Positions 1-64,000 of a stretch of 64,000 nt of DNA are shown piece by piece. This DNA is from Syntrophales bacterium (GTDB lineage Bacteria; Desulfobacterota; Syntrophia; Syntrophales; PHBD01): assembly GCA_963668175.1 (NCBI GenBank), contig OY764159.1, positions 4,192,001-4,256,000 of the forward strand. Reading direction: 5' to 3'. Made by a program: the position numbers and the translations under genes. The notes under the pieces are model-generated. The model was not told where the DNA came from, made no database searches, and worked only from the letters and a program-made list of their open reading frames with translations. Within the stretch, counting starts at the first letter, position 1. Every line of letters starts with the position of its first letter.

Positions 1-129
1 TTCCGTGCAGACGGTGGAATCGCCGCCGACACTGCCGTTGTTGATCCAGTCTCCGGATTTCACCATGTCGGCAATCTGTTCGGCTGTTCTCTTCTTGTCA
101 CGAATTTTCTGTTGAATAGGTGTCGTCAT
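1..129 (-). CDS. Acetyl-CoA hydrolase/CoA-transferase family protein, N-terminal part (runs off window edge)
   Basis: Not in ORF track. ATG at 129 with SD AAGGAGG upstream; translates MTTPIQQKIRDKKRTAEQIADMVKSGDWINNGSVGGD..., resembling the K..TAEEA...VKSGDW N-terminus of family I CoA-transferases. Confidence 0.7.
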   Translation of the reverse strand, partial: MTTPIQQKIRDKKRTAEQIADMVKSGDWINNGSVGGDSTVCTE

Positions 130-438
130 TTTGCTTCCCTCCTTAAAGTAATGGATTTACCATGCCGTTAACCGCAAGAAGCCGGTTTTCTGCGACTGCA
201 ACAGAAACCTTGCAGCCGTCGCCGACATGACTGCCGGCGAATGCAAATCACTCTTTATCCGCACGAGCAGCGAAGAGGGCAATACGAGCATTTTTACCAG
301 CACCACATCAAATGTAGAGTCCGCACCATTTTTGTTGTTGAAAGGTCTAAAACATTTAACCCGTCTGCAAATTCGGGACTTCGAGATTGTGGATTGTCTA
401 CGCGTCAGATTGCTCTTTGAGATCCAAAACCGGGGAAT

Positions 439-474
439 AAAAAAAGGGCAGGCCGTGTCTAGAACCTGCCCTTT
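439..474 (-). terminator. Intrinsic terminator downstream of the acetate transporter gene
   Basis: Stem aaagggcagg(443-452)/cctgcccttt(465-474), followed by a T-run on the minus strand. Confidence 0.8.
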
Positions 475-510
475 CGTCTATGAATCGTATTATGTTTGTT
501 GGGCAGACCG

Positions 511-1242
511 CTATTTCACCAGAGGTTTGGGAACGAAGAATACCGGTTTGCCGTAAATGGTATTGCACACCGTTGCACCGGACAGATAGACGCCGATGAA
601 GCCGGAGACGATCAGCAGGTAGCCGATAATCGCTTTTGTCTGCTTGACATCGCCTATCGAGAACCAGCCCGTGTCGCAACCGACGATGAGCCAGAGAACG
701 ACATCGATGCAGAGGACCAGGATGAAGATGAACAGGTTACCCTTGGCGTAGCCCGGGGTTACGACGGTCAGGAAGCATGCGCCGGCCATCCAGCACCACC
801 CCTCGACATAGACCGCTTTTTGCAGCATGGCGCCGACGGCAGGGCCGACACCGGCCATGGCCGCTTTAATCTGATCGGGCGTCAGCATGTCCACTTTGAC
901 ATTCGCAGCGGCAGCAGCGGCATCCAAGGCGGCCTTGGCCGCTTTGGGCGAAAACACGAAAGATACCTGATACCATTTGGCAAAAACGCTAAGCGCAGCG
1001 CCCAACATAAAGAAAGCAGAGAAGAAAAGAAAGACGTTACCGCCGAGGATGTTATGATCTTTTAATTCCATCACGGCAGTCGTGTACTGAACCATTGCGC
1101 CGCCTATCAACCAGGCAGCGAGAATGGGAAGACCGGAAAGATCAACTTTGCCAAGAAATACGGCACCAAAACCGAAACAGGCAACCGCCAAAGCCGCCAA
1201 TCCGGCGGGACCGGGTGTTGCAAAGCTATGCTCTTGTGACAT
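511..1242 (-). CDS. Acetate uptake transporter (AceTr / SatP / GPR1-FUN34-YaaH family)
   Basis: Start reassigned to MSQEHS (AGGAGG SD). N-terminal FATPGPAGL resembles the ANPAPLGL family motif; about 6 TM helices; lies beside a CoA-transferase. Confidence 0.8.
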   Translation of the reverse strand: MSQEHSFATPGPAGLAALAVACFGFGAVFLGKVDLSGLPILAAWLIGGAMVQYTTAVMELKDHNILGGNVFLFFSAFFMLGAALSVFAKWYQVSFVFSPKAAKAALDAAAAAANVKVDMLTPDQIKAAMAGVGPAVGAMLQKAVYVEGWCWMAGACFLTVVTPGYAKGNLFIFILVLCIDVVLWLIVGCDTGWFSIGDVKQTKAIIGYLLIVSGFIGVYLSGATVCNTIYGKPVFFVPKPLVK

Positions 1243-1753
1243 AAAAAATCCTCCTTTTTTTATTTTTTTTACCGAAATATAACGTGCATTACTGAACAAA
1301 ACGAACTGCCACACCACGGCGTCTTGCAGTTCATGCCGACTTGCATCCCTCCTTTCATTATGGATTTTTCGATTCAGTAAAAAAACACAAGAGGCCTGAA
1401 GTGCCTGCGAAACCACACCACCAGGGTCTTTTAGAATCAACCCCATCAACAAGCAAGACTTCAAGGATATGCAACGACCTCTATCATATGGCAATATGCT
1501 TTGCAAGCCTAAAAGTGAATGTATAGCTTTTTTTGACATATGAAAACGTTTCATTTTTTCTTTTCAGGGCTTATCGAACAGCTATCGCGATTCGTACGCA
1601 TGCGTCGCTTTTTGAGAACTGCTTTATGGTTATACAGGGTGTTGTCCTCAAGGGGCGTTATGCAGATCATTGACAGGCTTATTCTCCTCTGTTATGGTTC
1701 GGCAAATCTTTCAGATATCAAATCACAGCAAACTTAAAGCGACGATGTGCCCC

Positions 1754-2680
1754 ATGCGAAAAACACAGAAGCAAGCTTATGGCTATGCTTTAACGGCGAT
1801 TTTTCTCTGGTCCACTGTTGCCTCGGCCTTCAAGATCACGCTTCGTCACGCATCCTTTCTACAAATGCTCTTCTGGTCATCCTTCGTTGCAGCGGTCACT
1901 CTCGGGATCATTTCCGTTTCACGGAATAAACTCCCTCAGATAAGACATATGTCGCTTGGCGATTGGGGCCGCTCCGCCCTGCTGGGTTTCTTAAACCCCT
2001 TTCTCTACTATCTTATTCTCTTTAAAGCCTACGACCTGCTGCCCGCCCAGGAGGCCCAGGCCCTCAACTACGCCTGGCCGATTATGCTCGTTCTCATGTC
2101 CATATTTTTCCTGAAACAGAGGATCGGCTGCTTGAGCATATTGGCTATTCTGATCAGCTTTTCCGGAATATGGGTGATTTCGACCCGGGGAGACATACTC
2201 GGCCTGCACTTCGCCAATCCGCTGGGCGCTTTGCTTGCATTGTCGAGTTCAATCATCTGGGCATCCTTCTGGATCATGAACATCAGGGACCGGAGGGACG
2301 AAGTCGTGAAGCTCTTTCTCAGCTTCAGCTTCGGTTTTTTATACACCCTGATTTATACCCTGTCTTTTTCGGATTTTCGCGTGCCACCCGTCGTCGGTCT
2401 TGTAGGCGCCGCGTATGCGGGACTATTCGAAATGGGCATCACCTTTTTACTCTGGCTGAAGGCCCTGTCTCTTTCAGAAACAACAGCCCATGTGGGCAGC
2501 ATGGTTTTTCTATCCCCCTTTTTCTCTCTCATCATCATCCATCTGGCGGTAGGGGAAACGATTCTGCCTTCAACGATTGCCGGATTGGTCATGATCGTCT
2601 GCGGCGTCGTGATGCAGCAGTATGCCTCCCCCGTCTCGGACAGGGAACAAACACCATGCAATGCAAGTCCGGACGCTTGA
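1754..2680 (+). CDS. DMT/EamA family transporter
   Basis: About 10 TM helices in two repeats, with typical ALNYAWP and FLSPFFS segments; start uncertain (1745 or 1754). Confidence 0.85.
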   Translation: MRKTQKQAYGYALTAIFLWSTVASAFKITLRHASFLQMLFWSSFVAAVTLGIISVSRNKLPQIRHMSLGDWGRSALLGFLNPFLYYLILFKAYDLLPAQEAQALNYAWPIMLVLMSIFFLKQRIGCLSILAILISFSGIWVISTRGDILGLHFANPLGALLALSSSIIWASFWIMNIRDRRDEVVKLFLSFSFGFLYTLIYTLSFSDFRVPPVVGLVGAAYAGLFEMGITFLLWLKALSLSETTAHVGSMVFLSPFFSLIIIHLAVGETILPSTIAGLVMIVCGVVMQQYASPVSDREQTPCNASPDA

Positions 2681-2827
2681 CGGGGAAATGTCTTTACAAT
2701 ATCCCGCAATCGCGGTATAGCAAAAGCATATTGAAATCATTCCCAATTCGCCAGGACATGGCCTGAGTCGTCCAACACGTTTTGGAATCGATGGATCTTA
2801 TCATGATCGTAAGAGGAGCATAAAACA

Positions 2828-3898
2828 GTGGCAGAGTCGGACCAGCGGAAAACGAGAGTCGGCATTATCATGGGCGGGGTCTCTTCAGAGAAAGAGGTGT
2901 CTTTGGAAAGCGGCAGGAACATCTTCAGCAAAATTGACCGCAAGAAATACGAGCCTCTCGCAATCTTCATGGACAGCGGTGCCGCTTTCTGGGAAATATC
3001 TATAAAACTGCTGATGAGAAACAGCACCAGGGATATCGAAGAAGACCTGAAAGAAGAAGCGAAGCCCGTACCTTACGAGACGCTCAGATCGAAAGTGGAC
3101 GTTGTCTGCCTCGGATTGCACGGGAAATATGGTGAAGACGGGTGCATGCAGGGCCTTCTCGAACTGTTGGGCATTCCCTACACCGGTTCGGGCGTCCTCT
3201 CTTCGGCCCTCGGCATGGATAAGAATATCAGCAGACAGTTTCTGTCCATGGCCGGCATCGATGTGCCCCGGACTATTCCTGTTCTCGCCGCCAGTTGGAA
3301 TGACGAGCGAAACCGCGGTGATCTTATCGACCGCATCACGGCCGAGATCGGATACCCCTGCATCGTCAAGCCCACAAGGGAGGGTTGCAGCACCGCCGTC
3401 AAGAAAGTTGTCTCAGCCGAAGGAATCCCCGCGGCCTTAAACGCGGCTTTTTCCTGGGACAGTGTCTCGCTTGTCGAAGAGTTCATCGACGGAACGGAGG
3501 TCACCTGCGGCGTTGTCGGAAACGAAGACCCCGTTGCCCTGACGCCGTCGGAAACCATTCCCACCGACGACATCCTTTCCCTTGAAGACAAGTTTCTTTA
3601 TGGTCAGGGCGAGAACAAGACACCTGCCAGATTGCCGGAAGAAACCCTAAAAAGAATTCAGGATACGGCGATTCGTACGTTCAGGGCTCTGGATCTCAGA
3701 GGCTACAGCCGCATCGATATGTTTCTGAGAAAAGACGGAAGGGTGGCCGTCCTGGAGCCCAATACTCTGCCCGGCATGACCCCGTCGACAGTCCTGTTTC
3801 ATCAGGCCGCCGCTTCCGGAATCACACAGACCGATCTGATCGACCGCATCATCCAGTTCGCCATCGAAGCCCACTCTCGAAAAAAAGGTCCCCTGTAA
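2828..3898 (+). CDS. ddl: D-alanine--D-alanine ligase family protein
   Basis: GGxSxExEVSLxSG, LHGKYGEDG, GIPYTGSG, MDK, YPCIVKP and EPNTLPGMT motifs. Confidence 0.88.
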   Translation: MAESDQRKTRVGIIMGGVSSEKEVSLESGRNIFSKIDRKKYEPLAIFMDSGAAFWEISIKLLMRNSTRDIEEDLKEEAKPVPYETLRSKVDVVCLGLHGKYGEDGCMQGLLELLGIPYTGSGVLSSALGMDKNISRQFLSMAGIDVPRTIPVLAASWNDERNRGDLIDRITAEIGYPCIVKPTREGCSTAVKKVVSAEGIPAALNAAFSWDSVSLVEEFIDGTEVTCGVVGNEDPVALTPSETIPTDDILSLEDKFLYGQGENKTPARLPEETLKRIQDTAIRTFRALDLRGYSRIDMFLRKDGRVAVLEPNTLPGMTPSTVLFHQAAASGITQTDLIDRIIQFAIEAHSRKKGPL

Positions 3899-4193
3899 GG
3901 CGATAAAACCGGATTTTCGACATTTGCCGCAACCAGGAAGGGCATCGCCGGAGAGTATGGCAAGTCATGCGAAGCAACCGGCGAATCGGCCTGAAGTCAT
4001 CGATATTAAAGAGAATATCGGTTGCTTTCTTTTGAACCGGTCTTTATGTGCATGTATCGACGCCGATGTTGAAGATCCCTTCGAATGAAAAACGCTTCTA
4101 TGACGGGGATTTGAGACCTGCTATGTCGACAGGCTGCCGACCTTCGGGAACGATCATAAACTAAGTGCATATTATCAATGCTTTAATATCCAC

Positions 4194-4221
4194 TTGACAG
4201 AAGGTGATTCGTCCTTATATT
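4194..4221 (+). promoter_or_regulatory. Sigma-70-like promoter
   Basis: TTGACA(4194-4199)-16 bp-TATATT(4216-4221) upstream of the ATG at 4259. Confidence 0.5.
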
Positions 4222-4258
4222 AAAAAAAATTTGGTAATGGGTATTAAGGATATCTGTC

Positions 4259-4783
4259 ATGGGTCGCTTTTTCAGTCCATCTCAGAAGTCTGTTGCCAAG
4301 GAGTCATTTGCGCTGGCGGAAAGACTGGCGGGTCAGTTCTTCCGTTTGAGCAATGCATCTTTGAAATCCCACAGGTACGATATCCGTACCCTGGCTTATC
4401 TGGAAAAGCATGAGGTCAGCGAAAAGGCATTTGCGCATTTGTGCAAGTATCAATACCGGAAGGAGGATGCGGGTGATGTCGGTTTTCACTTCTATCGTAT
4501 CTGCCTTCAGGATAATTGCATTCTCGATGCCATCGATCGGGCCGGTTCTTTCATCAAGTTGTCCCCCTTGATGCTTTACATAGCGGCGCACGAACTGACC
4601 CATGTCATCCGTTTCGACAACGGGTTGGCCGACTTCAACGCCCCCTCAGATGTAAAAGAGGAGGAAGAAGAACGGGTGAACAGGATTACGAAGGAGATGC
4701 TTAAAGGCGTCCGGTATCCGGATATGAACATCGTCTTCGAATGCTTCAGCAAAGACTACCAGATTGGTGATACCTATAATTGA
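4259..4783 (+). CDS. Hypothetical protein with HExxH zinc-metallopeptidase-like motif
   Basis: [11 protein letters not shown] motif with a downstream Glu-rich helix; aagga SD. Confidence 0.65.
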
Positions 4784-4805
4784 TCAATGTTGGAGGTGTG
4801 TTAGG

Positions 4806-5090
4806 ATGCCGATTTATGAGTATAAATGTCGAAAATGTGGTAAAGAATATGAAATGTTTCAGGGTATAACGGAGCCTGCCGCCACGACCTGCAAATATTG
4901 CAAAGGGGCCGTAACGAAACTCATTTCCCGCTCATCCTTTCACTTGAAGGGAAGCGGATGGTACGTAACGGACTACGGAGGAAAGAAGCCGTCGGCGAGC
5001 AGTGAATCGAGCGCTTCTGAATCCTCTTCGTCGTCCTCGTCTGATTCGGAAAACAGCACGGCATCTTCCGGTACCAAGACTGAGGAATAA
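4806..5090 (+). CDS. FmdB family zinc-ribbon protein with Ser-rich tail
   Basis: [12 protein letters not shown]...CKYC...[21 protein letters not shown]. Confidence 0.9.
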
Positions 5091-5112
5091 AAAGAGCGGA
5101 TTAGACAGATGG

Positions 5113-5149
5113 AAGGGTGGCCAGTCCGTAAAGGAGGCTGCCCTTTTTT
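5113..5149 (+). terminator. Intrinsic terminator
   Basis: aagggtggcc...ggctgccctt followed by a T-run. Confidence 0.65.
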
Positions 5150-5241
5150 ACGAACGGCATTTGCGCCGCAATAAGGATTTTCAGCCAGGCCGGCATGACA
5201 TCTCAGACTCACCCGCAATCACAGGGGAAAGCAGGTTTTCC

Positions 5242-6240
5242 ATGAACATACGGCGTTCGCATATGGTTTTAAAGCCATCCTTCGTTCTCGCTTTCGGGTT
5301 GATCCTCCTTGCCTCTTTGAGTTTATCGTCCTGTCAAAAGACTCAGGAAAAATCTCCGGCGGGAGGCAACATCAGAATCATCACCACGCTTTTTCCGCTC
5401 TACGATTTCACCCGATCGATCGGAAAAGATAAGGTGGAAGTCACCCTGCTTTTGCCGCCGGGGGTGGAAGCCCATGCCTTTGAGCCGAAACCCGCCGATA
5501 TTGCGAGGATTCACGACGCAGACCTCTTCATTTACACGGGCGACGCTATGGAGCCATGGGTGGCGAAAATCCTCAAGGGCGTACAATCCCCCAGGCTCTC
5601 CGTTGTCGATTCGAGCAAAGGAATCCCCATGGTCAAAGCAGGAACGGCATCGGAAGAAGAACCCGGGCATGACGGTCATGATCATGGCGGCCTGGACCCC
5701 CATATTTGGCTGGATTTTGACAATGCCGCGAAAATGATCGATACCGTAACCGCCGGCTTGATCGCCAAAGACACGCCCAACCGGGATTTCTATCTTAAAA
5801 ATGCCCGGGAATACCAGGAGCAACTAAAGGCACTGGACAACCGATACCGGACAGCGCTCGCCACCTGTAAGAAAAACGTAATCGTTTATGCGGGGCATGC
5901 TTCTGTAGGTTACCTCATGAGGCGGTACCATATCCAATTCGCAACGGCCTACAAAGGTTTCAGCCCCGATACGGAACCGACGCCGCGGGATCTTGCGAAA
6001 ATGGTGAATATTATCAAAAAGAACGGCCTGCGTTACATTTACTATGAAGAACTCATCTCGCCCAAAATCGCGCGTATTATTTCCGGAGAAACCGGTGCCG
6101 AGATGCTGCTTTTAAATGGCGCCCACAATATCTCCAAGCAGGAGTACGACAGCGGGGTGTCCTACCTGGGACTGATGGACGCGAACCTGAAAAACTTAAT
6201 CAAAGGAATGGAATGCCGCCCACAAACATCATCTCCGTAA
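5242..6240 (+). CDS. znuA: Zn/Mn ABC transporter substrate-binding lipoprotein (ZnuA/AdcA-like)
   Basis: Lipobox LSSC; EAHAFEP; His-rich loop HDGHDH; DPHIWLD. Start uncertain (5242 or 5263). Confidence 0.85.
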   Translation: MNIRRSHMVLKPSFVLAFGLILLASLSLSSCQKTQEKSPAGGNIRIITTLFPLYDFTRSIGKDKVEVTLLLPPGVEAHAFEPKPADIARIHDADLFIYTGDAMEPWVAKILKGVQSPRLSVVDSSKGIPMVKAGTASEEEPGHDGHDHGGLDPHIWLDFDNAAKMIDTVTAGLIAKDTPNRDFYLKNAREYQEQLKALDNRYRTALATCKKNVIVYAGHASVGYLMRRYHIQFATAYKGFSPDTEPTPRDLAKMVNIIKKNGLRYIYYEELISPKIARIISGETGAEMLLLNGAHNISKQEYDSGVSYLGLMDANLKNLIKGMECRPQTSSP

Positions 6241-6971
6241 ACAACCTGTCCTTTCGATACCAGGCAAGGGAAGTCCTGAACGGCATATCGTTTGACGTTG
6301 AGAAGAAAGATTACATCGGCCTGGTAGGACCGAACGGTTCGGGAAAGACGACCTTGGTCAAGATCATCCTTGGCCTTCTTATCCCCGGCGGCGGAAGTAT
6401 CAATCTGTTCGGCCAAGACATATCCTCTTTTCGTGACCACCGCAAAATCGGCTACCTTCCGCAAAAAGTGCCTGCCATGACGCCCCGTTTTCCCGCAACG
6501 GTGAAAGAGATCGTATCTTTGGGCATCCTGGTGGACAAAAAGTTCCCTAAATACATCTACAAATCCGATGAAAACAGGATAGATGAAGCCCTTGCACTGC
6601 TGGATATTCTGAATATCAAGGACCGCTTCATATCGGAGATCTCTGGCGGACAGCAGCAGAGGGTCCTTCTGGCCAGGGCCATCGTCAACAAACCGGAAGT
6701 CCTGATCCTGGATGAACCGACTGCGGCACTCGATCCGGAAGTGCGCGAACGTTTTTTCGCCGTACTCGATCACCTCAATAAGGATGAAGACATGACGATC
6801 CTGATCGTCACGCATGATATAGGCTCCATAGGGAAATATGCCTCAAAACTTCTTTACCTGGACAAGAGAATTGTTTTCTATGGAAGCTTCGGCGATTTCT
6901 GTCTGTCCGAGGATATTACGAACTTCTTTGGCGAATTCGCCCAACACATCATCTGCCACAGACATCATTGA
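6213..6971 (+). CDS. znuC: Zn/Mn ABC transporter ATP-binding protein
   Basis: GPNGSGKTT, ISGGQQQR, LILDEP; C-terminal HIICHRHH. Confidence 0.88.
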   Translation: MPPTNIISVNNLSFRYQAREVLNGISFDVEKKDYIGLVGPNGSGKTTLVKIILGLLIPGGGSINLFGQDISSFRDHRKIGYLPQKVPAMTPRFPATVKEIVSLGILVDKKFPKYIYKSDENRIDEALALLDILNIKDRFISEISGGQQQRVLLARAIVNKPEVLILDEPTAALDPEVRERFFAVLDHLNKDEDMTILIVTHDIGSIGKYASKLLYLDKRIVFYGSFGDFCLSEDITNFFGEFAQHIICHRHH

Positions 6972-6980
6972 GAATCGAAG

Positions 6981-7799
6981 ATGAATCTTATGGATATCCT
7001 TGAGTACGGCTTTATTCAGCGAGCCCTGATCGCCGGCTCCTTTATCGGCATGCTGTGCTCCTTGCTCGGCGTTTTCCTCGTACTCAGGAGACTTTCGCTG
7101 ATCGGCGACGGCCTTGCCCACGCCACGTTCGGCAGTGTCGCCCTTTCCCTGTTTCTGAATATGTCTGCTCTATGGATATCGCTGCCGATCGTCATGATGT
7201 GCGCCCTCGGCATTCTTCGCCTGACGGAGCGTTTCCGTTTGAACGGGGACGCAGCCATCGGGATGGTTTCATCTTTAGGCATCGCCGCCGGTATTCTCCT
7301 GTCCAGCATAGCCGGTGGATTTAATGTCGATCTTTTCAGTTTTCTGTTCGGCAGCATCCTTGCCATCAGCAACACGGAAGTCATCCTTTCCATCATCCTG
7401 TCGTTTCTTGTCTTGCTTATGGTATCTTTCTTTTACAACGATCTTCTTTCCATCACCTTTGACGAGGAGTCGGCCAAGGTCTCGGGCATCAATATCCAAC
7501 GATTGAATACGATATTCGTATTGATGACGGCCGTCACGGTTGTCCTGTCCATGAAGGTCGTCGGAATCATGCTGATATCGGCCTTGCTGATCCTGCCTCC
7601 GGTGACGGCATTGCAGGTTGCCGAGAGTTTTAAGGCCACTATTCTTGTAGCCTTGTTAGCCGCGGCGATATCCGTGATTTCAGGGATATTGGTTTCTTTC
7701 TATCTCGATCTACCGACCGGCGCCGTCATTGTCGCCGTCAACTTCGGACTGTTCCTTGTGGGGGCTTTATACAGGCGGGCAAAAAATCTCCGGGGCTGA
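6981..7799 (+). CDS. znuB: Zn/Mn ABC transporter permease
   Basis: LGVFLVLRRLSLIGDGLAH, FLFGSIL and VGIMLISALLILP motifs. Confidence 0.88.
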   Translation: MNLMDILEYGFIQRALIAGSFIGMLCSLLGVFLVLRRLSLIGDGLAHATFGSVALSLFLNMSALWISLPIVMMCALGILRLTERFRLNGDAAIGMVSSLGIAAGILLSSIAGGFNVDLFSFLFGSILAISNTEVILSIILSFLVLLMVSFFYNDLLSITFDEESAKVSGINIQRLNTIFVLMTAVTVVLSMKVVGIMLISALLILPPVTALQVAESFKATILVALLAAAISVISGILVSFYLDLPTGAVIVAVNFGLFLVGALYRRAKNLRG

Positions 7800-7927
7800 G
7801 GCAAAAACCCCGATGCTTGAATGGTGTGTCGATTCGGCGCTTATTATTTTTCAGTTCCCTCACATCATTTCGGTGAAAAAATCATCATGTAAGGGATCAT
7901 CGGTACTTTTTCGTATAATGGAAAATC

Positions 7928-8386
7928 CTATTTATATATGCCGCAGCCGATAAACCGGTCGCTGCCGGTTTTTAGAACATACGTCGCCTTGCCTTCTATT
8001 CTCTTCGTCGTCGGATTCGACCATTGATAATCCACCCATCCCTTTCCCTTCTTCCGGGCGACACTGATCATCTCTTGAATAAAGAATTTCCCCGCTGAAT
8101 CCTTCAATTGGCTCAAATCCCTGCCGATAAGCAACGGATCGTTACCGTGGGAAAGGCACCTCCCCGTCATATCAAATACAAAGACGTAAAGATCTTTGTT
8201 GAGATCCGTAAATCTCCCGTCTCTCTTGTTGAATTCGGCAAATGCCCTTGCTTCTCCTTTCTCTTTCATATAGGCAGCCGCTCTCTCCGCCAGGGCCATG
8301 GCTTCTTGGGGAGACGCTTTAGCGACAGCATGAACGAAACCGGCTGCTAAAATCAGAACCAGGCACGCCAGGAAATATCTCTTCAC
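7928..8386 (-). CDS. Secreted stand-alone single-Cache domain protein
   Basis: Signal peptide; DLYVFVFD, DSAGKFFIQE, GWVDYQW.NP and GCGIY sCache_2 motifs; no TM or output domain. Confidence 0.85.
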   Translation of the reverse strand: MKRYFLACLVLILAAGFVHAVAKASPQEAMALAERAAAYMKEKGEARAFAEFNKRDGRFTDLNKDLYVFVFDMTGRCLSHGNDPLLIGRDLSQLKDSAGKFFIQEMISVARKKGKGWVDYQWSNPTTKRIEGKATYVLKTGSDRFIGCGIYK

Positions 8387-8883
8387 GTCATGTTCTCCTT
8401 TCGATCAATGAATAGATCATTCATCCACAATGGACGCAGCCATTGTGCCCCCCTCTCGAAAGATGCCCCGTCATCGCATTCGCCTCCTGTGGCGAAATAC
8501 TCCAATCCTGCCTGTGAAGCTGCCCCGTCAATCAGGCCGGGTGTTTTATCGCGGAGAACGACGACACCCTCATACTGCGGGAAAGCTTTCAATGAGAATG
8601 ATTGGCTTATGCTGTGATGCTTTCTCATAGAAACTGCGGCAGGTCAAGGGATAATGCAGGACTGTCCGTATGGCCCGACATGGATATTCCCTCTCCCGCC
8701 GTGAAAATCGAATCCATGATTCGGCCCGGTAAATCTTAACCAAGAACCGAACGTCCGCAAGACATCACTGAATAGTTAAATACCATGAAAAAAGTATTGC
8801 AGGAAACGAAGGTAATCGTTAGGATATAAAAAGAATATGGGATGAACTGCCTGATCATTCGATAAAAGAAGAAAGGAGCATAT

Positions 8884-9477
8884 ATGGCCATACAATTACC
8901 CGTGTTACCTTTTGAAAAGGATGCGTTGGCACCTTATATCAGTGCCAATACCCTAGATTTTCATTATGGGAAACACCATAAAGCCTATGTTGACAATATC
9001 AACAACCTCATTTCCGGAACCGATCTCGAACAGGCGGATTTGGATACCATCATTAAGAAGACCGTTGGAGATACGGCCCGTGTCGGTTTTTTCAACAATG
9101 CAGCCCAAGTGTGGAATCACACCTTCTATTGGAAAAGCCTCAAACCTAATGGCGGAGGCGTTCCCAAAGGCCCTATTTTCGACAAGATTACAGCGACATG
9201 GGGCAGCTACGATAAATTCGTACAGGAATTGAAGACGGCAGGTACGACCCAGTTCGGCAGCGGCTGGGCCTGGCTCGTCATGGATAAGGGCGCACTTGTA
9301 ATCACGAAAACCGCCAACGCCGATACACCGTTCGCCCACGGCGTAAAGCCGCTCTTGACGATTGATGTCTGGGAACACGCTTATTATCTGGATTACCAGA
9401 ACCGCCGGCCCGATTATCTGACAGCCGTCATCGAGCATCTGATCAACTGGGATTTTGTTAACGAAAACATGAAATAA
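8884..9477 (+). CDS. sodB: Fe superoxide dismutase
   Basis: HYGKHH, AAQVWNH (Fe-type), FGSGWAWL, DVWEHAYY. Confidence 0.95.
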   Translation: MAIQLPVLPFEKDALAPYISANTLDFHYGKHHKAYVDNINNLISGTDLEQADLDTIIKKTVGDTARVGFFNNAAQVWNHTFYWKSLKPNGGGVPKGPIFDKITATWGSYDKFVQELKTAGTTQFGSGWAWLVMDKGALVITKTANADTPFAHGVKPLLTIDVWEHAYYLDYQNRRPDYLTAVIEHLINWDFVNENMK

Positions 9478-9549
9478 CTGTCGTCGATGGCTCGGGACTG
9501 CACGAACGGGACCCGGGCCATCGAACCCCTTACACCCATGCGGATTTCC

Positions 9550-10236
9550 ATGGCAGAAGACGCACCTTCCTATCTCAATCACCGCCAGCGCCTGAAAAAG
9601 AAATTCGCCGCTTCAGGCATGGATGCTCTTCATGACTACGAAATCATAGAATTGCTGCTAAGTTATGCGATACCCCGCAGGGACGTCAAACCTCTGGCCA
9701 AGAACCTTATCGCGGCATTCGGCAGTATCAGAAAAATCCTGGATGCCGACCTTCACGAAATAGAAAACATTAAGGGCATGGGCAATCACGCGGCAGTTCT
9801 CATCAAGCTTGTTAAAGACTGCGGCTCGATCTATCTGCGCGAAAAAGCCGAGGAAAAACCGCAAATCAGCTGTACGGAAGAACTTATCGACTACTGCCGA
9901 AATACGATGGGCGGGCTGCAGGACGAGCATTTCCATGTCATTTATTTAAATGCCCGCAATAGAATCATCGAGATGGAGACGATCCACCGCGGTATTGTCA
10001 ACCAGGCGGTCGTTTATCCCCGAAAAATTCTCGAACAGGCTCTAAAGAAGAAGGCTTCGGCGATCATACTCGTTCATAACCACCCTTCCGGCCATGTTCA
10101 ACCGTCGGATGCCGATATCCGCCTGACCAAAACCGTGCAGGAGACGGCCAAGGCACTGGACATTCTGGTCCACGATCACATCATCATCGGAGAAGACCGT
10201 TTTTACAGTTTCCGGGAGGAAGGCGTTATCCGTTGA
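9550..10236 (+). CDS. radC: RadC family (JAB domain) protein
   Basis: HRQRLK, YEIIELLL, VYPR, HNHPSG..PS..D, DHIIIG. Confidence 0.92.
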   Translation: MAEDAPSYLNHRQRLKKKFAASGMDALHDYEIIELLLSYAIPRRDVKPLAKNLIAAFGSIRKILDADLHEIENIKGMGNHAAVLIKLVKDCGSIYLREKAEEKPQISCTEELIDYCRNTMGGLQDEHFHVIYLNARNRIIEMETIHRGIVNQAVVYPRKILEQALKKKASAIILVHNHPSGHVQPSDADIRLTKTVQETAKALDILVHDHIIIGEDRFYSFREEGVIR

Positions 10237-10260
10237 CTCCAGACTCCGTTTCATTCCCAA

Positions 10261-10289
10261 AAAGAAAAGGGGTCTTGACAGACCCCTTT
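10261..10289. terminator. Probable bidirectional terminator between convergent radC and ihfB
   Basis: aaaggggtc-ttgaca-gaccccttt hairpin flanked by A/T runs. Confidence 0.7.
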
Positions 10290-10345
10290 CGTATCATTCC
10301 GTTGACCACACCAATAAAAAAGAACGTATTTCCTGGAAGCGAAGG

Positions 10346-10624
10346 CTATTTCCCGTCGACCTTTTCCTTTAACTCCTTCCCTACTTTGAAAAAAGGAAGT
10401 TTCTTCGGAGCGACCTTGATGCTCTTTCCGGTCTTCGGATTCCTGCCCGTATATGCTTCATACTCCCTGACGACGAAGCTGCCGAAACCCCTTATTTCAA
10501 TCCTGCCGTTCTTCTGCATTTCATCTGTAAAACCCTTAAACACAAGATTCACGACATCAATCGCCTTTTTTTCCGTAAGATTCTCTTTTTTAGCCAAAGC
10601 TTCGATGAGTCCGGACTTATTCAT
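10346..10624 (-). CDS. ihfB: Integration host factor beta-like subunit
   Basis: MNKS.LI, RIEIRGFGSF, YTGRNPKTG, PFFKVGKELKE. Confidence 0.85.
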   Translation of the reverse strand: MNKSGLIEALAKKENLTEKKAIDVVNLVFKGFTDEMQKNGRIEIRGFGSFVVREYEAYTGRNPKTGKSIKVAPKKLPFFKVGKELKEKVDGK

Positions 10625-10676
10625 ACTTCCTCCTTCTTATGATTGCTATTCTTTCAATCTCTTTTCGAGAGTCTTT

Positions 10677-10689
10677 TAATAACTTGATA
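10677..10689 (-). promoter_or_regulatory. IHF-binding consensus upstream of ihfB
   Basis: TATCAAGTTATTA on the minus strand matches WATCAANNNNTTR exactly. Confidence 0.5.
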
Positions 10690-10864
10690 ATATGTTTTTA
10701 CTTTCGGCATCTATGATTTATTTTCGGATGAATGTCAAGACAAATTTACCATGGATATTGGCGGTTATCAGAAACAGACCCCGGCAAAGCGACCCGACAA
10801 CATTAAAGATACTATAGTCATTCAAAAATCACAGAAGTGAAATCATTTCCGGTATATATGGCTC

Positions 10865-11596
10865 TCATGATCGATTGCCGGCGGTCGCCGCCTTGAGTGA
10901 TCGAAGCTCTTGCCCCTGGAGATGCCGATAGGTCCCTTCCTTCAAATCGGCAAGTTGGACCGAAGCGATCGTTGTCCGGATCAGCCTGACCACGGAATAC
11001 CCCAGGGATTCGAATACCCGGCGGATAATCCTGTTTCTGCCTTCGGTGATCGTCAGTGTAAGCCAACAGCTCTTGCGGTTGCTCTTTTCAATACCAATCT
11101 TATCCGGTTTAAAAAGGCCGTCCGGCATGTCTATTCCCGATTCGAGATCGCGAATATTTTTGATCGTCAAACGCCTATTGATCTTGACCCGGTAGGTTTT
11201 GGGAATCCCATGCTTTGGATGCTGCAGTTTATGAGCAAAATCACCGTCGTTAGTTAATATCAGCAAACCCTCCGAATCATAATCAAGCCTCCCCACCGGG
11301 AACACCCTCTCCTGTATTCCCGGCAGCAGGGACGTTATAATCGGTCTGCCCTGCGGATCGTTCAGGGTCGTAACATAGCCGCGCGGTTTGTTCAGGGCAA
11401 GGTACAGTTTCTCATGATCGCAGGAAATCAGGCGGCCGTCGACACGAATTTCGTCGTGATCGCGATCGGCCCGTACCCCCAGCTCTCTGACGACGACATT
11501 GTTAATGCTCACCCTGCCTTCCGTGATCATCTTCTCGGCGGCGCGACGGGATGCAAGACCCGCGTTGGCGATGATTTTCTGAACCCTCTCGTCCAT
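10865..11596 (-). CDS. rluB: RsuA/RluB family pseudouridine synthase
   Basis: S4 domain (ERVQKIIA..GLASRR), NKPRGY, VGRLDYDSEGL; scpAB-rluB order. Confidence 0.9.
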   Translation of the reverse strand: MDERVQKIIANAGLASRRAAEKMITEGRVSINNVVVRELGVRADRDHDEIRVDGRLISCDHEKLYLALNKPRGYVTTLNDPQGRPIITSLLPGIQERVFPVGRLDYDSEGLLILTNDGDFAHKLQHPKHGIPKTYRVKINRRLTIKNIRDLESGIDMPDGLFKPDKIGIEKSNRKSCWLTLTITEGRNRIIRRVFESLGYSVVRLIRTTIASVQLADLKEGTYRHLQGQELRSLKAATAGNRS

Positions 11597-11605
11597 GGCG
11601 CCGTC

Positions 11606-12127
11606 CTATTCCTCGAGCTCCGTCAGTTCCTGCATCGTCGGCAGTTCGGAAAGATCTTTGAGATTGAAGACTTCCAGGAATCTTTTCGTCGTTCCGTAGA
11701 GCATCGGACGGCCCGGGACATCCTTCCTGCCGATAATCCTTATCAGTTTTCTCTCCAGGAGCGTTTTGAGCGATCCGCCGACATCGACGCCTCTGATTTT
11801 ATCCATTTCCGCTTTGACGATAGGCTGTCTATAGGCGATAATCGCCAGGGTTTCCATGGCGGCCGGCGTCATTGCGGAAGGTTTGCCGCCCTTCAGCCGC
11901 TTGATCCAGGATGCCATATCGGCCCGAGTCCTGAACTGGTATCCTCCCGCCACTTCCTGAAGCAGGATACCGCCCTGGCGGCCCTCATATTCCCCGATGA
12001 GTTCTAAAATCAAGCCGCGGATTCTGCCCCGGTCATCCGCTTGAAGCACCTCGACTATTTTATCCAGGGAAAGGGGCACATCGGAGGCAAATATCAGGGC
12101 TTCTATAACGGTCTTTATCTCGTCCAT
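11606..12127 (-). CDS. scpB: SMC-Scp complex subunit ScpB
   Basis: IEALIF, EVAGGYQFRT, ETLAIIAYRQP, GRP.LYGTT. Confidence 0.95.
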   Translation of the reverse strand: MDEIKTVIEALIFASDVPLSLDKIVEVLQADDRGRIRGLILELIGEYEGRQGGILLQEVAGGYQFRTRADMASWIKRLKGGKPSAMTPAAMETLAIIAYRQPIVKAEMDKIRGVDVGGSLKTLLERKLIRIIGRKDVPGRPMLYGTTKRFLEVFNLKDLSELPTMQELTELEE

Positions 12128-12191
12128 ACCATCACATCTTTATTTATGCAGCGATTACGATTATATCTTTCGTTAAACCAGGCCGCATCAA

Positions 12192-12917
12192 TTACGTTTC
12201 AACGGCCAACCTGATCCGGATCGTGTCGAACGGCGCCGATTGATATACCTTGATCATCCTCAGTTTCATCAATTCCAGGATAGCCAGGAATGTATAAACC
12301 ATCGATTTTTTCGTCCTATGCTCTGATAACAACTCGTTGAAGGTCGTCGACTTCTCTACGGTCAGCCTCTCCATGATATCATTAATCCGATCCGTCAGGG
12401 TCATTTTCTCGACATCGATGTCCATCATGAACTTATCATCGATGGAGGCTACAATCCTTTGAAAGGCCTGAAGAAGAACGAACATATCGATCTCTTCGAG
12501 GGGTTCTTCTTCCTCCGCGAAAGAATCCAGAGTGACGGGGTATGTCCGTTTAAAGACGTCTCTTTCCAAAACCGGACGATGCTCGATTTTTAACGCTGCC
12601 TCCTTGAAGGCCTGATACTCGACCAGTTGTTTGACCAACTCCTCCCTGGGATCTTCACCCTCTTCGTCTTCATCCGTCTTTTCCTCATCCACGGGCAGAA
12701 GCATCTTCGACTTGATGTGAAGCAGTGTCGACGCCAAAACCAGGTATTCACCCGCCAAATCCAGATTGAGGGACTGCATGACCCCGAGATAATTGAGGTA
12801 CTGCTCGGTGATCAGGGCGATCGGTATATTATAAATATCGATCTCGTTCTTCTTGATGAGATACAGGAGCAGATCCAACGGCCCTTCAAATATGTCCAGC
12901 TTGATCTCGTAGCTCAT
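12192..12917 (-). CDS. scpA: Segregation and condensation protein A
   Basis: FEGPLDLLLYLI, IKSKMLLP, TFLAILEL. Confidence 0.95.
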   Translation of the reverse strand: MSYEIKLDIFEGPLDLLLYLIKKNEIDIYNIPIALITEQYLNYLGVMQSLNLDLAGEYLVLASTLLHIKSKMLLPVDEEKTDEDEEGEDPREELVKQLVEYQAFKEAALKIEHRPVLERDVFKRTYPVTLDSFAEEEEPLEEIDMFVLLQAFQRIVASIDDKFMMDIDVEKMTLTDRINDIMERLTVEKSTTFNELLSEHRTKKSMVYTFLAILELMKLRMIKVYQSAPFDTIRIRLAVET

Positions 12918-13074
12918 CGGGGTAATTCCGCGGAAATTCGAAAAGATTATTGATACATGGAGTTGTCAGGAGAAGACGGCCATGACACAAGAACCCGCTC
13001 AAAAGCACACTTAAGCGTTAAAATCTTAAAACAGCCACTTGTCCATGGATTGATACGCTTCGTGATGACTGATG

Positions 13075-14064
13075 TCAGATTCTGACGGCGTCTCTCACTT
13101 CTTCCATGGTCAACCTGGCAATCCTGGCGGCCCTGGCGGTACCATCGGCGACAATATCCCGGACTTTCTGTTCATTCTGTCTGTAGTAATCCTGCCGTTC
13201 GTGAATGGGTGCCATGGCCTCACCGAGTACCTTCGCCAGGCGTTTCTTGCAATCGATACATCCGATCGCCGCCTGGCGGCAATCCCGTTCGATCTCGGCA
13301 ACATCCGCCTCGCTCGAATAAATGCCATGAAAAGTGAACACGTTGCAGATTTCAGGCCGCCCCGGGTCCTTTTTCCGTTGTCGCTGGGGGTCTGTAAACA
13401 TCGATGCGACTTTCTTCTCAAGGACCTCGCCCCGGTCGCTCATGTAAATGGAATTGCCGTACGATTTGCTCATCTTGCGGCCGTCGATTCCCAATACCTT
13501 CGGTGTATCGGTTAAAAGCGGTTCCGGAACGGGAAAAATCTCCCGGAACAGGAAATTGAAGCGCCTCGCAATTTCGCGGGTCAACTCGATATGAGGCAGC
13601 TGGTCGAAGCCGACGGGTACGCCGTAAGCCTTGTACAAGATGATATCCGCGGCCTGCAAGACGGGATATCCGAGAAATCCGAAAGTTGACAGGTCCTTGC
13701 CGGTCAATTCCGCCCTCATTTCCTTATAAGTCGGATTCCTTTCGAGCCATCCCAGTGGCGTAATCATGGAAAGTATAACAAACAATTCAGCGTGTTCTAC
13801 CACCCGCGATTGAACAAATAGCGTGCTTCTCTCCGGATCGAGCCCTGCACTTAGCCAATCGATGACCATGTCGAACGTGTTTTCACGGATATGCTCGGTG
13901 CTGTCGTAGTCGCTCGTCAGGGCATGCCAATCGGCCACAAAGTAATAGCAATCGTAATTTCCCTCATTCTGAAGGCGGATCCAATTCTTCAGAGCCCCGT
14001 GCAGGCTTCCTAAATGAAGTTTACCTGTCGGTCTCATTCCGCTTAGTATGCGTTTTTTATCCAA
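13075..14064 (-). CDS. trpS: Tryptophan--tRNA ligase
   Basis: SGMRPTGKLHLG, YPVLQAADI, VPVG.DQ, KMSKS; likely TTG start at 14064. Confidence 0.95.
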   Translation of the reverse strand: MDKKRILSGMRPTGKLHLGSLHGALKNWIRLQNEGNYDCYYFVADWHALTSDYDSTEHIRENTFDMVIDWLSAGLDPERSTLFVQSRVVEHAELFVILSMITPLGWLERNPTYKEMRAELTGKDLSTFGFLGYPVLQAADIILYKAYGVPVGFDQLPHIELTREIARRFNFLFREIFPVPEPLLTDTPKVLGIDGRKMSKSYGNSIYMSDRGEVLEKKVASMFTDPQRQRKKDPGRPEICNVFTFHGIYSSEADVAEIERDCRQAAIGCIDCKKRLAKVLGEAMAPIHERQDYYRQNEQKVRDIVADGTARAARIARLTMEEVRDAVRI

Positions 14065-14181
14065 ATATTCCCCCGTGTTTTTTTCAACCGCTATAACAAA
14101 ATGGGTGACGCCTGTCAATGATACCGTACGGTCTCCAATGAATCTTCTTCATCGACTTGAAAACGCGAGCCCGTAGAAACA

Positions 14182-14220
14182 TTAAAGCCTCCAGCTGGTT
14201 AATAACTCTGGAGGCCTTAA
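14182..14220 (-). terminator. Hairpin/terminator downstream of hup
   Basis: gcctccag...ctggaggc stem flanked by ttaa. Confidence 0.55.
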
Positions 14221-14247
14221 TGCAATCCTAATCTGATGAAAGATCAG

Positions 14248-14520
14248 TTATTTCACTTTATCTGCCAAAGCTTTGCCCGCCTTGAATTTGACGACTTTCT
14301 TCGCGGGAATTTTAATGGTTTTGCCCGTCTGAGGATTTCTGCCCTCTCTGGCCTTCCTTTTGACAACGGCGAAAGTTCCAAAACCGACCAACCCCAATTT
14401 ACCATTCTTTTTCAGCTCTTTGGCAACGGTGTCTACATAGGCTTCCAACGCTTTCGCTGCTGCTGCCTTGGTTATCCCTGCGCCCCCTGCGATAACCCCG
14501 ATCAATTCTGCCTTTGTCAT
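14248..14520 (-). CDS. hup: DNA-binding protein HU
   Basis: MTKAELI, LVGFGTF, REGRNPQTG, KFKAGKAL. Confidence 0.93.
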   Translation of the reverse strand: MTKAELIGVIAGGAGITKAAAAKALEAYVDTVAKELKKNGKLGLVGFGTFAVVKRKAREGRNPQTGKTIKIPAKKVVKFKAGKALADKVK

Positions 14521-15032
14521 TCTTCAATATCCCCCTTTCTTAATAGTGGTGAAATTAGCCACGTTATCGTGGCGTAAACGTTACCGGCGCTGATATTGCC
14601 GGTCAATAACTTTAAAAAAGAGATATACTGCCCTTTTTAAGACTCTCTTATCTGAAGGTGTCACCAGGTCAGGGACACAAACAAACGCCGCGTGCTATCC
14701 CTTTACCTGCAAGAGTTTGAAGCTGACTACCATAAAGAAGGAGCAAAATCAAGAGAAAAATTAACTTGTAACGATTTATTTTATTTTTCCTCATCTTCTA
14801 ACGCAAAATTGGCGGCGGTTTGGTCAATAGCACACTTTGTGAGAGCCTATTTCTCTGACCAAATGGATGTTGACTTCCGTTAATGGAGCAGCACCGCAGG
14901 AATAAGAGGCAGCAGATACACTCATCCTTTGCAGCAGGGCATTTGAACATCCCTGCCGGAGCACATAAACAGGCCATTTCCTGTATAACATAGCAGGACC
15001 GACCACGGTTTCTTCTTTCGCATGAAGAGATT

Positions 15033-16811
15033 TTAGGAGATATGGTAACTTTTTTCCTGAAACAGCCTGAAGCAGGCATCAACAACAGCGGGGTCGTATG
15101 CCATTCCGCGCTTCTGGCTGATTTCGTCGAGTGCTTTGTCCAAACCGAGAGTGGGACGATAAGGACGATGGGAAGACATGGCCTCTACGACATCGGCCAA
15201 GGCAAGGACCTTGGCTTCCAGCAGAATGTCGTCTCCTTTCAGGCCCAGAGGATACCCCGACCCATCTATTCTTTCATGGTGCTGGTATATGATCCGGGCT
15301 ATGGGCCAGGGGAATTCCATGTCTTTCAGGATGTCATAGCCGATCGGCGAATGGGCTTTGATAAGGTCATATTCGATATCCGAGAGCTTCGTCGGTTTAC
15401 TCAATATTTCCGCAGGGATGGATATCTTGCCTATGTCATGGATCAGTGCCGCCATGGCAATACTGTCGATAATGATAACTTCGAGACCCATTTCCTCGGC
15501 AATGGCCCGGGCCAGATTGGCAACCCGCTGTTGATGGCCCGATGTGTAGGGGTCCCTTATTTCGACCGTCATGGATAAGGTCTGAATAATGGACCGCATG
15601 GCCTTCTTCAGGCTCTCGACAACCTTTCGCTCCTGCTCTTCCGCCTTCTTTCGCTTGGTAATTTCCAGAACGGTACCTTCATAACAGGCCAGGTTGTTGT
15701 CTTGATCGCATACGGCTCTTACGGTGAGGGACCCCCACATGACGCTGCGATCCCTCTTATAGAACTGCGCCTCATAGCCCACAACCGATTGCCGATCCCT
15801 CAGCATTCGGTTGATCCGCCGTCTGTCGCTGGAAGTAACATAAAGCTGACGGGAAATATCGGATATATCGGCAATCATATCCTGGGGCGAATCGTAGCCC
15901 ATGATTCTGGCTAAAGACGGATTGACATCGAGAAAACGTTTTTCCTTCGAGCTTTGAAATATGCCTTCTGTCGCATTTTCAAAAATATTCCGGTATTTTT
16001 TTTCGCTTTCGGAAAGGGCGATCTCCATCTTGTGGCGGCTGGTCACGTCCCTGATAATGCCCCGAAATCCCAGGGGACGCCCCGACTCGTCGGCCATGAG
16101 GGATGCGGACAGTTCGCCGTATACCGGTGCGGATTCCTTGTTCCTGAATTCGCACCGCAAAAGACGGATCGGTTCTGCGGCGTCAACCGCATTTTTAAAG
16201 GCAGATTGCAGCTTACTGTGGTTCGCCTCGTCGAGAAGAGAACTGAAGCCCATCCCGGCGAGTTCGCTTCGCGAGTAGCCCAAAAACCTGCCAAGCGAAC
16301 GATTAAAAAACGTCAGACTCCCCGCAAGGTCCGATTCGAAATAGGCGTCATCGATGCTTTCGAGGATCCGCCTGTATTTTTCCTCCGATTGATACAGCGC
16401 TTCAGCAACCTGCCTTCGTTCGCGGCGCATCATCGCTTCATTCAGTTCTCTTTTAACGGCGGGCACAAGACGGGAAAGATTCGCCTTCATGACATAGTCA
16501 TGCGCCCCGGCCTTCATGGCATTGACGGCCTTGTCTTCACCCACCGCCCCCGAAACGATGATGAAAGGCATATCCAGCCCCATGTCCTTATAGAGCGTCA
16601 ACACCTCAATGACGTCGATCTCCGGCAATCTATAATCGCATATGACGACATCCCATGGCCCGTTTTCAAAGGCATCTTTCAACGTCTCACGCGTGTCGAC
16701 GCGCTGGGCGGTCGTATTGAACCCCCCCCGTTCCAGCTCCATTAAAACGGATAAAAAATCCACCTCCGACGATTCTATGATCAGAACATGAATGTCTCTT
16801 TTCACAACCAT
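15033..16811 (-). CDS. REC-PAS-PAS-HD-GYP c-di-GMP phosphodiesterase
   Basis: Receiver domain (VVICDY, GAHDYVMK), two PAS domains, RDPYTSGHQ, HDIGK, HHERIDGSGYP. Confidence 0.92.
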   Translation of the reverse strand: MVVKRDIHVLIIESSEVDFLSVLMELERGGFNTTAQRVDTRETLKDAFENGPWDVVICDYRLPEIDVIEVLTLYKDMGLDMPFIIVSGAVGEDKAVNAMKAGAHDYVMKANLSRLVPAVKRELNEAMMRRERRQVAEALYQSEEKYRRILESIDDAYFESDLAGSLTFFNRSLGRFLGYSRSELAGMGFSSLLDEANHSKLQSAFKNAVDAAEPIRLLRCEFRNKESAPVYGELSASLMADESGRPLGFRGIIRDVTSRHKMEIALSESEKKYRNIFENATEGIFQSSKEKRFLDVNPSLARIMGYDSPQDMIADISDISRQLYVTSSDRRRINRMLRDRQSVVGYEAQFYKRDRSVMWGSLTVRAVCDQDNNLACYEGTVLEITKRKKAEEQERKVVESLKKAMRSIIQTLSMTVEIRDPYTSGHQQRVANLARAIAEEMGLEVIIIDSIAMAALIHDIGKISIPAEILSKPTKLSDIEYDLIKAHSPIGYDILKDMEFPWPIARIIYQHHERIDGSGYPLGLKGDDILLEAKVLALADVVEAMSSHRPYRPTLGLDKALDEISQKRGMAYDPAVVDACFRLFQEKSYHIS

Positions 16812-17064
16812 CCTTACCTTAACCCGTCAATCGCGATTTCATAAATGCAGACCACAGCGCGAACCGCTGTCGATATTTGGACAACAGAATCCGGCCCTCA
16901 TAAAAGCGGGAAATCTTCTGAAACCGTGTAAGTCTTTACCATACACTTCCCGATTCATCAAGCGTTCTTAAGGCCTGCGAGGAAGGAAAGCGTTCGCATT
17001 TCAGCCGTAAGGATGGTTTTCCTTTTGAAGATATACGGAAGATTGATTTTGTGAGGAAGGCAAT

Positions 17065-17108
17065 AAAAAAGGTGGATGGAAAAGGAGGGAGCCTGAAAAC
17101 CATCCACC
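17065..17108 (-). terminator. Intrinsic terminator formed by the last anti-SD hairpin
   Basis: 9-bp stem 17071-17079/17100-17108, followed on the minus strand by TTTTTT (17065-17070). Confidence 0.7.
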
Positions 17109-17267
17109 GATATAAAAACTGAGAGTCTCTTTTCTAACGCCTCTCAGACAATCCGTCTTAGGGGGTCGGTGGATGGAAAGGAGGGTGCTAAAACCATCCA
17201 CCGAATTTACTATTGGTCCAAATTCTACGACATCGACAGACAATCTTTGAGGGATTAAACCCTTCGC
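17065..17267 (-). ncRNA. Putative sigma-54-dependent small RNA with two anti-SD-loop hairpins
   Basis: Bounded by a -24/-12 promoter and a hairpin+U6; two identical stems GGUGGAUGG/CCAUCCACC with CCCUCCUUU in the loops; ends approximate. Confidence 0.72.
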
Positions 17268-17275
17268 CATTTAAG

Positions 17276-17292
17276 TTGCAATATCGATGCCA
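17276..17292 (-). promoter_or_regulatory. Sigma-54 (-24/-12) promoter
   Basis: Minus strand TGGCATCGATATTGCAA: GG-N10-GC, closely matching TGGCAC-N5-TTGCW. Confidence 0.85.
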
Positions 17293-17433
17293 TGGTTACG
17301 ACATGACTCCCTAAATCGCTCAACGGAATTTCAATAGCTGAATATTACGTACATTATTTTATGCAGCGACATAGACGGTTTATCTTTAATAAACTGTGAT
17401 TATTAAAGAATCAAAAAAAAGATTGGCAATAAT

Positions 17434-17526
17434 GTGCGATATTCGCACGGACATAGAGGCAAATCCATACAGGCAGAGGGAGAGAAACTTTGTGCAGATA
17501 ATGCACGGTATGTGCGGTATTCGCAC
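17434..17526. promoter_or_regulatory. Three palindromic enhancer-like sites GTGCR-N5-YGCAC
   Basis: GTGCGATATTCGCAC (17434-17448), GTGCAGATAATGCAC (17492-17506), GTGCGGTATTCGCAC (17512-17526). Confidence 0.75.
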
Positions 17527-17537
17527 GCACCGTTGGT

Positions 17538-19673
17538 TCACATGACATTTATGTATTTGTTCACTTTTTTTTGTTCCCGGATAAGCTTGTATCGGGAAAT
17601 ACCCAGCCTCCGGGCAGCCTCCGTCTTGTTGCCCTTGCTCATGGCCAGGGCTTCCGACAGGAGCTTGCCTTTCAAGTCTGTGGCAATCTTTTCAGTCACA
17701 GTCCCGTAATCCATACCTTCCTCGATCAGCGGCGGCAACAGGTTTTCAATCGGCATTTCCGGTTCCCTTTTGCCGGTGACCGCTTTAATCTCAGCCGGCA
17801 GGTGATCTCTGGTAATCACATCACCCAGATTTTGCAGGATCATAACCCTTTCGATGATATTTTTAAGTTCGCGGACATTGCCGGGCCAGGCATACGATTT
17901 AATCGCACTCTCCGCGTCCTTACTGAATACCTTGACCCTTTTACTGAATTTCTTGTTAAACTCCTCGACGAAATGTTGTGCCAGAAGGATAATGTCGTCC
18001 GGTCTTTCCCTCAAAGGGGGTATATGGATCGGAACAACGCTGATTCTATAGAACAGATCCTCCCGAAAAGAACCGTCGGCAACCATCTTATTCAGATCCT
18101 TATTGGTTGAAAAGACGAACCTCACGTCGACGGGGATATTGTCGATGCCGCCAAGTCTCCGTATGTATCCGTCTTCAAGCATCCGCAGAAATTTGGCCTG
18201 CAATTGGATGCTCATGTCGCCTATCTCGTCGAGCAGCATCGTTCCACCGTTGGCGTGTTCCAACAGACCGATTTTTCTCTTCCTCGCATCGGTAAAGGCA
18301 CCCGCCTCATAACCAAACAGCTCGCTTTCGAGCAACGTCCCCGGAATGGCGGCGCAATTGACGTCGACAAAGGGCTTGGTGCTGCGATTGCCCTGCCTGT
18401 GGATAGCCCTGGCGATCAGTTCCTTGCCCGTACCGCTTTCTCCCCGGATGAGCAGATTGGTATTATGGCTTGCCACTTCCCCTATGAGATGAAATATGGC
18501 CACCATCTCTTTCGATTTTCCCCGGATGTTATGGAAACCGAGGAGCCTGTCTTCCCGTTCTTTGAGTTTCTCCACTTCCGTTTTCAAAGACCGGGCTTCC
18601 TGGAAAAGAACGGAGTGCATAATGGAATTGTCGTAAGACGCTGCGGCATTCTTCACCAGGACATCCAGAAGATTGATCTGGTCCTGAGTATAAATACCTT
18701 TCTTCTTGGCCAGATAGAGCGCACCTCTGTATCGATCCTTCATATTGAGGGGTATAACGATTTCACGGGGGTAAACATCGAAAAGAGGAGGGGCATGAAC
18801 ATTGGTTCCCGGCTGTTGAACGATGATGATATTGGAGTCCATTGACTTGCCGATGATCCCCTTTAATATTTTCTCTTCGAATGCGTTCTTGTCGTCTTTG
18901 ATGATCTTCCTGCCGTCGTTTACCAGGCATTGCTTCTTGTGCAGATCCCAGAAGAAGACGAGCACCTCATCCGCGCGCGAGATATCGAGAGCGCTCTTGA
19001 CCAGCACATCTCTGATCCCGTTATCCAGAACATAGCTGCCGTTCATTGTGGATACGGCCTCCTGTAAGACCATAAGCTGCCTGATCTTCTCGGCATTCGT
19101 CTCAAAGAGCCTGGCATTGTGGATGATAATGCTGATCTGGCTTGCAAATGTCAGAAACAGATTGATTTCTTCCGGGAAAAATTTCGTCTCTTCTTCGCTC
19201 CAGGCTGCGAGGGACCCGATGACATCTTCGCCGATTTTGAGCGGTGCGCAAAAGATAGACCCTCTGCTATATATTTTCGTCAGCATCCGATCCGTTTCCG
19301 TGATCCGGTTATCGGTCGCCGCATTTTCTATGGCGATGTGCTGACCCGATTTCGCCACCTTGGTCGCCAGACAATCGTGATCGAGAATATTGACAAAGAT
19401 CGTGAAGGCCCTTTTTTCCTCCTCGGGCGTGTAATTCTTGACTACCTTGGTTTCCAGATACTGCCTCGATTCGTCAAACAGACGGATGATGCCTCGATCG
19501 AACCCGATGCTGTCCACAACCTCGTCAAGGATCTTGGCCAGGATGTCGTCGAGGCGGGAGGGGGCGGTCAAAAGCGTACTGATGCGAAAAATGCTCTTCA
19601 GGAGCTTGTCCTTATCCAACCGGGGTTTTTGTGATTTTAACATCGTTCCGTTATACTCCGCTCTCTTGGGCAT
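17538..19673 (-). CDS. GAF-domain sigma-54-dependent transcriptional activator (bEBP)
   Basis: GAF domain plus a second GAF-like region; GESGTGKE, ESELFG, GAFTDA, LLDEIG, WPGNVRELKN; C-terminal Fis-type HTH. Confidence 0.93.
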   Translation of the reverse strand: MPKRAEYNGTMLKSQKPRLDKDKLLKSIFRISTLLTAPSRLDDILAKILDEVVDSIGFDRGIIRLFDESRQYLETKVVKNYTPEEEKRAFTIFVNILDHDCLATKVAKSGQHIAIENAATDNRITETDRMLTKIYSRGSIFCAPLKIGEDVIGSLAAWSEEETKFFPEEINLFLTFASQISIIIHNARLFETNAEKIRQLMVLQEAVSTMNGSYVLDNGIRDVLVKSALDISRADEVLVFFWDLHKKQCLVNDGRKIIKDDKNAFEEKILKGIIGKSMDSNIIIVQQPGTNVHAPPLFDVYPREIVIPLNMKDRYRGALYLAKKKGIYTQDQINLLDVLVKNAAASYDNSIMHSVLFQEARSLKTEVEKLKEREDRLLGFHNIRGKSKEMVAIFHLIGEVASHNTNLLIRGESGTGKELIARAIHRQGNRSTKPFVDVNCAAIPGTLLESELFGYEAGAFTDARKRKIGLLEHANGGTMLLDEIGDMSIQLQAKFLRMLEDGYIRRLGGIDNIPVDVRFVFSTNKDLNKMVADGSFREDLFYRISVVPIHIPPLRERPDDIILLAQHFVEEFNKKFSKRVKVFSKDAESAIKSYAWPGNVRELKNIIERVMILQNLGDVITRDHLPAEIKAVTGKREPEMPIENLLPPLIEEGMDYGTVTEKIATDLKGKLLSEALAMSKGNKTEAARRLGISRYKLIREQKKVNKYINVM

Positions 19674-19714
19674 ATTCACCTTTCATCGCGATGCCGGTGT
19701 GAAAAAACGTCTTC

Positions 19715-20224
19715 TCAGACTTCCTTCAAGATGATGCTCAAGGCCGTTGTCAACTTGACCGTATCCTCATCCGCCTTTCTCAGTCTGGCGCTGACAATCC
19801 TGGATAAATTCAATAAAACGCGATAGCCGAGCTCATGATCCTTCTCGGCAAGCAGCAGGAATTCGTCCTTACTGATTTCATAAAGAATGCAGTCCGTCAA
19901 CGCCCTTATCGTTGCTGTCCGCTTCGATTCCTCCAGCAGCGCAATCTCGCCGAAAACCGCGTGATCTCCTGCACTGAGATGCGTGAATACCTTGCCCCGG
20001 TCCGCATCGTCGTCGTCCATACCCTCCAGGACCAGACTCTTGACGACCTCGACCGTGCCGTCATGCATGATATACATATGGTGGCCGACTTCCCCTTCCT
20101 TCATGATAACGTCACCCTTCTTGAAGGAGACCCGGTGCGTGATGCTGAGCAATTTCGCGATCTGCTCCCGCGACAGGTCTTTAAATAGGGCCGGCTCCGA
20201 TAAAAGCGTTATCTCATCGTTCAT
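19715..20224 (-). CDS. Stand-alone cyclic nucleotide-binding domain protein
   Basis: LFKDLS, IMKEGE.G..MYI..GTVEV, FGEIALL...RTATIRA; no HTH. Confidence 0.9.
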   Translation of the reverse strand: MNDEITLLSEPALFKDLSREQIAKLLSITHRVSFKKGDVIMKEGEVGHHMYIMHDGTVEVVKSLVLEGMDDDDADRGKVFTHLSAGDHAVFGEIALLEESKRTATIRALTDCILYEISKDEFLLLAEKDHELGYRVLLNLSRIVSARLRKADEDTVKLTTALSIILKEV

Positions 20225-20260
20225 GGCTTAGCCTCCTGAACTGGGCCTGCGTAAAGGTCA

Positions 20261-21442
20261 TCATATTTTATCGGGCATCGTTTTGGAAAGGATAACGGCA
20301 TAATCATCGGGCCCCACAATATAATCGTCATCGGGGTTGATGACGGCCTTCGATTCGTCCCTTTCGTAAAAGAAATCCTTCTTTGATTCCTTGATCTTTT
20401 CCTTGATAAAACGATCGATCGCCGACGTGTTGTCGGACAGCAGATCGTCCAGCCGCATGGCCTGCTTTTCCTTCAACAGGCCGATTAGAATAGCGTGCTG
20501 CTTCTTTCGGAAATATTGGGACAGCTCCAAAAAGGTCTTGCCGACAAAGGAACCGGGAATACCGACGCGCCAGAGCTTATTGGTATCGCCCAGAGAGATG
20601 ATGCTGTTGAAGACCCTCGGCAATCCAGGGGAATTAATGGCGCTTGCCAGAAGCGACCCGATATGCTCCCCTCGGATGATAATCTCGTCGACACCCGTTC
20701 TCTTCAAATGGGGCTTATTTTCACTATCCAGAATCTCGGCTATCGTCTTGACTTGCGGAGCAATGGACTTGATGGTCAGCGTAGCGAGGATCGTACGTTC
20801 GTCCACTTTATCCTTGGAACGCCCACCGGACAAATCCGCCATGATGAGGGCGAATTTCGCTTTGAGGATACCCGCGCGATGGAGAATATCCTCATGGATA
20901 AAATCTCCGCGAAGGAATTTGAGATCGTAGTTGTGATATTTCAATTTCAGGGATTCGATATCGTCGACGGCCAGTTCATTAATCAGGACGATCGGCGTAT
21001 CGCCCATGGGACCATACATCGTGAGGCCCTTCAGGGCATCTTCGGTGTGTTCGTTCCAGCCGCATATCACAATGTGGTTCTTTCCCTTGATCGTGTCCAA
21101 GCCCCTCCCCTCCTTCATTTTCTTTTCGACAAAAATGGACGCAATGGTTGCAGTGAACAACGACATCAAACCCACACCAAACACGATCAGGATCAAAGCA
21201 ACGATCCTCCCGCCTACGGATACGGGATATTTATCACCGTAACCCACGGTACCCATGGTTACAACAGCCCACCAGATGCTGTCCCAGATGCTTTGAATAT
21301 TCGGCTCGGGTACGTGGCTTTCGAAATAAAAGACGCTGACGGCTGCCAAGCATATAACGGCTAGCGTAATAATAGCAATCTGGAAAGACGCCTGCCGATA
21401 AAGTCTGCCTATGCTTTTAACCGCCCTTGATAGATTCGGCAT
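20261..21442 (-). CDS. 2-TM potassium channel with RCK (TrkA-N) domain
   Basis: WWAVVTMGTVGYGD selectivity filter; HIVICGWN Rossmann-type RCK domain. Confidence 0.9.
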   Translation of the reverse strand: MPNLSRAVKSIGRLYRQASFQIAIITLAVICLAAVSVFYFESHVPEPNIQSIWDSIWWAVVTMGTVGYGDKYPVSVGGRIVALILIVFGVGLMSLFTATIASIFVEKKMKEGRGLDTIKGKNHIVICGWNEHTEDALKGLTMYGPMGDTPIVLINELAVDDIESLKLKYHNYDLKFLRGDFIHEDILHRAGILKAKFALIMADLSGGRSKDKVDERTILATLTIKSIAPQVKTIAEILDSENKPHLKRTGVDEIIIRGEHIGSLLASAINSPGLPRVFNSIISLGDTNKLWRVGIPGSFVGKTFLELSQYFRKKQHAILIGLLKEKQAMRLDDLLSDNTSAIDRFIKEKIKESKKDFFYERDESKAVINPDDDYIVGPDDYAVILSKTMPDKI

Positions 21443-21520
21443 CGATTTTATCTCGATGAAAGGTATGATGAATAAAAAGAACAGGACCGGCCATACTCTC
21501 TGCCGCCAGCCCTGCCGCGA

Positions 21521-23554
21521 TTAACTCTTGTCGTAAGCAAAGAATTGCATGGTGAACACAGCTCTTCCCTGCGTGGCCGACCGCAGGTCCGTCGAATACC
21601 CGAACATGGCCCGCAAGGGGACCTTCGCCTTGATTTCGCTGATGGGACCTTTGGGAGCAATGGCCTGAATCTCGCCCTTGCGGGCATTGATATCTCCGAT
21701 AACCTCCCCCATAAACTCGGCGGGCGAGATGACATCCACCATCATGATCGGCTCCAGCAAAACGGGCTCGGCCAGCAGGCATCCGTCCCTGAAGGCCGAT
21801 GAGGCCGCAATCTTGTAACCCATCAGGGAGGATTCGCCTTCCTTCACCGAACCGCCCGAGAGTTCGATCCGAACGTCCACAACCGGGTATCCGCCCACGA
21901 CGCCGCTTTGCACGGCTTCGTTAATACCCTCGATGATGGCGGGATGAAATTCCTCGGGGATCGCCGCAGCGTCGAGGCGGTTGACAATCTCGTTGCCTGA
22001 GCCCCGCGGCAGGGGTTCCAGAGTGAGCCTGACGTGTCCGAAGTGCCGTTTGTCACCAAGTTCCTTTTCAAAGCGGCCTTCGATCTCAACCCTTTTCTGT
22101 ATGGTTTCCCTATAGACAACCCGCGGTTTTCCTATGTTCACATGGGCGTTGAATTCCCTGGTCAGCCGGTCGATAAGGATTTCCAGATGCAATTCTCCCA
22201 TACCGGAAATAATGGTCTGGGCGGTTTCGTCTTCGTATTTGAACTTGAAAGTCGGGTCTTCTTCCATGAACTTTGACAAGGCCAGGGTCAGCCTTTCCTG
22301 ATCGGCCGGTGTCTTGGCTTCGACGGCCTGGCTGATCACGGGTTCGTAGAACTCGATGGACTCCAGAAGGATCGGATTTTTTTCATCGCATAGGGTATCT
22401 CCCGTAGTCGCATCCTTGAATCCCATGACTCCGACGATGTCGCCCGCACCGGCGCGTTCGATTCTTTCCCGTTTGTTGGCATGCATCTTAAGCAGCCGGG
22501 CGATCTTCTCTTTCCTCTTTTTGCTCGCGTTATAGACATCCTCCCCGACCTGCAACTGCCCGGAATAGATCCTCAGATACGTCAGTTTCCGTCCCTCGTC
22601 CTGCATGACCTTGAAAACAAGGGCGGCCATCGGTTCCTTGGCGTTGCTCGCTCTGGTTTCCTCCAGGCCTGTTTTGGGGTTGATCCCTTTTACGGCAGGG
22701 ACGTCCTCCGGTGAAGGCAGGTACAGCACAACGGCATCCAGAACGGGCTGCACGCCCTTGTTCTTCAGGGCCGATCCGCACATGACCGGCACAAGCTTAA
22801 GAGAGATGGTTGCCTGACGGACGGCCCTGACGATATCCGCCTCGGATATCTCTTCACCGGCCAGATATTTTTCGGCCAGGGCATCGTCCACATCGGCGAG
22901 CGTCTCGATCATCTTTTCCCTCTGGGTTTCTGCCTCGGGAAAAATGTCGTCGGGAATATCCGAAGTCGTAAAAGACACACCAAGCGTGCTGTCGTCCCAG
23001 GATATAACCCGTCGCCGGATCAAATCCACCACCCCCCGGAATGAATCCTCCCGACCCAACGGTATCTGGACAGGCAAAGGAATGGAATTGAATCTCTCCT
23101 TCATCATCGCGACCGTTCCGAAGAAGTCCGCCCCTATCCGATCCATTTTGTTGATGAAGGCTATTTTCGGCACACCGTATTTATCCGCCTGATGCCAGAC
23201 CGTCTCCGACTGGGGCTCGACCCCTCCGACGGCGCAAAACACAACGACGGCTCCATCAAGGACCCGCAGCGACCGTTCGACCTCGATCGTAAAATCCACA
23301 TGCCCGGGCGTATCGATGACGTGGATTTCATGGTTGTTCCACTCGCAGGTCGTCACCGCCGACGTAATGGTTATCCCCCGCTCCTGCTCCTGGGGCATCC
23401 AATCCATGACAGCCTGCCCGTCATGCACTTCGCCCATCTTGTAAGACCGGCCCGTATAAAAAAGGACCCTTTCCGTCACGGTCGTCTTCCCGGCATCGAT
23501 ATGGGCCACGATACCAATGTTCCTTATGCGGGACAATTTCGTTTTTGGGGCCAT
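21521..23554 (-). CDS. fusA: Elongation factor G paralog (outside the str operon)
   Basis: [46 protein letters not shown]. Confidence 0.9.
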
Positions 23555-23615
23555 AATGAGTGTCTATCCTGAAAACATCCGGTCGGCAAATTCCTGGCTG
23601 CCCGCCCGGCGGGGA

Positions 23616-24230
23616 TTATTTTTCTCCCGGTCCTTTCATATCTTTGAATTCAAAGGCCTGTTTCGTGCTGACATGACCTTTGATCGAATCGACCTCTTTT
23701 CCTTCCACCAATATCCGTACCCTTTTGATAGCAGGAATATTCACAACCAGGGTATCCGTCAGGGAATAAACCGTAGCTACTTCGCTAGCGGTGCCGCCGG
23801 GATGATCCTTTACGAAGCTCTTGTTGAAATTAATCTCGGCAATTCCATTTTCCCTTATCCTGACACCCTGTACTTCGGTTTTTGGCGGAAAAGTCGCTAT
23901 TTTACCGCTTTTGGATCCTTCGATCAGGGCCTTGACGAGTTCCTTGGCCTGCTCGGTATCGTTTGCCTCCTTGGCAATCAACCTCTTTTCCGCAGACAGA
24001 TAGCGTTCATTGGACTCGGAAAAGAAAAGCGTATATTCCTGCTTCTCCTTCTTCCGGACGCCTCCTTTTCCTGCCGTCGGGGGAAAGATGGTATCGAACA
24101 AAGTCACAAACAGAAAGATGAGCAATCCGATAACGGTTACGATGATTCCCGACAGGAGCACCGTCTGCATGTTGTGCTTCTTCTTTTTGTCCTTGATTTC
24201 CGTCACTCTGCGTTGTTTTTTCGATGCCAT
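23616..24230 (-). CDS. GerMN domain membrane-anchored protein
   Basis: Basic N-terminus, one TM helix, LFF...YL.AEKR, ALIEG, VYSL..TL, VRILVEG....I.GH. Confidence 0.8.
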   Translation of the reverse strand: MASKKQRRVTEIKDKKKKHNMQTVLLSGIIVTVIGLLIFLFVTLFDTIFPPTAGKGGVRKKEKQEYTLFFSESNERYLSAEKRLIAKEANDTEQAKELVKALIEGSKSGKIATFPPKTEVQGVRIRENGIAEINFNKSFVKDHPGGTASEVATVYSLTDTLVVNIPAIKRVRILVEGKEVDSIKGHVSTKQAFEFKDMKGPGEK

Positions 24231-24333
24231 GGCTCTGAGATGCGCCTGCAGAAGCGTATGCTCCCGCAAAGCAGACTATAGTCTTGTCAAAGCACGAAGG
24301 TTTTACGGAAAAACCATCGTGCGGATCCTAATG

Positions 24334-25095
24334 TTAACGATTAAGAGCCCTCAGGCTCTCTTTCGCCTTGATACCGTATTCCGAATCGGGAGCGATCTTT
24401 ACGGCCTTCTGAAATGCGGCAATACCCTCCGCCCTCTTGAATTGTTTCAAATAACACTGCCCTAACCAATAATAAGCATCGACGAAATCGGGAACGAGTT
24501 CGATGGATTTTTTTAAGTGCCTGACAGCATTTTCATAATCTCCCCTGTTATAGCTCACGATTCCGATATCCCGCTCGATACCGGGAAGCAGGGGCGTATT
24601 GGGGTCCTTGGCAATAGCTTCATCGAATTTCGCAAGGGCGGTCTTGGAGTCGCCTTTCCGGTAGTAGGACCAGCCCATATTGAAGAGCGCGGCGGCCGGC
24701 GCGTCGTACAGAACGTTGGCCAGGGCCTTATTGAAATGCTCGATGGCCTTATCGTACAATCCCATCTGGTTGTAGACGGATCCCAGATACGTATGGGCCT
24801 GCGAGAAATCCGGCTGCAAATCTATGGCCTTCTTGAATTCAGCAATCGCCTTGTCCCGCAAATCCTTGCCCACATAAGCCACACCCAGAAAATAGTGGCT
24901 CTTTGCATCCCCATCATACAATTCATTCGCCTGAAGCAATTCCTTCAAGGCGTCATTGTATTGGCCCTGATTGAGGAAGGCAATCCCCAGGTCCGAATGG
25001 ATGGTCGCCTGGTTCTTCTGCCATTGGCTCGTACATCCCGTCAGCATGATCAGCAAAGCCGACATCCATATGACGATCGATTTCCCGTAATTCAT
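24334..25095 (-). CDS. TPR-repeat lipoprotein (PilF/Tgl pilotin-like)
   Basis: Lipobox LTGC followed by about 6 TPR repeats. Confidence 0.8.
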   Translation of the reverse strand: MNYGKSIVIWMSALLIMLTGCTSQWQKNQATIHSDLGIAFLNQGQYNDALKELLQANELYDGDAKSHYFLGVAYVGKDLRDKAIAEFKKAIDLQPDFSQAHTYLGSVYNQMGLYDKAIEHFNKALANVLYDAPAAALFNMGWSYYRKGDSKTALAKFDEAIAKDPNTPLLPGIERDIGIVSYNRGDYENAVRHLKKSIELVPDFVDAYYWLGQCYLKQFKRAEGIAAFQKAVKIAPDSEYGIKAKESLRALNR

Positions 25096-25124
25096 ATCGG
25101 ACTCCTCGGATACAGAGTATGTCT

Positions 25125-25709
25125 TTATTTTTCTTGAGAGTTGTTGCCGTTGACCCACCAATCGCTCTTATCTTTGAACCACCATTCGGCCGAATCGGTC
25201 TTCAGAATTCCATCCGCAACTTTTTTCGCATTATCCGTATGGAGACGCTTAAGGACGAATACGATCCAGTCTTTGCTGTATTTGTTACCGAGATCGCCGT
25301 ACTCCTTCAACTGGAGCAAAAGGGCCAACTGATCGGCATCGTGAGCGATGATGGATTCATTCGTCTTCTTCTCATTGAATTCGTTAATAATATCTTTTAT
25401 CTCTCCCCCGAAGAAGAGTGTACCGGTCAATTCCGCGACGGCCTTTTCTTCATGAACGGTGACGTACTTTTTGTTGACGTAATTCATGTCCCCCGTTCTT
25501 GCTTCCGGCAGATCATGGACCAGGCACATTTTCAACACCTTAAGCTCATCGGCGTTCTTGTCCATTTTGCAGAGCGTGTAGCCGATAAAGATCGTCCGCA
25601 GGACATGCTCGGCCACCGATTCCGAACCTGACCCTAAAAACTGGAAACCGCTTCTGGGCGTTTTCTGCAGCATGCCGACTTCAAACAAGAAATTAACGAT
25701 ATCCTGCAT
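25125..25709 (-). CDS. HD-domain phosphohydrolase (YfbR/HD_3-like)
   Basis: PRSGF, ESVAEH, HDLPEARTGD, DAD.L. Confidence 0.88.
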   Translation of the reverse strand: MQDIVNFLFEVGMLQKTPRSGFQFLGSGSESVAEHVLRTIFIGYTLCKMDKNADELKVLKMCLVHDLPEARTGDMNYVNKKYVTVHEEKAVAELTGTLFFGGEIKDIINEFNEKKTNESIIAHDADQLALLLQLKEYGDLGNKYSKDWIVFVLKRLHTDNAKKVADGILKTDSAEWWFKDKSDWWVNGNNSQEK

Positions 25710-25710
25710 G

Positions 25711-25929
25711 CTAATCCCTTTTGAGCACCATGATGCGGTTTTTCATCATTTCGGCGACCTTTTTGACTTGAAGCTGCAACGAGGCAACGCCTTCGGGTTT
25801 CATGGCGACCAATTTATCCAGGTGCGCCTTCCAGTACTCAAGCAGTTCGATCTCGCTGTCTTTCAGCTTCTTCTCATATCTCGCCTGCACGGCCTTGACG
25901 AAATTTTCCTGGCTGTCCATCTCTCCCAT
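25711..25929 (-). CDS. Small hypothetical protein
   Basis: GGAGG SD; helical 72-aa ORF abutting the HD gene. Confidence 0.7.
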   Translation of the reverse strand: MGEMDSQENFVKAVQARYEKKLKDSEIELLEYWKAHLDKLVAMKPEGVASLQLQVKKVAEMMKNRIMVLKRD

Positions 25930-26141
25930 AGATGTCCCTCCAAATCGGGTATCCATATATCATTTCAAACCAATCTTGCAACCATGAAATTCCGCAATGA
26001 TTTTCTCCAGCGCACTGTAAAACATCCTTTACTTTTAGTCCGATTGTTGGTTAAATCGCCATAACGGGTCAGAAACAGATTAAATGCGCAGTCTTTCCAG
26101 CCAACCCTTGACTTTCTGCATCCGTGTGGTGGTGGTGTTCA

Positions 26142-27758
26142 ATGCAAGACCGACCGTATGACCTCCTGATTTCAGGGGGTGTCGTATATAACGGCCTTGG
26201 AAACGCCGGCGTCGAGGCGGACATTGCCGTAAAAAACGACCGTATCGTCCATATCAACAGGGGGATTGACAGGAAATCCTCCAGCCGTGTCATCGAAGCG
26301 CGGGGCCTCGCCGTTGCCCCGGGCTTCATCGATCCCCACAGCCACACCGACATCGAACTGCTCGTCAACCCCAGGGCGGAAAGCAAGATCAGGCAGGGCG
26401 TCACGACCGAGATCGCCGGCAACTGCGGTTTTACTTATTTTCCATTGAGCATGAGGACATTCGAGGAGAAATGGGCCCTCCTGAAGAATGGCTACGGCCT
26501 CGATCTCGACTGGCGGGACATCCGGGGATTCCTGTCGCGCCTCGAACGGCAGGGCATCGCGGTCAATTACGGGACATTCCTGGGGCACGGGGCTTTACGG
26601 GAATCGGTCATCGGACTTGAAGACAGAATGTCCGAGGACAACGAGATTGAGGCGATGCAGGCCGTCGCAGAAACCTATATGCGGGCGGGGGCATTTGGCC
26701 TGTCGACGGGCCTTATTTACGCACCCGGAAGCTTCGCCCAGAGCGAAGAGATCGAGGCATTATGCCGGGTGGTTAAACGCTACGGGGGTATTTACACGAC
26801 CCATATGAGGGACGAAGGCGACTACCTCATCGAATCCGTCGAAGAGACGATCCGGGTCGCCCGCGAAACGGGTGTAAGCCTGCAGATATCGCACTTAAAA
26901 CTCGCCTATCCGAGAAACTGGTCGAAGATTCATCTCGTGCTCTCAAGGATATCCCAGGTCAGGGCCGACGGCATCGACGTCATGGCCGACCGCTATCCCT
27001 ATACCGCCACATCAACCTTCCTGAGCGTCTTTTTTCCTCGCTGGGTCAAAAACGGCAATATATCGGAAAACCTGAAACAACTGGCGGGAACAAACCGGGA
27101 GAAAGAGCTGCAGGCGTATATCAGAACGCAGGAGGAAAAGATCGGTTCGTGGGACAATATCCTCATCGCCTCCCTGCTTACGGAGGCGAACCAAAAGCAC
27201 GCCGGCAAAACCGTCCGCCAGGCGGCCGTCGAGTCGGGCAAAGACCCTTATACGTTCATCCGGGATCTGATCATCGCCGAAAACGACCAGGTCGGGATGA
27301 TCAATTTCTCCCTTAACGAAGAGACATTCAAGCGGATCATCATGCATCCGCTCGTCGTAATCGGCTCCGACGGATGGGCCCTGGCCCCTTATGGACGGCT
27401 GGCCAAGGACAAACCGCACCCCCGCTCCTACGGGACTTTCCCTCGCATGCTCGGCCGGTACGTTCGGGACGAGCGGATTTTGTCTCTGGGAAGGGCGATT
27501 GAAAAGATGACGTCCCTCACGGCGCAAAAATTCGGATTGACGGGAAGGGGCCGCATTCAGAAAGGTTACTATGCCGACATCGTCATCTTCGATCCGGATA
27601 CGGTCATGGACATGTCCACGTGGCAGGATCCCCACCGTTACCCGGTCGGAATCCCTTATGTCATCGTCAACGGGGAGTTGGTCATCGAAAACGGAGAGCA
27701 TACCGGCCGGCTGCCCGGCAGAATCCTGAGACACGAACCCAGACACCTGAATCTTTAG
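26142..27758 (+). CDS. N-acyl-D-amino-acid deacylase (amidohydrolase)
   Basis: APGFIDPHSHTD, QGVTTEIAGNCG, GLSTGL.Y.PG, THMRDE, ISHLK, HPRSYGTFPR. Confidence 0.92.
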   Translation: MQDRPYDLLISGGVVYNGLGNAGVEADIAVKNDRIVHINRGIDRKSSSRVIEARGLAVAPGFIDPHSHTDIELLVNPRAESKIRQGVTTEIAGNCGFTYFPLSMRTFEEKWALLKNGYGLDLDWRDIRGFLSRLERQGIAVNYGTFLGHGALRESVIGLEDRMSEDNEIEAMQAVAETYMRAGAFGLSTGLIYAPGSFAQSEEIEALCRVVKRYGGIYTTHMRDEGDYLIESVEETIRVARETGVSLQISHLKLAYPRNWSKIHLVLSRISQVRADGIDVMADRYPYTATSTFLSVFFPRWVKNGNISENLKQLAGTNREKELQAYIRTQEEKIGSWDNILIASLLTEANQKHAGKTVRQAAVESGKDPYTFIRDLIIAENDQVGMINFSLNEETFKRIIMHPLVVIGSDGWALAPYGRLAKDKPHPRSYGTFPRMLGRYVRDERILSLGRAIEKMTSLTAQKFGLTGRGRIQKGYYADIVIFDPDTVMDMSTWQDPHRYPVGIPYVIVNGELVIENGEHTGRLPGRILRHEPRHLNL

Positions 27759-27820
27759 CAGGCTGTTGAACGGCCGCGCAGGAAGGCGGCATCTTTCTTC
27801 AGCCGATGACCGTTCGTCAC

Positions 27821-28309
27821 CTACAGGGACTCATGTCCGTAGACCTTGAGAACCTTGTCCACGATATTGGTCGTCGACGCCCCTTCAACTTCGGGAACGA
27901 CAACGACGCGACCGCCCCAGGATCGAACTTCATCCCGTCCGACAATGTTCTCTTCCGCCCAGTCCCCGCCTTTTATCAGAATATCCGGTTTCAGATACTT
28001 GATCAGCTCAAGGGGCGTCGCTTCGTCAAAAATTGTGACATAGTCTATAGACGCCAGACCTGCCAAGACTTCGGCCCGTTCCTCCTGGGGAATCAACGGC
28101 CGCTTGTCACCTTTGATCGTCCGAACGGACGAATCGCTGTTCAGGGCCAGAACCAGAATATCGGCCGTTTTTTTCGCTCCTGCGAGATATCGGACATGGC
28201 CGACATGGAGGATATCGAAGCAGCCGTTGGTGAAGGCGATTTTCTTTCCTTCATCGCGGAGACGATCCAGTTCCTTCCTTAATGCTTCCTGCGACAAAAC
28301 TTTACTCAT
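27821..28309 (-). CDS. rfaE2: D-glycero-beta-D-manno-heptose 1-phosphate adenylyltransferase
   Basis: FTNGCFDILHVGH, LNSDSSVR.IKG..RP, KGGDW, STTNI. Confidence 0.92.
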   Translation of the reverse strand: MSKVLSQEALRKELDRLRDEGKKIAFTNGCFDILHVGHVRYLAGAKKTADILVLALNSDSSVRTIKGDKRPLIPQEERAEVLAGLASIDYVTIFDEATPLELIKYLKPDILIKGGDWAEENIVGRDEVRSWGGRVVVVPEVEGASTTNIVDKVLKVYGHESL

Positions 28310-28346
28310 TGGTCATCAAGCCCTTCAGTATCGTAGATCGTATTTG

Positions 28347-29066
28347 CTAAATGGCCCTGGCCAGCGTCAGGACGGCGACCTGTTCCGCCCCCGCATCCAT
28401 AAGGCAACGGGCACATTCGCGGAGGGTGCTGCCCGTCGTATAAACGTCGTCGATAAGAATAATGCCGGCCCCTTTGATGTTTCTCGAATCCTTAACCGTG
28501 AAAGCCCCTCGAACATTCGTTTCTCGCTCTTTGCCGCCCAGACTTACCTGAGGTTCCGTATGGCGGAGCCTTCTCAAAGAGATGAAATCCAAAGGAAGGG
28601 CATAACATCTGGACAGTTCCCTGGCCAGAATGACCGACTGGTTAAACCCCCTCTCTCTCAGTTTCTTCTCGTGCAGAGGAACAGGAACGATCAGAGAGTA
28701 GTCGCCGGGATCGAATCCAGGAAAGGAATATGCTGCCATCATGCGCCCCAACATCTGCCCGAGAGCCGTTTCGCGTCCGTATTTGAAGCGATGAACCGCT
28801 TCCAGCAATGTCGCTTTGTATCGTCCTGCCGTCCTTGCCATCACGAATGGGGGCTTGCGGGTGATGCACTCCCCGCAGAGATGGTCCATCGTTCCGTCAT
28901 GTGCGAAGGGCATACCGCAACAACTGCAGAGAGGCGACGATATGAAATCGATTTCTTCAAAACAGGACGGACAGAAAGGGCGGTCGCCTGTGAAGATGAC
29001 CGAGCTGCAGGACACGCAGGACGGGGGAAAGAGCACATCGGAGACGGCTTCTAAAATGCCGCTCAC
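28347..29066 (-). CDS. comF: ComF family protein (double zinc ribbon plus PRTase)
   Basis: LFPPSCVSC, four CxxC pairs, PVPLH, RGFNQS, LIDDVYTTGST; GTG start overlaps the rsfS stop. Confidence 0.9.
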   Translation of the reverse strand: MSGILEAVSDVLFPPSCVSCSSVIFTGDRPFCPSCFEEIDFISSPLCSCCGMPFAHDGTMDHLCGECITRKPPFVMARTAGRYKATLLEAVHRFKYGRETALGQMLGRMMAAYSFPGFDPGDYSLIVPVPLHEKKLRERGFNQSVILARELSRCYALPLDFISLRRLRHTEPQVSLGGKERETNVRGAFTVKDSRNIKGAGIILIDDVYTTGSTLRECARCLMDAGAEQVAVLTLARAI

Positions 29067-29467
29067 AGCATCATCCCGACATCGAGGGTTTTCAATTCGA
29101 AGATATTCTCGGCCACTTCCATCCGGGGCGCATCGGCCCACAGTTTTTCGATATCGTAAAATTCCCTGACCGGTTCGTAAAAGACATGAACAATGACGTC
29201 GCCGTAATCCATGAGGACCCATTTGGCGTTGCTTTCACCCTCAATCCCGATTGGCAGAAAACCGCTCTTTTTCATCTGCTCCTGGACGGATGCGGCTATA
29301 GCCTGCACCTGCCGATCGGAAGTTCCGCTGCAAACAACGAAATAATCGGCGAATGAAGATACTTCTCTGACTGCGATGACGACGAGATTTTTTGCTTTCT
29401 TATCCAGTGCCGCATTGGCACACAACAAGGCCATACTCCTGGTAACGCCTTCCTCCGTTATGGTCAA
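29063..29467 (-). CDS. rsfS: Ribosome silencing factor
   Basis: DKKA, ADYFVVCSG.S.RQV.AIA, WVLMDYGDVIVHVF..R.FYDIE.LW; TTG start after AAGGAGG. Confidence 0.93.
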   Translation of the reverse strand: MTITEEGVTRSMALLCANAALDKKAKNLVVIAVREVSSFADYFVVCSGTSDRQVQAIAASVQEQMKKSGFLPIGIEGESNAKWVLMDYGDVIVHVFYEPVREFYDIEKLWADAPRMEVAENIFELKTLDVGMML

Positions 29468-29744
29468 CAGGCCCTCCTTCTTAATGGAAATATTGAACAA
29501 ATAACGTATTGTTTTCAGTAACAGAAACATTCCCCCGTGTCAATTCTGAATTCGCAGTCCGGAACAACGAAGCCGTCCGGGCGATATTCTTCATAGACAA
29601 CAAGCCTCTTTTTGTGCCATATAACCGGCGCGCATCGCTATACAAACAGCCGCTTGCGAAACGGACAGGTAACGTTCAGAAGCATCTTCGAGACCGTCAG
29701 ACCCGTACCTGACGGGCTATCTCTTATTGACGAGGAGACCGATC

Positions 29745-30434
29745 ATGTTCAGAAGCATTTCCTCTGTTATCGCCGTCATCGGTATATCGATATGGATGAG
29801 TACGAATTTCCCGGCAAGCGCCCTGGCAGCGGACATAAACCTTGGTTTCAAGGCCCGCATCGCCGATGATGTTCTGAACGTCCAAGGAAACGGCGTTCCT
29901 CGGGACGGAGCGAAGAACGCCGCCGAAGCGGCCCGGACAGCCATGGTAGCGGCCATGGTCGATGCCTTAAGGAATCTTGGGGAAGCGGTCCGGCTTGAGA
30001 AGGAACTCATGAAGGAAGCACCGAAAAGATGGTCCCCTGCCGACAAGAAGGAATTTGCCCGGACGGCAAAGCTTTTTTCGCCTTTGCACAGGATCATCAA
30101 AACGACCTGCCAGACGGCCGCAGGCGTTGACGGCAAGTCCCGTTTCGAACGGTGCACCTTCAATTACGGGCCATACAGTCTGCAGAGCAGTACGGACATG
30201 CAGAATAACACGATAACGGCGGACGTCATGACGATGAGAACGCTGGAACATACCGTCAGGATCGTCGATTTCGCAATGGCCTCGTCTGCATGTTCGGATC
30301 TGGCCGAGGTTCTGCCGGACATTATCGGTAAAATGGGATTCCGGATCAACAGCCGGCAACTGCCGGACGGTTCGGCGGAAGTCGATTTGATTTACAGAAA
30401 GACATTGAGAAATGACAACAGCGGCGCACCATGA
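29745..30434 (+). CDS. Exported hypothetical protein
   Basis: GAGGAG SD and signal peptide; G.G......A..AA...A..DA.RNL.E segment reminiscent of LPP20-like proteins. Confidence 0.6.
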   Translation: MFRSISSVIAVIGISIWMSTNFPASALAADINLGFKARIADDVLNVQGNGVPRDGAKNAAEAARTAMVAAMVDALRNLGEAVRLEKELMKEAPKRWSPADKKEFARTAKLFSPLHRIIKTTCQTAAGVDGKSRFERCTFNYGPYSLQSSTDMQNNTITADVMTMRTLEHTVRIVDFAMASSACSDLAEVLPDIIGKMGFRINSRQLPDGSAEVDLIYRKTLRNDNSGAP

Positions 30435-31267
30435 ATCTTGAACCATTCGACAGCATCCAACACGTCCAGATACATATCCCCTTTCATCTTCTCCGGGAAC
30501 GCTACCTGCCCCAGGTGCTGAAGAACCGCTTGCAGCCGGAAATAGGATTCAACTACAGGAACATCGACCGTTACGATAAATCTGACTTTATAGAAACGGC
30601 GAGGCAACTTTCCGATTCAGGATTGAAGGTTACGTTTCACGCCCCATTCCACGATCTGAGGCCGGGAGCGCTGGATTCCAGGATCAGGCAGCTGACGATC
30701 GACCGTCTGAAACAGGTCTTTGAATTGGTACCGTACTATCGCCCCATGACCATTGTTTGCCATCCGGCATTCGATGCGAAATACTATGTATCGGCCGAAG
30801 AGGAGTGGCTCGAAAACAGCGCGGACACGTGGAGGTATTTGCTGTCTCTCGTTGAAGGAACGGACACGATCATCACCCTGGAAAACGTCTACGAAAAAAA
30901 CCCGGAACTCCTGAAGCGCCTGCTTACGGCTGTCCCCTCGCCGCAATTGCGTTTCTGCTTCGACACGGGCCACTTTAACACCTTTTCCAGGGCGCCCCTT
31001 CAAGTCTGGATGAGGGAGATGGCGCCATGGCTCAGCCAGCTTCATATTCACGACAACGACGGATCATCCGACGAACATCTGGCCGTGGGTGAAGGAACCT
31101 TTCCTTTTCCGGAATTCTTCCGGGAAATGCGCCAAGCGAATCTTCTTCCTATCGTAACGATAGAGGCCCATTCCGAAAAGACGCTCCTGAAAACCCTGGA
31201 GAATATCGAAAAAACAGGGCTATTGAAGATGATCCGGCCCTCCGCCGCCGCCGATGCGAAATCATAG
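30431..31267 (+). CDS. Sugar-phosphate isomerase/epimerase (AP endonuclease 2 TIM barrel) family
   Basis: TFHAPF.DL, LENVYE, CFDTGH, HIHDN.G..DEH, TIE.H. Confidence 0.88.
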   Translation: MNLEPFDSIQHVQIHIPFHLLRERYLPQVLKNRLQPEIGFNYRNIDRYDKSDFIETARQLSDSGLKVTFHAPFHDLRPGALDSRIRQLTIDRLKQVFELVPYYRPMTIVCHPAFDAKYYVSAEEEWLENSADTWRYLLSLVEGTDTIITLENVYEKNPELLKRLLTAVPSPQLRFCFDTGHFNTFSRAPLQVWMREMAPWLSQLHIHDNDGSSDEHLAVGEGTFPFPEFFREMRQANLLPIVTIEAHSEKTLLKTLENIEKTGLLKMIRPSAAADAKS

Positions 31268-31459
31268 CTTGCTTTGCCGTATCTGAACAGATAAGATTAT
31301 GGAAGCACAGCTTAAGACCGATCATGATACGAAACAACGTGCATGCCTGCAGACAAGATCGGCAAGGCATCCTGCCTCCGGCTTTTTCATGATCCCTATC
31401 GGATTCCGACGGATTGCTATTACAAAAAGATTTTTTGATTGAATGGAAACAGATATATT

Positions 31460-33973
31460 ATGACCTGGGAGCTTATCCTGCCTTTTGTTGAAAAACCGAG
31501 CCGTTATATCGGTACAGAAATTAATGCCGCCAGGAAAGACCGGCAAGCCTGCCGCCTGAGTTTTGCCCTGGCCTTTCCCGACAGCTACGAAGTGGGGATG
31601 TCTCATCTGGGCATCCAGATTCTTTATGCCATCCTGAACAGCCGGCCCGAGATCGTCGCCGAGCGCTGCTACGCCCCCTGGCCCGATATGGAACGCCAAA
31701 TGAGGAGCCACGGCCTTTCCCTGGCATCCCACGAATCCCACACGCCCCTGCACGCCTTCGACGTGGTCGGATTTTCGCTCCAATACGAATTATCTTATAC
31801 CAACGTCCTCAATATGCTGGATATGGGCGGCATTCCCCTGAGAAGCGCGGACCGCACGGAGAATCATCCCTTGATCGTCGCGGGCGGGCCTTGCGCGTTT
31901 AACCCGGCGCCGATGTCGGCCTTTATGGATGCCTTCGTGATCGGCGAAGGGGAAGAGGTCGTACTCGACCTCGCCGACACGGTCATGAAGGAAAAAGCGA
32001 AGGGCAGAAGCCGGGGGAGCATACTGGAAGCCCTGGCAGCCATAGAGGGCATCTATGTGCCGGCCGTTCATAAGGGGAACGAAACCATCAGGAAGAGGGT
32101 CATTGCCGATCTGAATGCATGGTTGTATCCGGCGAGCCCCCTGGTCCCTCTCATGAAGACGATACACGACCGGGTGACCCTGGAAATAGCCAGAGGCTGC
32201 ACCCGCGGCTGCCGTTTCTGCCAGGCGGGCATGGTATGGCGGCCCGTCCGCGAAAGAAACCCGGAATCCTTGAAAAAGATGGCCGATCAGATGTTGTGTT
32301 CGACGGGCTACGATGAGCTTTCCTTGTTATCGTTGAGTTCAGGGGACTACAGCCTGATCGAGCCGCTGTTGTCCGACCTGATGGAGCGCTACTATCACCG
32401 ACGGATTGCCATCGGACTGCCGTCGCTCCGCGCAGAAACGCTGAAAGAGCGGTTGATCGAAGAAATCAAGCGCGTTCGGAAGACAAGCTTCACGCTGGCT
32501 CCGGAGGCCGGCACCCAGCGGCTGCGCGACGCAATCAACAAGGGCAACAGCGAAGAGGACCTTCTGGCAACGACGGGACGGGTTTTCGATGCGGGCTGGA
32601 AATCGGTGAAACTCTATTACATGCTGGGACTGCCCGGCGAAACGGAAGAGGACATGGAAGGAATCGTCGACCTCAGTTACAAGGTTCTGAAGACCGCCAG
32701 AAATCGCGGCCAGGTGACGGTCAGCATGTCCACCTTCGTCCCGAAGGCATTCACGCCTTTTCAATGGAACGCACAGATCTCATTGGAAGAAACGCGGCAG
32801 AAGCAGGATTACTTCAGAAAACGTCTCAAGCACCGCAACCTGAACGTGAAATGGCACGATGCCCGGATGAGCGTCCTGGAGGGCATTTTCGCCCGGGGCG
32901 ACGAGGAGACGGGTTTGCTCTTTGAAGACGCCTTCCGCCGCGGATGCAGGTTCGACGGGTGGACGGACCGGTTCCGGCATGACCTTTGGGAAGAGGCCGT
33001 TCGCGACAGCGGGCTGGCCGTCGATGCATGGCTTAAGTCCAGGAACCTGACGGACAGACTTCCCTGGGACAGGATCGACTGCGGTATCGATCGCCGTTTT
33101 CTCGTTTCCGAATTGGAAAAATCGGCCGCTCGCGAATCAACGGCGGATTGCCGCACCGGCAAGTGCCATCAGTGCGGCGTATGCGATCACATCAACATTC
33201 GTCCGCTGACCGCCGATGCATTACCCGCTTCGAATACGGACCGGCCGCTGCCCCGGACGGAGGCTTCGGCTGGGCAATCATCTTTGCTGACAGGCCGTTT
33301 TCTCCTCCAATTCGCCAAAACGGGCTTGTCCCGCTTTCTTTCCCATTTGGAATTGTCGTCATCCTTGATCCGCGCCATCAATCAGAGCGGTTTGAATTTC
33401 GTCTTTTCGCAGGGTTTCCACCCCCATCCGAAAATTTCCTTCGCCTGTGCGACGTCCGTGGGCATGGCAAGCGAGGGGGAATTCGCGGAGATACAGATAC
33501 AGAGGCATTCAGAGCCCATCGAGAAGATCCTGCAAAGGATCAACGCCTTCCTGCCAGCGGGCGTTGAAGTCCTCACCTTCAGACCCATCCCTTCCTATGG
33601 CCGTTCATTGTCCGAGACGGTCACCGGTTTCGAATACCGCGTCGTTCTGCCCGATGCTGTGCCCCGAGAGGGACTGCCGGCCATAACGGAGCAAATCTCT
33701 GCTTTTATGGCCAGCCGGGAATGGGTTGTCGTCCGGGAAGCGAAAGGAAAGGCCTCCACCAAAAATATTCGCCCGCTGGTGAAAGCATTGACTTTGGAGG
33801 ACGACGCGATTATACGGATGATCGTCGATTTCGGTCCGGAGGGATCGGTGAAGCCCTCGGATATCCTGACCCAGGTTCTCAAGCTGAATCAGGAACTGGT
33901 AAGAACGATGTGTATCGTGAAAGTCGGAACGCTTTTCCGCGAAGAGACAAACACCGGAACATCATGTCCATGA
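31460..33973 (+). CDS. TIGR03960-type B12-binding radical SAM protein fused to a TIGR03936/DUF2344 domain
   Basis: VEKPSRY.G.E, FPD.YEVGMSHLG, RGCTRGCRFCQAG, C..C..CGVC linker, F.K.G..RFLSHL, FSQGFHPHPK. Confidence 0.9.
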   Translation: MTWELILPFVEKPSRYIGTEINAARKDRQACRLSFALAFPDSYEVGMSHLGIQILYAILNSRPEIVAERCYAPWPDMERQMRSHGLSLASHESHTPLHAFDVVGFSLQYELSYTNVLNMLDMGGIPLRSADRTENHPLIVAGGPCAFNPAPMSAFMDAFVIGEGEEVVLDLADTVMKEKAKGRSRGSILEALAAIEGIYVPAVHKGNETIRKRVIADLNAWLYPASPLVPLMKTIHDRVTLEIARGCTRGCRFCQAGMVWRPVRERNPESLKKMADQMLCSTGYDELSLLSLSSGDYSLIEPLLSDLMERYYHRRIAIGLPSLRAETLKERLIEEIKRVRKTSFTLAPEAGTQRLRDAINKGNSEEDLLATTGRVFDAGWKSVKLYYMLGLPGETEEDMEGIVDLSYKVLKTARNRGQVTVSMSTFVPKAFTPFQWNAQISLEETRQKQDYFRKRLKHRNLNVKWHDARMSVLEGIFARGDEETGLLFEDAFRRGCRFDGWTDRFRHDLWEEAVRDSGLAVDAWLKSRNLTDRLPWDRIDCGIDRRFLVSELEKSAARESTADCRTGKCHQCGVCDHINIRPLTADALPASNTDRPLPRTEASAGQSSLLTGRFLLQFAKTGLSRFLSHLELSSSLIRAINQSGLNFVFSQGFHPHPKISFACATSVGMASEGEFAEIQIQRHSEPIEKILQRINAFLPAGVEVLTFRPIPSYGRSLSETVTGFEYRVVLPDAVPREGLPAITEQISAFMASREWVVVREAKGKASTKNIRPLVKALTLEDDAIIRMIVDFGPEGSVKPSDILTQVLKLNQELVRTMCIVKVGTLFREETNTGTSCP

Positions 33974-35334
33974 ATTCGGACGCATCCAGAGAGAAAGCTG
34001 CAACGATAACGGCAAAGCTTCACCGTGCGGGTTATGAAGCCTACTTTGTGGGGGGCTGTGTCCGCGATATGGTCCGCGGCGTACCGCCCGCGGATTATGA
34101 CATCGTGACCTCGGCGCTTCCGGAACAGGTCCAATCGCTTTTTCCAAGAACCATTCCGGTCGGAGCCGCTTTCGGCGTCATCCTTGTCGTTGAAGACGGC
34201 CATCCGTACGAAGTAGCCACATACCGAACGGAGCACGGATACGAGGACGGACGACATCCGTCTCAGGTGACGTATTCGACGGCAGAGCAAGACGTTCTTC
34301 GGCGGGACTTTACGATCAACGGACTGCTCATGGAACCTGAATCGGGACGGGTCATCGATTACGTGGGGGGCGTTGCTGATATCGAGAACAGGATCGTCCG
34401 CACGATCGGGGACCCGGAAGAACGCTTCACGGAAGATCATCTCCGTATGATCAGGGCCGTAAGGTTTTCGGCCAATCTTTCCTATGGCGTCCACCCGGAA
34501 ACGCTGCAGGCGATCAGGAAAAACGCGCCGCTTGTCCGGAGAATCAGCCGGGAACGTATCCGGGAAGAGATGACCAAGATCCTCACGGGGCGCGGAGCCC
34601 GCTCCGGGGTGGAGATGCTGGCAGAATCGGGCATCCTCAAGGAAATCCTTCCCGAACTCGTCGCTTTGCAGGGCGTTGAGCAACCGCCATTCTACCATCC
34701 GGAAGGCGACGTATGGGAACACACCCTGCGGATGCTCTTCATCCTGTCCGAATCGGCCCCGACCGATCCCAGGCTCGCATGGGCCGTTGTCCTCCATGAC
34801 ATCGGCAAGGCGGTGAGCCGCTCGGAAGACGACGCCGGCGTTCATTTCTACGGCCACGTCCAGACGGGAAAGGAGATTGCCGCAGCGATCCTCGAACGTC
34901 TGAGGTTTTCACGAAGCGACCAGGAAACGATCATGGCCCTGGTTCAGGAGCACATGAAATTCATGCACGTCCGCGACATGCGCCCCAGCAAAATCAAACG
35001 CTTCATCAGGAAGGCCGATTTCGACCTCCATCTCGAACTGCATCGTCTCGACTGCCTCGGGAGCCATGGCATGCTTGACAACTACGAATTTTGCCGCGGG
35101 AAGCTGGATGAATTCACGGTGGAGGAACTCCATCCGCCCAGGTTACTGAACGGCGACGATCTTATCGCCATGGGTTTCCTGCCCGGGAGGCACTTCAAGG
35201 AGATTCTCCGGGAGTTGGAAGACGCCCAGTTGAGCGGTCAGGTTCACTCTACGGAAGAGGCCCGTACCCTGGTCATGACCCGATACGGCGGACTGCTTCC
35301 CGAACCGGACGGACGGAAGGTGACGCCGTCGTGA
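33964..35334 (+). CDS. cca: CCA tRNA nucleotidyltransferase with HD domain
   Basis: VGGCVRD, DYDIVT, RRDFTIN, EDHLR; HPEGDVWEHT...HDIGK. Confidence 0.9.
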   Translation: MSMNSDASREKAATITAKLHRAGYEAYFVGGCVRDMVRGVPPADYDIVTSALPEQVQSLFPRTIPVGAAFGVILVVEDGHPYEVATYRTEHGYEDGRHPSQVTYSTAEQDVLRRDFTINGLLMEPESGRVIDYVGGVADIENRIVRTIGDPEERFTEDHLRMIRAVRFSANLSYGVHPETLQAIRKNAPLVRRISRERIREEMTKILTGRGARSGVEMLAESGILKEILPELVALQGVEQPPFYHPEGDVWEHTLRMLFILSESAPTDPRLAWAVVLHDIGKAVSRSEDDAGVHFYGHVQTGKEIAAAILERLRFSRSDQETIMALVQEHMKFMHVRDMRPSKIKRFIRKADFDLHLELHRLDCLGSHGMLDNYEFCRGKLDEFTVEELHPPRLLNGDDLIAMGFLPGRHFKEILRELEDAQLSGQVHSTEEARTLVMTRYGGLLPEPDGRKVTPS

Positions 35335-35374
35335 AGGAAAGCATTCTTCACGGCATCTACTTTGATGGGGTTCG

Positions 35375-36721
35375 TCAATAACCGGTTTTTTGAGAATCCC
35401 TGCTGCCGACGACGGTCATACCGATGATGTCGCTCAAATACCCTTTCCCGCGTCTATGCCTTTTGGATTTCACTCCCGGCTGGAGGGTTGTGACGGCGGC
35501 ATGCCCGACAATCTGTCTGCTGCTTTTCTTTCGGGTCTTCTTGTCCCGGGCACTCCAGAAATTGTGAAAAACGAGAATCTCCCCATTGTAACTGCCCATA
35601 TAGAGCATGATGTGCCCCTTGACCCAAAGCAGCGTCATGTAGGGAACGCCTTCTTTGAGAATGATCTTCTCTTTATCTTTCGAGGGAACCTCCCGGAGGT
35701 CGATGAACGATCCTCCCTCCAGAGCCTGATTCTTGGAGTTTCTCGGCATCCATATGCCGAAAGGCACGAACAGGTCCATGATCATGGCGGAACAATCCCT
35801 GTTCTGATAAAGCCCTCCCCATCCGTAGGGTTCATTGATAAGCTCGTTGGCAACCATGGCCATGTTGGTTCGGGTCAGCGGTAAAGGCTTCAGGGCAACG
35901 GCATCCGCCGGAACCACGGCCTTTTCAACGACGGCCCTGCCTGTCTGATTCGCAACGGCCACCGCAATATTCCGTTTCTTGCCGTCGGTACTTTCGCCTT
36001 CGTCCGGAAACAGGGTACCGATAGGCGCATTGAACAAATGCCGGCCGTTCTCGTCATAGATGGAAAGCTTGTCCTTAATCGGAACGACAAATGGTCTCTC
36101 CTTCCATTGTCCGATGAAATCGGCGTCGACGCGGGCCACGTCCTTGGCCGGAAGCCAGCCGTATGTATATCCGGTCTCGACGAAGACCCAGGTCCTGTCT
36201 TTCGTCCAGTGTGACAGATAGACGGGGGTGTTGACGTAAATGGCCGACTGCTGGAAATTATCGAAGGGATAGGTACAGCGTCCTGTTTCGCAATGGTTGA
36301 AATGGGGCCTCCGCGTGGGCAATACCCTCAAGTCCGAATTTGCTATGGCGATGCCCCTGCCTCCGCCGTTGGGAAAACTTTCCAGGTCGATATTTTCGGC
36401 CAGGGAATCTATCCATTCGAGGCTGTGTTTCCTGAGATTCTCGCCGTAGCCCGGATTATGGCGATAGATTTTCAGCTCTTCTTCGATTTCCGCTTTTGTA
36501 TAGCGCGGTTTTTCACAGGTCCAGGGTAAAAAATACATTTTATTGAAAACCGCATCCATCCTCTGCTGCTCTTCCCGAGGCGCCAATTCCTGAGTAGTCG
36601 ATATCTTGTCAAGATAGTAGCGGTGATCCTGCTTTAAAACGCGGATATCCCGAATGACGTCGGACGATCCGAAAAGACCCGATATTATTAACAGCCAGGC
36701 AATCCCGTTATGATAAAACAT
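35375..36721 (-). CDS. SH3/NlpC-P60 cell-wall peptidase (YkfC-like)
   Basis: PYGWGG...RDCS, PRNS..Q, GHIMLY.G, FHN. Confidence 0.88.
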   Translation of the reverse strand: MFYHNGIAWLLIISGLFGSSDVIRDIRVLKQDHRYYLDKISTTQELAPREEQQRMDAVFNKMYFLPWTCEKPRYTKAEIEEELKIYRHNPGYGENLRKHSLEWIDSLAENIDLESFPNGGGRGIAIANSDLRVLPTRRPHFNHCETGRCTYPFDNFQQSAIYVNTPVYLSHWTKDRTWVFVETGYTYGWLPAKDVARVDADFIGQWKERPFVVPIKDKLSIYDENGRHLFNAPIGTLFPDEGESTDGKKRNIAVAVANQTGRAVVEKAVVPADAVALKPLPLTRTNMAMVANELINEPYGWGGLYQNRDCSAMIMDLFVPFGIWMPRNSKNQALEGGSFIDLREVPSKDKEKIILKEGVPYMTLLWVKGHIMLYMGSYNGEILVFHNFWSARDKKTRKKSSRQIVGHAAVTTLQPGVKSKRHRRGKGYLSDIIGMTVVGSRDSQKTGY

Positions 36722-36929
36722 GAGTGTTTCCCGATTCGCAGTCTAAATATTCATCATGGCCGATTTATTGCTTATTTTAACACAAGACCCTATGAACGGC
36801 AAACGTTATAAATGAATGGCAATACTGAAGAAAGACTGTTATATTATAAGGGTAGATAAAATTCGCAGAATTGAACTTTTTGGAGACCGCTCCTGTTTCC
36901 TGAAAAGACAACAGCTGAGGAGGAATGAC

Positions 36930-37145
36930 ATGGATGAGCAGGTATTGATTTATGGAAAACAGGGGTGACCTTACACGGATATGGCCAGGTCGGTCTATGG
37001 AAAGAGGGCTCTGTTCATCGATGTGAAATTGGATGGCGCAAAGCTTAAGGAGATGCTGAAATTATCCGGTGGATCGAGGCAGGTACCCGTTATCGTCGCC
37101 GCCGGCAAGGTGACCATAGGTTACGGCGGCTCTTGAGGCGTATAA
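36930..37145 (+). CDS. Glutaredoxin-like selenoprotein with two Sec (UXX-star type), 71 aa
   Basis: Not in ORF track. GAGGAGG SD, then MDEQVLIYGKQG-U-PYTDMARSVYGKRALFIDVKLDGAKLKEMLKLSGGSRQVPVIVAAGKVTIGYGGS-U-GV*; TGA at 36966 and 37134. Confidence 0.88.
36979..36998 (+). promoter_or_regulatory. SECIS-like hairpin for Sec13
   Basis: ATA-T(bulge)-GGCC-AGGTC-GGTC-TAT, starting 11 nt after TGA; loop and bulged U resemble the E. coli fdhF SECIS. Confidence 0.75.
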
Positions 37146-37146
37146 A

Positions 37147-37165
37147 GACCTCCCGTCGGGAGGTT
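37147..37165 (+). promoter_or_regulatory. SECIS-like hairpin for Sec69
   Basis: GACCTCCC-GTC-GGGAGGTT, starting 11 nt after the second TGA, in the 3' UTR. Confidence 0.65.
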
Positions 37166-37325
37166 GTGTCCGGGCGCGAGTGTGGGCCATGAGCCGGTTT
37201 TCACTTCGTTAAAACGTATTATTTTATAATGAGTCTTTCCCCTAATCCGTTGACAAAAGGCGGCCGACGTAATAAATAGTGCAGGGAGGACAAGACTTGA
37301 AATCAAACAAGGAGGTCTAAGTTAT

Positions 37326-37832
37326 ATGTCGGATGAAACCAAAACGATAAATCAGGCCGTAAAAGCGATGGTAGACAAAGAAGGAAAATATCTGACCTTC
37401 TCGCTCGCCGGAGAGGAATACGGTATCGGGATATTGAAGGTGAAAGAGATTATAGGAATGATGTCGATTACCATGGTCCCGCAGACGCCGGTGTATATGA
37501 AAGGGGTCATTAATTTAAGGGGCAAGGTCATCCCTGTCGTCGATCTCAGGATTAAATTCGGGATGGACCCCATCGAATATAACGAGCGAACCTGCATCAT
37601 CGTAGTGGAAATCAGCGGCGAAGGCCGAACCATTCACATGGGCATCGTCGTCGACTCCGTCTCCGAAGTATTGAATATAAAGGCTGCAGACATCGAAGAG
37701 ACACCGAACTTCGGTACTCAGCTCAATACGGAATATATTCTGGGCATGGCCAAATCGGCAGGAGGGATTAAGATCCTCCTCGACATCGATCGCGTCCTGA
37801 GCACGGAAGAAATTGCCGGTATGACGAAATAA
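37326..37832 (+). CDS. cheW: Chemotaxis coupling protein CheW
   Basis: KYLTF.L..EEYGI.I.KVKEII, KGVINLRGKVIPVVDLR, GIVVDSVSEV. Confidence 0.95.
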   Translation: MSDETKTINQAVKAMVDKEGKYLTFSLAGEEYGIGILKVKEIIGMMSITMVPQTPVYMKGVINLRGKVIPVVDLRIKFGMDPIEYNERTCIIVVEISGEGRTIHMGIVVDSVSEVLNIKAADIEETPNFGTQLNTEYILGMAKSAGGIKILLDIDRVLSTEEIAGMTK

Positions 37833-38030
37833 ATCGCAGCAACAAATACAGCATTTGATGCCCGAGGAGAAGCGGCAAGATAGGGACATGCATCCGTCCG
37901 ATGAGGATTCTTTTATATTCATGAATACGACCCGCTCTGAACGGATAATCGTCGATGGTGCGACCGATGGCCGCCGTCCTACTGCTAAGCGGATCTATAC
38001 CAGATGAGTTCATCACACGGTCGGTTAGAT

Positions 38031-38900
38031 ATGTGTGAAAATGCCGCCTCCTCCGATAACCTGCCGAAACTGAAGTCTGAAAACATCGGCGACATTCATC
38101 TCACCTACCTCGATTATGAAACCCAGGGACCGCCCCTGGTATTTTTGCACGCGACGGGGTTTCTGCCCTGGCTTTGGCATCCCGTCGCAAGAAGACTCAC
38201 TGCTGCTTTCCATTCGATCGCCCCGTACTTCTGCGACCACAGGGATTCCAATCCCCGGACCGGCGCCATGCACTGGTCGACATTGGCGGAAGATTTAAAG
38301 TCCCTTTGCGACCGGCTCCGCATAGAAAACGGTTTTTTTGTGGGACATTCCATGGGTGCGACCGTCCTGACGATAGCCGCCGCATCGTACGGGTTGAAAC
38401 CGAAAGCGATGATCCTGATTGAGCCGATCTACCTCCCCGGCGATTTCTATACAAGATCCATCACCGTCGAAGAGCATATCCTCGCCTCGAAAGCCTTAAG
38501 GCGCAGGAACGACTGGAGCGATGACGACGAAGCACGGCAATACCTGGAATCGCGCGACCTGTTCAAAAACTGGGATGGCGAAGCACTCGATCTTTACATC
38601 CGGCATGGATTGACTGAACGCGGCAACGGCAGGCTCCAGCTCGTATGTTCCCCCCAGAGAGAAGCATCATTGTTCATGGGCGGCGTTCACGAAGATCCCT
38701 GGCCTCTCCTTCCCCGCGTCCAATGTCCCGTCCTCGTCATCGAGGGAGAAACGAGCGACAACAAAAAGTTCATAGATCTCAAGAAGGCTTCGTCACTGTT
38801 TCCGAAAGGATCGTACAAGCTTGTAGAAAGCGTGGGGCATCTCATCCCGATGGAGAATCCCCAAGCCGTCATCCGGATTATCGACGACTTTTTTAAATGA
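38031..38900 (+). CDS. Alpha/beta hydrolase
   Basis: LVFLHATGF, GHSMG nucleophile elbow, GHLIPMENP; start 38004 or 38031. Confidence 0.9.
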   Translation: MCENAASSDNLPKLKSENIGDIHLTYLDYETQGPPLVFLHATGFLPWLWHPVARRLTAAFHSIAPYFCDHRDSNPRTGAMHWSTLAEDLKSLCDRLRIENGFFVGHSMGATVLTIAAASYGLKPKAMILIEPIYLPGDFYTRSITVEEHILASKALRRRNDWSDDDEARQYLESRDLFKNWDGEALDLYIRHGLTERGNGRLQLVCSPQREASLFMGGVHEDPWPLLPRVQCPVLVIEGETSDNKKFIDLKKASSLFPKGSYKLVESVGHLIPMENPQAVIRIIDDFFK

Positions 38901-39922
38901 AGGCGCTTCTTCTGACCCCTACCTATTTTCCGCTGCTGACGGGAAATGCCGTCACTGTGGACCGTATCGGTAAACACTTGACGCAATCCGGCATAGCGTC
39001 AACCACACTCAATCTGTCCGAATTAAGAAGCAAGCAGGTGATTCGAACGGCCGAACTTTACCAGCCGGACATCGTTCACGCATTTCACGCCTATAAGTCA
39101 GGCCGCATCGGCCTTCTCGCAAAAGACAGAACAGGGGCTTATCTTATTACAACGATGACAGGAACCGATCTTAACGTCGATTTGAAATCGATGCGGAAGA
39201 GAAGGGCGATTATCGACGTCCTGGATCATTCGGACGCAATAACCGTCTTCAATGAAGCTGCGAGGGAAATTCTTTTACAGGCAAATGTCCCTGAAGAAAA
39301 AGTAACCGTCATTCACCAATCCGTATCTCTTCCCGAAACCCCTTTTATCGATTTTCGCGAGAATTGGAAGATCCGTCGCGATGCCGTAGTTTTTCTCGCC
39401 GTCGGTGCTATAAGGAAGATCAAGAATATAGGGCTCGCTTTTCGGGTTCTGCAAGATTTGAAATGTTGCCTCCCTCAAATTCACTTGATCATCGCCGGCC
39501 CCGTTATCGAAGATGATGCCTTACAAGAACTCCTTTCGGATACAGCCGGCAAAGACTGGGTGACGTATGCAGGTGTTGTGGCCAGAGAAAATATCCGCTC
39601 GCTCTTTCTTTGTGCCGATATTTTTTTGAACACCTCCTTTTCAGAATCCGAAAGCAATGCCATGCTGGAAGCAATCAGTTGCGGGATGATCGTCATCGGT
39701 AGGGATATTCCCGGCAACAGCTCCCTACTGACGGAGGAAACAGGCCTTCTGTTTACGAATAAAAAAGACCTCATGCGGAAAATAATTTACGCCGTGGAAA
39801 ACATCGACAACATGAGGTCCATGCGGGAAAGGGCCGCAGCGCTTGCGTTTCGTGAGTTCGATCAAACGCGGGAACGAAACGGATATGTCGATCTGTATAA
39901 ATTGATAGCGAAAAAAGCTTGA
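38897..39922 (+). CDS. GT4-fold glycosyltransferase, SenB/GLT1D1-like
   Basis: TGNAVTVDR, AFHAYKS, TGTDL, VIHQS, GAIRKIKN, SFSE...AMLEA, DIPGN; ATGA overlap with the hydrolase. Confidence 0.8.
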   Translation: MKALLLTPTYFPLLTGNAVTVDRIGKHLTQSGIASTTLNLSELRSKQVIRTAELYQPDIVHAFHAYKSGRIGLLAKDRTGAYLITTMTGTDLNVDLKSMRKRRAIIDVLDHSDAITVFNEAAREILLQANVPEEKVTVIHQSVSLPETPFIDFRENWKIRRDAVVFLAVGAIRKIKNIGLAFRVLQDLKCCLPQIHLIIAGPVIEDDALQELLSDTAGKDWVTYAGVVARENIRSLFLCADIFLNTSFSESESNAMLEAISCGMIVIGRDIPGNSSLLTEETGLLFTNKKDLMRKIIYAVENIDNMRSMRERAAALAFREFDQTRERNGYVDLYKLIAKKA

Positions 39923-40008
39923 TAAATCGTTACTTTTAGTGTAGATTGCTTTCAATAATTAAGCATTGTATCGGGCATATCAAACAATAGCAAAGGAGGA
40001 AATTTAGA

Positions 40009-40359
40009 ATGGCTAAGGCAAAGCGGGGAGATTTACTCAGTTGTGAAATGTGCGGTCTGGTACTTGTTGTGGACGAGATTAACGGATATGGCATGGCGGA
40101 AGCGCTTTGCTGCGACATTCCGATGGCGAAGGGAAAGGCAGCCGCCAATAAGGCCAAGAGAAAATCGCTGGATATAAAGGCCAAAGGGGCGGCAAAGGCC
40201 GTCGCTGCGAAGCCGAAGGCCGCCGCAAAGAAAACTGCTGCGAAAAAACCCGCAACAAAAAAGGCAGCAGCAAAGAAAGTCGCCGTTAAGAAGCCTGCGG
40301 CCAAAAAAGCCGCGGCCAAGAAACCCGCGGCCAAGAAACCCGCGGCAAAAAAGGCTTAA
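40009..40359 (+). CDS. Desulforedoxin-like Cys4 domain fused to a histone-H1-like Lys/Ala tail
   Basis: CEMCG-x17-CCDIPM followed by KKPAAKK-type repeats; AAGGAGG SD. Confidence 0.85.
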   Translation: MAKAKRGDLLSCEMCGLVLVVDEINGYGMAEALCCDIPMAKGKAAANKAKRKSLDIKAKGAAKAVAAKPKAAAKKTAAKKPATKKAAAKKVAVKKPAAKKAAAKKPAAKKPAAKKA

Positions 40360-40471
40360 GCGACATCACCGAGATTAAGCATCGTGGTCCCGGGGCAGTC
40401 TGACCGCGGCTGAACTCCGGAACTCAAAAGAATTTCTGATACGACGATTCAAAAGGCGTCAACGATGAATT

Positions 40472-40509
40472 GACCCCGTCTTTCATATCATGGTTTGAAA
40501 GGCGGGGTT
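40472..40509. terminator. Long hairpin downstream of the H1-like gene
   Basis: gaccccgtctttca/tgaaaggcggggtt 14-bp stem with G-U pairs. Confidence 0.5.
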
Positions 40510-40613
40510 CGTTTCATGTAACATCGATTTTAAAGACATCGGTAAGAAGCGTACATTCCAGGTTTGAGGGAGAATTCCATCTTCTTCGTTTAGACCGGCA
40601 AGGAATCCGGCTT

Positions 40614-40826
40614 ATGGGCGCATCGGGAAAACAGATTAAACAACAGCAATCGAAACCCGATTTCATTCCTAACTCGAGAGAAAACCGTTGGTGCGAAAAG
40701 CACGGTTACTTTGTTGATTATGAGGCCTGTTCTGCAAGGGCGCGGAGCAAGTCGTTTTGCCGGCGATGTCTCTGGAAATGGCGTCAAATGCCCCTTCCCT
40801 TCCCGGACACGGCAACCAAGAATTAA
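40614..40826 (+). CDS. Small Cys/His (zinc-finger-like) hypothetical protein
   Basis: aagga SD; CEKH...C...CRRC; C-terminal QMPLPF. Confidence 0.55.
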   Translation: MGASGKQIKQQQSKPDFIPNSRENRWCEKHGYFVDYEACSARARSKSFCRRCLWKWRQMPLPFPDTATKN

Positions 40827-40961
40827 TTCCTCCGTTCCGTTTCAGCATTGGATCGTCGGCTATAGGAACGGCAAAATGCCACTGTTGTTTCATCCTGTGC
40901 GCAGACTCTTCCGGTATTAATCGTTCTCAATCTTTATTTGGGCATAAACGTAAGGTCTATC

Positions 40962-41633
40962 ATGAACGTCTTGGTCGCCGCACCCCATCCGGATGACGAT
41001 CTCATCGGCTGCGGGGGAAGCATGATCGGTCACCTCAGGAAAAAAAGGAAAGTGAGCGTTATTTATCTGACTTCAGGCGATTCCGGAAATATCGACATTC
41101 CCAAGGGCGACCTGACGCTGTTGCGCGAAAACGAGGCGAGAGAGGCGGCATCCTTTCTCGGTATTCAAGACCTCATTTTTCTTAGAAACGAAGACGGATA
41201 TCTTCAAGCCGACAAAAGCAACCTGATCGAGATGGTGAAGCGGATCAGAGAGATCAGACCCGCATGGGTATATATCCCTCACCGGGGGGAAGCACATCCG
41301 GACCACCGGATGACCCACGACCTCATGATAGAAGCCATAAGACGCGCTTCCGGGCCCTGGTTTCAGGAATGCGGCGGCGAACCCTGGACCGTCGGAACGG
41401 TCTTATGTTATGAGGTCTGGTCGCCTCTTCAAAATATATCTTATACGGAAAACATAACCGACTGTATCGATCTGAAATTAGCCGCCCTTAGAAAGCACGC
41501 TTCACAGATTAAGAACACGGCCTATGACGAGGCGGTCGAGGCCCTGAACCGTTACCGCGGCATCGTGACGGGCGGGGGACGCTACTGTGAATGCTTCGAG
41601 GTTTTGTCAACATCCAACATGATTGAAGGATAA
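40962..41633 (+). CDS. PIG-L/LmbE family deacetylase
   Basis: APHPDDD..GCGG, R..EA..A...LG, HPDH, H.SQ. Confidence 0.9.
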   Translation: MNVLVAAPHPDDDLIGCGGSMIGHLRKKRKVSVIYLTSGDSGNIDIPKGDLTLLRENEAREAASFLGIQDLIFLRNEDGYLQADKSNLIEMVKRIREIRPAWVYIPHRGEAHPDHRMTHDLMIEAIRRASGPWFQECGGEPWTVGTVLCYEVWSPLQNISYTENITDCIDLKLAALRKHASQIKNTAYDEAVEALNRYRGIVTGGGRYCECFEVLSTSNMIEG

Positions 41634-41637
41634 GACC

Positions 41638-41937
41638 ATGTATCAAGAAACGGCCAAACAATGGATTGATGAAATGAGAGCAGAGGGGAAACTTCGGGAC
41701 ATGAATGGGGAAGCCCTCAGCAGGCTTGCGGATGAGTATGCGAAACAACTGGAGGAGAAATTCGAGGAGGCGGTAAAGAGACAGCTCGCACCGGCGGGCA
41801 AAGTGGCTGATTTTGAGCGCATGCTGATCTACGACAGCCAGTATATGAACAAGTACTTAAATCAGACCATTCCTGGTTATCCGGCCTTCAAAACGGAGAT
41901 TTTCGCTCAATTGCGAAAAGAGATAACAGGGATTTAG
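41638..41937 (+). CDS. Hypothetical helical protein (DUF5663-like)
   Basis: Acidic helical 99-aa ORF with YLNQTIPGY segment; family call tentative. Confidence 0.6.
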   Translation: MYQETAKQWIDEMRAEGKLRDMNGEALSRLADEYAKQLEEKFEEAVKRQLAPAGKVADFERMLIYDSQYMNKYLNQTIPGYPAFKTEIFAQLRKEITGI

Positions 41938-42121
41938 CCGACTGTTGAAAAACGCCCATCTGTTACGCGCGTCTGTGATCCTCGTCGATCGACATACTTC
42001 TGTACCTCATTCTCGCAGCACCCCGTGGGGAGGCTTTTGCACGCTTGATATCGGGACACTTTTTTGAACTCCCCCTATGCGGGGGGCACGGCCTGTTCAA
42101 AATCGCGCTTTTCAATAAGCT
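41936..42121. mobile_element. Degenerate MITE-like / IS-derived repeat
   Basis: Imperfect terminal inverted repeats agccgactgttgaaaaa ... ttttcaataagct; internal hairpins; non-coding. Confidence 0.45.
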
Positions 42122-42138
42122 TTTAGGAGGATTCGTTT

Positions 42139-42888
42139 CTGGACATTATCTTCTTGGGAACCAACGGCTGGTACGACACACCCACCGGAAACACCGTTTG
42201 CACCCTTATCAGCTCGCAGGAATATCACGTGATCTTCGACGCCGGTTACGGTCTATACAAGGCGGACCGGTATATCGAGGACCTCGATGACCGTCCCGTC
42301 TATCTTTTCCTCAGCCATTTTCACGTGGACCATATTGCCGGTCTTCATACGCTCAATAAATTCCGGTTTTCCGGCGGACTCGTGATCGGCGGCCCCGAAG
42401 GTACACGCAATGTTCTGAACATATTCCTCAACAGCCCTTTCACCGCCCCCCTTCGAGACCTGCCCTACAGAACCGGGGTTATAGAATTACCGTCTGAACA
42501 GGACCGGGTGCCCTTTCCTGTTACAGTCAAACCGCTGCGCCATACGTCACTGACTCTGGGTTACAGGATCGTACTGGACGGCAGGACCATAACCTATTGC
42601 CCGGATACCGGTTACTGTGCAAATGCCGTCGAACTATCCGCGGAGGCGGATATCCTCATCGCCGAATGCGCATACAAGAGCGGGCAATCCAACGAAGCCT
42701 GGCCGCACCTCAATCCCGAGACAGCGGCGAGAATCGCAAAGGAAGCAAGGGCCAGGAAGATGGCATTGATCCATTTCGATGCCAGAACGCATCCTACCCT
42801 TGAAGACCGGACGGATTCCGAAAACGCGGCGAAACGGATATTCCCTGAGACTTTTGCAACGATTGACGACATGAGGATTAGGTTCTGA
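42139..42888 (+). CDS. MBL-fold metallo-hydrolase (RNase Z/BN-like)
   Basis: (M)DIIFLGTNGW, FDAG, SHFHVDHIAG, YCPDT, ADILIAEC, LIHF; probable CTG start. Confidence 0.88.
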   Translation: MDIIFLGTNGWYDTPTGNTVCTLISSQEYHVIFDAGYGLYKADRYIEDLDDRPVYLFLSHFHVDHIAGLHTLNKFRFSGGLVIGGPEGTRNVLNIFLNSPFTAPLRDLPYRTGVIELPSEQDRVPFPVTVKPLRHTSLTLGYRIVLDGRTITYCPDTGYCANAVELSAEADILIAECAYKSGQSNEAWPHLNPETAARIAKEARARKMALIHFDARTHPTLEDRTDSENAAKRIFPETFATIDDMRIRF

Positions 42889-42970
42889 CGCCATATCTCT
42901 GCCATGGTCATCCGCTTCGGCTGTTTGAAAGGGCTCGATCAATGCCGTCATCCCCAGGCCGGCGGCTGCA

Positions 42971-44164
42971 TTATTGTCCTCTCTCCATCAGTCCCACGAC
43001 CTCGATATGGGCCGTCTGGGGAAACATGTCGACGGGCTGAAGGCTTTTCAAATCATACCCCCTATCGGCGAGGGCCCTCATGTCCCTGGCCTGGGTGGCA
43101 GGATTACATGACACATAAACGATCCGCTCCGGTTGCACGTCGATGATCGCCGACAGGGTTTTAGGGCTCAATCCTACACGCGGCGGATCGCAGACAACAA
43201 CGTCGATATGTCGCATTTCGGTCTTCATTCGTTTCCCCAGGACATAAGCGACATCGCCTCGGACAAAGACGGCATTGTTATATCCTGCCCTCTGAAGATT
43301 GATCCCGGCGCAGTTGACCGCTTCCAAATCCGTTTCAATGCCTAAAACTTCTCCGGCATGAGGGGCCAGGAACAGGGCAAACAGCCCTGAACCGCAATAT
43401 GCATCCGCGACGCTCTCCTTTCCCGTCAAGGCACACATGGAGACCACCGTATCAACCAGCGCTGCCGTAAGCTCCGTATTGGCCTGGAAAAAACCCTCTT
43501 GAGGTACGAATAGATGTCTCCCTTTGACTGTCCTCAAGACAGTCCCGGAGGGACAGACAACCGACTCCCGGAATTCCTGATGAGACCAGAAGATATGCTT
43601 CCCCTCATGCAAGCCCTCAGCCTCCCCGGCGAGGAGATTACTTCTGAATCGCTGATAATCGCTATTGATCGAATCGTCCATGATCCGGCAGGATTCGATA
43701 TCGACGACCTCATGGCTCAAACCGTGCATGAAGCCGGATAGCCATTTGCCGTTATCGCCACGCACCGCCTGAAACTCGGCTTTCCCCCGGTAAGCGTACG
43801 GCCGGGGTGAATGAATAATCCCGGCAACTGACGGATTTGCGAATTTGCCGATCCTGGTAAAGGCATCGACGACATGGGCCGTTTTAATCTCCAATTGGGC
43901 GTCATAACGGATATGCTGGTACTGGCACCCCCCGCATTGGACGTAATACGGGCATACCGGAACGGCTCTTTCACGGGAGGGATCGAGAAGGCGAACGAGA
44001 CGCCCTCTGGCGTACCGTTTCTTTCTATCGACAATCTCGATTTCGACGGTATCCCCGATCATGGCAAAAGGGACAAAAACGACCAGTTCTTCGATCCGGC
44101 AGACGCCATCGCCTCCGAAGGCTATGCGGTCCACGACGGCCTCTATGATATCTCCTGCCTGCAA
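42971..44164 (-). CDS. rlmD: 23S rRNA m5U methyltransferase (TRAM + Fe-S + SAM; RlmD-like)
   Basis: TRAM domain, CPYY..CGGCQYQH, FFQAN, DAYCGSG, DPPR, YVSCNPAT.ARD, DMFPQT.H.E. Confidence 0.88.
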   Translation of the reverse strand: MQAGDIIEAVVDRIAFGGDGVCRIEELVVFVPFAMIGDTVEIEIVDRKKRYARGRLVRLLDPSRERAVPVCPYYVQCGGCQYQHIRYDAQLEIKTAHVVDAFTRIGKFANPSVAGIIHSPRPYAYRGKAEFQAVRGDNGKWLSGFMHGLSHEVVDIESCRIMDDSINSDYQRFRSNLLAGEAEGLHEGKHIFWSHQEFRESVVCPSGTVLRTVKGRHLFVPQEGFFQANTELTAALVDTVVSMCALTGKESVADAYCGSGLFALFLAPHAGEVLGIETDLEAVNCAGINLQRAGYNNAVFVRGDVAYVLGKRMKTEMRHIDVVVCDPPRVGLSPKTLSAIIDVQPERIVYVSCNPATQARDMRALADRGYDLKSLQPVDMFPQTAHIEVVGLMERGQ

Positions 44165-44391
44165 ACGAACAGTCCTTCCGTATTTCTCTTTACAAGGTTC
44201 TTCTTTGTTGATATTGATCCGAAAGTTATGTAATATTCACGCGGTTCTGATTCACATTTTTATAGGCGGAACCGATGATGCCTCGGGAGAAGATATGCGT
44301 GCAACCGGAAACGGCAAAACCGCTTCGTCTCCCCGGAACAGAATGAAGAACATGGATTCATCTACCGCCCTCCGCGGCCACAAGGATTGAC

Positions 44392-45231
44392 ATGTCGCCC
44401 AGAAACTCCATCCTCTGCCCGAATTGCAGGAAACTCATCAGTGAAGACGAAGAGCGGTGTCCTTACTGCGGTCTTGTCTCGCCTGGCTCCTTCTGGAAAA
44501 AAAATATCTTAAGCCGGTTTACGTCGAGACAGGCGGACGCCGTCAAATGGCTGGTCGGCCTGAACATCGCCTACTACATCCTGTCGCTTGTCATCAACCC
44601 TTTTCTGCACCAGTCTCTGGCTAATCCGCTGGCCTTTTTTTCACCTTCCGACGGAAGCCTCTTCATCCTCGGCGCCTCGGGAGCCCTTCCCATAGGCGGT
44701 TATGGACGGTGGTGGAGTCTTATCGCCGCTTCATTTCTCCATGGAGGGATTCTGCACCTGCTGTTCAATATGATGGCCCTCTGGCAGATGGGCTACTTCG
44801 TCCTGCGCGAATACGGTCTGAGCCGTTTTATCACCATTTATATCGTAGCCGGCGCCGGCGGCTTTTTTGTCTCTTTTATCGCCGGCATTTATTTGACGAT
44901 CGGAGCTTCCGCAAGCATCTGCGGCCTCATCGGCAGTATCATCTATTATGGAAAAAGCCGCGGCGGATTTTACGGTGAAATCATCTATAAGCAGGCCATG
45001 GGCTGGGTTATAGGTCTCGCCGTGTTCGGCTTTATCATCCCAGGGATCAACAACTGGGCCCATGGCGGAGGCCTCCTAACAGGTATCCTGGTCAGTTTTC
45101 TGGTCGGCTATCAGGAGAAAAACGAAGAGGGGTTCATTCACAGGGTCATCGCATCGCTATGCATCCTGCTGACTGCCGCCGCCCTTTTATGGGGTCTGTT
45201 TCAAGCCTTATCGATCCTGATGCAGCACTAA
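44392..45231 (+). CDS. Rhomboid family intramembrane serine protease with N-terminal zinc ribbon
   Basis: CPNC...CPYC; FLHGGILHLLFNM, GAS, NWAHGGG. Confidence 0.9.
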   Translation: MSPRNSILCPNCRKLISEDEERCPYCGLVSPGSFWKKNILSRFTSRQADAVKWLVGLNIAYYILSLVINPFLHQSLANPLAFFSPSDGSLFILGASGALPIGGYGRWWSLIAASFLHGGILHLLFNMMALWQMGYFVLREYGLSRFITIYIVAGAGGFFVSFIAGIYLTIGASASICGLIGSIIYYGKSRGGFYGEIIYKQAMGWVIGLAVFGFIIPGINNWAHGGGLLTGILVSFLVGYQEKNEEGFIHRVIASLCILLTAAALLWGLFQALSILMQH

Positions 45232-45328
45232 CAAATGCGGTTGACATTACAACGAATTATTCTTTAATATAACGCCGATGCTTTGCTCCGTCACTGGACC
45301 ATCTTCGTTATTTTCGGCAAGGAGGGGT

Positions 45329-45745
45329 ATGTCTTCGAGAATTCAGTCGATCATCTATTTGATCCTTGCGTCATTCGTCATTTCGGGTTGTACCGTCGAT
45401 GTCGGCAGCAAAACCGTCGGTGTCCGATCCGGTCAATTCATTTATGTCGACGGCTGCCTTAAAACCGAATACCGTTTCCTCTTTGATGATGTTTGGACCG
45501 CATCGGAAAAAGCCCTGGCCGATATGAAAGCCGTGAATATTGAAAAAACACGGTATATCGCCAATGGAAAAATCACGGGAACGATCGGCAATGAAAAGGT
45601 GACCATCCTGATCGACTATCTGGCGAAGGAACAGACCCTCACTTCCGTCTCGGTCATGGTAGGTCCCGTCGGGGACAACAAGGCGTCCAGGCTGATCCAC
45701 GACAGAATCACCGCTACCCTGCTGAATAAACCCGGGACAAAATAA
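45329..45745 (+). CDS. Lipoprotein (DUF3568-like)
   Basis: AGGAGG SD; lipobox ISGC; V.V.VG..GD...S..I...I; upstream TTGACA-18-TAATAT. Confidence 0.7.
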   Translation: MSSRIQSIIYLILASFVISGCTVDVGSKTVGVRSGQFIYVDGCLKTEYRFLFDDVWTASEKALADMKAVNIEKTRYIANGKITGTIGNEKVTILIDYLAKEQTLTSVSVMVGPVGDNKASRLIHDRITATLLNKPGTK

Positions 45746-45810
45746 AACCCTCAATCTTCGCCGAAGAAGAGGGCAAGGTCATGGAAGCCGGAACCGGCTA
45801 AGAATCCATC

Positions 45811-46899
45811 TCAGACGTCTTTCGCAAGCATCCCGGCTGCTGCCTCCGTAACGGAATCCACGCCGATATTTTCCAGGCACAGACTCTTTCCCGAACCGTC
45901 GCAGCCCATCCGGTGGCACGGTGAACATGCCATATCCGTCGCGACGACGCGGTGCCGGTCGCCGACGGGGGCCCAATCGCGCCAATCGGTCGGCCCGTAA
46001 ATCGTAACCGTTCTTGTGCCTACCGCGGCGGCGATGTGCGGCGCCGCACTGTCGACGCCGATATGCAGCCTGCTTAAGCCCAAGACGCCGGCCAGCTCGG
46101 CCAGGGTTGTCCCGCCCGCCAGGTTGAAGGCCCGCCCGGAACATAAACCGATGAGCTTCTCCGCCCTCTCCCGCTCGTTCTTTGCTCCGATAACGACGAC
46201 ACCGAGCTTGAAATCCGTCCAGAACCGATCAATCAGAGAAACCCACTTTTCGTCTCCCCACTCCTTATACGACCATCTTGAATAGGGATTGATCGTGACC
46301 CAGGAAAAGCCGTCGCTGATACCCGCCTTGGCCAGAATCTCGCGGACGCTTTTTTTCGCTTGGTCCGATATCCAGATTTTGGGCTCGGTTTCCGGCGTTT
46401 CAATGCCGAAGCCGCGAACGATGCGCAAGGACTGCTCTGCGGCGCCATAAATCCGCTGCTCGGGAGGAGGCGGCGGAATCAAAAGATGCGTGAAGAGGAG
46501 ATTGCGCCACCAGGATACATCTTCATGATACAGGGAAGCCCTTATGGGCGCACCGGTCAGATAACCCATAAACGCGCCCCGGTCATTGGAACGCAGCTCG
46601 AACAGCAGATCGAATCGCGATTTTCTCAATTCCATCACCAGCCGGGTATGCTTTAATTCCTTCGTCAGGAAACCTCCCGGATGGTTCTTTATCTCGAAAA
46701 CATCTTCTATAGCGGGATCGGCTACCAGAAGCGATCCCATGCCTTCCCTGACCAGGACGGACAGGCGCCCTTCCGGGAAAGCCTTCTTTACGCAATGGAA
46801 AGTCGGGGTCGACCAGACGACATCGCCCACATCGCCCAGCTGAATAATCAGAATCTTCCCGATATTCGCCGGTAATTGAAAGTGATCCTTTATATTCAC
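45811..46899 (-). CDS. GT9 LPS heptosyltransferase (WaaQ/WaaF-like)
   Basis: ILIIQL..VGDV, K.W, LAG.TTL.EL, GVDSA.PHIAAAVG, YGPT. Confidence 0.9.
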   Translation of the reverse strand: MNIKDHFQLPANIGKILIIQLGDVGDVVWSTPTFHCVKKAFPEGRLSVLVREGMGSLLVADPAIEDVFEIKNHPGGFLTKELKHTRLVMELRKSRFDLLFELRSNDRGAFMGYLTGAPIRASLYHEDVSWWRNLLFTHLLIPPPPPEQRIYGAAEQSLRIVRGFGIETPETEPKIWISDQAKKSVREILAKAGISDGFSWVTINPYSRWSYKEWGDEKWVSLIDRFWTDFKLGVVVIGAKNERERAEKLIGLCSGRAFNLAGGTTLAELAGVLGLSRLHIGVDSAAPHIAAAVGTRTVTIYGPTDWRDWAPVGDRHRVVATDMACSPCHRMGCDGSGKSLCLENIGVDSVTEAAAGMLAKDV

Positions 46900-48014
46900 G
46901 ATAGATATTGATCCACGAGGGAGGCGACGTGGTCCGCTATGGAAAGACAGGAGGTCAGACCCGGAGACTCTATGCCGATGAGATTGACGAAACCGGGAAA
47001 TCCGGCCTCGGTCTCTTCCTTGATGACGAAATCGCGATAGGGTTCATCGGGCCCCTGCAGCTTGGGACGGATACCGCTCATGTCGGGTTGAAGGCTGTCT
47101 GCATGAACTCCGCTCAGATAGGTATTGATCGCCTTGTGAAAGGCCTCTCTTTTCAAAGAATCCACCGAATAATCTATCCTGTCCATATATTCCGTATCCG
47201 GACCGAAGCGGACGCGCCCGGCGAGATCCAGTGTGGCATGAACGCCGAGGCCCACATGATTTTTAACAGGGACGGGATAGACCAAGTGGCGGAGCCGGGG
47301 TGACGGCGATGCCGAGAAGTAACTGCCTTTGCAGTACTTTAAACGGTAATCATGTTTATCGATATCCATACCGGCCATAGCCGCGACCTTGTCGGCATGA
47401 AGGCCGGCACTGTTTATCAGTATCTTCGTGTTGAATCGATATTCTCCGCCGTTGACGTCCAGGCTATATCCTCGGCCGTCATATTTTATGGCGGTTATTT
47501 CCGTGCGATAGGCAACGACAGCTCCATTGCCCTCCGCCTTGATAAGCAGACAGCGCATGAGGCCGTGGGAATCAATGATGCCCGTGGAGGGCGAAAAGAG
47601 GGCATCGACGGCCTTAACGTCGGGCTCCATGCTCCGGATTTGATGATGCGTGAGAAACACCAAATCATTGACGCCGTTGGCTTCGGCCTGCGCTTTCAAT
47701 CCATATAACTCCGCCTTTTCGGCCGAGATGACGGCTACGATCATTTTCCCGATACGGCGATGGGCTATTCCGTTTTCTTCACAGAAATCGTAAAGACGGG
47801 CATTTCCTTCCCGGCATAATGCCGCTTTCTTCGACCCTGAAGGATAGTATATGCCGGCGTGGATGACTTCGCTGTTGCGGCTGCTGGTTTCCTGGCCAAA
47901 GGAAGGATTCTTTTCCACGAGCAAGACATGGGAGCAGGACCGGGACAATCTCTCCGCAATGGCGAGCCCCACGACCCCGGCACCGATGACGGTGACTTGA
48001 AACGGATCGCTCAC
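46896..48014 (-). CDS. FAD-dependent oxidoreductase, L-2-hydroxyglutarate oxidase-like
   Basis: IGAGVVGLA, ETSSRNSEVIHAGIYY, GIRPK, GIESPGLTS. Confidence 0.88.
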   Translation of the reverse strand: MSDPFQVTVIGAGVVGLAIAERLSRSCSHVLLVEKNPSFGQETSSRNSEVIHAGIYYPSGSKKAALCREGNARLYDFCEENGIAHRRIGKMIVAVISAEKAELYGLKAQAEANGVNDLVFLTHHQIRSMEPDVKAVDALFSPSTGIIDSHGLMRCLLIKAEGNGAVVAYRTEITAIKYDGRGYSLDVNGGEYRFNTKILINSAGLHADKVAAMAGMDIDKHDYRLKYCKGSYFSASPSPRLRHLVYPVPVKNHVGLGVHATLDLAGRVRFGPDTEYMDRIDYSVDSLKREAFHKAINTYLSGVHADSLQPDMSGIRPKLQGPDEPYRDFVIKEETEAGFPGFVNLIGIESPGLTSCLSIADHVASLVDQYLS

Positions 48015-49954
48015 AGGACGCTGTCCGATTCTTTGGGCGTATATTCCTGCACGATCCGCCGCAGCTGATCTTTGACGGCCGCCCCGTCGTGACGGTTCGC
48101 CGCCTCGGCAAGGGCATCCAATTCCCGATCCAGTTTACATCTAAAGTTCTCTAGGTCGCCGTTGCCGTTTGAAAAATGGTCGGCCCGCAATACCATGATC
48201 TTGTCATGGCCTGTTTCGACGATGCCTTCTCCGGAGGTAATTAACTCCTCGTAGAGTTTCTCGCCCGGCCTCAGGCCGGTGAACACAATAGGAACATCCA
48301 CTTCCGGTTCCTTGCCGGACAGTCGAATCAAATCCTTGGCCATATCGGCTATCTTAACGGGTGTACCCATTTCCAGGATGAAAATCTCGCCGCCTTTTCC
48401 CATGGCCCCGGCCTGGATGATCAGCTGGGCCGCTTCCGGAATGGTCATGAAGTATCGGGTTACTTCCGGGTGGGTGACCGTGACCGGCCCTCCCCGCTCT
48501 ATCTGCTTCCGGAAAATCGGAATGACCGACCCCGAAGACCCGACGACATTGCCGAAGCGCACCGCCATGAATTTCGTACCGCATCCCTGCAGCGATTGCA
48601 GCAGAAGTTCCGTCACGCGTTTGCTCGCACCCATGACATTGGTCGGCCGGACGGCTTTATCCGTCGAGACGAGGACAAAGCGCTCCACGTGAAAGGCTAC
48701 TGCCGTTTTCATTGCGACAAAGCTGCCTTGAATATTGTTGGAAACAGCCTCCCAGGGATTCATTTCCAGCATCGGTACATGCTTATAGGCGGCCGCATGG
48801 AGTACGACCTGCGGTCGATATTTGAGGAACAAGGCTTTCATTAAGGATTCATCCTGGACCTGCCCCAAGATGGCTTGACAACTTTCAAAATGGAGTTTTT
48901 GATGGAGCTCCATTTGAATCGTAAAAAGATTGGCTTCATTGGAATCGAGAAGGACAAGAAGACGGGGCTTAAAACGGACGACCTGCCGGCAGAGTTCCGA
49001 ACCGATGGAACCTCCGCACCCCGTTATCAGGACGGTTTTTCCGTCAATATAGTTACTGATCCCGGCCGGATCGATCTGAACCGGCGGCCTTCCCAGAAGA
49101 TCCTCATAGCTGACGTCGCGCAGCACTTTCACGCTGACGCTGCCGTCAATAATTTCCCCTATCCCCGGCAGGGTCTTGAACTGAACACGGCAATTTTCGC
49201 AGATATCGACAATTCTTCTCATCGCCTGACCTGACGCCGAGGGAATGGCGATCAAGACTTCGTCAACATCGTTGTCCCCGATAATCTTCACGAGATCGTC
49301 GATACAACCCAATACATTGACCCCATGGATCGATCGCCCCTGCTTCTGAGGATTGTCGTCCACGAAACCCGCAACCCGATAATTCAGATGTTCGTTATCC
49401 AATATTTCTCTCAGGATTTTTTCGCCGGCGTCGCCAGCTCCGACGATAAGGACCTTCTTGCTCGGTCTTGCCTGAGGACGGCTCTGGGAATCAACTTTCG
49501 TCCGGTTCTGGGAAAAGTAATAACCCCTTATTAAGAAACGGAGTCCTCCTGTAAGGAGAAATGTGAGAACGCCATCCAGGAGAAATACTGCCCTGGAATA
49601 ACCCTCAAATCTGTAAACGTATAAAATAACGGCCATGCCGATCAGCACGGAGGCAACGGATGCCTTAAACAGATTCCAGACGTCCCAAACGCTCGTATAA
49701 CGCCACATTCCCCGATAAAGCCCAAACGAGAAAAAAACGGCGAACTTCAAGGGGACAAACCAGACCAAAATAATCTTGATGTTGTAGATTTCGTAAGGCC
49801 CCAACCGAAACTCGAAGCGGAACAGATAAGCAATCACATGAGCCAGAGCAAAAAGAACCGCATCGAGGCATATCATGAAATAAAATTTGGGATTTTTAAG
49901 CTGCCGAAACACTTCTATTCTTCCATTTCGTTCGAGGTTTGATGCTCTCTGCAC
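48011..49954 (-). CDS. Membrane-bound UDP-GlcNAc 4,6-dehydratase (PglF/WbpM/CapD family)
   Basis: 4 TM helices, GAGDAG, TG.GGSIGSEL, HAAAYKHVP, STDKAVRPTNVMGASK, VRFGNV. Confidence 0.92.
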   Translation of the reverse strand: MQRASNLERNGRIEVFRQLKNPKFYFMICLDAVLFALAHVIAYLFRFEFRLGPYEIYNIKIILVWFVPLKFAVFFSFGLYRGMWRYTSVWDVWNLFKASVASVLIGMAVILYVYRFEGYSRAVFLLDGVLTFLLTGGLRFLIRGYYFSQNRTKVDSQSRPQARPSKKVLIVGAGDAGEKILREILDNEHLNYRVAGFVDDNPQKQGRSIHGVNVLGCIDDLVKIIGDNDVDEVLIAIPSASGQAMRRIVDICENCRVQFKTLPGIGEIIDGSVSVKVLRDVSYEDLLGRPPVQIDPAGISNYIDGKTVLITGCGGSIGSELCRQVVRFKPRLLVLLDSNEANLFTIQMELHQKLHFESCQAILGQVQDESLMKALFLKYRPQVVLHAAAYKHVPMLEMNPWEAVSNNIQGSFVAMKTAVAFHVERFVLVSTDKAVRPTNVMGASKRVTELLLQSLQGCGTKFMAVRFGNVVGSSGSVIPIFRKQIERGGPVTVTHPEVTRYFMTIPEAAQLIIQAGAMGKGGEIFILEMGTPVKIADMAKDLIRLSGKEPEVDVPIVFTGLRPGEKLYEELITSGEGIVETGHDKIMVLRADHFSNGNGDLENFRCKLDRELDALAEAANRHDGAAVKDQLRRIVQEYTPKESDSVL

Positions 49955-50060
49955 CGGTGACGCGAAGCAGTATCATACATGATTTTTCAAGCCAAAGAGA
50001 AAAGATCCTTTCGCCTGCGAAAACCTGTCACATCGATCTTTCCAAGGTATGGGCAAATCA

Positions 50061-51044
50061 TCATTCCCAGCCTACTTCCTTCATTCCAACCTTCTCGGAA
50101 AAGGCCGAAATCAGTTGAGCTGTAAATAAAATAGTTTTAAAGTCGTCGGCAACGGGCTCTCTGCAGCAACGGGCGAATTCGTTCAGCATATTGACATAGC
50201 AGTTCTCGGCAGGCAGCTCCACGCTCTCCATTGCGCCGCTGGCTGACCGCATATAAAGAACGGGCCTGTAATCGTCAGACTTTGAAAATATCCTGTCGGT
50301 AAAAATCACGCCTTTTTCAAACCAAAGCTCGGCTTGATTGATGTAGCAGCTGTTATAACTCCAGTCCAGGATTGCTTTGCCGCCATTTTCATATCCCAGG
50401 ACGCAGAAACCGGACTGGTCGATATGGTTTGCGTCGGCCCGATATTCCGCCAGTTCGAAACGGGGGCGCCCATCAAACAGTTCAGCGGCCAGGGAAAAAG
50501 TATAGCTGCCGACATCCAGCAAAGCGCTTGCTCCCAGGTTGGAGATAATGCGAAAGCCTGGTTGATCCAAGGCGGGGATGGAAAAACGGCAAATCAGCCG
50601 CCTGAGAGTGCCATACTGCATACCTTCAACCACCTCTTTCAGTTTCCTGAACTGCTGGTGGTACTTGTACATATACGCTTCGCCGACAAACAGACTCTTC
50701 CCCTGAGCCATCTCGAGCAATTGCCGCGAATGCGCAGAAGAAGTCGTCAGCGATTTTTCACACCACAAATGTTTTCCGGCATTCAGCACCGCTTTCCCTT
50801 GTGTGAAATGCAGGCCGGTCGGCGTGCAAAGAAAAACCGCTTCAATCTCCGGATCGGACAGCATCGTCTCGCCAGACGGATAGTATAAACAACCCAAGCG
50901 GCCAGCTTCCCGATTACCCACCTCCTTATCACGGGTACAGATGCCGACGAGTTCAACAGACGCCGCATCCTTAAGAGCCGCCAAAATACGTTTGCGGGCA
51001 TGTCTTCCCAGGCCCCAAATGGCCGTTTTAATACTATCGCGCAT
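50061..51044 (-). CDS. Gfo/Idh/MocA oxidoreductase (NDP-hexose 3-keto reductase/dehydrogenase-like)
   Basis: GKHLWCEKSL, EAYMYKYH.Q, ALLDVGSY. Confidence 0.85.
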   Translation of the reverse strand: MRDSIKTAIWGLGRHARKRILAALKDAASVELVGICTRDKEVGNREAGRLGCLYYPSGETMLSDPEIEAVFLCTPTGLHFTQGKAVLNAGKHLWCEKSLTTSSAHSRQLLEMAQGKSLFVGEAYMYKYHQQFRKLKEVVEGMQYGTLRRLICRFSIPALDQPGFRIISNLGASALLDVGSYTFSLAAELFDGRPRFELAEYRADANHIDQSGFCVLGYENGGKAILDWSYNSCYINQAELWFEKGVIFTDRIFSKSDDYRPVLYMRSASGAMESVELPAENCYVNMLNEFARCCREPVADDFKTILFTAQLISAFSEKVGMKEVGWE

Positions 51045-52050
51045 ACAAAGGCCCGTATCTCAGGACGAAAAGCAGTATAGGCGTAACGCCGGCAAGGAAG
51101 ATAAGCCCGCCATACGGTCTATACACCACAGACAAATAGGCCAATGGTAAAAGATAAAAAAAATTGATGCCCATGATGAGACAGGTTACGAATTTATGAT
51201 TATTCAGGACCCGGGCCAGATTCTGATAGGCGTGGCTGCGGTGGGTCCGATACCAGCCCTTCACCAGGAACATCCGCAAAATGGTGGTGGTCGTGGTATC
51301 CGTTATAAAATAGGCAAGGATGATTAACCATGTCCAAATGGATAGCATCTCGTTTTTTACGGTAATTAACATCAGCATCCCGAAAATGCAGCCGAAGAAA
51401 TTGCTTCCCGCATCACCCAAGAACATCTTGGCGGGGGGCCAATTGAAAAGCAGGAAGGCTAAAGATGAAGCAGCCAGGACGATGAGCAGGAAACCGTACG
51501 GTTCAATCCCCATCCACAGAAAATAACCGCCGACGCTTATGGAAAAGAAAATAGCGCCGGAAGTAGCCAGGCCATCGATACCGTCCATAAAATTAAACGA
51601 ATTGATGAACCAGACAAACGCGACCGCAGCAATGGCGTTCGCTGATGCATTCAGACCGGGAACAGAGTCCAGGAAAGGATGATGTGGAATTCCGCCGAGC
51701 CAATACAGCCCCCAGCCTACGACCAGGAATTGTATGAAGAAACGAATGCTCGCTTTGATCTCCCAAATATCATCGAGAAACCCGGTAACCGACATGATCA
51801 GACCGCCGCCGAACAGAGCGATGAATTCTGCATTCTTTATGCTGCCGGACAGTCTTAAGAACAGGATGAAGGCCAAGAAAATTAAAGCAATTATAGCGCC
51901 GCCGCCCTGCGGAGTCACATTCCGATGCAGGCTTCGTTCATTGGGTATGGCGACCAATTTTAATTGCGGGGCATACTTCTTAAGAAAATAAATTCCTAAA
52001 AGACTGAGCGCAAAAGCAATTACAGGAAACCATATCATGAGCTTCATCAT
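51034..52050 (-). CDS. MraY/WecA family initiating glycosyl-1-phosphate transferase (WbpL-like)
   Basis: PNERSLH...TPQGGG, GFLDD, NFMDGIDG, FNWPPAKMFLGDAGS, HRSHAYQ. Confidence 0.92.
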   Translation of the reverse strand: MMKLMIWFPVIAFALSLLGIYFLKKYAPQLKLVAIPNERSLHRNVTPQGGGAIIALIFLAFILFLRLSGSIKNAEFIALFGGGLIMSVTGFLDDIWEIKASIRFFIQFLVVGWGLYWLGGIPHHPFLDSVPGLNASANAIAAVAFVWFINSFNFMDGIDGLATSGAIFFSISVGGYFLWMGIEPYGFLLIVLAASSLAFLLFNWPPAKMFLGDAGSNFFGCIFGMLMLITVKNEMLSIWTWLIILAYFITDTTTTTILRMFLVKGWYRTHRSHAYQNLARVLNNHKFVTCLIMGINFFYLLPLAYLSVVYRPYGGLIFLAGVTPILLFVLRYGPLYAR

Positions 52051-52763
52051 TCTTCCGATGATACCGGTTTTCTTCTGCCTTTGACAATCGTCTGGCGGCT
52101 TCGCGCCAGGACCGTTTCACGCGGAGGAACATCTCGGGTAATCGTCGAGCCGGCACCAACTATCGCTTTCTCTCCCACTCTCACAGGAGCCACCAGTTGG
52201 CATCCTGAACCTACAAAAGCACTTTCTGCGATATAAGTATCGTTCTTCTTCACGCCGTCGAAGTTGCAGGTGATCGTTCCGGCGCCGATAATAACATCCT
52301 TTTCAAGGACGGCATCCCCGATATAACTCAAATGATTGACTTTGCAGTCAGGACCCATCGTTACTTCCTTGACTTCGACGTAATTGCCGATTTGCACGCG
52401 ATCGCCTATTTTCGTCCCGGTACGGATTCTGGCGTATGGTCCTATCAAACATGACTTGCCGATAACGGCATTTTCCACCATGGAGTTGGCCTGAATCTTC
52501 GTATCCGAGTCGATCGTCGTATTTTTAAGGATACAGTTGGGACCTACTGTAACGTTGTCACCCAATCTGACATCGCCTTCCACAATCACATTAATGTCAA
52601 TTTCAACATTTACACCGCATTCGAGGGAGCCTCTGATATCGAACCTCATGGGATCACGCAAATATACGCCCTGGGCAACAAGTTCGTTGGCACGCCGGAT
52701 CGATACGGCCCTTTCTGCACTTATCTTTTCTTCCAAATCAGTCATACGCGATTCCCTCATCAT
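52047..52763 (-). CDS. Stand-alone GlmU C-terminal (LbH acetyltransferase) domain
   Basis: GVYLRDPMRFDIRG, IGPYARIR, GNYVEVK, HLSYIGDA, GAGTITCNFDG; no N-terminal uridyltransferase domain. Confidence 0.85.
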   Translation of the reverse strand: MMRESRMTDLEEKISAERAVSIRRANELVAQGVYLRDPMRFDIRGSLECGVNVEIDINVIVEGDVRLGDNVTVGPNCILKNTTIDSDTKIQANSMVENAVIGKSCLIGPYARIRTGTKIGDRVQIGNYVEVKEVTMGPDCKVNHLSYIGDAVLEKDVIIGAGTITCNFDGVKKNDTYIAESAFVGSGCQLVAPVRVGEKAIVGAGSTITRDVPPRETVLARSRQTIVKGRRKPVSSEE

Positions 52764-53431
52764 GAGGTCATACGGATAATGTGCAGGCCTTCGCCATAGG
52801 CGAAACCGGACTGGCTGCCTCTAAACATGGCCAGGGCTCCGGCAGCCTCGATGGATCGGGGTCCGGGGAAAGGCGACACCTGACTTTTAAAACAGGAAAG
52901 GGCCTCTTTCTTGATCTCGATGGTTCTCGAAATATCCACGATCCAGTTCGGCACAAAATTGGACTCTATATGGGGAGCGTTCCAGTGGGTCTCGGACAGG
53001 GTTTCATAGGCGGCAAGGATTTTGATGTTTGCGCCCTTTCCTATCGGTCTTGCAGCAACCATCGCCGCATCAAACACCAGGCGATGATCAATATGACGAT
53101 CAGGGTAGGGGCAAACGACAAGGGAAGGCTTAAAATCGTTTACAACCCCGACAACCTTACTGTTTAATTCACTGATAGGAACATTGCCGATATACGTGGC
53201 GGGAATCTTCAGGTATTCACAATGGTCGACTCCCAGCAGTTCGTGCGCTTTTTTCGCTTCTTCCACCGTGACGGCGAAATCTTTTTCCGAATACAGGGGA
53301 GGGAGATGGCCCGATACCGTTAATACCATCACTTTGCAGTTGCAGTCTGCTAGTTTCTTCATAAAGCCGCCGACCCCCAACACATCGTCATCCGGGTGAG
53401 GGGCAATAACGAGGGCTCGTTCAAAATCCAT
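52760..53431 (-). CDS. PIG-L family deacetylase
   Basis: APHPDDD.LG.GG, HIDHR, YETLSET.W, F.SQ....P.PRS. Confidence 0.9.
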   Translation of the reverse strand: MDFERALVIAPHPDDDVLGVGGFMKKLADCNCKVMVLTVSGHLPPLYSEKDFAVTVEEAKKAHELLGVDHCEYLKIPATYIGNVPISELNSKVVGVVNDFKPSLVVCPYPDRHIDHRLVFDAAMVAARPIGKGANIKILAAYETLSETHWNAPHIESNFVPNWIVDISRTIEIKKEALSCFKSQVSPFPGPRSIEAAGALAMFRGSQSGFAYGEGLHIIRMTS

Positions 53432-53443
53432 GGTACGCCTCTC

Positions 53444-54694
53444 CTATTCGACAATACGGGCTGTGGGCATCGGTAGAATAAATTTTCCGCCCCGGTTTTT
53501 GTATTCTTTATGCTTTTCCATGATAGGTTCCGCAAAATTCCAGGAAAGCACGACCAGATAATCAGGCATTCGCTTGTAGAGTTCGTCTACCACCATGATC
53601 GGTATATGAAGACCCGGGGTGAACTTGCCCTGCTTTAAAGGATTGTCGTCGACAATATAGTCTATAATGTCTTTTCCCAGGCCGAAGTAGGTCAGCAGCG
53701 TCGTCGATTTGGTCGGCGCGCCATATCCGGCGATGCTTTTGCCCTGCATCTTAAGCGACCGCAATATACCGGACAATTCTTGCTTAACTGTATTTATCTT
53801 TTCATTGAAAGTTCTGAAAGTCTCAACCTTGTCCAGGCCCATTTCTTCTTCGAGCCGTACTAACGCGCTCACACTTGAATCGGCACGGCGACGGCCGCCT
53901 TTTTTCTGGACGCATACGCGAATGGAGCCTCCCTGCGGAGATATTCTTTTCACCGAAAGCAATCCCATGTCAAGGCTCTCGAAGAAAGGGATCAGCGGCT
54001 TTACGCTGTGATAATCCAAATGCTCATGATACATGGTATCAAACCAGGTGTTGCGATAAACATCCAGAAGGTAGCCGACTTCAAAAATGAACAACCCGTC
54101 ATCGGCCAACCAGTGTTGAACGCCGCGCATGATACCGGTCAGGTCGTCTATATGGGCGCAGGCGTTGTGCGATGTGATCAAATGAGCTGGTCCGTATTCT
54201 TTCAAAAGCTGTTGTCCGAGCGATTCCGAAAAGAATGTGGCGATGGTCGGTATGCCTTTTTCTGTCGCCTTGGCTGCGATTTCCGTCGCAGGGTCGACAC
54301 CCAATACCTTGTGACCGGCCTCTTTGAAAAATCTCAGGCAAGAACCGTCATTCGAACCGATATCGGCGACAAGCGCCCCCTTCGGAATTGCATATTCCGC
54401 CAATACATCCTTGGCATATTGACGGAAGTGTTCTACAAAAATGGGCGCAGTACCGGACACATACTTGTAGTCGTCCTGATAGAGAATCTTGGGATCGACG
54501 ACATCCGCCAATTGGACGTGAAAACAATTTTTACAGAAGCGGACGACGAGGGGATAGAAGGACTCCGGAATCAGAAGCTGCTCTTTAGAAAGAAAATTAT
54601 TACCCGGGGGAGTCGGCTTAAGCTCTATGACGTCTTCAAGCTGCTTCTGATTGCAGAGACGACAAGCGTCCCTGCGATAATAATCTTTATTCAT
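53444..54694 (-). CDS. NDP-sugar C-methyltransferase (Zn-binding, class I SAM)
   Basis: CRLC...CKNC zinc site, DIGSNDG, FDTMYHEH..Y, GGSIR, GYGAP.K, DDNPLKQG, WNFA. Confidence 0.88.
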   Translation of the reverse strand: MNKDYYRRDACRLCNQKQLEDVIELKPTPPGNNFLSKEQLLIPESFYPLVVRFCKNCFHVQLADVVDPKILYQDDYKYVSGTAPIFVEHFRQYAKDVLAEYAIPKGALVADIGSNDGSCLRFFKEAGHKVLGVDPATEIAAKATEKGIPTIATFFSESLGQQLLKEYGPAHLITSHNACAHIDDLTGIMRGVQHWLADDGLFIFEVGYLLDVYRNTWFDTMYHEHLDYHSVKPLIPFFESLDMGLLSVKRISPQGGSIRVCVQKKGGRRRADSSVSALVRLEEEMGLDKVETFRTFNEKINTVKQELSGILRSLKMQGKSIAGYGAPTKSTTLLTYFGLGKDIIDYIVDDNPLKQGKFTPGLHIPIMVVDELYKRMPDYLVVLSWNFAEPIMEKHKEYKNRGGKFILPMPTARIVE

Positions 54695-55163
54695 GACTCA
54701 CCAAACTGTCGGGGGCCATCAGCTGGACCCTAATGACATCGGCTTCATAAGCCTCCTGGTCTCGGAAATTGCGACTGATCGCCAGGAAATGCGTGTCTTC
54801 GGGGAAATATGTCGCATGTTCTTCCATAGGCGGCGTAAAAATCATGTCCCCTTTTTTGAAAGTTGTCTTCTTGATTTCGCCGGTATGGCCGTGGGGACGA
54901 TAGTAATAATCCATGATGCCGGACAGGATATACATATAGTGCCAGTCCGTCTTATGGTAGTGGTTTGACCGGAGCGATCCTTGCTTCGAGAAAATCAACG
55001 ACACGTTTCGCGTCGGTACATTGACCAGGCATTGTATAAAACCGCGATCGTCTTCATGCGCGGCATCCAAGGTAACAGAAATATCTTTTGGCCAATCCTT
55101 GGGATCGTCATCAAAAACCTTTTCCATCTTTGTCTCCTGTATCCGATATTGAGGGGTTATCAT
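54687..55163 (-). CDS. Cupin domain protein (sugar isomerase/epimerase-like)
   Basis: D.RG.I, RSNHYHK, PP.EEHA. Confidence 0.8.
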   Translation of the reverse strand: MITPQYRIQETKMEKVFDDDPKDWPKDISVTLDAAHEDDRGFIQCLVNVPTRNVSLIFSKQGSLRSNHYHKTDWHYMYILSGIMDYYYRPHGHTGEIKKTTFKKGDMIFTPPMEEHATYFPEDTHFLAISRNFRDQEAYEADVIRVQLMAPDSLVSHE

Positions 55164-55359
55164 TCCGTTTCGTGGTCTCTTTTGCCATACTCAGTCATAC
55201 ATGTCAATATTATTGGCGACATAGCATCCTAAGGACTTACCGAAATTCATCATGTTCATGCGGCGTATACCAGATTTTACCTCTCCGCAACGACGCAAGG
55301 TTCCGGAGTGATGGGACGCTCGGTGGGATGCCAAGGAATACTGTTATCTTATCAAGGCC

Positions 55360-56487
55360 TTACTTAAACCAAACGGTCCGGTTGACATAGTCGATGTAGC
55401 TCAAAACAATTCTCAAGACCTTTTTGGAGACGTTGTCCACATCGTAATCGTAGACAAGCCTGAATTGACGTTCATCCTGAGAATGCTGGGCCGTCACGAC
55501 GCCGATGGCTTCCATGACGCGATCGGCTTTGAGACCGCACATGATCAAGACGCCTTCATCCATGCCTTCCGGCCTTTCGTGGGCCTGTCGGATCGTCACC
55601 GCCGGGAAATTGAGAATGGACGATTCCTCCGTTATCGTCCCGCTGTCCGATATGACGCAGAAAGCCTGCATCTGGAGTTTTACATAATCATAAAAGCCCA
55701 GCGGCTTTAAGAAACGAATCATGTGGTCGAGATTCTCCATCCCCATCTTTTCCAGCCTTTTTCTCGTTCTGGGATGGGTGGTCACAATGATCGGCATTTT
55801 GTATTTCCCGACAATCTGCTGCAACGTCGCCAGCAAATCTCCGAAGTTGACATCGCTGTCTATGTTTTCTTCCCGGTGGGCGCTGACCACGAAATATTTC
55901 CCCGGAGAGAGATCGAGACTTTTCAGAACATCCGATTTTTCTATTTGCGGCATATAGTGATACAGGATTTCTTTCATGGGAGAACCTGTTTTTATCACTG
56001 TCTCCGGCTTCAAGCCTTCAGCCAGGAGATAACGCCGGGCGTGTTCGGTAAGCGGCATATTGATATCGCTCAAATGATCGATGATTTTCCGGTTAAGCTC
56101 CTCAGGGACACGTTGATCAAAGCTTCGATTGCCTGCTTCCATGTGAAATACGGGTATCTTCCGCCGCTTCGCCGAAATCACGGAAAGACAGCTGTTGGTG
56201 TCGCCATATAGCAGGACGGCATCGGGTTTTACCTGCTCCATGATGTCATCCGATTTCGATATGACGTTGCCGATCGTCCTTGCCAGATTTTCCCCTGCGG
56301 CATCCAGGAAGAAATCCGGTTTCCTGATACCCAGGTCACGGAAGAATATCTCATTCAGTTCATAATCGTAATTCTGCCCCGTATGAACCAGGACATGGTC
56401 GGCATATTGATCCAGTTCATGCATGACCCTGCATAGTTTGATAATTTCAGGGCGTGTTCCTACAATAGTCATTACCTTTGTCTTCAT
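55360..56487 (-). CDS. Non-hydrolysing UDP-sugar 2-epimerase (FnlC/WbjD/WbvD-like)
   Basis: VGTRPEIIK, HTGQNYD, GDTNS, HMEAGNR, SDSGT, ERPEG. Confidence 0.92.
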   Translation of the reverse strand: MKTKVMTIVGTRPEIIKLCRVMHELDQYADHVLVHTGQNYDYELNEIFFRDLGIRKPDFFLDAAGENLARTIGNVISKSDDIMEQVKPDAVLLYGDTNSCLSVISAKRRKIPVFHMEAGNRSFDQRVPEELNRKIIDHLSDINMPLTEHARRYLLAEGLKPETVIKTGSPMKEILYHYMPQIEKSDVLKSLDLSPGKYFVVSAHREENIDSDVNFGDLLATLQQIVGKYKMPIIVTTHPRTRKRLEKMGMENLDHMIRFLKPLGFYDYVKLQMQAFCVISDSGTITEESSILNFPAVTIRQAHERPEGMDEGVLIMCGLKADRVMEAIGVVTAQHSQDERQFRLVYDYDVDNVSKKVLRIVLSYIDYVNRTVWFK

Positions 56488-56538
56488 AACCGTCCTTTAT
56501 TTCATTCGCCGTCGCTTTTCAGAAATGCTCGACTATCT

Positions 56539-57612
56539 CTATCGCAAAAGCTCTTCTCCCGAAGACAGATCCCCATCCTCAACCATTAATTTGTGGCGCT
56601 TTAATAATGCGATCGTCTGCTCAAGATCGAACACGGAATCCGAAGAACTGAATTCTTTCTTCAGCACGTGAACCGCTTCGTGTCCGTCTTCAATCAACTC
56701 GGGCAGCATGGGGAGAATGGCGTAGTAATCGCCGCGACGTACACAGTGGTACGCTTCCTCATCCGATACGAGAATCTCATGTATCTTTTCGCCCGGACGG
56801 ATACCGGTAACCTTGATTTCGACAGCGCGGTCTCCTATGAGCGCTTTCGCGATATTCAGGATATTCGTGGCAGGGGCATTGGGAATGTAGGTTTCTCCCC
56901 TTTTGGCGCCGGATAAAGCCGCAAACACCGTATCCACCGCCTGATCCAGGCTGAGTAAAAAGCGCGTCATTTCCGGAACCGTAATCGTAACGGGACCTCC
57001 GTTCTTTATTTGCTCGTGGAATAGTGGGATAACGGACCCTCTCGATGCCAGGACGTTACCGTACCGCACGCAGATAAATCGCGTCTTGGGATTCAGGATA
57101 TTGGCCGTCGTGATGATCCTTTCCTGGATCGATTTCGTCATACCCATGACGTTAATCGGTTTGCAGGCCTTATCGGTACTGATCGCCACCACGGTTTCCA
57201 CCGGATATCCGTTTTCCTCAATGGCGCGGACGATATTGGCGGCGCCCAGGCAATTGGTCATAACGGCTTGAACCGGAAAATACTCACAGGCCGGCACCTG
57301 CTTCAAGGCGGCCGCGTTGATGACGATGTCGGCATCCTTGACGACGGAACAAACGTCCGCATAATTGCGTACGTCGCCGATTCTGAACTCCAGAACGTTC
57401 ATGAAATTCCGGTATATCACCTCATCGGTGGCAACCAGCTTATGAAGATAAGCCATACGCATGTCATGCTGCTTCGCCTCATCGCGGGAGAACACGATAA
57501 TTTTATCCGGAGTGCCCCTTTCTCCGGTCAACATGCGGCGCACGAGGGTCTTTCCCATCGACCCTGTTCCACCCGTTACTAAAACAGTCTTCTTATCCAG
57601 ATTCATTCTCAT
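56539..57612 (-). CDS. UDP-GlcNAc 4,6-dehydratase/epimerase (FnlA/WbjB/WbvB-like)
   Basis: TGGTGS.G, FSRDE.KQ, AALKQVP.CE, STDKA, RYGNV.ASRGSV. Confidence 0.9.
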   Translation of the reverse strand: MRMNLDKKTVLVTGGTGSMGKTLVRRMLTGERGTPDKIIVFSRDEAKQHDMRMAYLHKLVATDEVIYRNFMNVLEFRIGDVRNYADVCSVVKDADIVINAAALKQVPACEYFPVQAVMTNCLGAANIVRAIEENGYPVETVVAISTDKACKPINVMGMTKSIQERIITTANILNPKTRFICVRYGNVLASRGSVIPLFHEQIKNGGPVTITVPEMTRFLLSLDQAVDTVFAALSGAKRGETYIPNAPATNILNIAKALIGDRAVEIKVTGIRPGEKIHEILVSDEEAYHCVRRGDYYAILPMLPELIEDGHEAVHVLKKEFSSSDSVFDLEQTIALLKRHKLMVEDGDLSSGEELLR

Positions 57613-58475
57613 TTCCCCTTTTCCCGACTTAATTCGTCAACCATTTGCTCCCACGAGGGAGTTTGATAATGAAATTGCCTTCGGAAGGCAGATGAATCGA
57701 GACTTCTGTCACAGTAGAAAGATTCCTCGGGTAAAACCTCCACCGAGGGATGCATTTTTTTGCCGATCATAGTTAACAAATCGAATTTACTGATAGGTTC
57801 GCTCGATACATTATAAAGTCCCGTAGCACCGGGATACTTCTCGACCAAGTTTATAACAATACGGCTCAATTCGCGCGTCGTCAGTCCCGTATAGATGGCA
57901 TTCCTGAAGCCCCGGACCTGACCTTTCTGTGCCAGAAACCATTCCAGAAGTTCCGTACCGTCTGACAGTTCCCGGCCAATGAACGAAGATCTCAGGGTGA
58001 TTACGTTGGCCCCCTGCACCTCTCCCAAAGCTTTTGTCCTGCCATAAAGGTCCGTTGCGTTTGCAGGAGCCGTATCCGGATAATGACCAGCCATCCCGTC
58101 AAAAACACAATCCGTACTGAAGTGGATGAGTCTTGCATTCAGTTCAAAAGCCAATCGCGCCAGTTTGTGTGGAAACAGGGCATTGATGACAATGCTGGGA
58201 ATCGGATTGCCCGCCTCTTCCCTTCGCTTTGTAATTCCTATGCAATTCAGAATCACATCCGGCCGGATGGCATTCAAAACGCCTGTGAGCAACGAAAGAT
58301 CGTAGATATCGACATGCTCGATGACCTTATCGCTGGCATATAGATCGTCACAGCCGTAATCTTTGCGTCCTTTCCGAATGGTCGTATATGTTTCAGGGAT
58401 TTGTGATGCGATCATTTCCCATAATGCATGGCCTAACATACCAGTTCCGCCCAGAATGACGAGTCGCATAGTCAC
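57609..58475 (-). CDS. RmlD-like 4-keto sugar reductase (WbvR-type)
   Basis: GGTGMLG, NCIG, HFSTDCVF.G, YGRTK; no C-terminal cupin. Confidence 0.85.
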   Translation of the reverse strand: MTMRLVILGGTGMLGHALWEMIASQIPETYTTIRKGRKDYGCDDLYASDKVIEHVDIYDLSLLTGVLNAIRPDVILNCIGITKRREEAGNPIPSIVINALFPHKLARLAFELNARLIHFSTDCVFDGMAGHYPDTAPANATDLYGRTKALGEVQGANVITLRSSFIGRELSDGTELLEWFLAQKGQVRGFRNAIYTGLTTRELSRIVINLVEKYPGATGLYNVSSEPISKFDLLTMIGKKMHPSVEVLPEESFYCDRSLDSSAFRRQFHYQTPSWEQMVDELSREKGK

Positions 58476-59698
58476 CCCCTATACCCGCATAATTCCAAGA
58501 GCCAGCCATTGAGACGATTCAGAAGCAGATTGCGCTCGAAGTTGCCTTCAAAATATTCCCTCCCCCTTTCAGCCATACGTTCCCGCTCGGCAACCGGCAT
58601 CCGATAGAGTTTCAGGACTGTCTGCGCCAATTCATCGGGACTTTCCGCGGCGCATGTCAAGCCCGCACCGGCTTCTTCGACGACGCGGGCACCTTCCCCG
58701 TCCAAGGCAGCAATGATCGGCCTGGCACAGGCGAGATAGGATTGTACTTTACCCGGAATGGTCAGGGCAAATATGGGCTCCTTTTTCAGTGTAACCAGCA
58801 TGGCATCTGCCAGAGAAAAAAACTTGGGCATATCCTCCACGGGATATCGCCCGATCAAGTGAAATGTTGCGGAGAGGTTTCGTGCCGCGACTTGATCTTC
58901 AACCCATGATCTCAATCGGCCGTCCCCAATAATTACCCAATGTATATCCTTGTATTCTTTAATTTTTTCAGCGGCGTTTAATACTGTCTTAAAATCCTGG
59001 GCCGCACCGATGTTTCCCGCAAATACGATGCGGAATCCTAACGGCATCAGAGAACGTTCGGACGCATCAGAGGGAAGCGTCATTTTTCTGTATAACTCTT
59101 CAGCACCGTTCGGGAAATACCGTATTCTCTCCTTAACGATACCCTCTCTTTCAATATAGGATGAAAAAGTACGCGACTGCATCATGATCATGTCGCAATT
59201 TCTGTATATCGTTCTAATAAATATTCTTACGAATTTCAACAGATATGCTGCTTTTATAGCACCCGTTGCAGAAAGGCTCTCCGGCCAGATATCCTGCGCC
59301 CAATAGACGACTTTCGCCTTCTTAAGCATTTTAAAAAGGATCGCAGGAATACCTTCCGTAAAGGGCGACAGGCTAAAGAGGATCAGGTCATACTTCTTTC
59401 TGCAGTAGAACTGCCCCAATACGGAGGCACACAATGTGAATGACAGATAATTTATAATTAACCGCATTGTCCCGCCTGGTCCTCTCGGAATAAGCGGGAC
59501 CCTGACAACATCCACTCCTTGGTAGTTTTCTCTTCTTTTATTGCAACATGTATATCCGGAAAAATATTTACCACCCGGATAGTTCGGAATACCCGTCAGC
59601 ACGGTAACATCGTGCCCCTTTTCCCGCAAACCCGATATGACGTCATTATTCCGGAAGCTCTCCGGCCAGAAGTACTGCGTGATAAAGAGTATATTCAT
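58472..59698 (-). CDS. GT4 glycosyltransferase (WbuB-like)
   Basis: TQYFWPE, TGIPNYP, QDIWPES, FAGNIG.AQ, PGK.QSYLA. Confidence 0.9.
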   Translation of the reverse strand: MNILFITQYFWPESFRNNDVISGLREKGHDVTVLTGIPNYPGGKYFSGYTCCNKRRENYQGVDVVRVPLIPRGPGGTMRLIINYLSFTLCASVLGQFYCRKKYDLILFSLSPFTEGIPAILFKMLKKAKVVYWAQDIWPESLSATGAIKAAYLLKFVRIFIRTIYRNCDMIMMQSRTFSSYIEREGIVKERIRYFPNGAEELYRKMTLPSDASERSLMPLGFRIVFAGNIGAAQDFKTVLNAAEKIKEYKDIHWVIIGDGRLRSWVEDQVAARNLSATFHLIGRYPVEDMPKFFSLADAMLVTLKKEPIFALTIPGKVQSYLACARPIIAALDGEGARVVEEAGAGLTCAAESPDELAQTVLKLYRMPVAERERMAERGREYFEGNFERNLLLNRLNGWLLELCGYRG

Positions 59699-59744
59699 TT
59701 TTTATCTTTGATGTCTACGCCCGATCTTATTTTTTTCTTATCTC

Positions 59745-61190
59745 TTATTTTTCAAAAGCCCTCTTCACAGGTACGTCTATATGTCCATTTCTCTTCGCAT
59801 AATATCCGCATACCCGATTGACCAGATAAATGATCCCAATATTCATGATGATTGCCCCAAAGAGAAGATAGCTTTGCCCTGGAACATATCCGAAATGTGC
59901 ATATCTGTAGGCAACGACTTGTCCAATCAAAGAACATAAAATCATATTCCCTCCGCCTAATTTATATACTACTATCTCAATTGCCGCAGCCAAGATTCCA
60001 AGAAGGACCATGGATATGAATAATACAGCCGAAGAGCCCTGATAATAGAAGAAACCTAAAACTCCGGGTACCGTTATAAAATGATGTTTTTTGGAATTCA
60101 TCGTGTCATATCCCGTCTTTGCTATATTTAAATCGTAAATGCTCGTACCGTAATCCGAATATTTTTCTTTCCAAACTTCTTTCCATAATTCCTGACCTAA
60201 TTTTCCATAACTCGATATCGCCAGAACACCCTCTATACCTACCCATCTGTTAACGAATAAGTTGTATGTCCTTCGCGTCACGTAACTAATTTTACTATCC
60301 ACGCTAGTCTCATGAATCGCGTTAGAATCATAATTGAATTTTCTCTCTCTTATCATGTTAACCGAGAATACTGAGCCTATAAACAAGAAAATGAACACAG
60401 CAAACACCACGATCTTGAATTTAGAAGTCATTCTGCAATCCCTATTTCTATCTATCTCAGCTGCTCCAAAAAAAAGCGCACTTGCATTAATGATCATAGC
60501 TCTACTCAGTATCGATATGCTCGAACAAAACGTTTCGAACAAGCTTATCACGGCTACTACGTAAATATCTTTTCTGTACCTAAGTTCGCATTCTATCACA
60601 ATTGCGGAAATTGATGCTAAACCAAAGAGCAATAACCATGTGTATACTCCATTGAGGCCAAAAGGCAGCACCGTTTCCGCAGCCAGTCCTCTTTGATACA
60701 CCCCAAGCCAGACATTTGTTGCTGCAATTATGACGACGAACGATACAAATGTTCCCAAGACAGCGCCTCTATTCTTTCTATAGAATATGCTCAGGTAGTT
60801 TTCGCCCGCATTTTTCGCATTTTTTTCATGACACCATATTTTTTCTCTTATGTAACTCGCGATAATTAATCCCGCAGCCCCGATGGTGCATACTAACAAC
60901 GCTCTGTCTGATGCGGGTCCCGAATAATCGAAATTGCCTGTCGCTTCAATAAATCGATATTTACAGAACAAAAGCACATATGTATATTTCATCCAAAATC
61001 CGAGCCAAAGGAATATACCGATGAATGTATCGAAAAATATTCTTTTCCGTCGGAACCCCGTGACTAACAAAATGTTAAATACTATCGAAAATAGTATATA
61101 TATATATGCATGCCCCGGATATATGTAAGATGCCGTAATTATTAATATCGAAATTATGCAATATATTATAGACGACATCCTTGGCATCAA
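59745..61190 (-). CDS. Multi-TM membrane protein, probable O-antigen polymerase (Wzy-like)
   Basis: About 10-11 TM helices with a large loop; AT-rich; located in the O-antigen cluster. Confidence 0.55.
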   Translation of the reverse strand: MMPRMSSIIYCIISILIITASYIYPGHAYIYILFSIVFNILLVTGFRRKRIFFDTFIGIFLWLGFWMKYTYVLLFCKYRFIEATGNFDYSGPASDRALLVCTIGAAGLIIASYIREKIWCHEKNAKNAGENYLSIFYRKNRGAVLGTFVSFVVIIAATNVWLGVYQRGLAAETVLPFGLNGVYTWLLLFGLASISAIVIECELRYRKDIYVVAVISLFETFCSSISILSRAMIINASALFFGAAEIDRNRDCRMTSKFKIVVFAVFIFLFIGSVFSVNMIRERKFNYDSNAIHETSVDSKISYVTRRTYNLFVNRWVGIEGVLAISSYGKLGQELWKEVWKEKYSDYGTSIYDLNIAKTGYDTMNSKKHHFITVPGVLGFFYYQGSSAVLFISMVLLGILAAAIEIVVYKLGGGNMILCSLIGQVVAYRYAHFGYVPGQSYLLFGAIIMNIGIIYLVNRVCGYYAKRNGHIDVPVKRAFEK

Positions 61191-61259
61191 TCCTATTCCT
61201 TGTTTAGGATATTCACGATTTAATTGACGATCATTCGTTGAAGTATAGCTTACGCCTTG

Positions 61260-63773
61260 TTAGAACCATCTAGGTCGGCATTTTTCATTCCCGATAACTT
61301 CTTCTTTCACGATTTCACTATCGCTTTTTCTTTGAATCATTTTCGAAAGCAATATTCCCCATATAAAAAAAGTGAAGATACCAGAGTAGGGCTGCCTGAG
61401 TCCGACTTTGACAAAATTATCAACAAATACAAGGTACATAACGATGATGCTTAAGACTAAATATTCAGGCGACTCCAGTATAAAGTGACGCTGTCTAAAT
61501 ATTTGGTGTGCTGAATAACCAATAAGAAATATCAATGGGATGAACGAGATAAAACCATAATTATAGATTAGATCCAAATAATAATTATGAGCACTCGGCA
61601 TTTCGTTCCTGTTCGGCCTTTGAACATTTCCAAAAAGAAATGGTTTAATGCCAGTCGTAATCCGCTGAAGATGATGACTCCAGTATTCTCTTCTTTGATA
61701 AGTCTTTTGGTTATTTAACTTATCAATCAGCGGAACGTTGCTGGTTGAAATATTTATCGGCTTATTCAGATCCTGCAGATCGCCCTTATGGAAAGCCGCA
61801 CTCACGATGTATCCTCCGAGACTTAAGTATCCATTGTTATTTTTCCCATAATATAAATATACGAATGACAACGTGAGTGCAATCGCGATTGAGATAATTA
61901 TAAGTTTATCAAAGTACTGTTTATAATAAATAACCAATAATGTTATGCCGAGATAAAATAATGATATAGTAGTAATCGAAACCGACATCGTAGCGTAGAT
62001 ACTGACGATCGGAATATAAATCAGCAAGATCAACCTAAAACGCTTCTCCCTCCAAAAAGCATATATAGCCATCAAAAAGGCGCAAACCAAAACTAGCGGC
62101 ACATATTGCAGATGTTGGTAAATGCTGAATAGAAATACTTTCGGATAAAGGAAATATGTTCCCTGAAGCCAGGTAGATAATAGTTGCAATGGTATAATTA
62201 TCATTACAACATATAGAAATGCTCTGTACATGGTCCCTTCTTCATCCTTAAGGTTCCCATAAAGTTGTCCCAACACAAGTGCCACCATGGGCAATATGAA
62301 TTGCAGCAAGAATATGAGTTTTGCACTCATCCGCTCATGATTCATCCCGGAAGATGCGAAGGAAGCGATTAACATCGCGACATACATGGCAAACAGAAAG
62401 CTCAGGGAAAGATATGCATGTCTGTATCTGCTGATTAACGGGATGAATATAAAACACGCGAAGGCAGAGATTGGAATCGGCAGATTTGATAAGATACCGC
62501 GTGAATCAAAGACCATGGCCGAATCGCTAAATATACCTGAATTAAACTGAACAAACACCGGAAGAAGGATTAATGCGGCAACGACCATTTTGAAGGAGCT
62601 TTTAGATGCAAACACAAATTCTTTACTAGCCCCGATATCTTGCCTCTCGGAGCACCAATAAAACACATAGGCGAGAATTGCGCTGATCAAATACAAAACC
62701 ATTAATGCGTTAATGCCCAAGATATAATACATATAAGGCACACATGCTATAATAAGAAGATTCATCAATAAATCCGGACCGAATAGATTGTTGTCGTCAT
62801 GTAATTGAAGTATACGAAAACGGATCATTTGCGCGTAAACCATAACAACGCCGCCAACGAGAGATGCGCCAATTGAACCCCATAAGAGGTTGGATCTTTT
62901 TAGATATGCTAAAGATACATTATACAATTCAGGATATTGAGAGCAGATAAAGAGAACCATGCCCGATATTACAGTGAAGCCAAGCAGTAAATTAATCCTA
63001 AAGGTAAAGAAGGATTGCCTGTTTACATCTTCGTAAAGAACGACGCTCGGTCCTAATACTTGCGCGAATAAAGATCCGATCATTCCACCTAATGCAAAGG
63101 AAGTGAAGAGAATCCCGGCTATTTCTTTGCCGGCAATCAAGAGTATAATTAGTCTAAACACATACAGGGTGACGCCAATAATCATCGTCGAGCCGAATTG
63201 CGGGAGCATCAGGCGCCATAAAAACTGAAATGATGTTTCACTTTGCAATGTCCCATATACGAATCTTGCCGACAACAAGAATGGTGAAAGAGCCCATATA
63301 TACAAACCCAAAAAAGGCACGGGAAGGGAATAGAGAAGCCAGACCACAGCTATAAGGAAGCCAACTATTTGTAGGCATATAAAATTACGGGCAAATGTTT
63401 TATGATTCTCCAATTCCATTTTGCTCAGATGTATATCTGATATCCATTCCACACACCGTCTTAAAATAAGGGCAACAACAAAGTAGACACTTGCGTCACT
63501 CGATATCGAACACAAGAAATACGCTACGAGGGCTAACGGCAGAAGCAAAATCAATCGGGTCCAAGTGATTGATTCGATACTTATTTGTGACAAGGGATTC
63601 AGGATAATACTTCGAGAATTAGCCGAGAACGAGAGAAAAAGGGCGGCAATCGCCCCTTGTATAATACCAACATCCGCTGCAAGATGAGATTGTCCGCTTA
63701 TGCCGAGAATAACCATCAGGGCAGTCATGGCGAAAGTATTCCATGCAAATGCAATGGGAAACAGATAGTTCAT
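61260..63773 (-). CDS. Large polytopic protein: flippase-like N-half plus O-antigen ligase/polymerase-like C-half
   Basis: About 20 TM helices; C-terminal R...W....FG....SAHNYYLDLIYNYG (Wzy_C/WaaL-type HN motif). Confidence 0.6.
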   Translation of the reverse strand: MNYLFPIAFAWNTFAMTALMVILGISGQSHLAADVGIIQGAIAALFLSFSANSRSIILNPLSQISIESITWTRLILLLPLALVAYFLCSISSDASVYFVVALILRRCVEWISDIHLSKMELENHKTFARNFICLQIVGFLIAVVWLLYSLPVPFLGLYIWALSPFLLSARFVYGTLQSETSFQFLWRLMLPQFGSTMIIGVTLYVFRLIILLIAGKEIAGILFTSFALGGMIGSLFAQVLGPSVVLYEDVNRQSFFTFRINLLLGFTVISGMVLFICSQYPELYNVSLAYLKRSNLLWGSIGASLVGGVVMVYAQMIRFRILQLHDDNNLFGPDLLMNLLIIACVPYMYYILGINALMVLYLISAILAYVFYWCSERQDIGASKEFVFASKSSFKMVVAALILLPVFVQFNSGIFSDSAMVFDSRGILSNLPIPISAFACFIFIPLISRYRHAYLSLSFLFAMYVAMLIASFASSGMNHERMSAKLIFLLQFILPMVALVLGQLYGNLKDEEGTMYRAFLYVVMIIIPLQLLSTWLQGTYFLYPKVFLFSIYQHLQYVPLVLVCAFLMAIYAFWREKRFRLILLIYIPIVSIYATMSVSITTISLFYLGITLLVIYYKQYFDKLIIISIAIALTLSFVYLYYGKNNNGYLSLGGYIVSAAFHKGDLQDLNKPINISTSNVPLIDKLNNQKTYQRREYWSHHLQRITTGIKPFLFGNVQRPNRNEMPSAHNYYLDLIYNYGFISFIPLIFLIGYSAHQIFRQRHFILESPEYLVLSIIVMYLVFVDNFVKVGLRQPYSGIFTFFIWGILLSKMIQRKSDSEIVKEEVIGNEKCRPRWF

Positions 63774-63878
63774 AATTTTATGCAGATATAATATACATTA
63801 TGAATATTAAATACAAGTAAAATGATTAAATATTATCACGCACATTAACACACGAATATCTTTTTATTCGCGGGTTAA

Positions 63879-64000
63879 TCATTCCTCATCCAACTCTCCA
63901 ATGGCCTTCCATGTCAGGATAGACGTATCTTTCCAGTCATATATCAGGGAACGTTCTTTCGCCTGCATGGATAACCTCTCAATTTCCGTAGGCTTATCGA
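63879..64000 (-). CDS. C-terminus of a probable GT4 glycosyltransferase (partial)
   Basis: Not in ORF track; ...DKPTEIERLSMQAKERSLIYDWKDTSILTWKAI...* resembles the final GT4 helices. Confidence 0.6.
   Translation of the reverse strand, partial: DKPTEIERLSMQAKERSLIYDWKDTSILTWKAIGELDEE

Follow-up and report, generated by a model that had tools for sequence, protein, structure and literature searches.

A very probable order-wide small RNA gene of Syntrophales with anti-Shine-Dalgarno loops and an adjoining sigma-54 activator

In the 64-kb stretch of DNA analyzed here (the window), we found what is very probably a real and undescribed small regulatory RNA gene that occurs order-wide in Syntrophales, is switched on by an adjoining sigma-54 activator, and carries loops that can mask ribosome-binding sites. 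The gene would be about 200 nt long and run roughly from 17266 to 17065 on the minus strand (Table 1); both its transcription and the ends of its RNA are predicted from the DNA sequence.

The locus and its place in the genome

A preliminary description of the locus had placed a promoter, SL1, a middle hairpin, and SL3 with six U residues on the minus strand, and we saw all of them at those positions. The promoter segment, TGGCATCGATATTGCAA (17292-17276, minus strand), is an exact match to TGGCAC-N5-TTGCW-type spacing. Both SL1 and SL3 display the anti-Shine-Dalgarno (anti-SD) motif CCCUCCUUU. SL3 has a 9-bp stem with 7 GC pairs and a 20-nt loop, UUUUCAGGCUCCCUCCUUUU, that holds CCCUCCUUUU, and UUUUUU follows directly. 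The ACCCCCU linker is nearly invariant in the family alignment (A1), and a conserved UUUAUAUA-like spacer lies 3' of SL2. An independent repeat search bore out the earlier claim of identical stems about 94 nt apart (hairpin arms at 94 to 97 nt) and of a 9-mer, GAUUGUCUG, that occurs at 17245-17237 and again at 17153-17145, a spacing of 92 nt. When the two units of about 93 nt were aligned, 57 of 99 columns were identical, and the similarity extended beyond the hairpins. The leader resembles a degenerate copy of the SL2 segment, and its conservation is limited to the nearest relative without the upstream open frame described below (L004). The reading of the RNA as a tandem duplication of one unit holds in this lineage but not for the family, whose conserved unit is the three-helix module SL1-SL2-SL3.

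Table 1. Predicted features of the RNA gene and its control region, in window coordinates
Feature	Position	Strand	Details
713-aa one-component sigma-54 activator gene	17538..19679	minus	GAF sensor, AAA+ sigma-54 interaction domain, HTH_8
Distal enhancer (UAS) palindrome GTGCGGTATTCGCAC	17512..17526		~234 nt upstream of promoter
Proximal enhancer (UAS) palindrome GTGCGATATTCGCAC	17434..17448		~156 nt upstream of promoter
Sigma-54 (-24/-12) promoter TGGCATCGATATTGCA	17277..17292	minus	GG 17291-17290, GC 17279-17278; predicted +1 ~17266
Leader, ~62 nt	17205..17266	minus	contains GAUUGUCUG (17245-17237)
SL1	17166..17204	minus	11-bp stem UCGGUGGAUGG/CCAUCCACCGA; 17-nt loop with anti-SD motif CCCUCCUUU
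Single-stranded C-rich linker ACCCCCU	17159..17165	minus	between SL1 and SL2
SL2 (middle hairpin)	17119..17147	minus	CUGAGAG/CUCUCAG, variable loop
SL3 (17108-17071) and U6 (17070-17065)	17065..17108	minus	stem GGUGGAUGG/CCAUCCACC; presumed intrinsic terminator and second seed

We found one exact match to TGGCAY-N5-TTGCW in the window and 22 in the whole genome. The hairpin pattern GGTGGATGG-N8-30-CCATCCACC occurred at these two places only in the 4.57-Mb genome, and a covariance model built from relatives gave a single match in this genome, at 17063-17206 of the window (131 bits, E 1.6e-31). The rare promoter consensus, the restriction of the hairpin pattern to two places, and the single strong model match rule out chance. 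The pattern and model results also exclude a dispersed REP-like repeat, in keeping with the preliminary description. Its view that the RNA belongs to no described family likewise stood up: Rfam gave no family at gathering score for the whole window, and at E<=10 in 16800-17560 it gave chance-level rows only (Atu_L1 on the opposite strand, at 17.6 bits, and two miRNA models).

An ATG frame of 89 codons (17001-17270) spans the RNA region. This could mean that the element has no function of its own and is part of that frame, or else that it is a chance inverted repeat or a mobile-repeat remnant. We consider all of this extremely improbable. The 89-aa frame has no Pfam match, and relatives differ by indels of 1 to 4 nt in the loops and by compensatory changes in the stems, so we rejected it as coding. 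The same covariation, the single copy in this genome, and the conservation in 22/24 families of the order contradict a functionless chance repeat or mobile-repeat remnant.

The search of RNA runs covered assembled contigs only, from one RNA run with a small share of the stretch and from runs of unknown kind. Of the four runs compared with the stretch, X2 and X4 span all of it, are DNA-like, and may be its source, and X6 covers only parts of it. As a hint of expression, one 173-nt contig from the RNA library covers just 17253-17084; it comes from a relative, has a depth of 3.2, and could be DNA carry-over.

SL3 with its U6 tract is presumed to be an intrinsic terminator. A terminator scan (16700-17600, loop limit 8 nt) made no call because the 20-nt SL3 loop, which is unusually large for a terminator, exceeds that limit. 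A GC-rich stem and a U-tract end nearly all members of the family, with U5-U8 in 38/38 aligned members. This argues against a reading in which the hairpins serve the downstream gene (15033-16811, REC-PAS-HD-GYP) as its leader or as a regulated terminator, such that read-through at SL3 would bring the gene under sigma-54 control and the hairpins would act on its translation in cis. That gene does have the same orientation and starts 254 nt past the U-tract. Moreover, a 12-nt segment (17018-17007) is perfectly complementary to its SD and AUG (16817-16806), with the helix present in both the MFE and the centroid folds, and the 11 nt at 17021-17011 likewise complement, in both SL1 and SL3, the 5' arm and the beginning of the loop. 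However, the downstream neighbor is not conserved, with convergent ychF, cytochrome bd, H+-PPase, or other genes in relatives, and the intergenic region folded no better than shuffled sequences (z -0.49). We regard a leader function as very unlikely.

Conservation and distribution of the RNA

Covariance model R1 gave matches in 123/151 sampled genomes of the same order (Syntrophales), representing 22/24 families, with 1 to 5 copies each. Among 146 genomes of the phylum sample from outside the order, it gave one weak match (26 bits). The RNA is restricted to one order. The number of hairpin modules ranges from one to tandem arrays, as in the three overlapping model matches at 27459-27791 of contig C11 in genome G009.

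Stem covariation and loop conservation in relatives, which the preliminary description had named beforehand as a test of its proposal, were both found. The consensus has three helices with 27 pairs, and 12 of these pairs show compensatory double changes. Paired cells amounted to 98.8%, compared with 93.5% in shuffles (0/500 reached the observed value) and 36-57% with slid partners. All three stems carry compensatory changes. These include double changes in 4/10 pairs of helix 1, where 99.5% of cells are paired, and in 6/7 pairs of the SL2 helix, which the regular expression used for picking sequences had left unconstrained. In the family alignment the loop core CCCUCCUUU is invariant and the loop flanks are variable; the seed is predicted to be unpaired.

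The stem sequence itself is conserved far beyond the needs of pairing, with 5/10 and 8/10 pairs invariant in two of the stems. Stems that are nearly invariant across 22 families, and a hairpin-module count that varies from one to tandem arrays, would fit a protein sponge. The hairpins would then titrate an RNA-binding protein that recognizes the GGUGGAUGG/CCAUCCACC stem and the C/U-rich loop, in the manner of RsmY/Z with CsrA or CrcZ with Hfq/Crc. However, no known protein that binds CCUCC loops was identified, and neither CsrA nor Hfq was found in this complete genome. In addition, the invariant loop core is the exact complement of a ribosome-binding site, as it is in the known base-pairing RNAs covered by the available text of PMC8034643. 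A sponge is therefore unlikely.

Most related loci have an open frame of 60 to 87 codons, with two FF(L/V)S motifs, that ends 5 to 70 nt before SL1. In these loci the sigma-54 site is upstream of the frame, at 285 to 390 nt, and the purine-rich ORF-like segment lies between promoter and RNA in most relatives. Since segment and RNA would share one sigma-54 transcript, the hairpins may be a cis element of a longer unit. The ancestral sigma-54 unit would consist of the ORF-like segment, possibly encoding a small protein, and SL1-SL2-SL3 as its 3' stabilizer, terminator, processing site, or regulator; the window copy would be a stripped-down remnant. A parallel is found in CcsR1-4, which lie within the 3'UTR of the small ccaF1 gene according to the available text of PMC8034643. 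Against this reading, the RNA is fully conserved, with its own promoter 45 to 130 nt upstream, in several frame-less lineages (the window, L004, L006, L019, L024, and L156). A profile of the frame found no credible copy in this genome; its best match (E 0.09) lies inside an unrelated 337-aa frame and was rejected. The frame mostly lacks a ribosome-binding site with which the loops could pair. Its coding status is doubtful because substitutions are near-equal at the three codon positions and non-synonymous changes exceed synonymous ones. A Pfam search of the small frames gave nothing but one chance-level MtrC row, with no DUF1127. We consider a cis element decidedly unlikely.

Sigma-54 promoter, enhancers, and activator

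Sigma-54 control of the RNA gene, as suggested in the preliminary description, has strong comparative support from the conserved promoter, the enhancer palindromes, and the orthologous adjoining activator. Within 300 nt upstream, sigma-54 sites were present on the sense strand of 52/122 elements versus 0/122 on the antisense strand. With 700 nt of upstream DNA, the counts were 27/31 loci for sense and 1/31 for antisense. The genome has an rpoN gene, and a promoter scan found no sigma-70-like site in 16700-17600. The palindrome GTGCG-N5-CGCAC has only 6 exact matches in the 4.57-Mb genome, and apart from the two enhancers at this locus (17512-17526 and 17434-17448), no two of them lie within 150 nt of each other. 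It recurs at matching distances (about -156 and -244) in 22/27 related loci; the 9,450 bp of upstream DNA contained 47 sites and the other 74,632 bp of these loci contained none.

The activator matched the Pfam families Sigma54_activat (1.8e-66), AAA_lid_14, GAF_2, and HTH_8. In NCBIfam it had no equivalog at cut-off, and we rejected its identification as NifA, NorR, or FhlA because those models match the AAA+ and HTH part only. Its orthologues upstream of the RNA in relatives have 62-76% identity, compared with 41-48% for the next paralogue. For 14/14 upstream activator fragments tested from relatives, the window's activator was the best match in this genome. Full-length orthologues are present in 122/151 genomes of the order, 118 of them with the RNA. 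By manual list comparison, RNA and activator were both present in 118 genomes, both missing in 24, and discordant in 9. In multi-copy genomes 6/6 copies keep their own promoter and enhancer, and unlinked copies (L022 and L023) also retain both. With its predicted enhancer sites and a cognate AAA+ activator, the locus has the composition of an enhancer-dependent (bEBP) transcription unit. The product of 17538-19679 is presumed to be the dedicated activator of the RNA gene, and the RNA appears to be its sole direct target in this genome.

Probable mode of action and comparison with known RNAs

The most likely function of the RNA, which we hold to be probable on balance, is to block translation through base pairing, independently of Hfq. 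The GAF-domain activator would bind the two palindromic enhancers and thereby allow sigma-54 RNA polymerase to transcribe the RNA of about 200 nt. The RNA would fold into three helices, with the large loops of SL1 and SL3 presenting CCCUCCUUU, which is complementary to a strong ribosome-binding site. The motif complements AAAGGAGGG, and it is similar to ...CACCUCCUU, the 3' end of the 16S rRNA. In trans and without Hfq, these loops would pair with ribosome-binding sites of the type (A)AAGGAGGG; the pairing of SL3 may extend to the start codon as well. Pairing would then block translation initiation for a set of mRNAs. The RNA may also be processed, as the preliminary description proposed. We infer base pairing as the mode of action, repression as its outcome, and the identity of the candidate targets.

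Elsewhere in the genome, a lipoprotein MsrB gene has an SD-AUG region that complements the whole SL3 loop at 19/20 positions. Among 8,774 crude start regions this one ranked first, with -29.0 kcal/mol against a mean of -13.3 (sd 3.3); by BLAST the match had an E value of 0.15, counting the whole 246-nt query. In the sister genus (4/4 genomes), when up to 2 mismatches are allowed, the complement of their loop has just one other site, and this too is an SD-AUG region. Which gene matches best depends on the genus: here it is MsrB, in the sister genus it is an acyl-CoA synthetase, and the match is not kept in orthologues. The start region of the acyl-CoA synthetase is unmatched in the orthologue of this genome, and G002 has no site. 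Standalone exported MsrB occurs in distant relatives only, with different start regions, and the nearest relatives have fused forms only. Complementarity is weak evidence for particular targets because an anti-SD loop will find a partner in every strong ribosome-binding site. That the best match is a start region is partly circular, since the search pattern itself is start-region-like.

The arrangement resembles that of Qrr and LuxO in Vibrionaceae. As far as the available accounts of Qrr go, both systems have a sigma-54 promoter, one dedicated enhancer-binding protein whose gene often adjoins the sRNA gene, and 1 to 5 paralogous sRNA genes per genome, each with its own promoter and enhancer. 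In both, the sRNA appears to be the main output of the activator. However, the window RNA is not a Qrr member. Neither in sequence nor in structure does it match the Qrr model or any other Rfam family (E<=10). Its activator is a one-component GAF protein without a receiver domain, whereas LuxO is a response regulator. Qrr action depends on Hfq, which was not found here, and the seeds of the window RNA are anti-SD loops in conserved hairpins.

A second likeness is to the Cuckoo/CcsR RNAs (NfeR, RF02344). In the available text of PMC4615179 and PMC8034643, these have two to four adjacent hairpins with the same anti-SD loop motif, CCUCCUCCC, in varying copy number; a small ORF upstream often shares their transcript, and an alternative sigma factor induces them. 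That text of PMC4615179 reports them, among about 2,690 genomes, in alphaproteobacteria only. The window RNA shares with this description the adjacent hairpins with a common anti-SD loop motif, the variable copy number, the upstream ORF-like segment, and the alternative sigma factor. It differs in its loop motif, which is CCCUCCUUU rather than CCUCCUCCC, and has no RF02344 match. Its stems are strongly conserved, whereas cuckoo stems are described as varying, and its unit includes a middle non-seed helix. Control is by sigma-54 and an enhancer here, compared with RpoHI/HII in the cuckoo accounts, and the ORF-like segment has no DUF1127 or other Pfam match. The RNA would thus resemble cuckoo RNAs in the way it works, yet it lies outside their group.

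Closer in phylogeny, the available text on the sigma-54 regulome of Desulfovibrio vulgaris lists four ncRNAs encoded next to enhancer-binding proteins, such as an "ncRNA downstream of DVU0653" (Kazakov 2015, PMC4641369). The gene arrangement is the same and the organism also belongs to the former Deltaproteobacteria, but the order and the RNA differ; sequence was compared indirectly, through the one weak match of R1 among 146 genomes outside Syntrophales. NrsZ of Pseudomonas aeruginosa is described in the available text of PMC4253122 as induced by NtrC and RpoN and as consisting of three stem-loop modules, similar to one another, which processing separates. It is likewise a sigma-54-linked RNA built of similar stem-loop modules. 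However, its loop motif is ACAGGCAG, it activates rhlA rather than masking an SD, and the window RNA has no Rfam match.

Enhancer-dependent sRNAs and anti-SD hairpin sRNAs are already known; what is new here is the family and the combination of features, not a principle. Among the matches listed in a literature search, none dealt with sRNAs of Syntrophus, Smithella, or Syntrophales, an order of key fatty-acid and aromatic-acid degraders in methanogenic communities. The predicted circuit is unusually complete: the activator is also the sensor, the enhancer is unique, the promoter is of the sigma-54 type, and the RNA is structured and has invariant anti-ribosome-site loops. Because of this completeness and its conservation in 22/24 sampled families, the element offers a concrete way into post-transcriptional control in Syntrophales. 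It may also serve as a clean model for Hfq-independent masking of ribosome-binding sites, and the covariance model could annotate hundreds of genomes and metagenome bins.

A more general role is a tentative reading to which we give low probability. As an "anti-start-site" governor, the RNA would vie with the 3' end of the 16S rRNA for those ribosome-binding sites that are strongest and would re-tune translation in an entire class of genes with high expression instead of acting on a few specific targets, under a single metabolite- or redox-sensing GAF activator in an Hfq-less syntroph. With respect to this reading, the 20-nt SL3 loop is antisense to an idealized start, AAAAGGAGGG-N3-(A)UG-AAAA, and SL1 is a second anti-SD copy. 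For most relatives, this reading adds something that would buffer the loops: the transcript would also include a 5' domain, purine-rich and SD-like, or else a small protein.

A conserved RNA element of three helices

The minus-strand features named in the preliminary description (promoter, SL1, middle hairpin, SL3 and the pair of 9-mers) were all present where it had placed them.

Features of the putative sRNA gene, its upstream activator gene and a gene matching the SL3 loop
Feature	Position	Strand	Basis or remark
Activator gene, 713 aa, GAF + sigma-54 AAA+ + HTH_8	17538-19679	-	Domain search; upstream of sRNA
Sigma-54 promoter TGGCATCGATATTGCAA	17292-17276	-	Sequence reading
9-mer GAUUGUCUG, two copies	17245-17237 and 17153-17145	-	Sequence reading
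SL1, stem UCGGUGGAUGG/CCAUCCACCGA, loop UUUUAGCACCCUCCUUU	17204-17166	-	Sequence reading
SL2 (middle hairpin), CUGAGAG...CUCUCAG	17147-17119	-	Sequence reading
SL3, stem GGUGGAUGG/CCAUCCACC, loop UUUUCAGGCUCCCUCCUUUU	17108-17071	-	Sequence reading
UUUUUU directly after SL3	17070-17065	-	Sequence reading
Lipoprotein-type MsrB, 205 aa	G000:C1:3739030-3739644 (own genome)	-	Outside the window

When the element was folded as a single sequence, SL1 and SL3 formed (-63.6 kcal/mol, z -2.76). A repeat search showed that the hairpin arms and the 9-mer recur at a spacing of 92-97 nt. We aligned the two ~93-nt units and found that 57 of 99 columns were identical, with a likeness that reached beyond the hairpins. 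The proposed tandem duplication of one unit is therefore plausible in the window's lineage, and because the units are also alike outside the hairpins, the leader of the sRNA seems to repeat the SL2 segment in degenerate form. The hairpins are not a genome-wide REP-like repeat: the pattern occurs at these two places alone in the whole genome. The suggestion that the RNA was new also held against Rfam, where no known family matched; the whole window gave nothing at the gathering score in Rfam 15, and a search of 16800-17560 at E ≤ 10 returned rows of chance level only.

When a 246-nt stretch was compared with 60 relatives by BLAST, matches to the hairpin unit came from many families of its own order. 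An exact-pattern scan with one genome per species gave at least 119 stretches, and among the 80 matches listed all were named as Syntrophales, Syntrophaceae, Syntrophus or unclassified "Deltaproteobacteria," Thermodesulfobacteriota or Proteobacteria bins, which identifies the order as Syntrophales. For an alignment, we chose 38 distinct full elements by a regular expression demanding both anti-SD hairpins, a choice that biases the SL1 and SL3 arms and leaves SL2 unaffected. RNAalifold returned three helices with 27 pairs. Stem covariation and loop conservation in relatives, which the preliminary description had named as a test, were both observed: compensatory double changes were present in 12 of the 27 pairs, including 6 of 7 in the unbiased helix SL2, and the loop core CCCUCCUUU was nearly invariant, as was the linker ACCCCCU. 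Sequence and length varied in the flanks of this core and in the SL2 loop. This structure paired 98.8% of cells, compared with 93.5% in shuffles (0 of 500 as high), and paired cells fell to 36-57% when the partners were slid.

A covariance model built from the alignment (R1) had one match in its own genome, at window 17063-17206 (131 bits). Across the order it matched 123 of 151 sampled genomes and 22 of 24 families, at 1-5 copies per genome, with no match in families f12 (0/3) or f16 (0/10). Within the phylum sample, the own genome and three of the four other same-order genomes were matched, and beyond the order there was one weak match (26 bits, E 5.8e-4) among 146 genomes; the class sample listed same-order genomes only. 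Overlapping R1 matches ~90-100 nt apart (G009:C11:27459-27791; also genomes G226, G263, G283, G324, G327, G334 and G342) indicate tandem module arrays in some genomes.

Promoter, enhancer and upstream activator

RpoN is present in the genome, and no sigma-70-like promoter was seen in 16700-17600. Of the 22 exact sigma-54 consensus sites in the 4.57-Mb genome, just one lies in the window. We scored sigma-54 sites in relatives, allowing one mismatch to the consensus at most and none in its GG and GC. Within 300 nt upstream, a sense site preceded 52 of the 122 distinct elements, and an antisense site none of them (0 of 122). With 700 nt upstream, 28 of 34 loci carried a site; after removal of three duplicate loci, the counts were 27/31 sense versus 1/31 antisense. 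The promoters fall into two distance classes before SL1, 45-130 nt (90 nt in the window) and 285-390 nt.

An enhancer palindrome, scored as GTGCG-N5-CGCAC with at most one mismatch, lay upstream of the promoter in 22 of the 27 promoter-bearing loci. There were 47 sites in 9,450 bp upstream, typically near -156 and -244, and none in the 74,632 bp that make up the rest of these loci. The own genome has six exact palindromes, with ~4.4 expected by chance, and its only pair within 150 nt, even with one mismatch, is at window 17434 and 17512. Both promoter and enhancer are still there in family f21, in which sRNA and activator are unlinked (loci L022 and L023), and in two genomes that carry the element three times, a separate promoter and enhancer accompany each of the six copies.

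NCBIfam gave no equivalog for the activator at its cut-off. We examined 24 of the 27 upstream frames of relatives, leaving out three near-duplicates, and Pfam identified 14 as sigma-54 activators. For all 14, the best match in the own genome was the window's activator, at 62-76% identity; the next of ~26 paralogues reached 41-48% against the relatives' upstream activators. At three more loci, the frame taken as the upstream one was a shadow on the antisense strand of this activator gene. Full-length activator orthologues were present in 122 of the same 151 order genomes. A hand comparison across these genomes, which are related and so do not allow an independent statistical test, gave both sRNA and activator in 118, sRNA only in 5, activator only in 4 and neither in 24. 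Our confidence is high that the element is a genuine RNA gene, conserved and structured, and that a dedicated sigma-54 activator controls it.

By tblastn, the genome has ~26 sigma-54 activator paralogues versus its 22 exact TGGCAY-N5-TTGCW sites.

Proposed mode of action, candidate targets and expression

In sequence, the invariant core of the loops is complementary to AAAGGAGGG and similar to the 3' end of the own genome's 16S rRNA, ...GGAUCACCUCCUU. There are 29 genes in the genome with AAAGGAGGG just ahead of the start codon. Neither Hfq nor CsrA was found in the complete genome, which has a large activator repertoire. The most likely action of the sRNA, in which we place moderate confidence, would be to mask ribosome-binding sites in trans without help from Hfq; the high conservation of the stem sequences leaves room for a protein partner.

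The 20-nt loop of SL3 is complementary at 19 of 20 positions to AAAAGGAGGGAGCAUGAAAA, the SD-to-AUG-AAAA start of the lipoprotein MsrB, with the single mismatch at the A of AUG. Among 8,774 crude start regions, that of MsrB was the best for this loop (-29.0 kcal/mol versus a mean of -13.3, sd 3.3); the BLAST E value of the match for the whole query was 0.15. A second Msr frame, fused and MsrA/B-like, lies at C1:4354230. In all four sister-genus genomes (loci L204-L207), a search for the loop complement with up to two mismatches gave a single site besides the loop itself. It is an SD-AUG region, the start AAAAGGAGGGAACAUGAAAG of an NDP-forming acyl-CoA synthetase-like gene, which matches the sister-genus SL3 loop at 18/20. 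In three of the four, this gene and the sRNA gene share a contig, ~64-66 kb apart. Because the best-matching gene differs by genus, orthologues do not retain the match and the search pattern (the SL3 loop complement) itself resembles a start region, we take these results to mean that the SL3 loop is antisense to an idealised start region; the matched genes are candidate targets.

Qrr/LuxO is the classic case of an activator-adjacent sigma-54 sRNA, and Desulfovibrio vulgaris has four activator-adjacent sigma-54 ncRNAs, one of them downstream of DVU0653 (PMC4641369), which share with the present RNA a place adjoining an activator. Alphaproteobacterial cuckoo/CcsR RNAs have two to four anti-SD-motif hairpins, often behind a small ORF (PMC4615179, PMC8034643), and NrsZ is an NtrC/RpoN RNA of three processed modules (PMC4253122). 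As far as the sources describe the four systems, the present RNA would work alike but differs in motif, conserved stems, middle helix, promoter type and taxon. Because of these differences and the lack of an Rfam match, it belongs to none of them. The family is new, and the kind of RNA is already known. Among the matches listed, the literature searched held no sRNAs of Syntrophales.

A root metatranscriptome (assembled contigs) contained a 173-nt contig with 172 letters on 17253-17084. The contig carries 12 substitutions and 6 gaps and so derives from a relative; as a short piece assembled on its own in an RNA library, it gives a weak hint of sRNA expression. Other runs gave long contigs across the region, uninformative on RNA.

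Flanking segments and variants in relatives

Most relatives have a 60-87-codon frame between the sigma-54 promoter and SL1 (e.g., L005:1248-1466, likewise in loci L007-L031). It is hydrophilic and purine-rich, and its conserved letters are only the initial M and two FF motifs (FF(L/V)S). It had no Pfam match and mostly lacks a ribosome-binding site; close relatives show roughly equal numbers of substitutions at first, second and third codon positions, and non-synonymous changes outnumber synonymous ones. For these reasons, the frame may either encode a small disordered protein or serve as a non-coding 5' domain. A profile of the frame found no credible copy in the own genome, and the window's member is the ORF-less form, like L004, L006, L019, L024 and L156.

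The downstream genes vary by locus (ychF in six, cytochrome bd subunit II, H+-pyrophosphatase and others). Convergent ychF, for a ribosome-associated GTPase/ATPase, lies directly 3' of the element in L011, L017, L019, L025, L029 and L031, which are of different families, and this adjacency may be the ancestral neighbourhood. A variant with SL1 and without SL2 or SL3 occurs at ten loci (L032, L033, L045, L048, L084, L088, L100, L124, L126 and L128). There, a sigma-54 site ~103 nt upstream is followed by a conserved leader hairpin, GGAAAU...AUUUCC, then by SL1 and, within ~25-40 nt, by a start codon whose SD-like sequence is AAAGGA or CAGGAAG. Here the same anti-SD hairpin seems to act in cis, as part of a 5' leader.

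The window has a REC-PAS-HD-GYP gene downstream, in the same orientation as the element. Past the putative terminator, the minus-strand 12-nt segment AACCAUCCUUAC (within 17021-17007) is a perfect complement of the SD and AUG of this gene (16817-16806). The helix between them appears in the MFE and centroid folds, and taken as a whole the fold scores no better than shuffled sequences. In SL1 and SL3, the 5' arm and the beginning of the loop are likewise complementary to an overlapping 11-mer, GAAAACCAUCC, so the sRNA might open this start-site helix and activate the REC-PAS-HD-GYP gene.

Follow-up and report, generated by a model that had tools for sequence, protein, structure and literature searches.

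The gene and its surroundings

We analysed a stretch of 64,000 nucleotides from a Syntrophales bacterium (the window). At positions 36930-37145, on the plus strand, there is a frame that encodes a 71-residue protein of the glutaredoxin fold when TGA is read as selenocysteine (Sec, U); the TGA codons are codons 13 and 69. The translation is MDEQVLIYGKQGUPYTDMARSVYGKRALFIDVKLDGAKLKEMLKLSGGSRQVPVIVAAGKVTIGYGGSUGV, followed by the stop. The features of the locus are as follows.

35375-36721, minus strand: gene for an NlpC/P60 protein of 448 residues with N_NLPC_P60, SH3b1 and SH3b2 domains, upstream and divergent
36816-36845, plus strand: promoter-like site (ATGGCA, 18-nt spacer, TATATT), 9 of 12 matches to consensus; weak, a possible promoter of the UXX-star gene
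36919-36923, plus strand: Shine-Dalgarno sequence GGAGG, 6 nt 5' of the ATG at 36930, seen directly in the sequence
36930-37145, plus strand: predicted coding sequence of a UXX-star family 1 selenoprotein, 71 residues, TAA included (translation; NF041114; Pfam Glutaredoxin)
36966-36968, plus strand: TGA, putative Sec13, which opens the U-P-Y-T active-site motif and corresponds in the alignment to the first Cys of the CPYC motif in glutaredoxins
36979-36998, plus strand: candidate SECIS 1, within the coding sequence; 3 bp, a bulged U, 4 bp and the loop AGGUC (minimum free energy structure)
37134-37136, plus strand: TGA, putative Sec69, third residue from the C-terminus (U-G-V-stop; translation, and TGA in 34 of 34 relatives)
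37143-37145, plus strand: TAA stop (translation)
37147-37165, plus strand: candidate SECIS 2, in the 3' UTR; 8-bp stem and the loop GUC, with no U-tract behind it (folding; covariation)
37326-37832: cheW, downstream of the UXX-star gene

Further downstream are genes for an alpha/beta hydrolase and a GT4 glycosyltransferase.

A sequence-only reading of this DNA had proposed a frame of 71 codons with TGA at codons 13 and 69, a GGS-U-GV-stop end and a Shine-Dalgarno sequence ahead of it. Translation of 36930-37145 reproduced the frame exactly (the codons after the second TGA are GGC GTA TAA), and GGAGG lies 6 bases before the ATG. The same reading had held that standard gene callers miss the gene. 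We found that the list of open reading frames made with translation table 11 contains just a 51-residue fragment (36981-37136). That is, a standard caller would miss or truncate the UXX-star gene, as had been claimed. The region contains two promoter-like sites and 1.5 were expected from shuffled sequences, so the promoter-like site is no evidence by itself.

Two further observations were made on the flanking genes. The GT4 glycosyltransferase (38897-39922, plus strand) had its best NCBIfam match to 'GPMC system family 4 glycosyltransferase (Geo_Pelo)', with 237.5 bits (cut-off 400), and a weak match to the selenoneine selenosugar synthase SenB (74.1 bits; cut-off 300). Both scores are below the cut-off and do not make the protein a member of either family. 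At 33721-35334 (plus strand) there is a gene for a 537-residue protein that resembles CCA-adding enzymes and poly(A) polymerases and has an HD domain. Its family matches do not start until about residue 85-106; the protein may have an N-terminal extension, or its start may have been called too far upstream.

The protein belongs to UXX-star family 1

The sequence-only reading had placed the protein among the UXX-star glutaredoxin-like (seleno)proteins. This assignment holds at the equivalog level: the protein scored 103.9 bits with the NCBIfam model NF041114, "UXX-star selenoprotein family 1" (cut-off 72), in an alignment that was full-length (residues 5-71 on positions 1-70 of the 70 in the model). 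The parent family, NF041212, gave 78.4 bits (cut-off 66). The protein has the U-x-x-stop end, the U13-P-Y-T16 motif and the glutaredoxin fold that mark a member.

Several results agree with the earlier description of the frame as glutaredoxin-like. Pfam Glutaredoxin (PF00462) matched with 29.2 bits (cut-off 22.9). An AlphaFold2 model made with 23 aligned relatives had a mean pLDDT of 86.2 and a pTM of 0.72, and the PDB entries that Foldseek ranked highest for this model were without exception glutaredoxins or NrdH-like proteins (TM on the query, 0.65-0.74; best E-value 1.4e-3, with none at or below 1e-3). A profile search of PDB sequences returned ordinary glutaredoxins only, aligned at positions 3-61 with a best E-value of 3.7e-7, and found no solved structure of a UXX-star family member. 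The classical equivalog models were far below their cut-offs (GRX_bact, 29.6 bits vs 90; GRX_euk, 21.3 bits vs 87.25).

A full-text literature search for "UXX-star" led to a 2026 review (PMC13188914). A table in this review lists the family as 'Distant Grx-like protein 1', with a UxxT motif and two Sec, citing Zhang & Gladyshev 2008; the phrase 'distant Grx-like' is absent from the main text of that paper. For other UXX-star families the review cites Haft & Tolstoy 2025 (mSystems). The window protein agrees with family 1, as tabulated in the review, in its U-P-x-T active site, its U-x-x-stop end and its two Sec, and no family-defining feature differs in the window copy. There are two differences in detail: Met18 of the window copy gives a bulged U or a U-U mismatch in the first hairpin where the family has a pair, and the gene for a cNMP-binding protein, found ahead of the UXX-star gene in 10 of 25 relatives, is missing here. 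The two-Sec glutaredoxin-like gene is thus already known, as a member of a named and catalogued selenoprotein family, and finding it here is a correct catch, not a discovery.

The genome encodes the machinery for selenocysteine

The genome consists of a single closed contig of 4.57 Mb, with a completeness rating of 100%. We found selA (605.8 bits; cut-off 267.9), selB (386.7 bits; cut-off 242.25), selD (391.4 bits; cut-off 125) and one tRNA-Sec (Rfam, 77.4 bits), which ARAGORN called as tRNA-SeC with the anticodon tca. The prediction that the genome should encode selABCD was therefore correct. A second Rfam match to tRNA-Sec, just above the threshold, is a tRNA-Ser and was set aside.

The selD gene, which lies outside the window (G000:C1:4129230-4130159), has one in-frame TGA. 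Since this TGA falls inside the full-length match, the selenophosphate synthetase of this organism is probably a selenoprotein itself.

The two TGA codons are conserved in relatives

We searched for relatives of the gene in other genomes. Matches to NF041114 above its cut-off were present in 32 of the 61 genomes from the same family and order, and in 70 of 301 from a sample of the phylum (own genome included in both counts); the own genome has one copy. The comparisons below use 34 relatives with a short tail, made up of 25 of the 30 loci from the family and order, two loci recovered with a looser pattern (L028 and L053) and 7 of the 9 loci from the phylum sample. Outside the counts are three loci that the pattern did not parse (L051, L077 and L078), an ambiguous one with CPFC and then GYGGA-TGA (L045) and ten paralogues with a long tail and a U/C-P-F/Y/H-C motif (L037, L052 and L054-L061). 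The relatives are kin, and counts across them overstate their independence.

Of the 34 short-tail relatives, 27 had TGA at codon 13 and 7 had a Cys codon, TGC or TGT (L024, L050, L074, L075, L076, L079 and L080). Classical glutaredoxins have Cys at this position, as judged from the profile search of PDB sequences. The C-terminal site was TGA in all 34, including the seven Cys13 forms; that is, none of the 34 had Cys at position 69. The Cys/Sec alternation expected of a selenoprotein was thus seen at codon 13, with seven Cys forms; at codon 69 the 34 relatives had only TGA, and the case for its translation comes from the codons that follow it. Identity to the window protein was 48-70% among relatives across many genera, and Thr16 was invariant in the 23-row alignment.

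The ten long-tail loci form a paralogous class in the same order. They have a U/C-P-F/Y/H-C active site and a longer tail of the type GG-T-U-x-V. In three of them (L055, L056 and L059), the frame is open and conserved (K-R-P-L-G-E-E) beyond U-x-V.

The neighbours recur in part. The divergent NlpC/P60 gene is found beside the UXX-star gene in many relatives (L024-L049). In the 10 of 25 relatives that have it, the gene for the cNMP-binding protein (161-184 residues) lies directly upstream on the same strand, between the NlpC/P60 and UXX-star genes, and ends 6-98 bases before the start. The other recurrent neighbours encode an HtrA-like protease, a rubrerythrin and a nitroreductase, all three downstream in some relatives. 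We found no orthologue of the cNMP-binding protein in the own genome (best match 20% identity, 27.5 bits), and this neighbour was dropped as an explanation of what the locus does.

Translation appears to continue past the second UGA

We compared the codons that follow the C-terminal TGA in 25 distinct aligned 3' ends of relatives. The codon after TGA was GGN in 22 of the 25 (GGC 9, GGG 5, GGA 5, GGT 3), and the next codon was GTN in 23 of the 25, with a variable third base. The third codon was a stop in 25 of 25 (TGA 13, TAA 7, TAG 5). Fixed first and second bases, a free third base and an invariant stop are the signature of translated sequence, which argues that TGA69 is not the end of the protein.

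In the 13 orthologues that have UGA as the true stop (L025, L027, L029-L034, L036, L039, L041, L047 and L048), this stop lies nine bases after the Sec-UGA and about nine before the SECIS loop. Within the footprint of a single SECIS, UGA would first specify Sec and then termination, an illustration of the tight distance dependence of decoding. The stop of the window copy is TAA, unlike that of these 13.

A candidate SECIS element follows each UGA

The sequence-only reading had described a hairpin 11 nt after each TGA. We found both hairpins, and each starts at the 11th base after its TGA and has its loop from nucleotide 22 (counting the U of UGA as 1), a spacing of 18 nt. In hairpin 1 the pairs are A-U, U-A and A-U, then the bulged U, then G-C, G-U, C-G and C-G. 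Since only two codons follow UGA69, hairpin 2 lies wholly in the 3' UTR.

The hairpins were compared with the consensus model of the bacterial SECIS (bSECIS) given in the legend to Fig. 2 of PMC13188914: a loop of 3-9 nt, a stem of 4-16 bp, 16-37 nt between UGA and loop, a G in the first two loop positions and a minimum free energy of -7.5 kcal/mol or lower. Element 2 agrees with the model throughout (loop 3 nt, 8 bp, spacing 18 nt, -12.0 to -14.9 kcal/mol). The geometry of element 1 is within the range (loop 5 nt, 7 bp with a bulge, spacing 18 nt), and its energy was -8.6 kcal/mol in a 45-nt fold that adds a lower stem and -4.5 kcal/mol for the hairpin alone. Both hairpins fit the published loop, stem, G-position and spacing rules as that legend gives them, which is consistent with the earlier proposal that each TGA has its own SECIS.

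Taken alone, the hairpins of the window are unexceptional; their weight comes from the relatives. The region after the first TGA folded no better than shuffled sequences (z +0.40 to +0.76), and 14.5% of shuffles had a core as good as the 4 bp of hairpin 1. After the second TGA, the folding z was -1.4, but a hairpin as good as the 8-bp one arose in only 0.5% of 200 shuffles. An Rfam scan of 36850-37300 gave no match at E-values up to 10; this is uninformative, because short bacterial SECIS elements need not be modelled there.

The comparative evidence for element 2 as a putative SECIS is strong. In a MAFFT alignment of the 25 distinct sequences, its 7-pair helix was 86.4% paired, compared to 64.1% in column shuffles, and 42 cells were changed on both sides, compared to 16.3 in shuffles. 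Neither value was reached in any of 500 shuffles, and registers slid along the alignment were only 31-46% paired. Of the 25, 23 had a perfect hairpin that starts 12-19 nt from the UGA and has a G in its loop, and the mean energy was -7.3 kcal/mol (-1.3 in shuffles). At least five T in the eight bases behind the stem were found in just 1 of 25 relatives, and a terminator scan found no terminator-like site in the window. Element 2 is thus not an ordinary terminator.

For element 1, the covariation signal is weak. The core helix was 96.7% paired, compared to 95.4% in shuffles, and 35 of 500 shuffles were as high; pairing is barely above that in shuffles because the hairpin sits in conserved codons (A-R-x-A-Y/F). 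There were two compensatory changes (C-G to U-A and G-C to A-U), both at wobble positions. In addition, a hairpin with a G-bearing loop from nucleotide 22 was found in 22 of 26 distinct Sec13 forms and in 2 of 7 Cys13 forms, with mean energies of -6.2 and -2.5 kcal/mol, respectively. The codon in the loop encodes Arg in 21 of 22 distinct Sec forms (one has Leu, CTG); 19 of the 21 Arg codons are AGG and two are CGG, and AGG makes up 11-20% of the Arg codons in long open reading frames of the window and the loci. Given the small numbers and the kinship of the sequences, we treat the contrast between Sec and Cys forms and the AGG bias as supporting observations, not as statistics.

Hairpin 1 had been likened to the SECIS of fdhF for its bulged U and its AGGUC loop. 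Both features are present, but the fdhF-like bulge is not conserved: columns 17 and 31 of the family alignment form a pair in 23 of 24 rows, so the bulged U is peculiar to the window copy. The details of the E. coli fdhF element are general knowledge, and our comparison is to the consensus bSECIS model. Both elements share with the fdhF type a small stem-loop behind the UGA and a G in the first two loop positions. Element 2 differs in that it is entirely in the 3' UTR, a property inherent to all U-x-x-stop proteins; in its text on bacterial SECIS elements, PMC13188914 describes them as residing in coding regions.

Taken together, the sequence and the comparison with relatives suggest that SelB with Sec-tRNA(Sec) would be recruited twice on one short mRNA. 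The site of the first recruitment would be the hairpin inside the coding sequence, with its loop 18 nt after UGA13, and that of the second the hairpin at equal spacing after UGA69, in the 3' UTR.

One or both UGA codons could instead be ordinary stops. If both were plain stops, the locus would be a decayed glutaredoxin pseudogene, and translation table 11 does give only fragments. However, the same two TGA codons are found in 27 relatives from many genera at 48-70% protein identity, and the genome has the full Sec machinery; we regard decay as extremely improbable. It is also conceivable that UGA13 alone encodes Sec and UGA69 ends a protein of 68 residues, with hairpin 2 a transcription terminator or a stabilising element. 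Hairpin 2 directly follows the gene, as a terminator would, and no Cys homologue marks position 69. Against this, a Gly-Val-stop with synonymous variation in the third base (22, 23 and 25 of 25) is unexpected in untranslated sequence, in 23 of 25 the distance of hairpin 2 to the TGA is fixed and its loop bears a G, a U-tract follows in only 1 of 25 with no terminator-like site, and the alignment to the NF041114 model takes in the tail, up to the last of the 70 model positions. A single Sec is therefore very unlikely, if not quite as remote as decay. Based on sequence and comparison, it is highly probable that 36930-37145 (plus strand) is a functional gene for a UXX-star family 1 protein of the glutaredoxin fold and that both in-frame UGA codons are read as Sec.

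A possible mechanism for the protein

We propose a mechanism in which Sec13 would be at the position of the nucleophilic Cys of glutaredoxins, with Thr16 in place of the usual resolving Cys. The Gly-rich tail, GGSUGV, would take the place of the ordinary C-terminal helix and fold back along Q51-V52, beside the cis-Pro. Sec69 would then bond to residue 13 of the same molecule (Se-Se with Sec13, Se-S in the forms with Cys13). The protein would thereby work as a two-electron shuttle that does not depend on glutathione and is returned to its reduced state by thioredoxin reductase or another flavoenzyme of this kind.

The structure model is consistent with parts of this mechanism. The chain ends eight residues after strand 4 (60-63), and the C-terminal helix of glutaredoxins is missing. 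DSSP assigned isolated two-residue strands at 51-52 (Q51-V52) and 69-70 (U69-G70), and from the DSSP string we infer that these two pair with each other, in a tail with a pLDDT of just 71-76 in a model from a 23-row alignment. In complexes of glutaredoxin with glutathione, the backbone of the glutathione cysteine pairs at the residue before the cis-Pro. A tail at this position would place Sec69 next to Sec13, and a diselenide between the two, as the sequence-only reading had put forward, is plausible.

The genome fits a route that does not need glutathione. We did not find gshA or gshB in the closed genome, so dependence on glutathione is unlikely, and a thioredoxin reductase is present (371.1 bits; cut-off 343.45). 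A point against the mechanism is that U-P-F-C paralogues in relatives also keep the C-terminal Sec. Thus, the tail Sec is not simply a stand-in for a missing resolving Cys.

On the structure model and these genes, we hold a glutathione-independent shuttle with an intramolecular Se-Se bond (Se-S in Cys13 forms) to be a fair guess and not yet a probable one. A little more tentative still is the specific suggestion that the GGSUGV tail would act as a built-in substitute for glutathione in the cis-Pro groove, with Sec69 bonded to Sec13.

It is also possible that both UGA codons encode Sec but that the selenols ligate a metal or metalloid, or carry a small substrate, with no diselenide cycling. This would fit the finding that the C-terminal Sec is never Cys (0 of 34), as expected if selenium chemistry itself is needed. 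One relative (L050) adjoins a gene for an ArsP-type permease, and PMC13188914, where it touches on UXX-star family 1, mentions a metal- or metalloid-binding role. On the other hand, no metal-handling gene is a conserved neighbour, and the fold and the position of the active site are those of a thiol-disulfide oxidoreductase. We judge this role unlikely; it is nevertheless the main rival to the diselenide shuttle.

Comparison with known redox proteins

The window protein has the fold, the position of the active site and the cis-Pro motif V-P-V in common with classical dithiol glutaredoxins (E. coli Grx3, PDB 3grx and 1fov; Clostridium oremlandii, 4tr1 and 7c10). It differs in having UPYT, with Thr16 and not the second Cys of CxxC, and in lacking the C-terminal helix; the PDB profile matches end at position 57-65 of 71, and the tail of the window protein adds a Sec. 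The UPYT motif, the missing helix, the GRX_bact and GRX_euk scores and the failure to find gshA or gshB do not fit a classical glutathione-dependent dithiol glutaredoxin.

NrdH-redoxins (PDB 4fiw and 1h75), which were among the Foldseek matches, are small proteins of similar size with the glutaredoxin fold. Their reductant is thioredoxin reductase, as proposed here for the window protein, and not glutathione. However, the NrdH model gave only 12.8 bits (cut-off 85.75), and NrdH has CxxC and no Sec tail.

The tail also brings to mind mammalian thioredoxin reductase. The Gly-Cys-Sec-Gly tail of that enzyme is flexible and is considered to exchange electrons with a buried redox centre. The likeness, a Sec near the C-terminus on a Gly-rich tail, extends only to the principle of action: the enzyme is unrelated in fold and size, and its SECIS is eukaryotic, in contrast to the bacterial-type hairpin 18 nt after the UGA here.

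Implications

The locus adds one real gene and one selenoprotein to the annotation of this genome, where calling with table 11 splits the gene into fragments, and it confirms that the organism uses selenocysteine. UXX-star family 1 is catalogued without an assigned function, and several comparative facts could guide biochemical study: the C-terminal Sec is never Cys; a putative SECIS in the 3' UTR and the internal one share a spacing of 18 nt; most Cys13 forms have lost the internal hairpin; and the host has no detectable genes for glutathione synthesis. If the proposed mechanism is true, the protein would be a self-contained redox shuttle of very low potential in a host that is apparently unable to make glutathione. 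In 34 relatives the C-terminal residue is never Cys and the active site is Sec or Cys, so the tail selenol, and not the classical active site, would be the chemically indispensable group.
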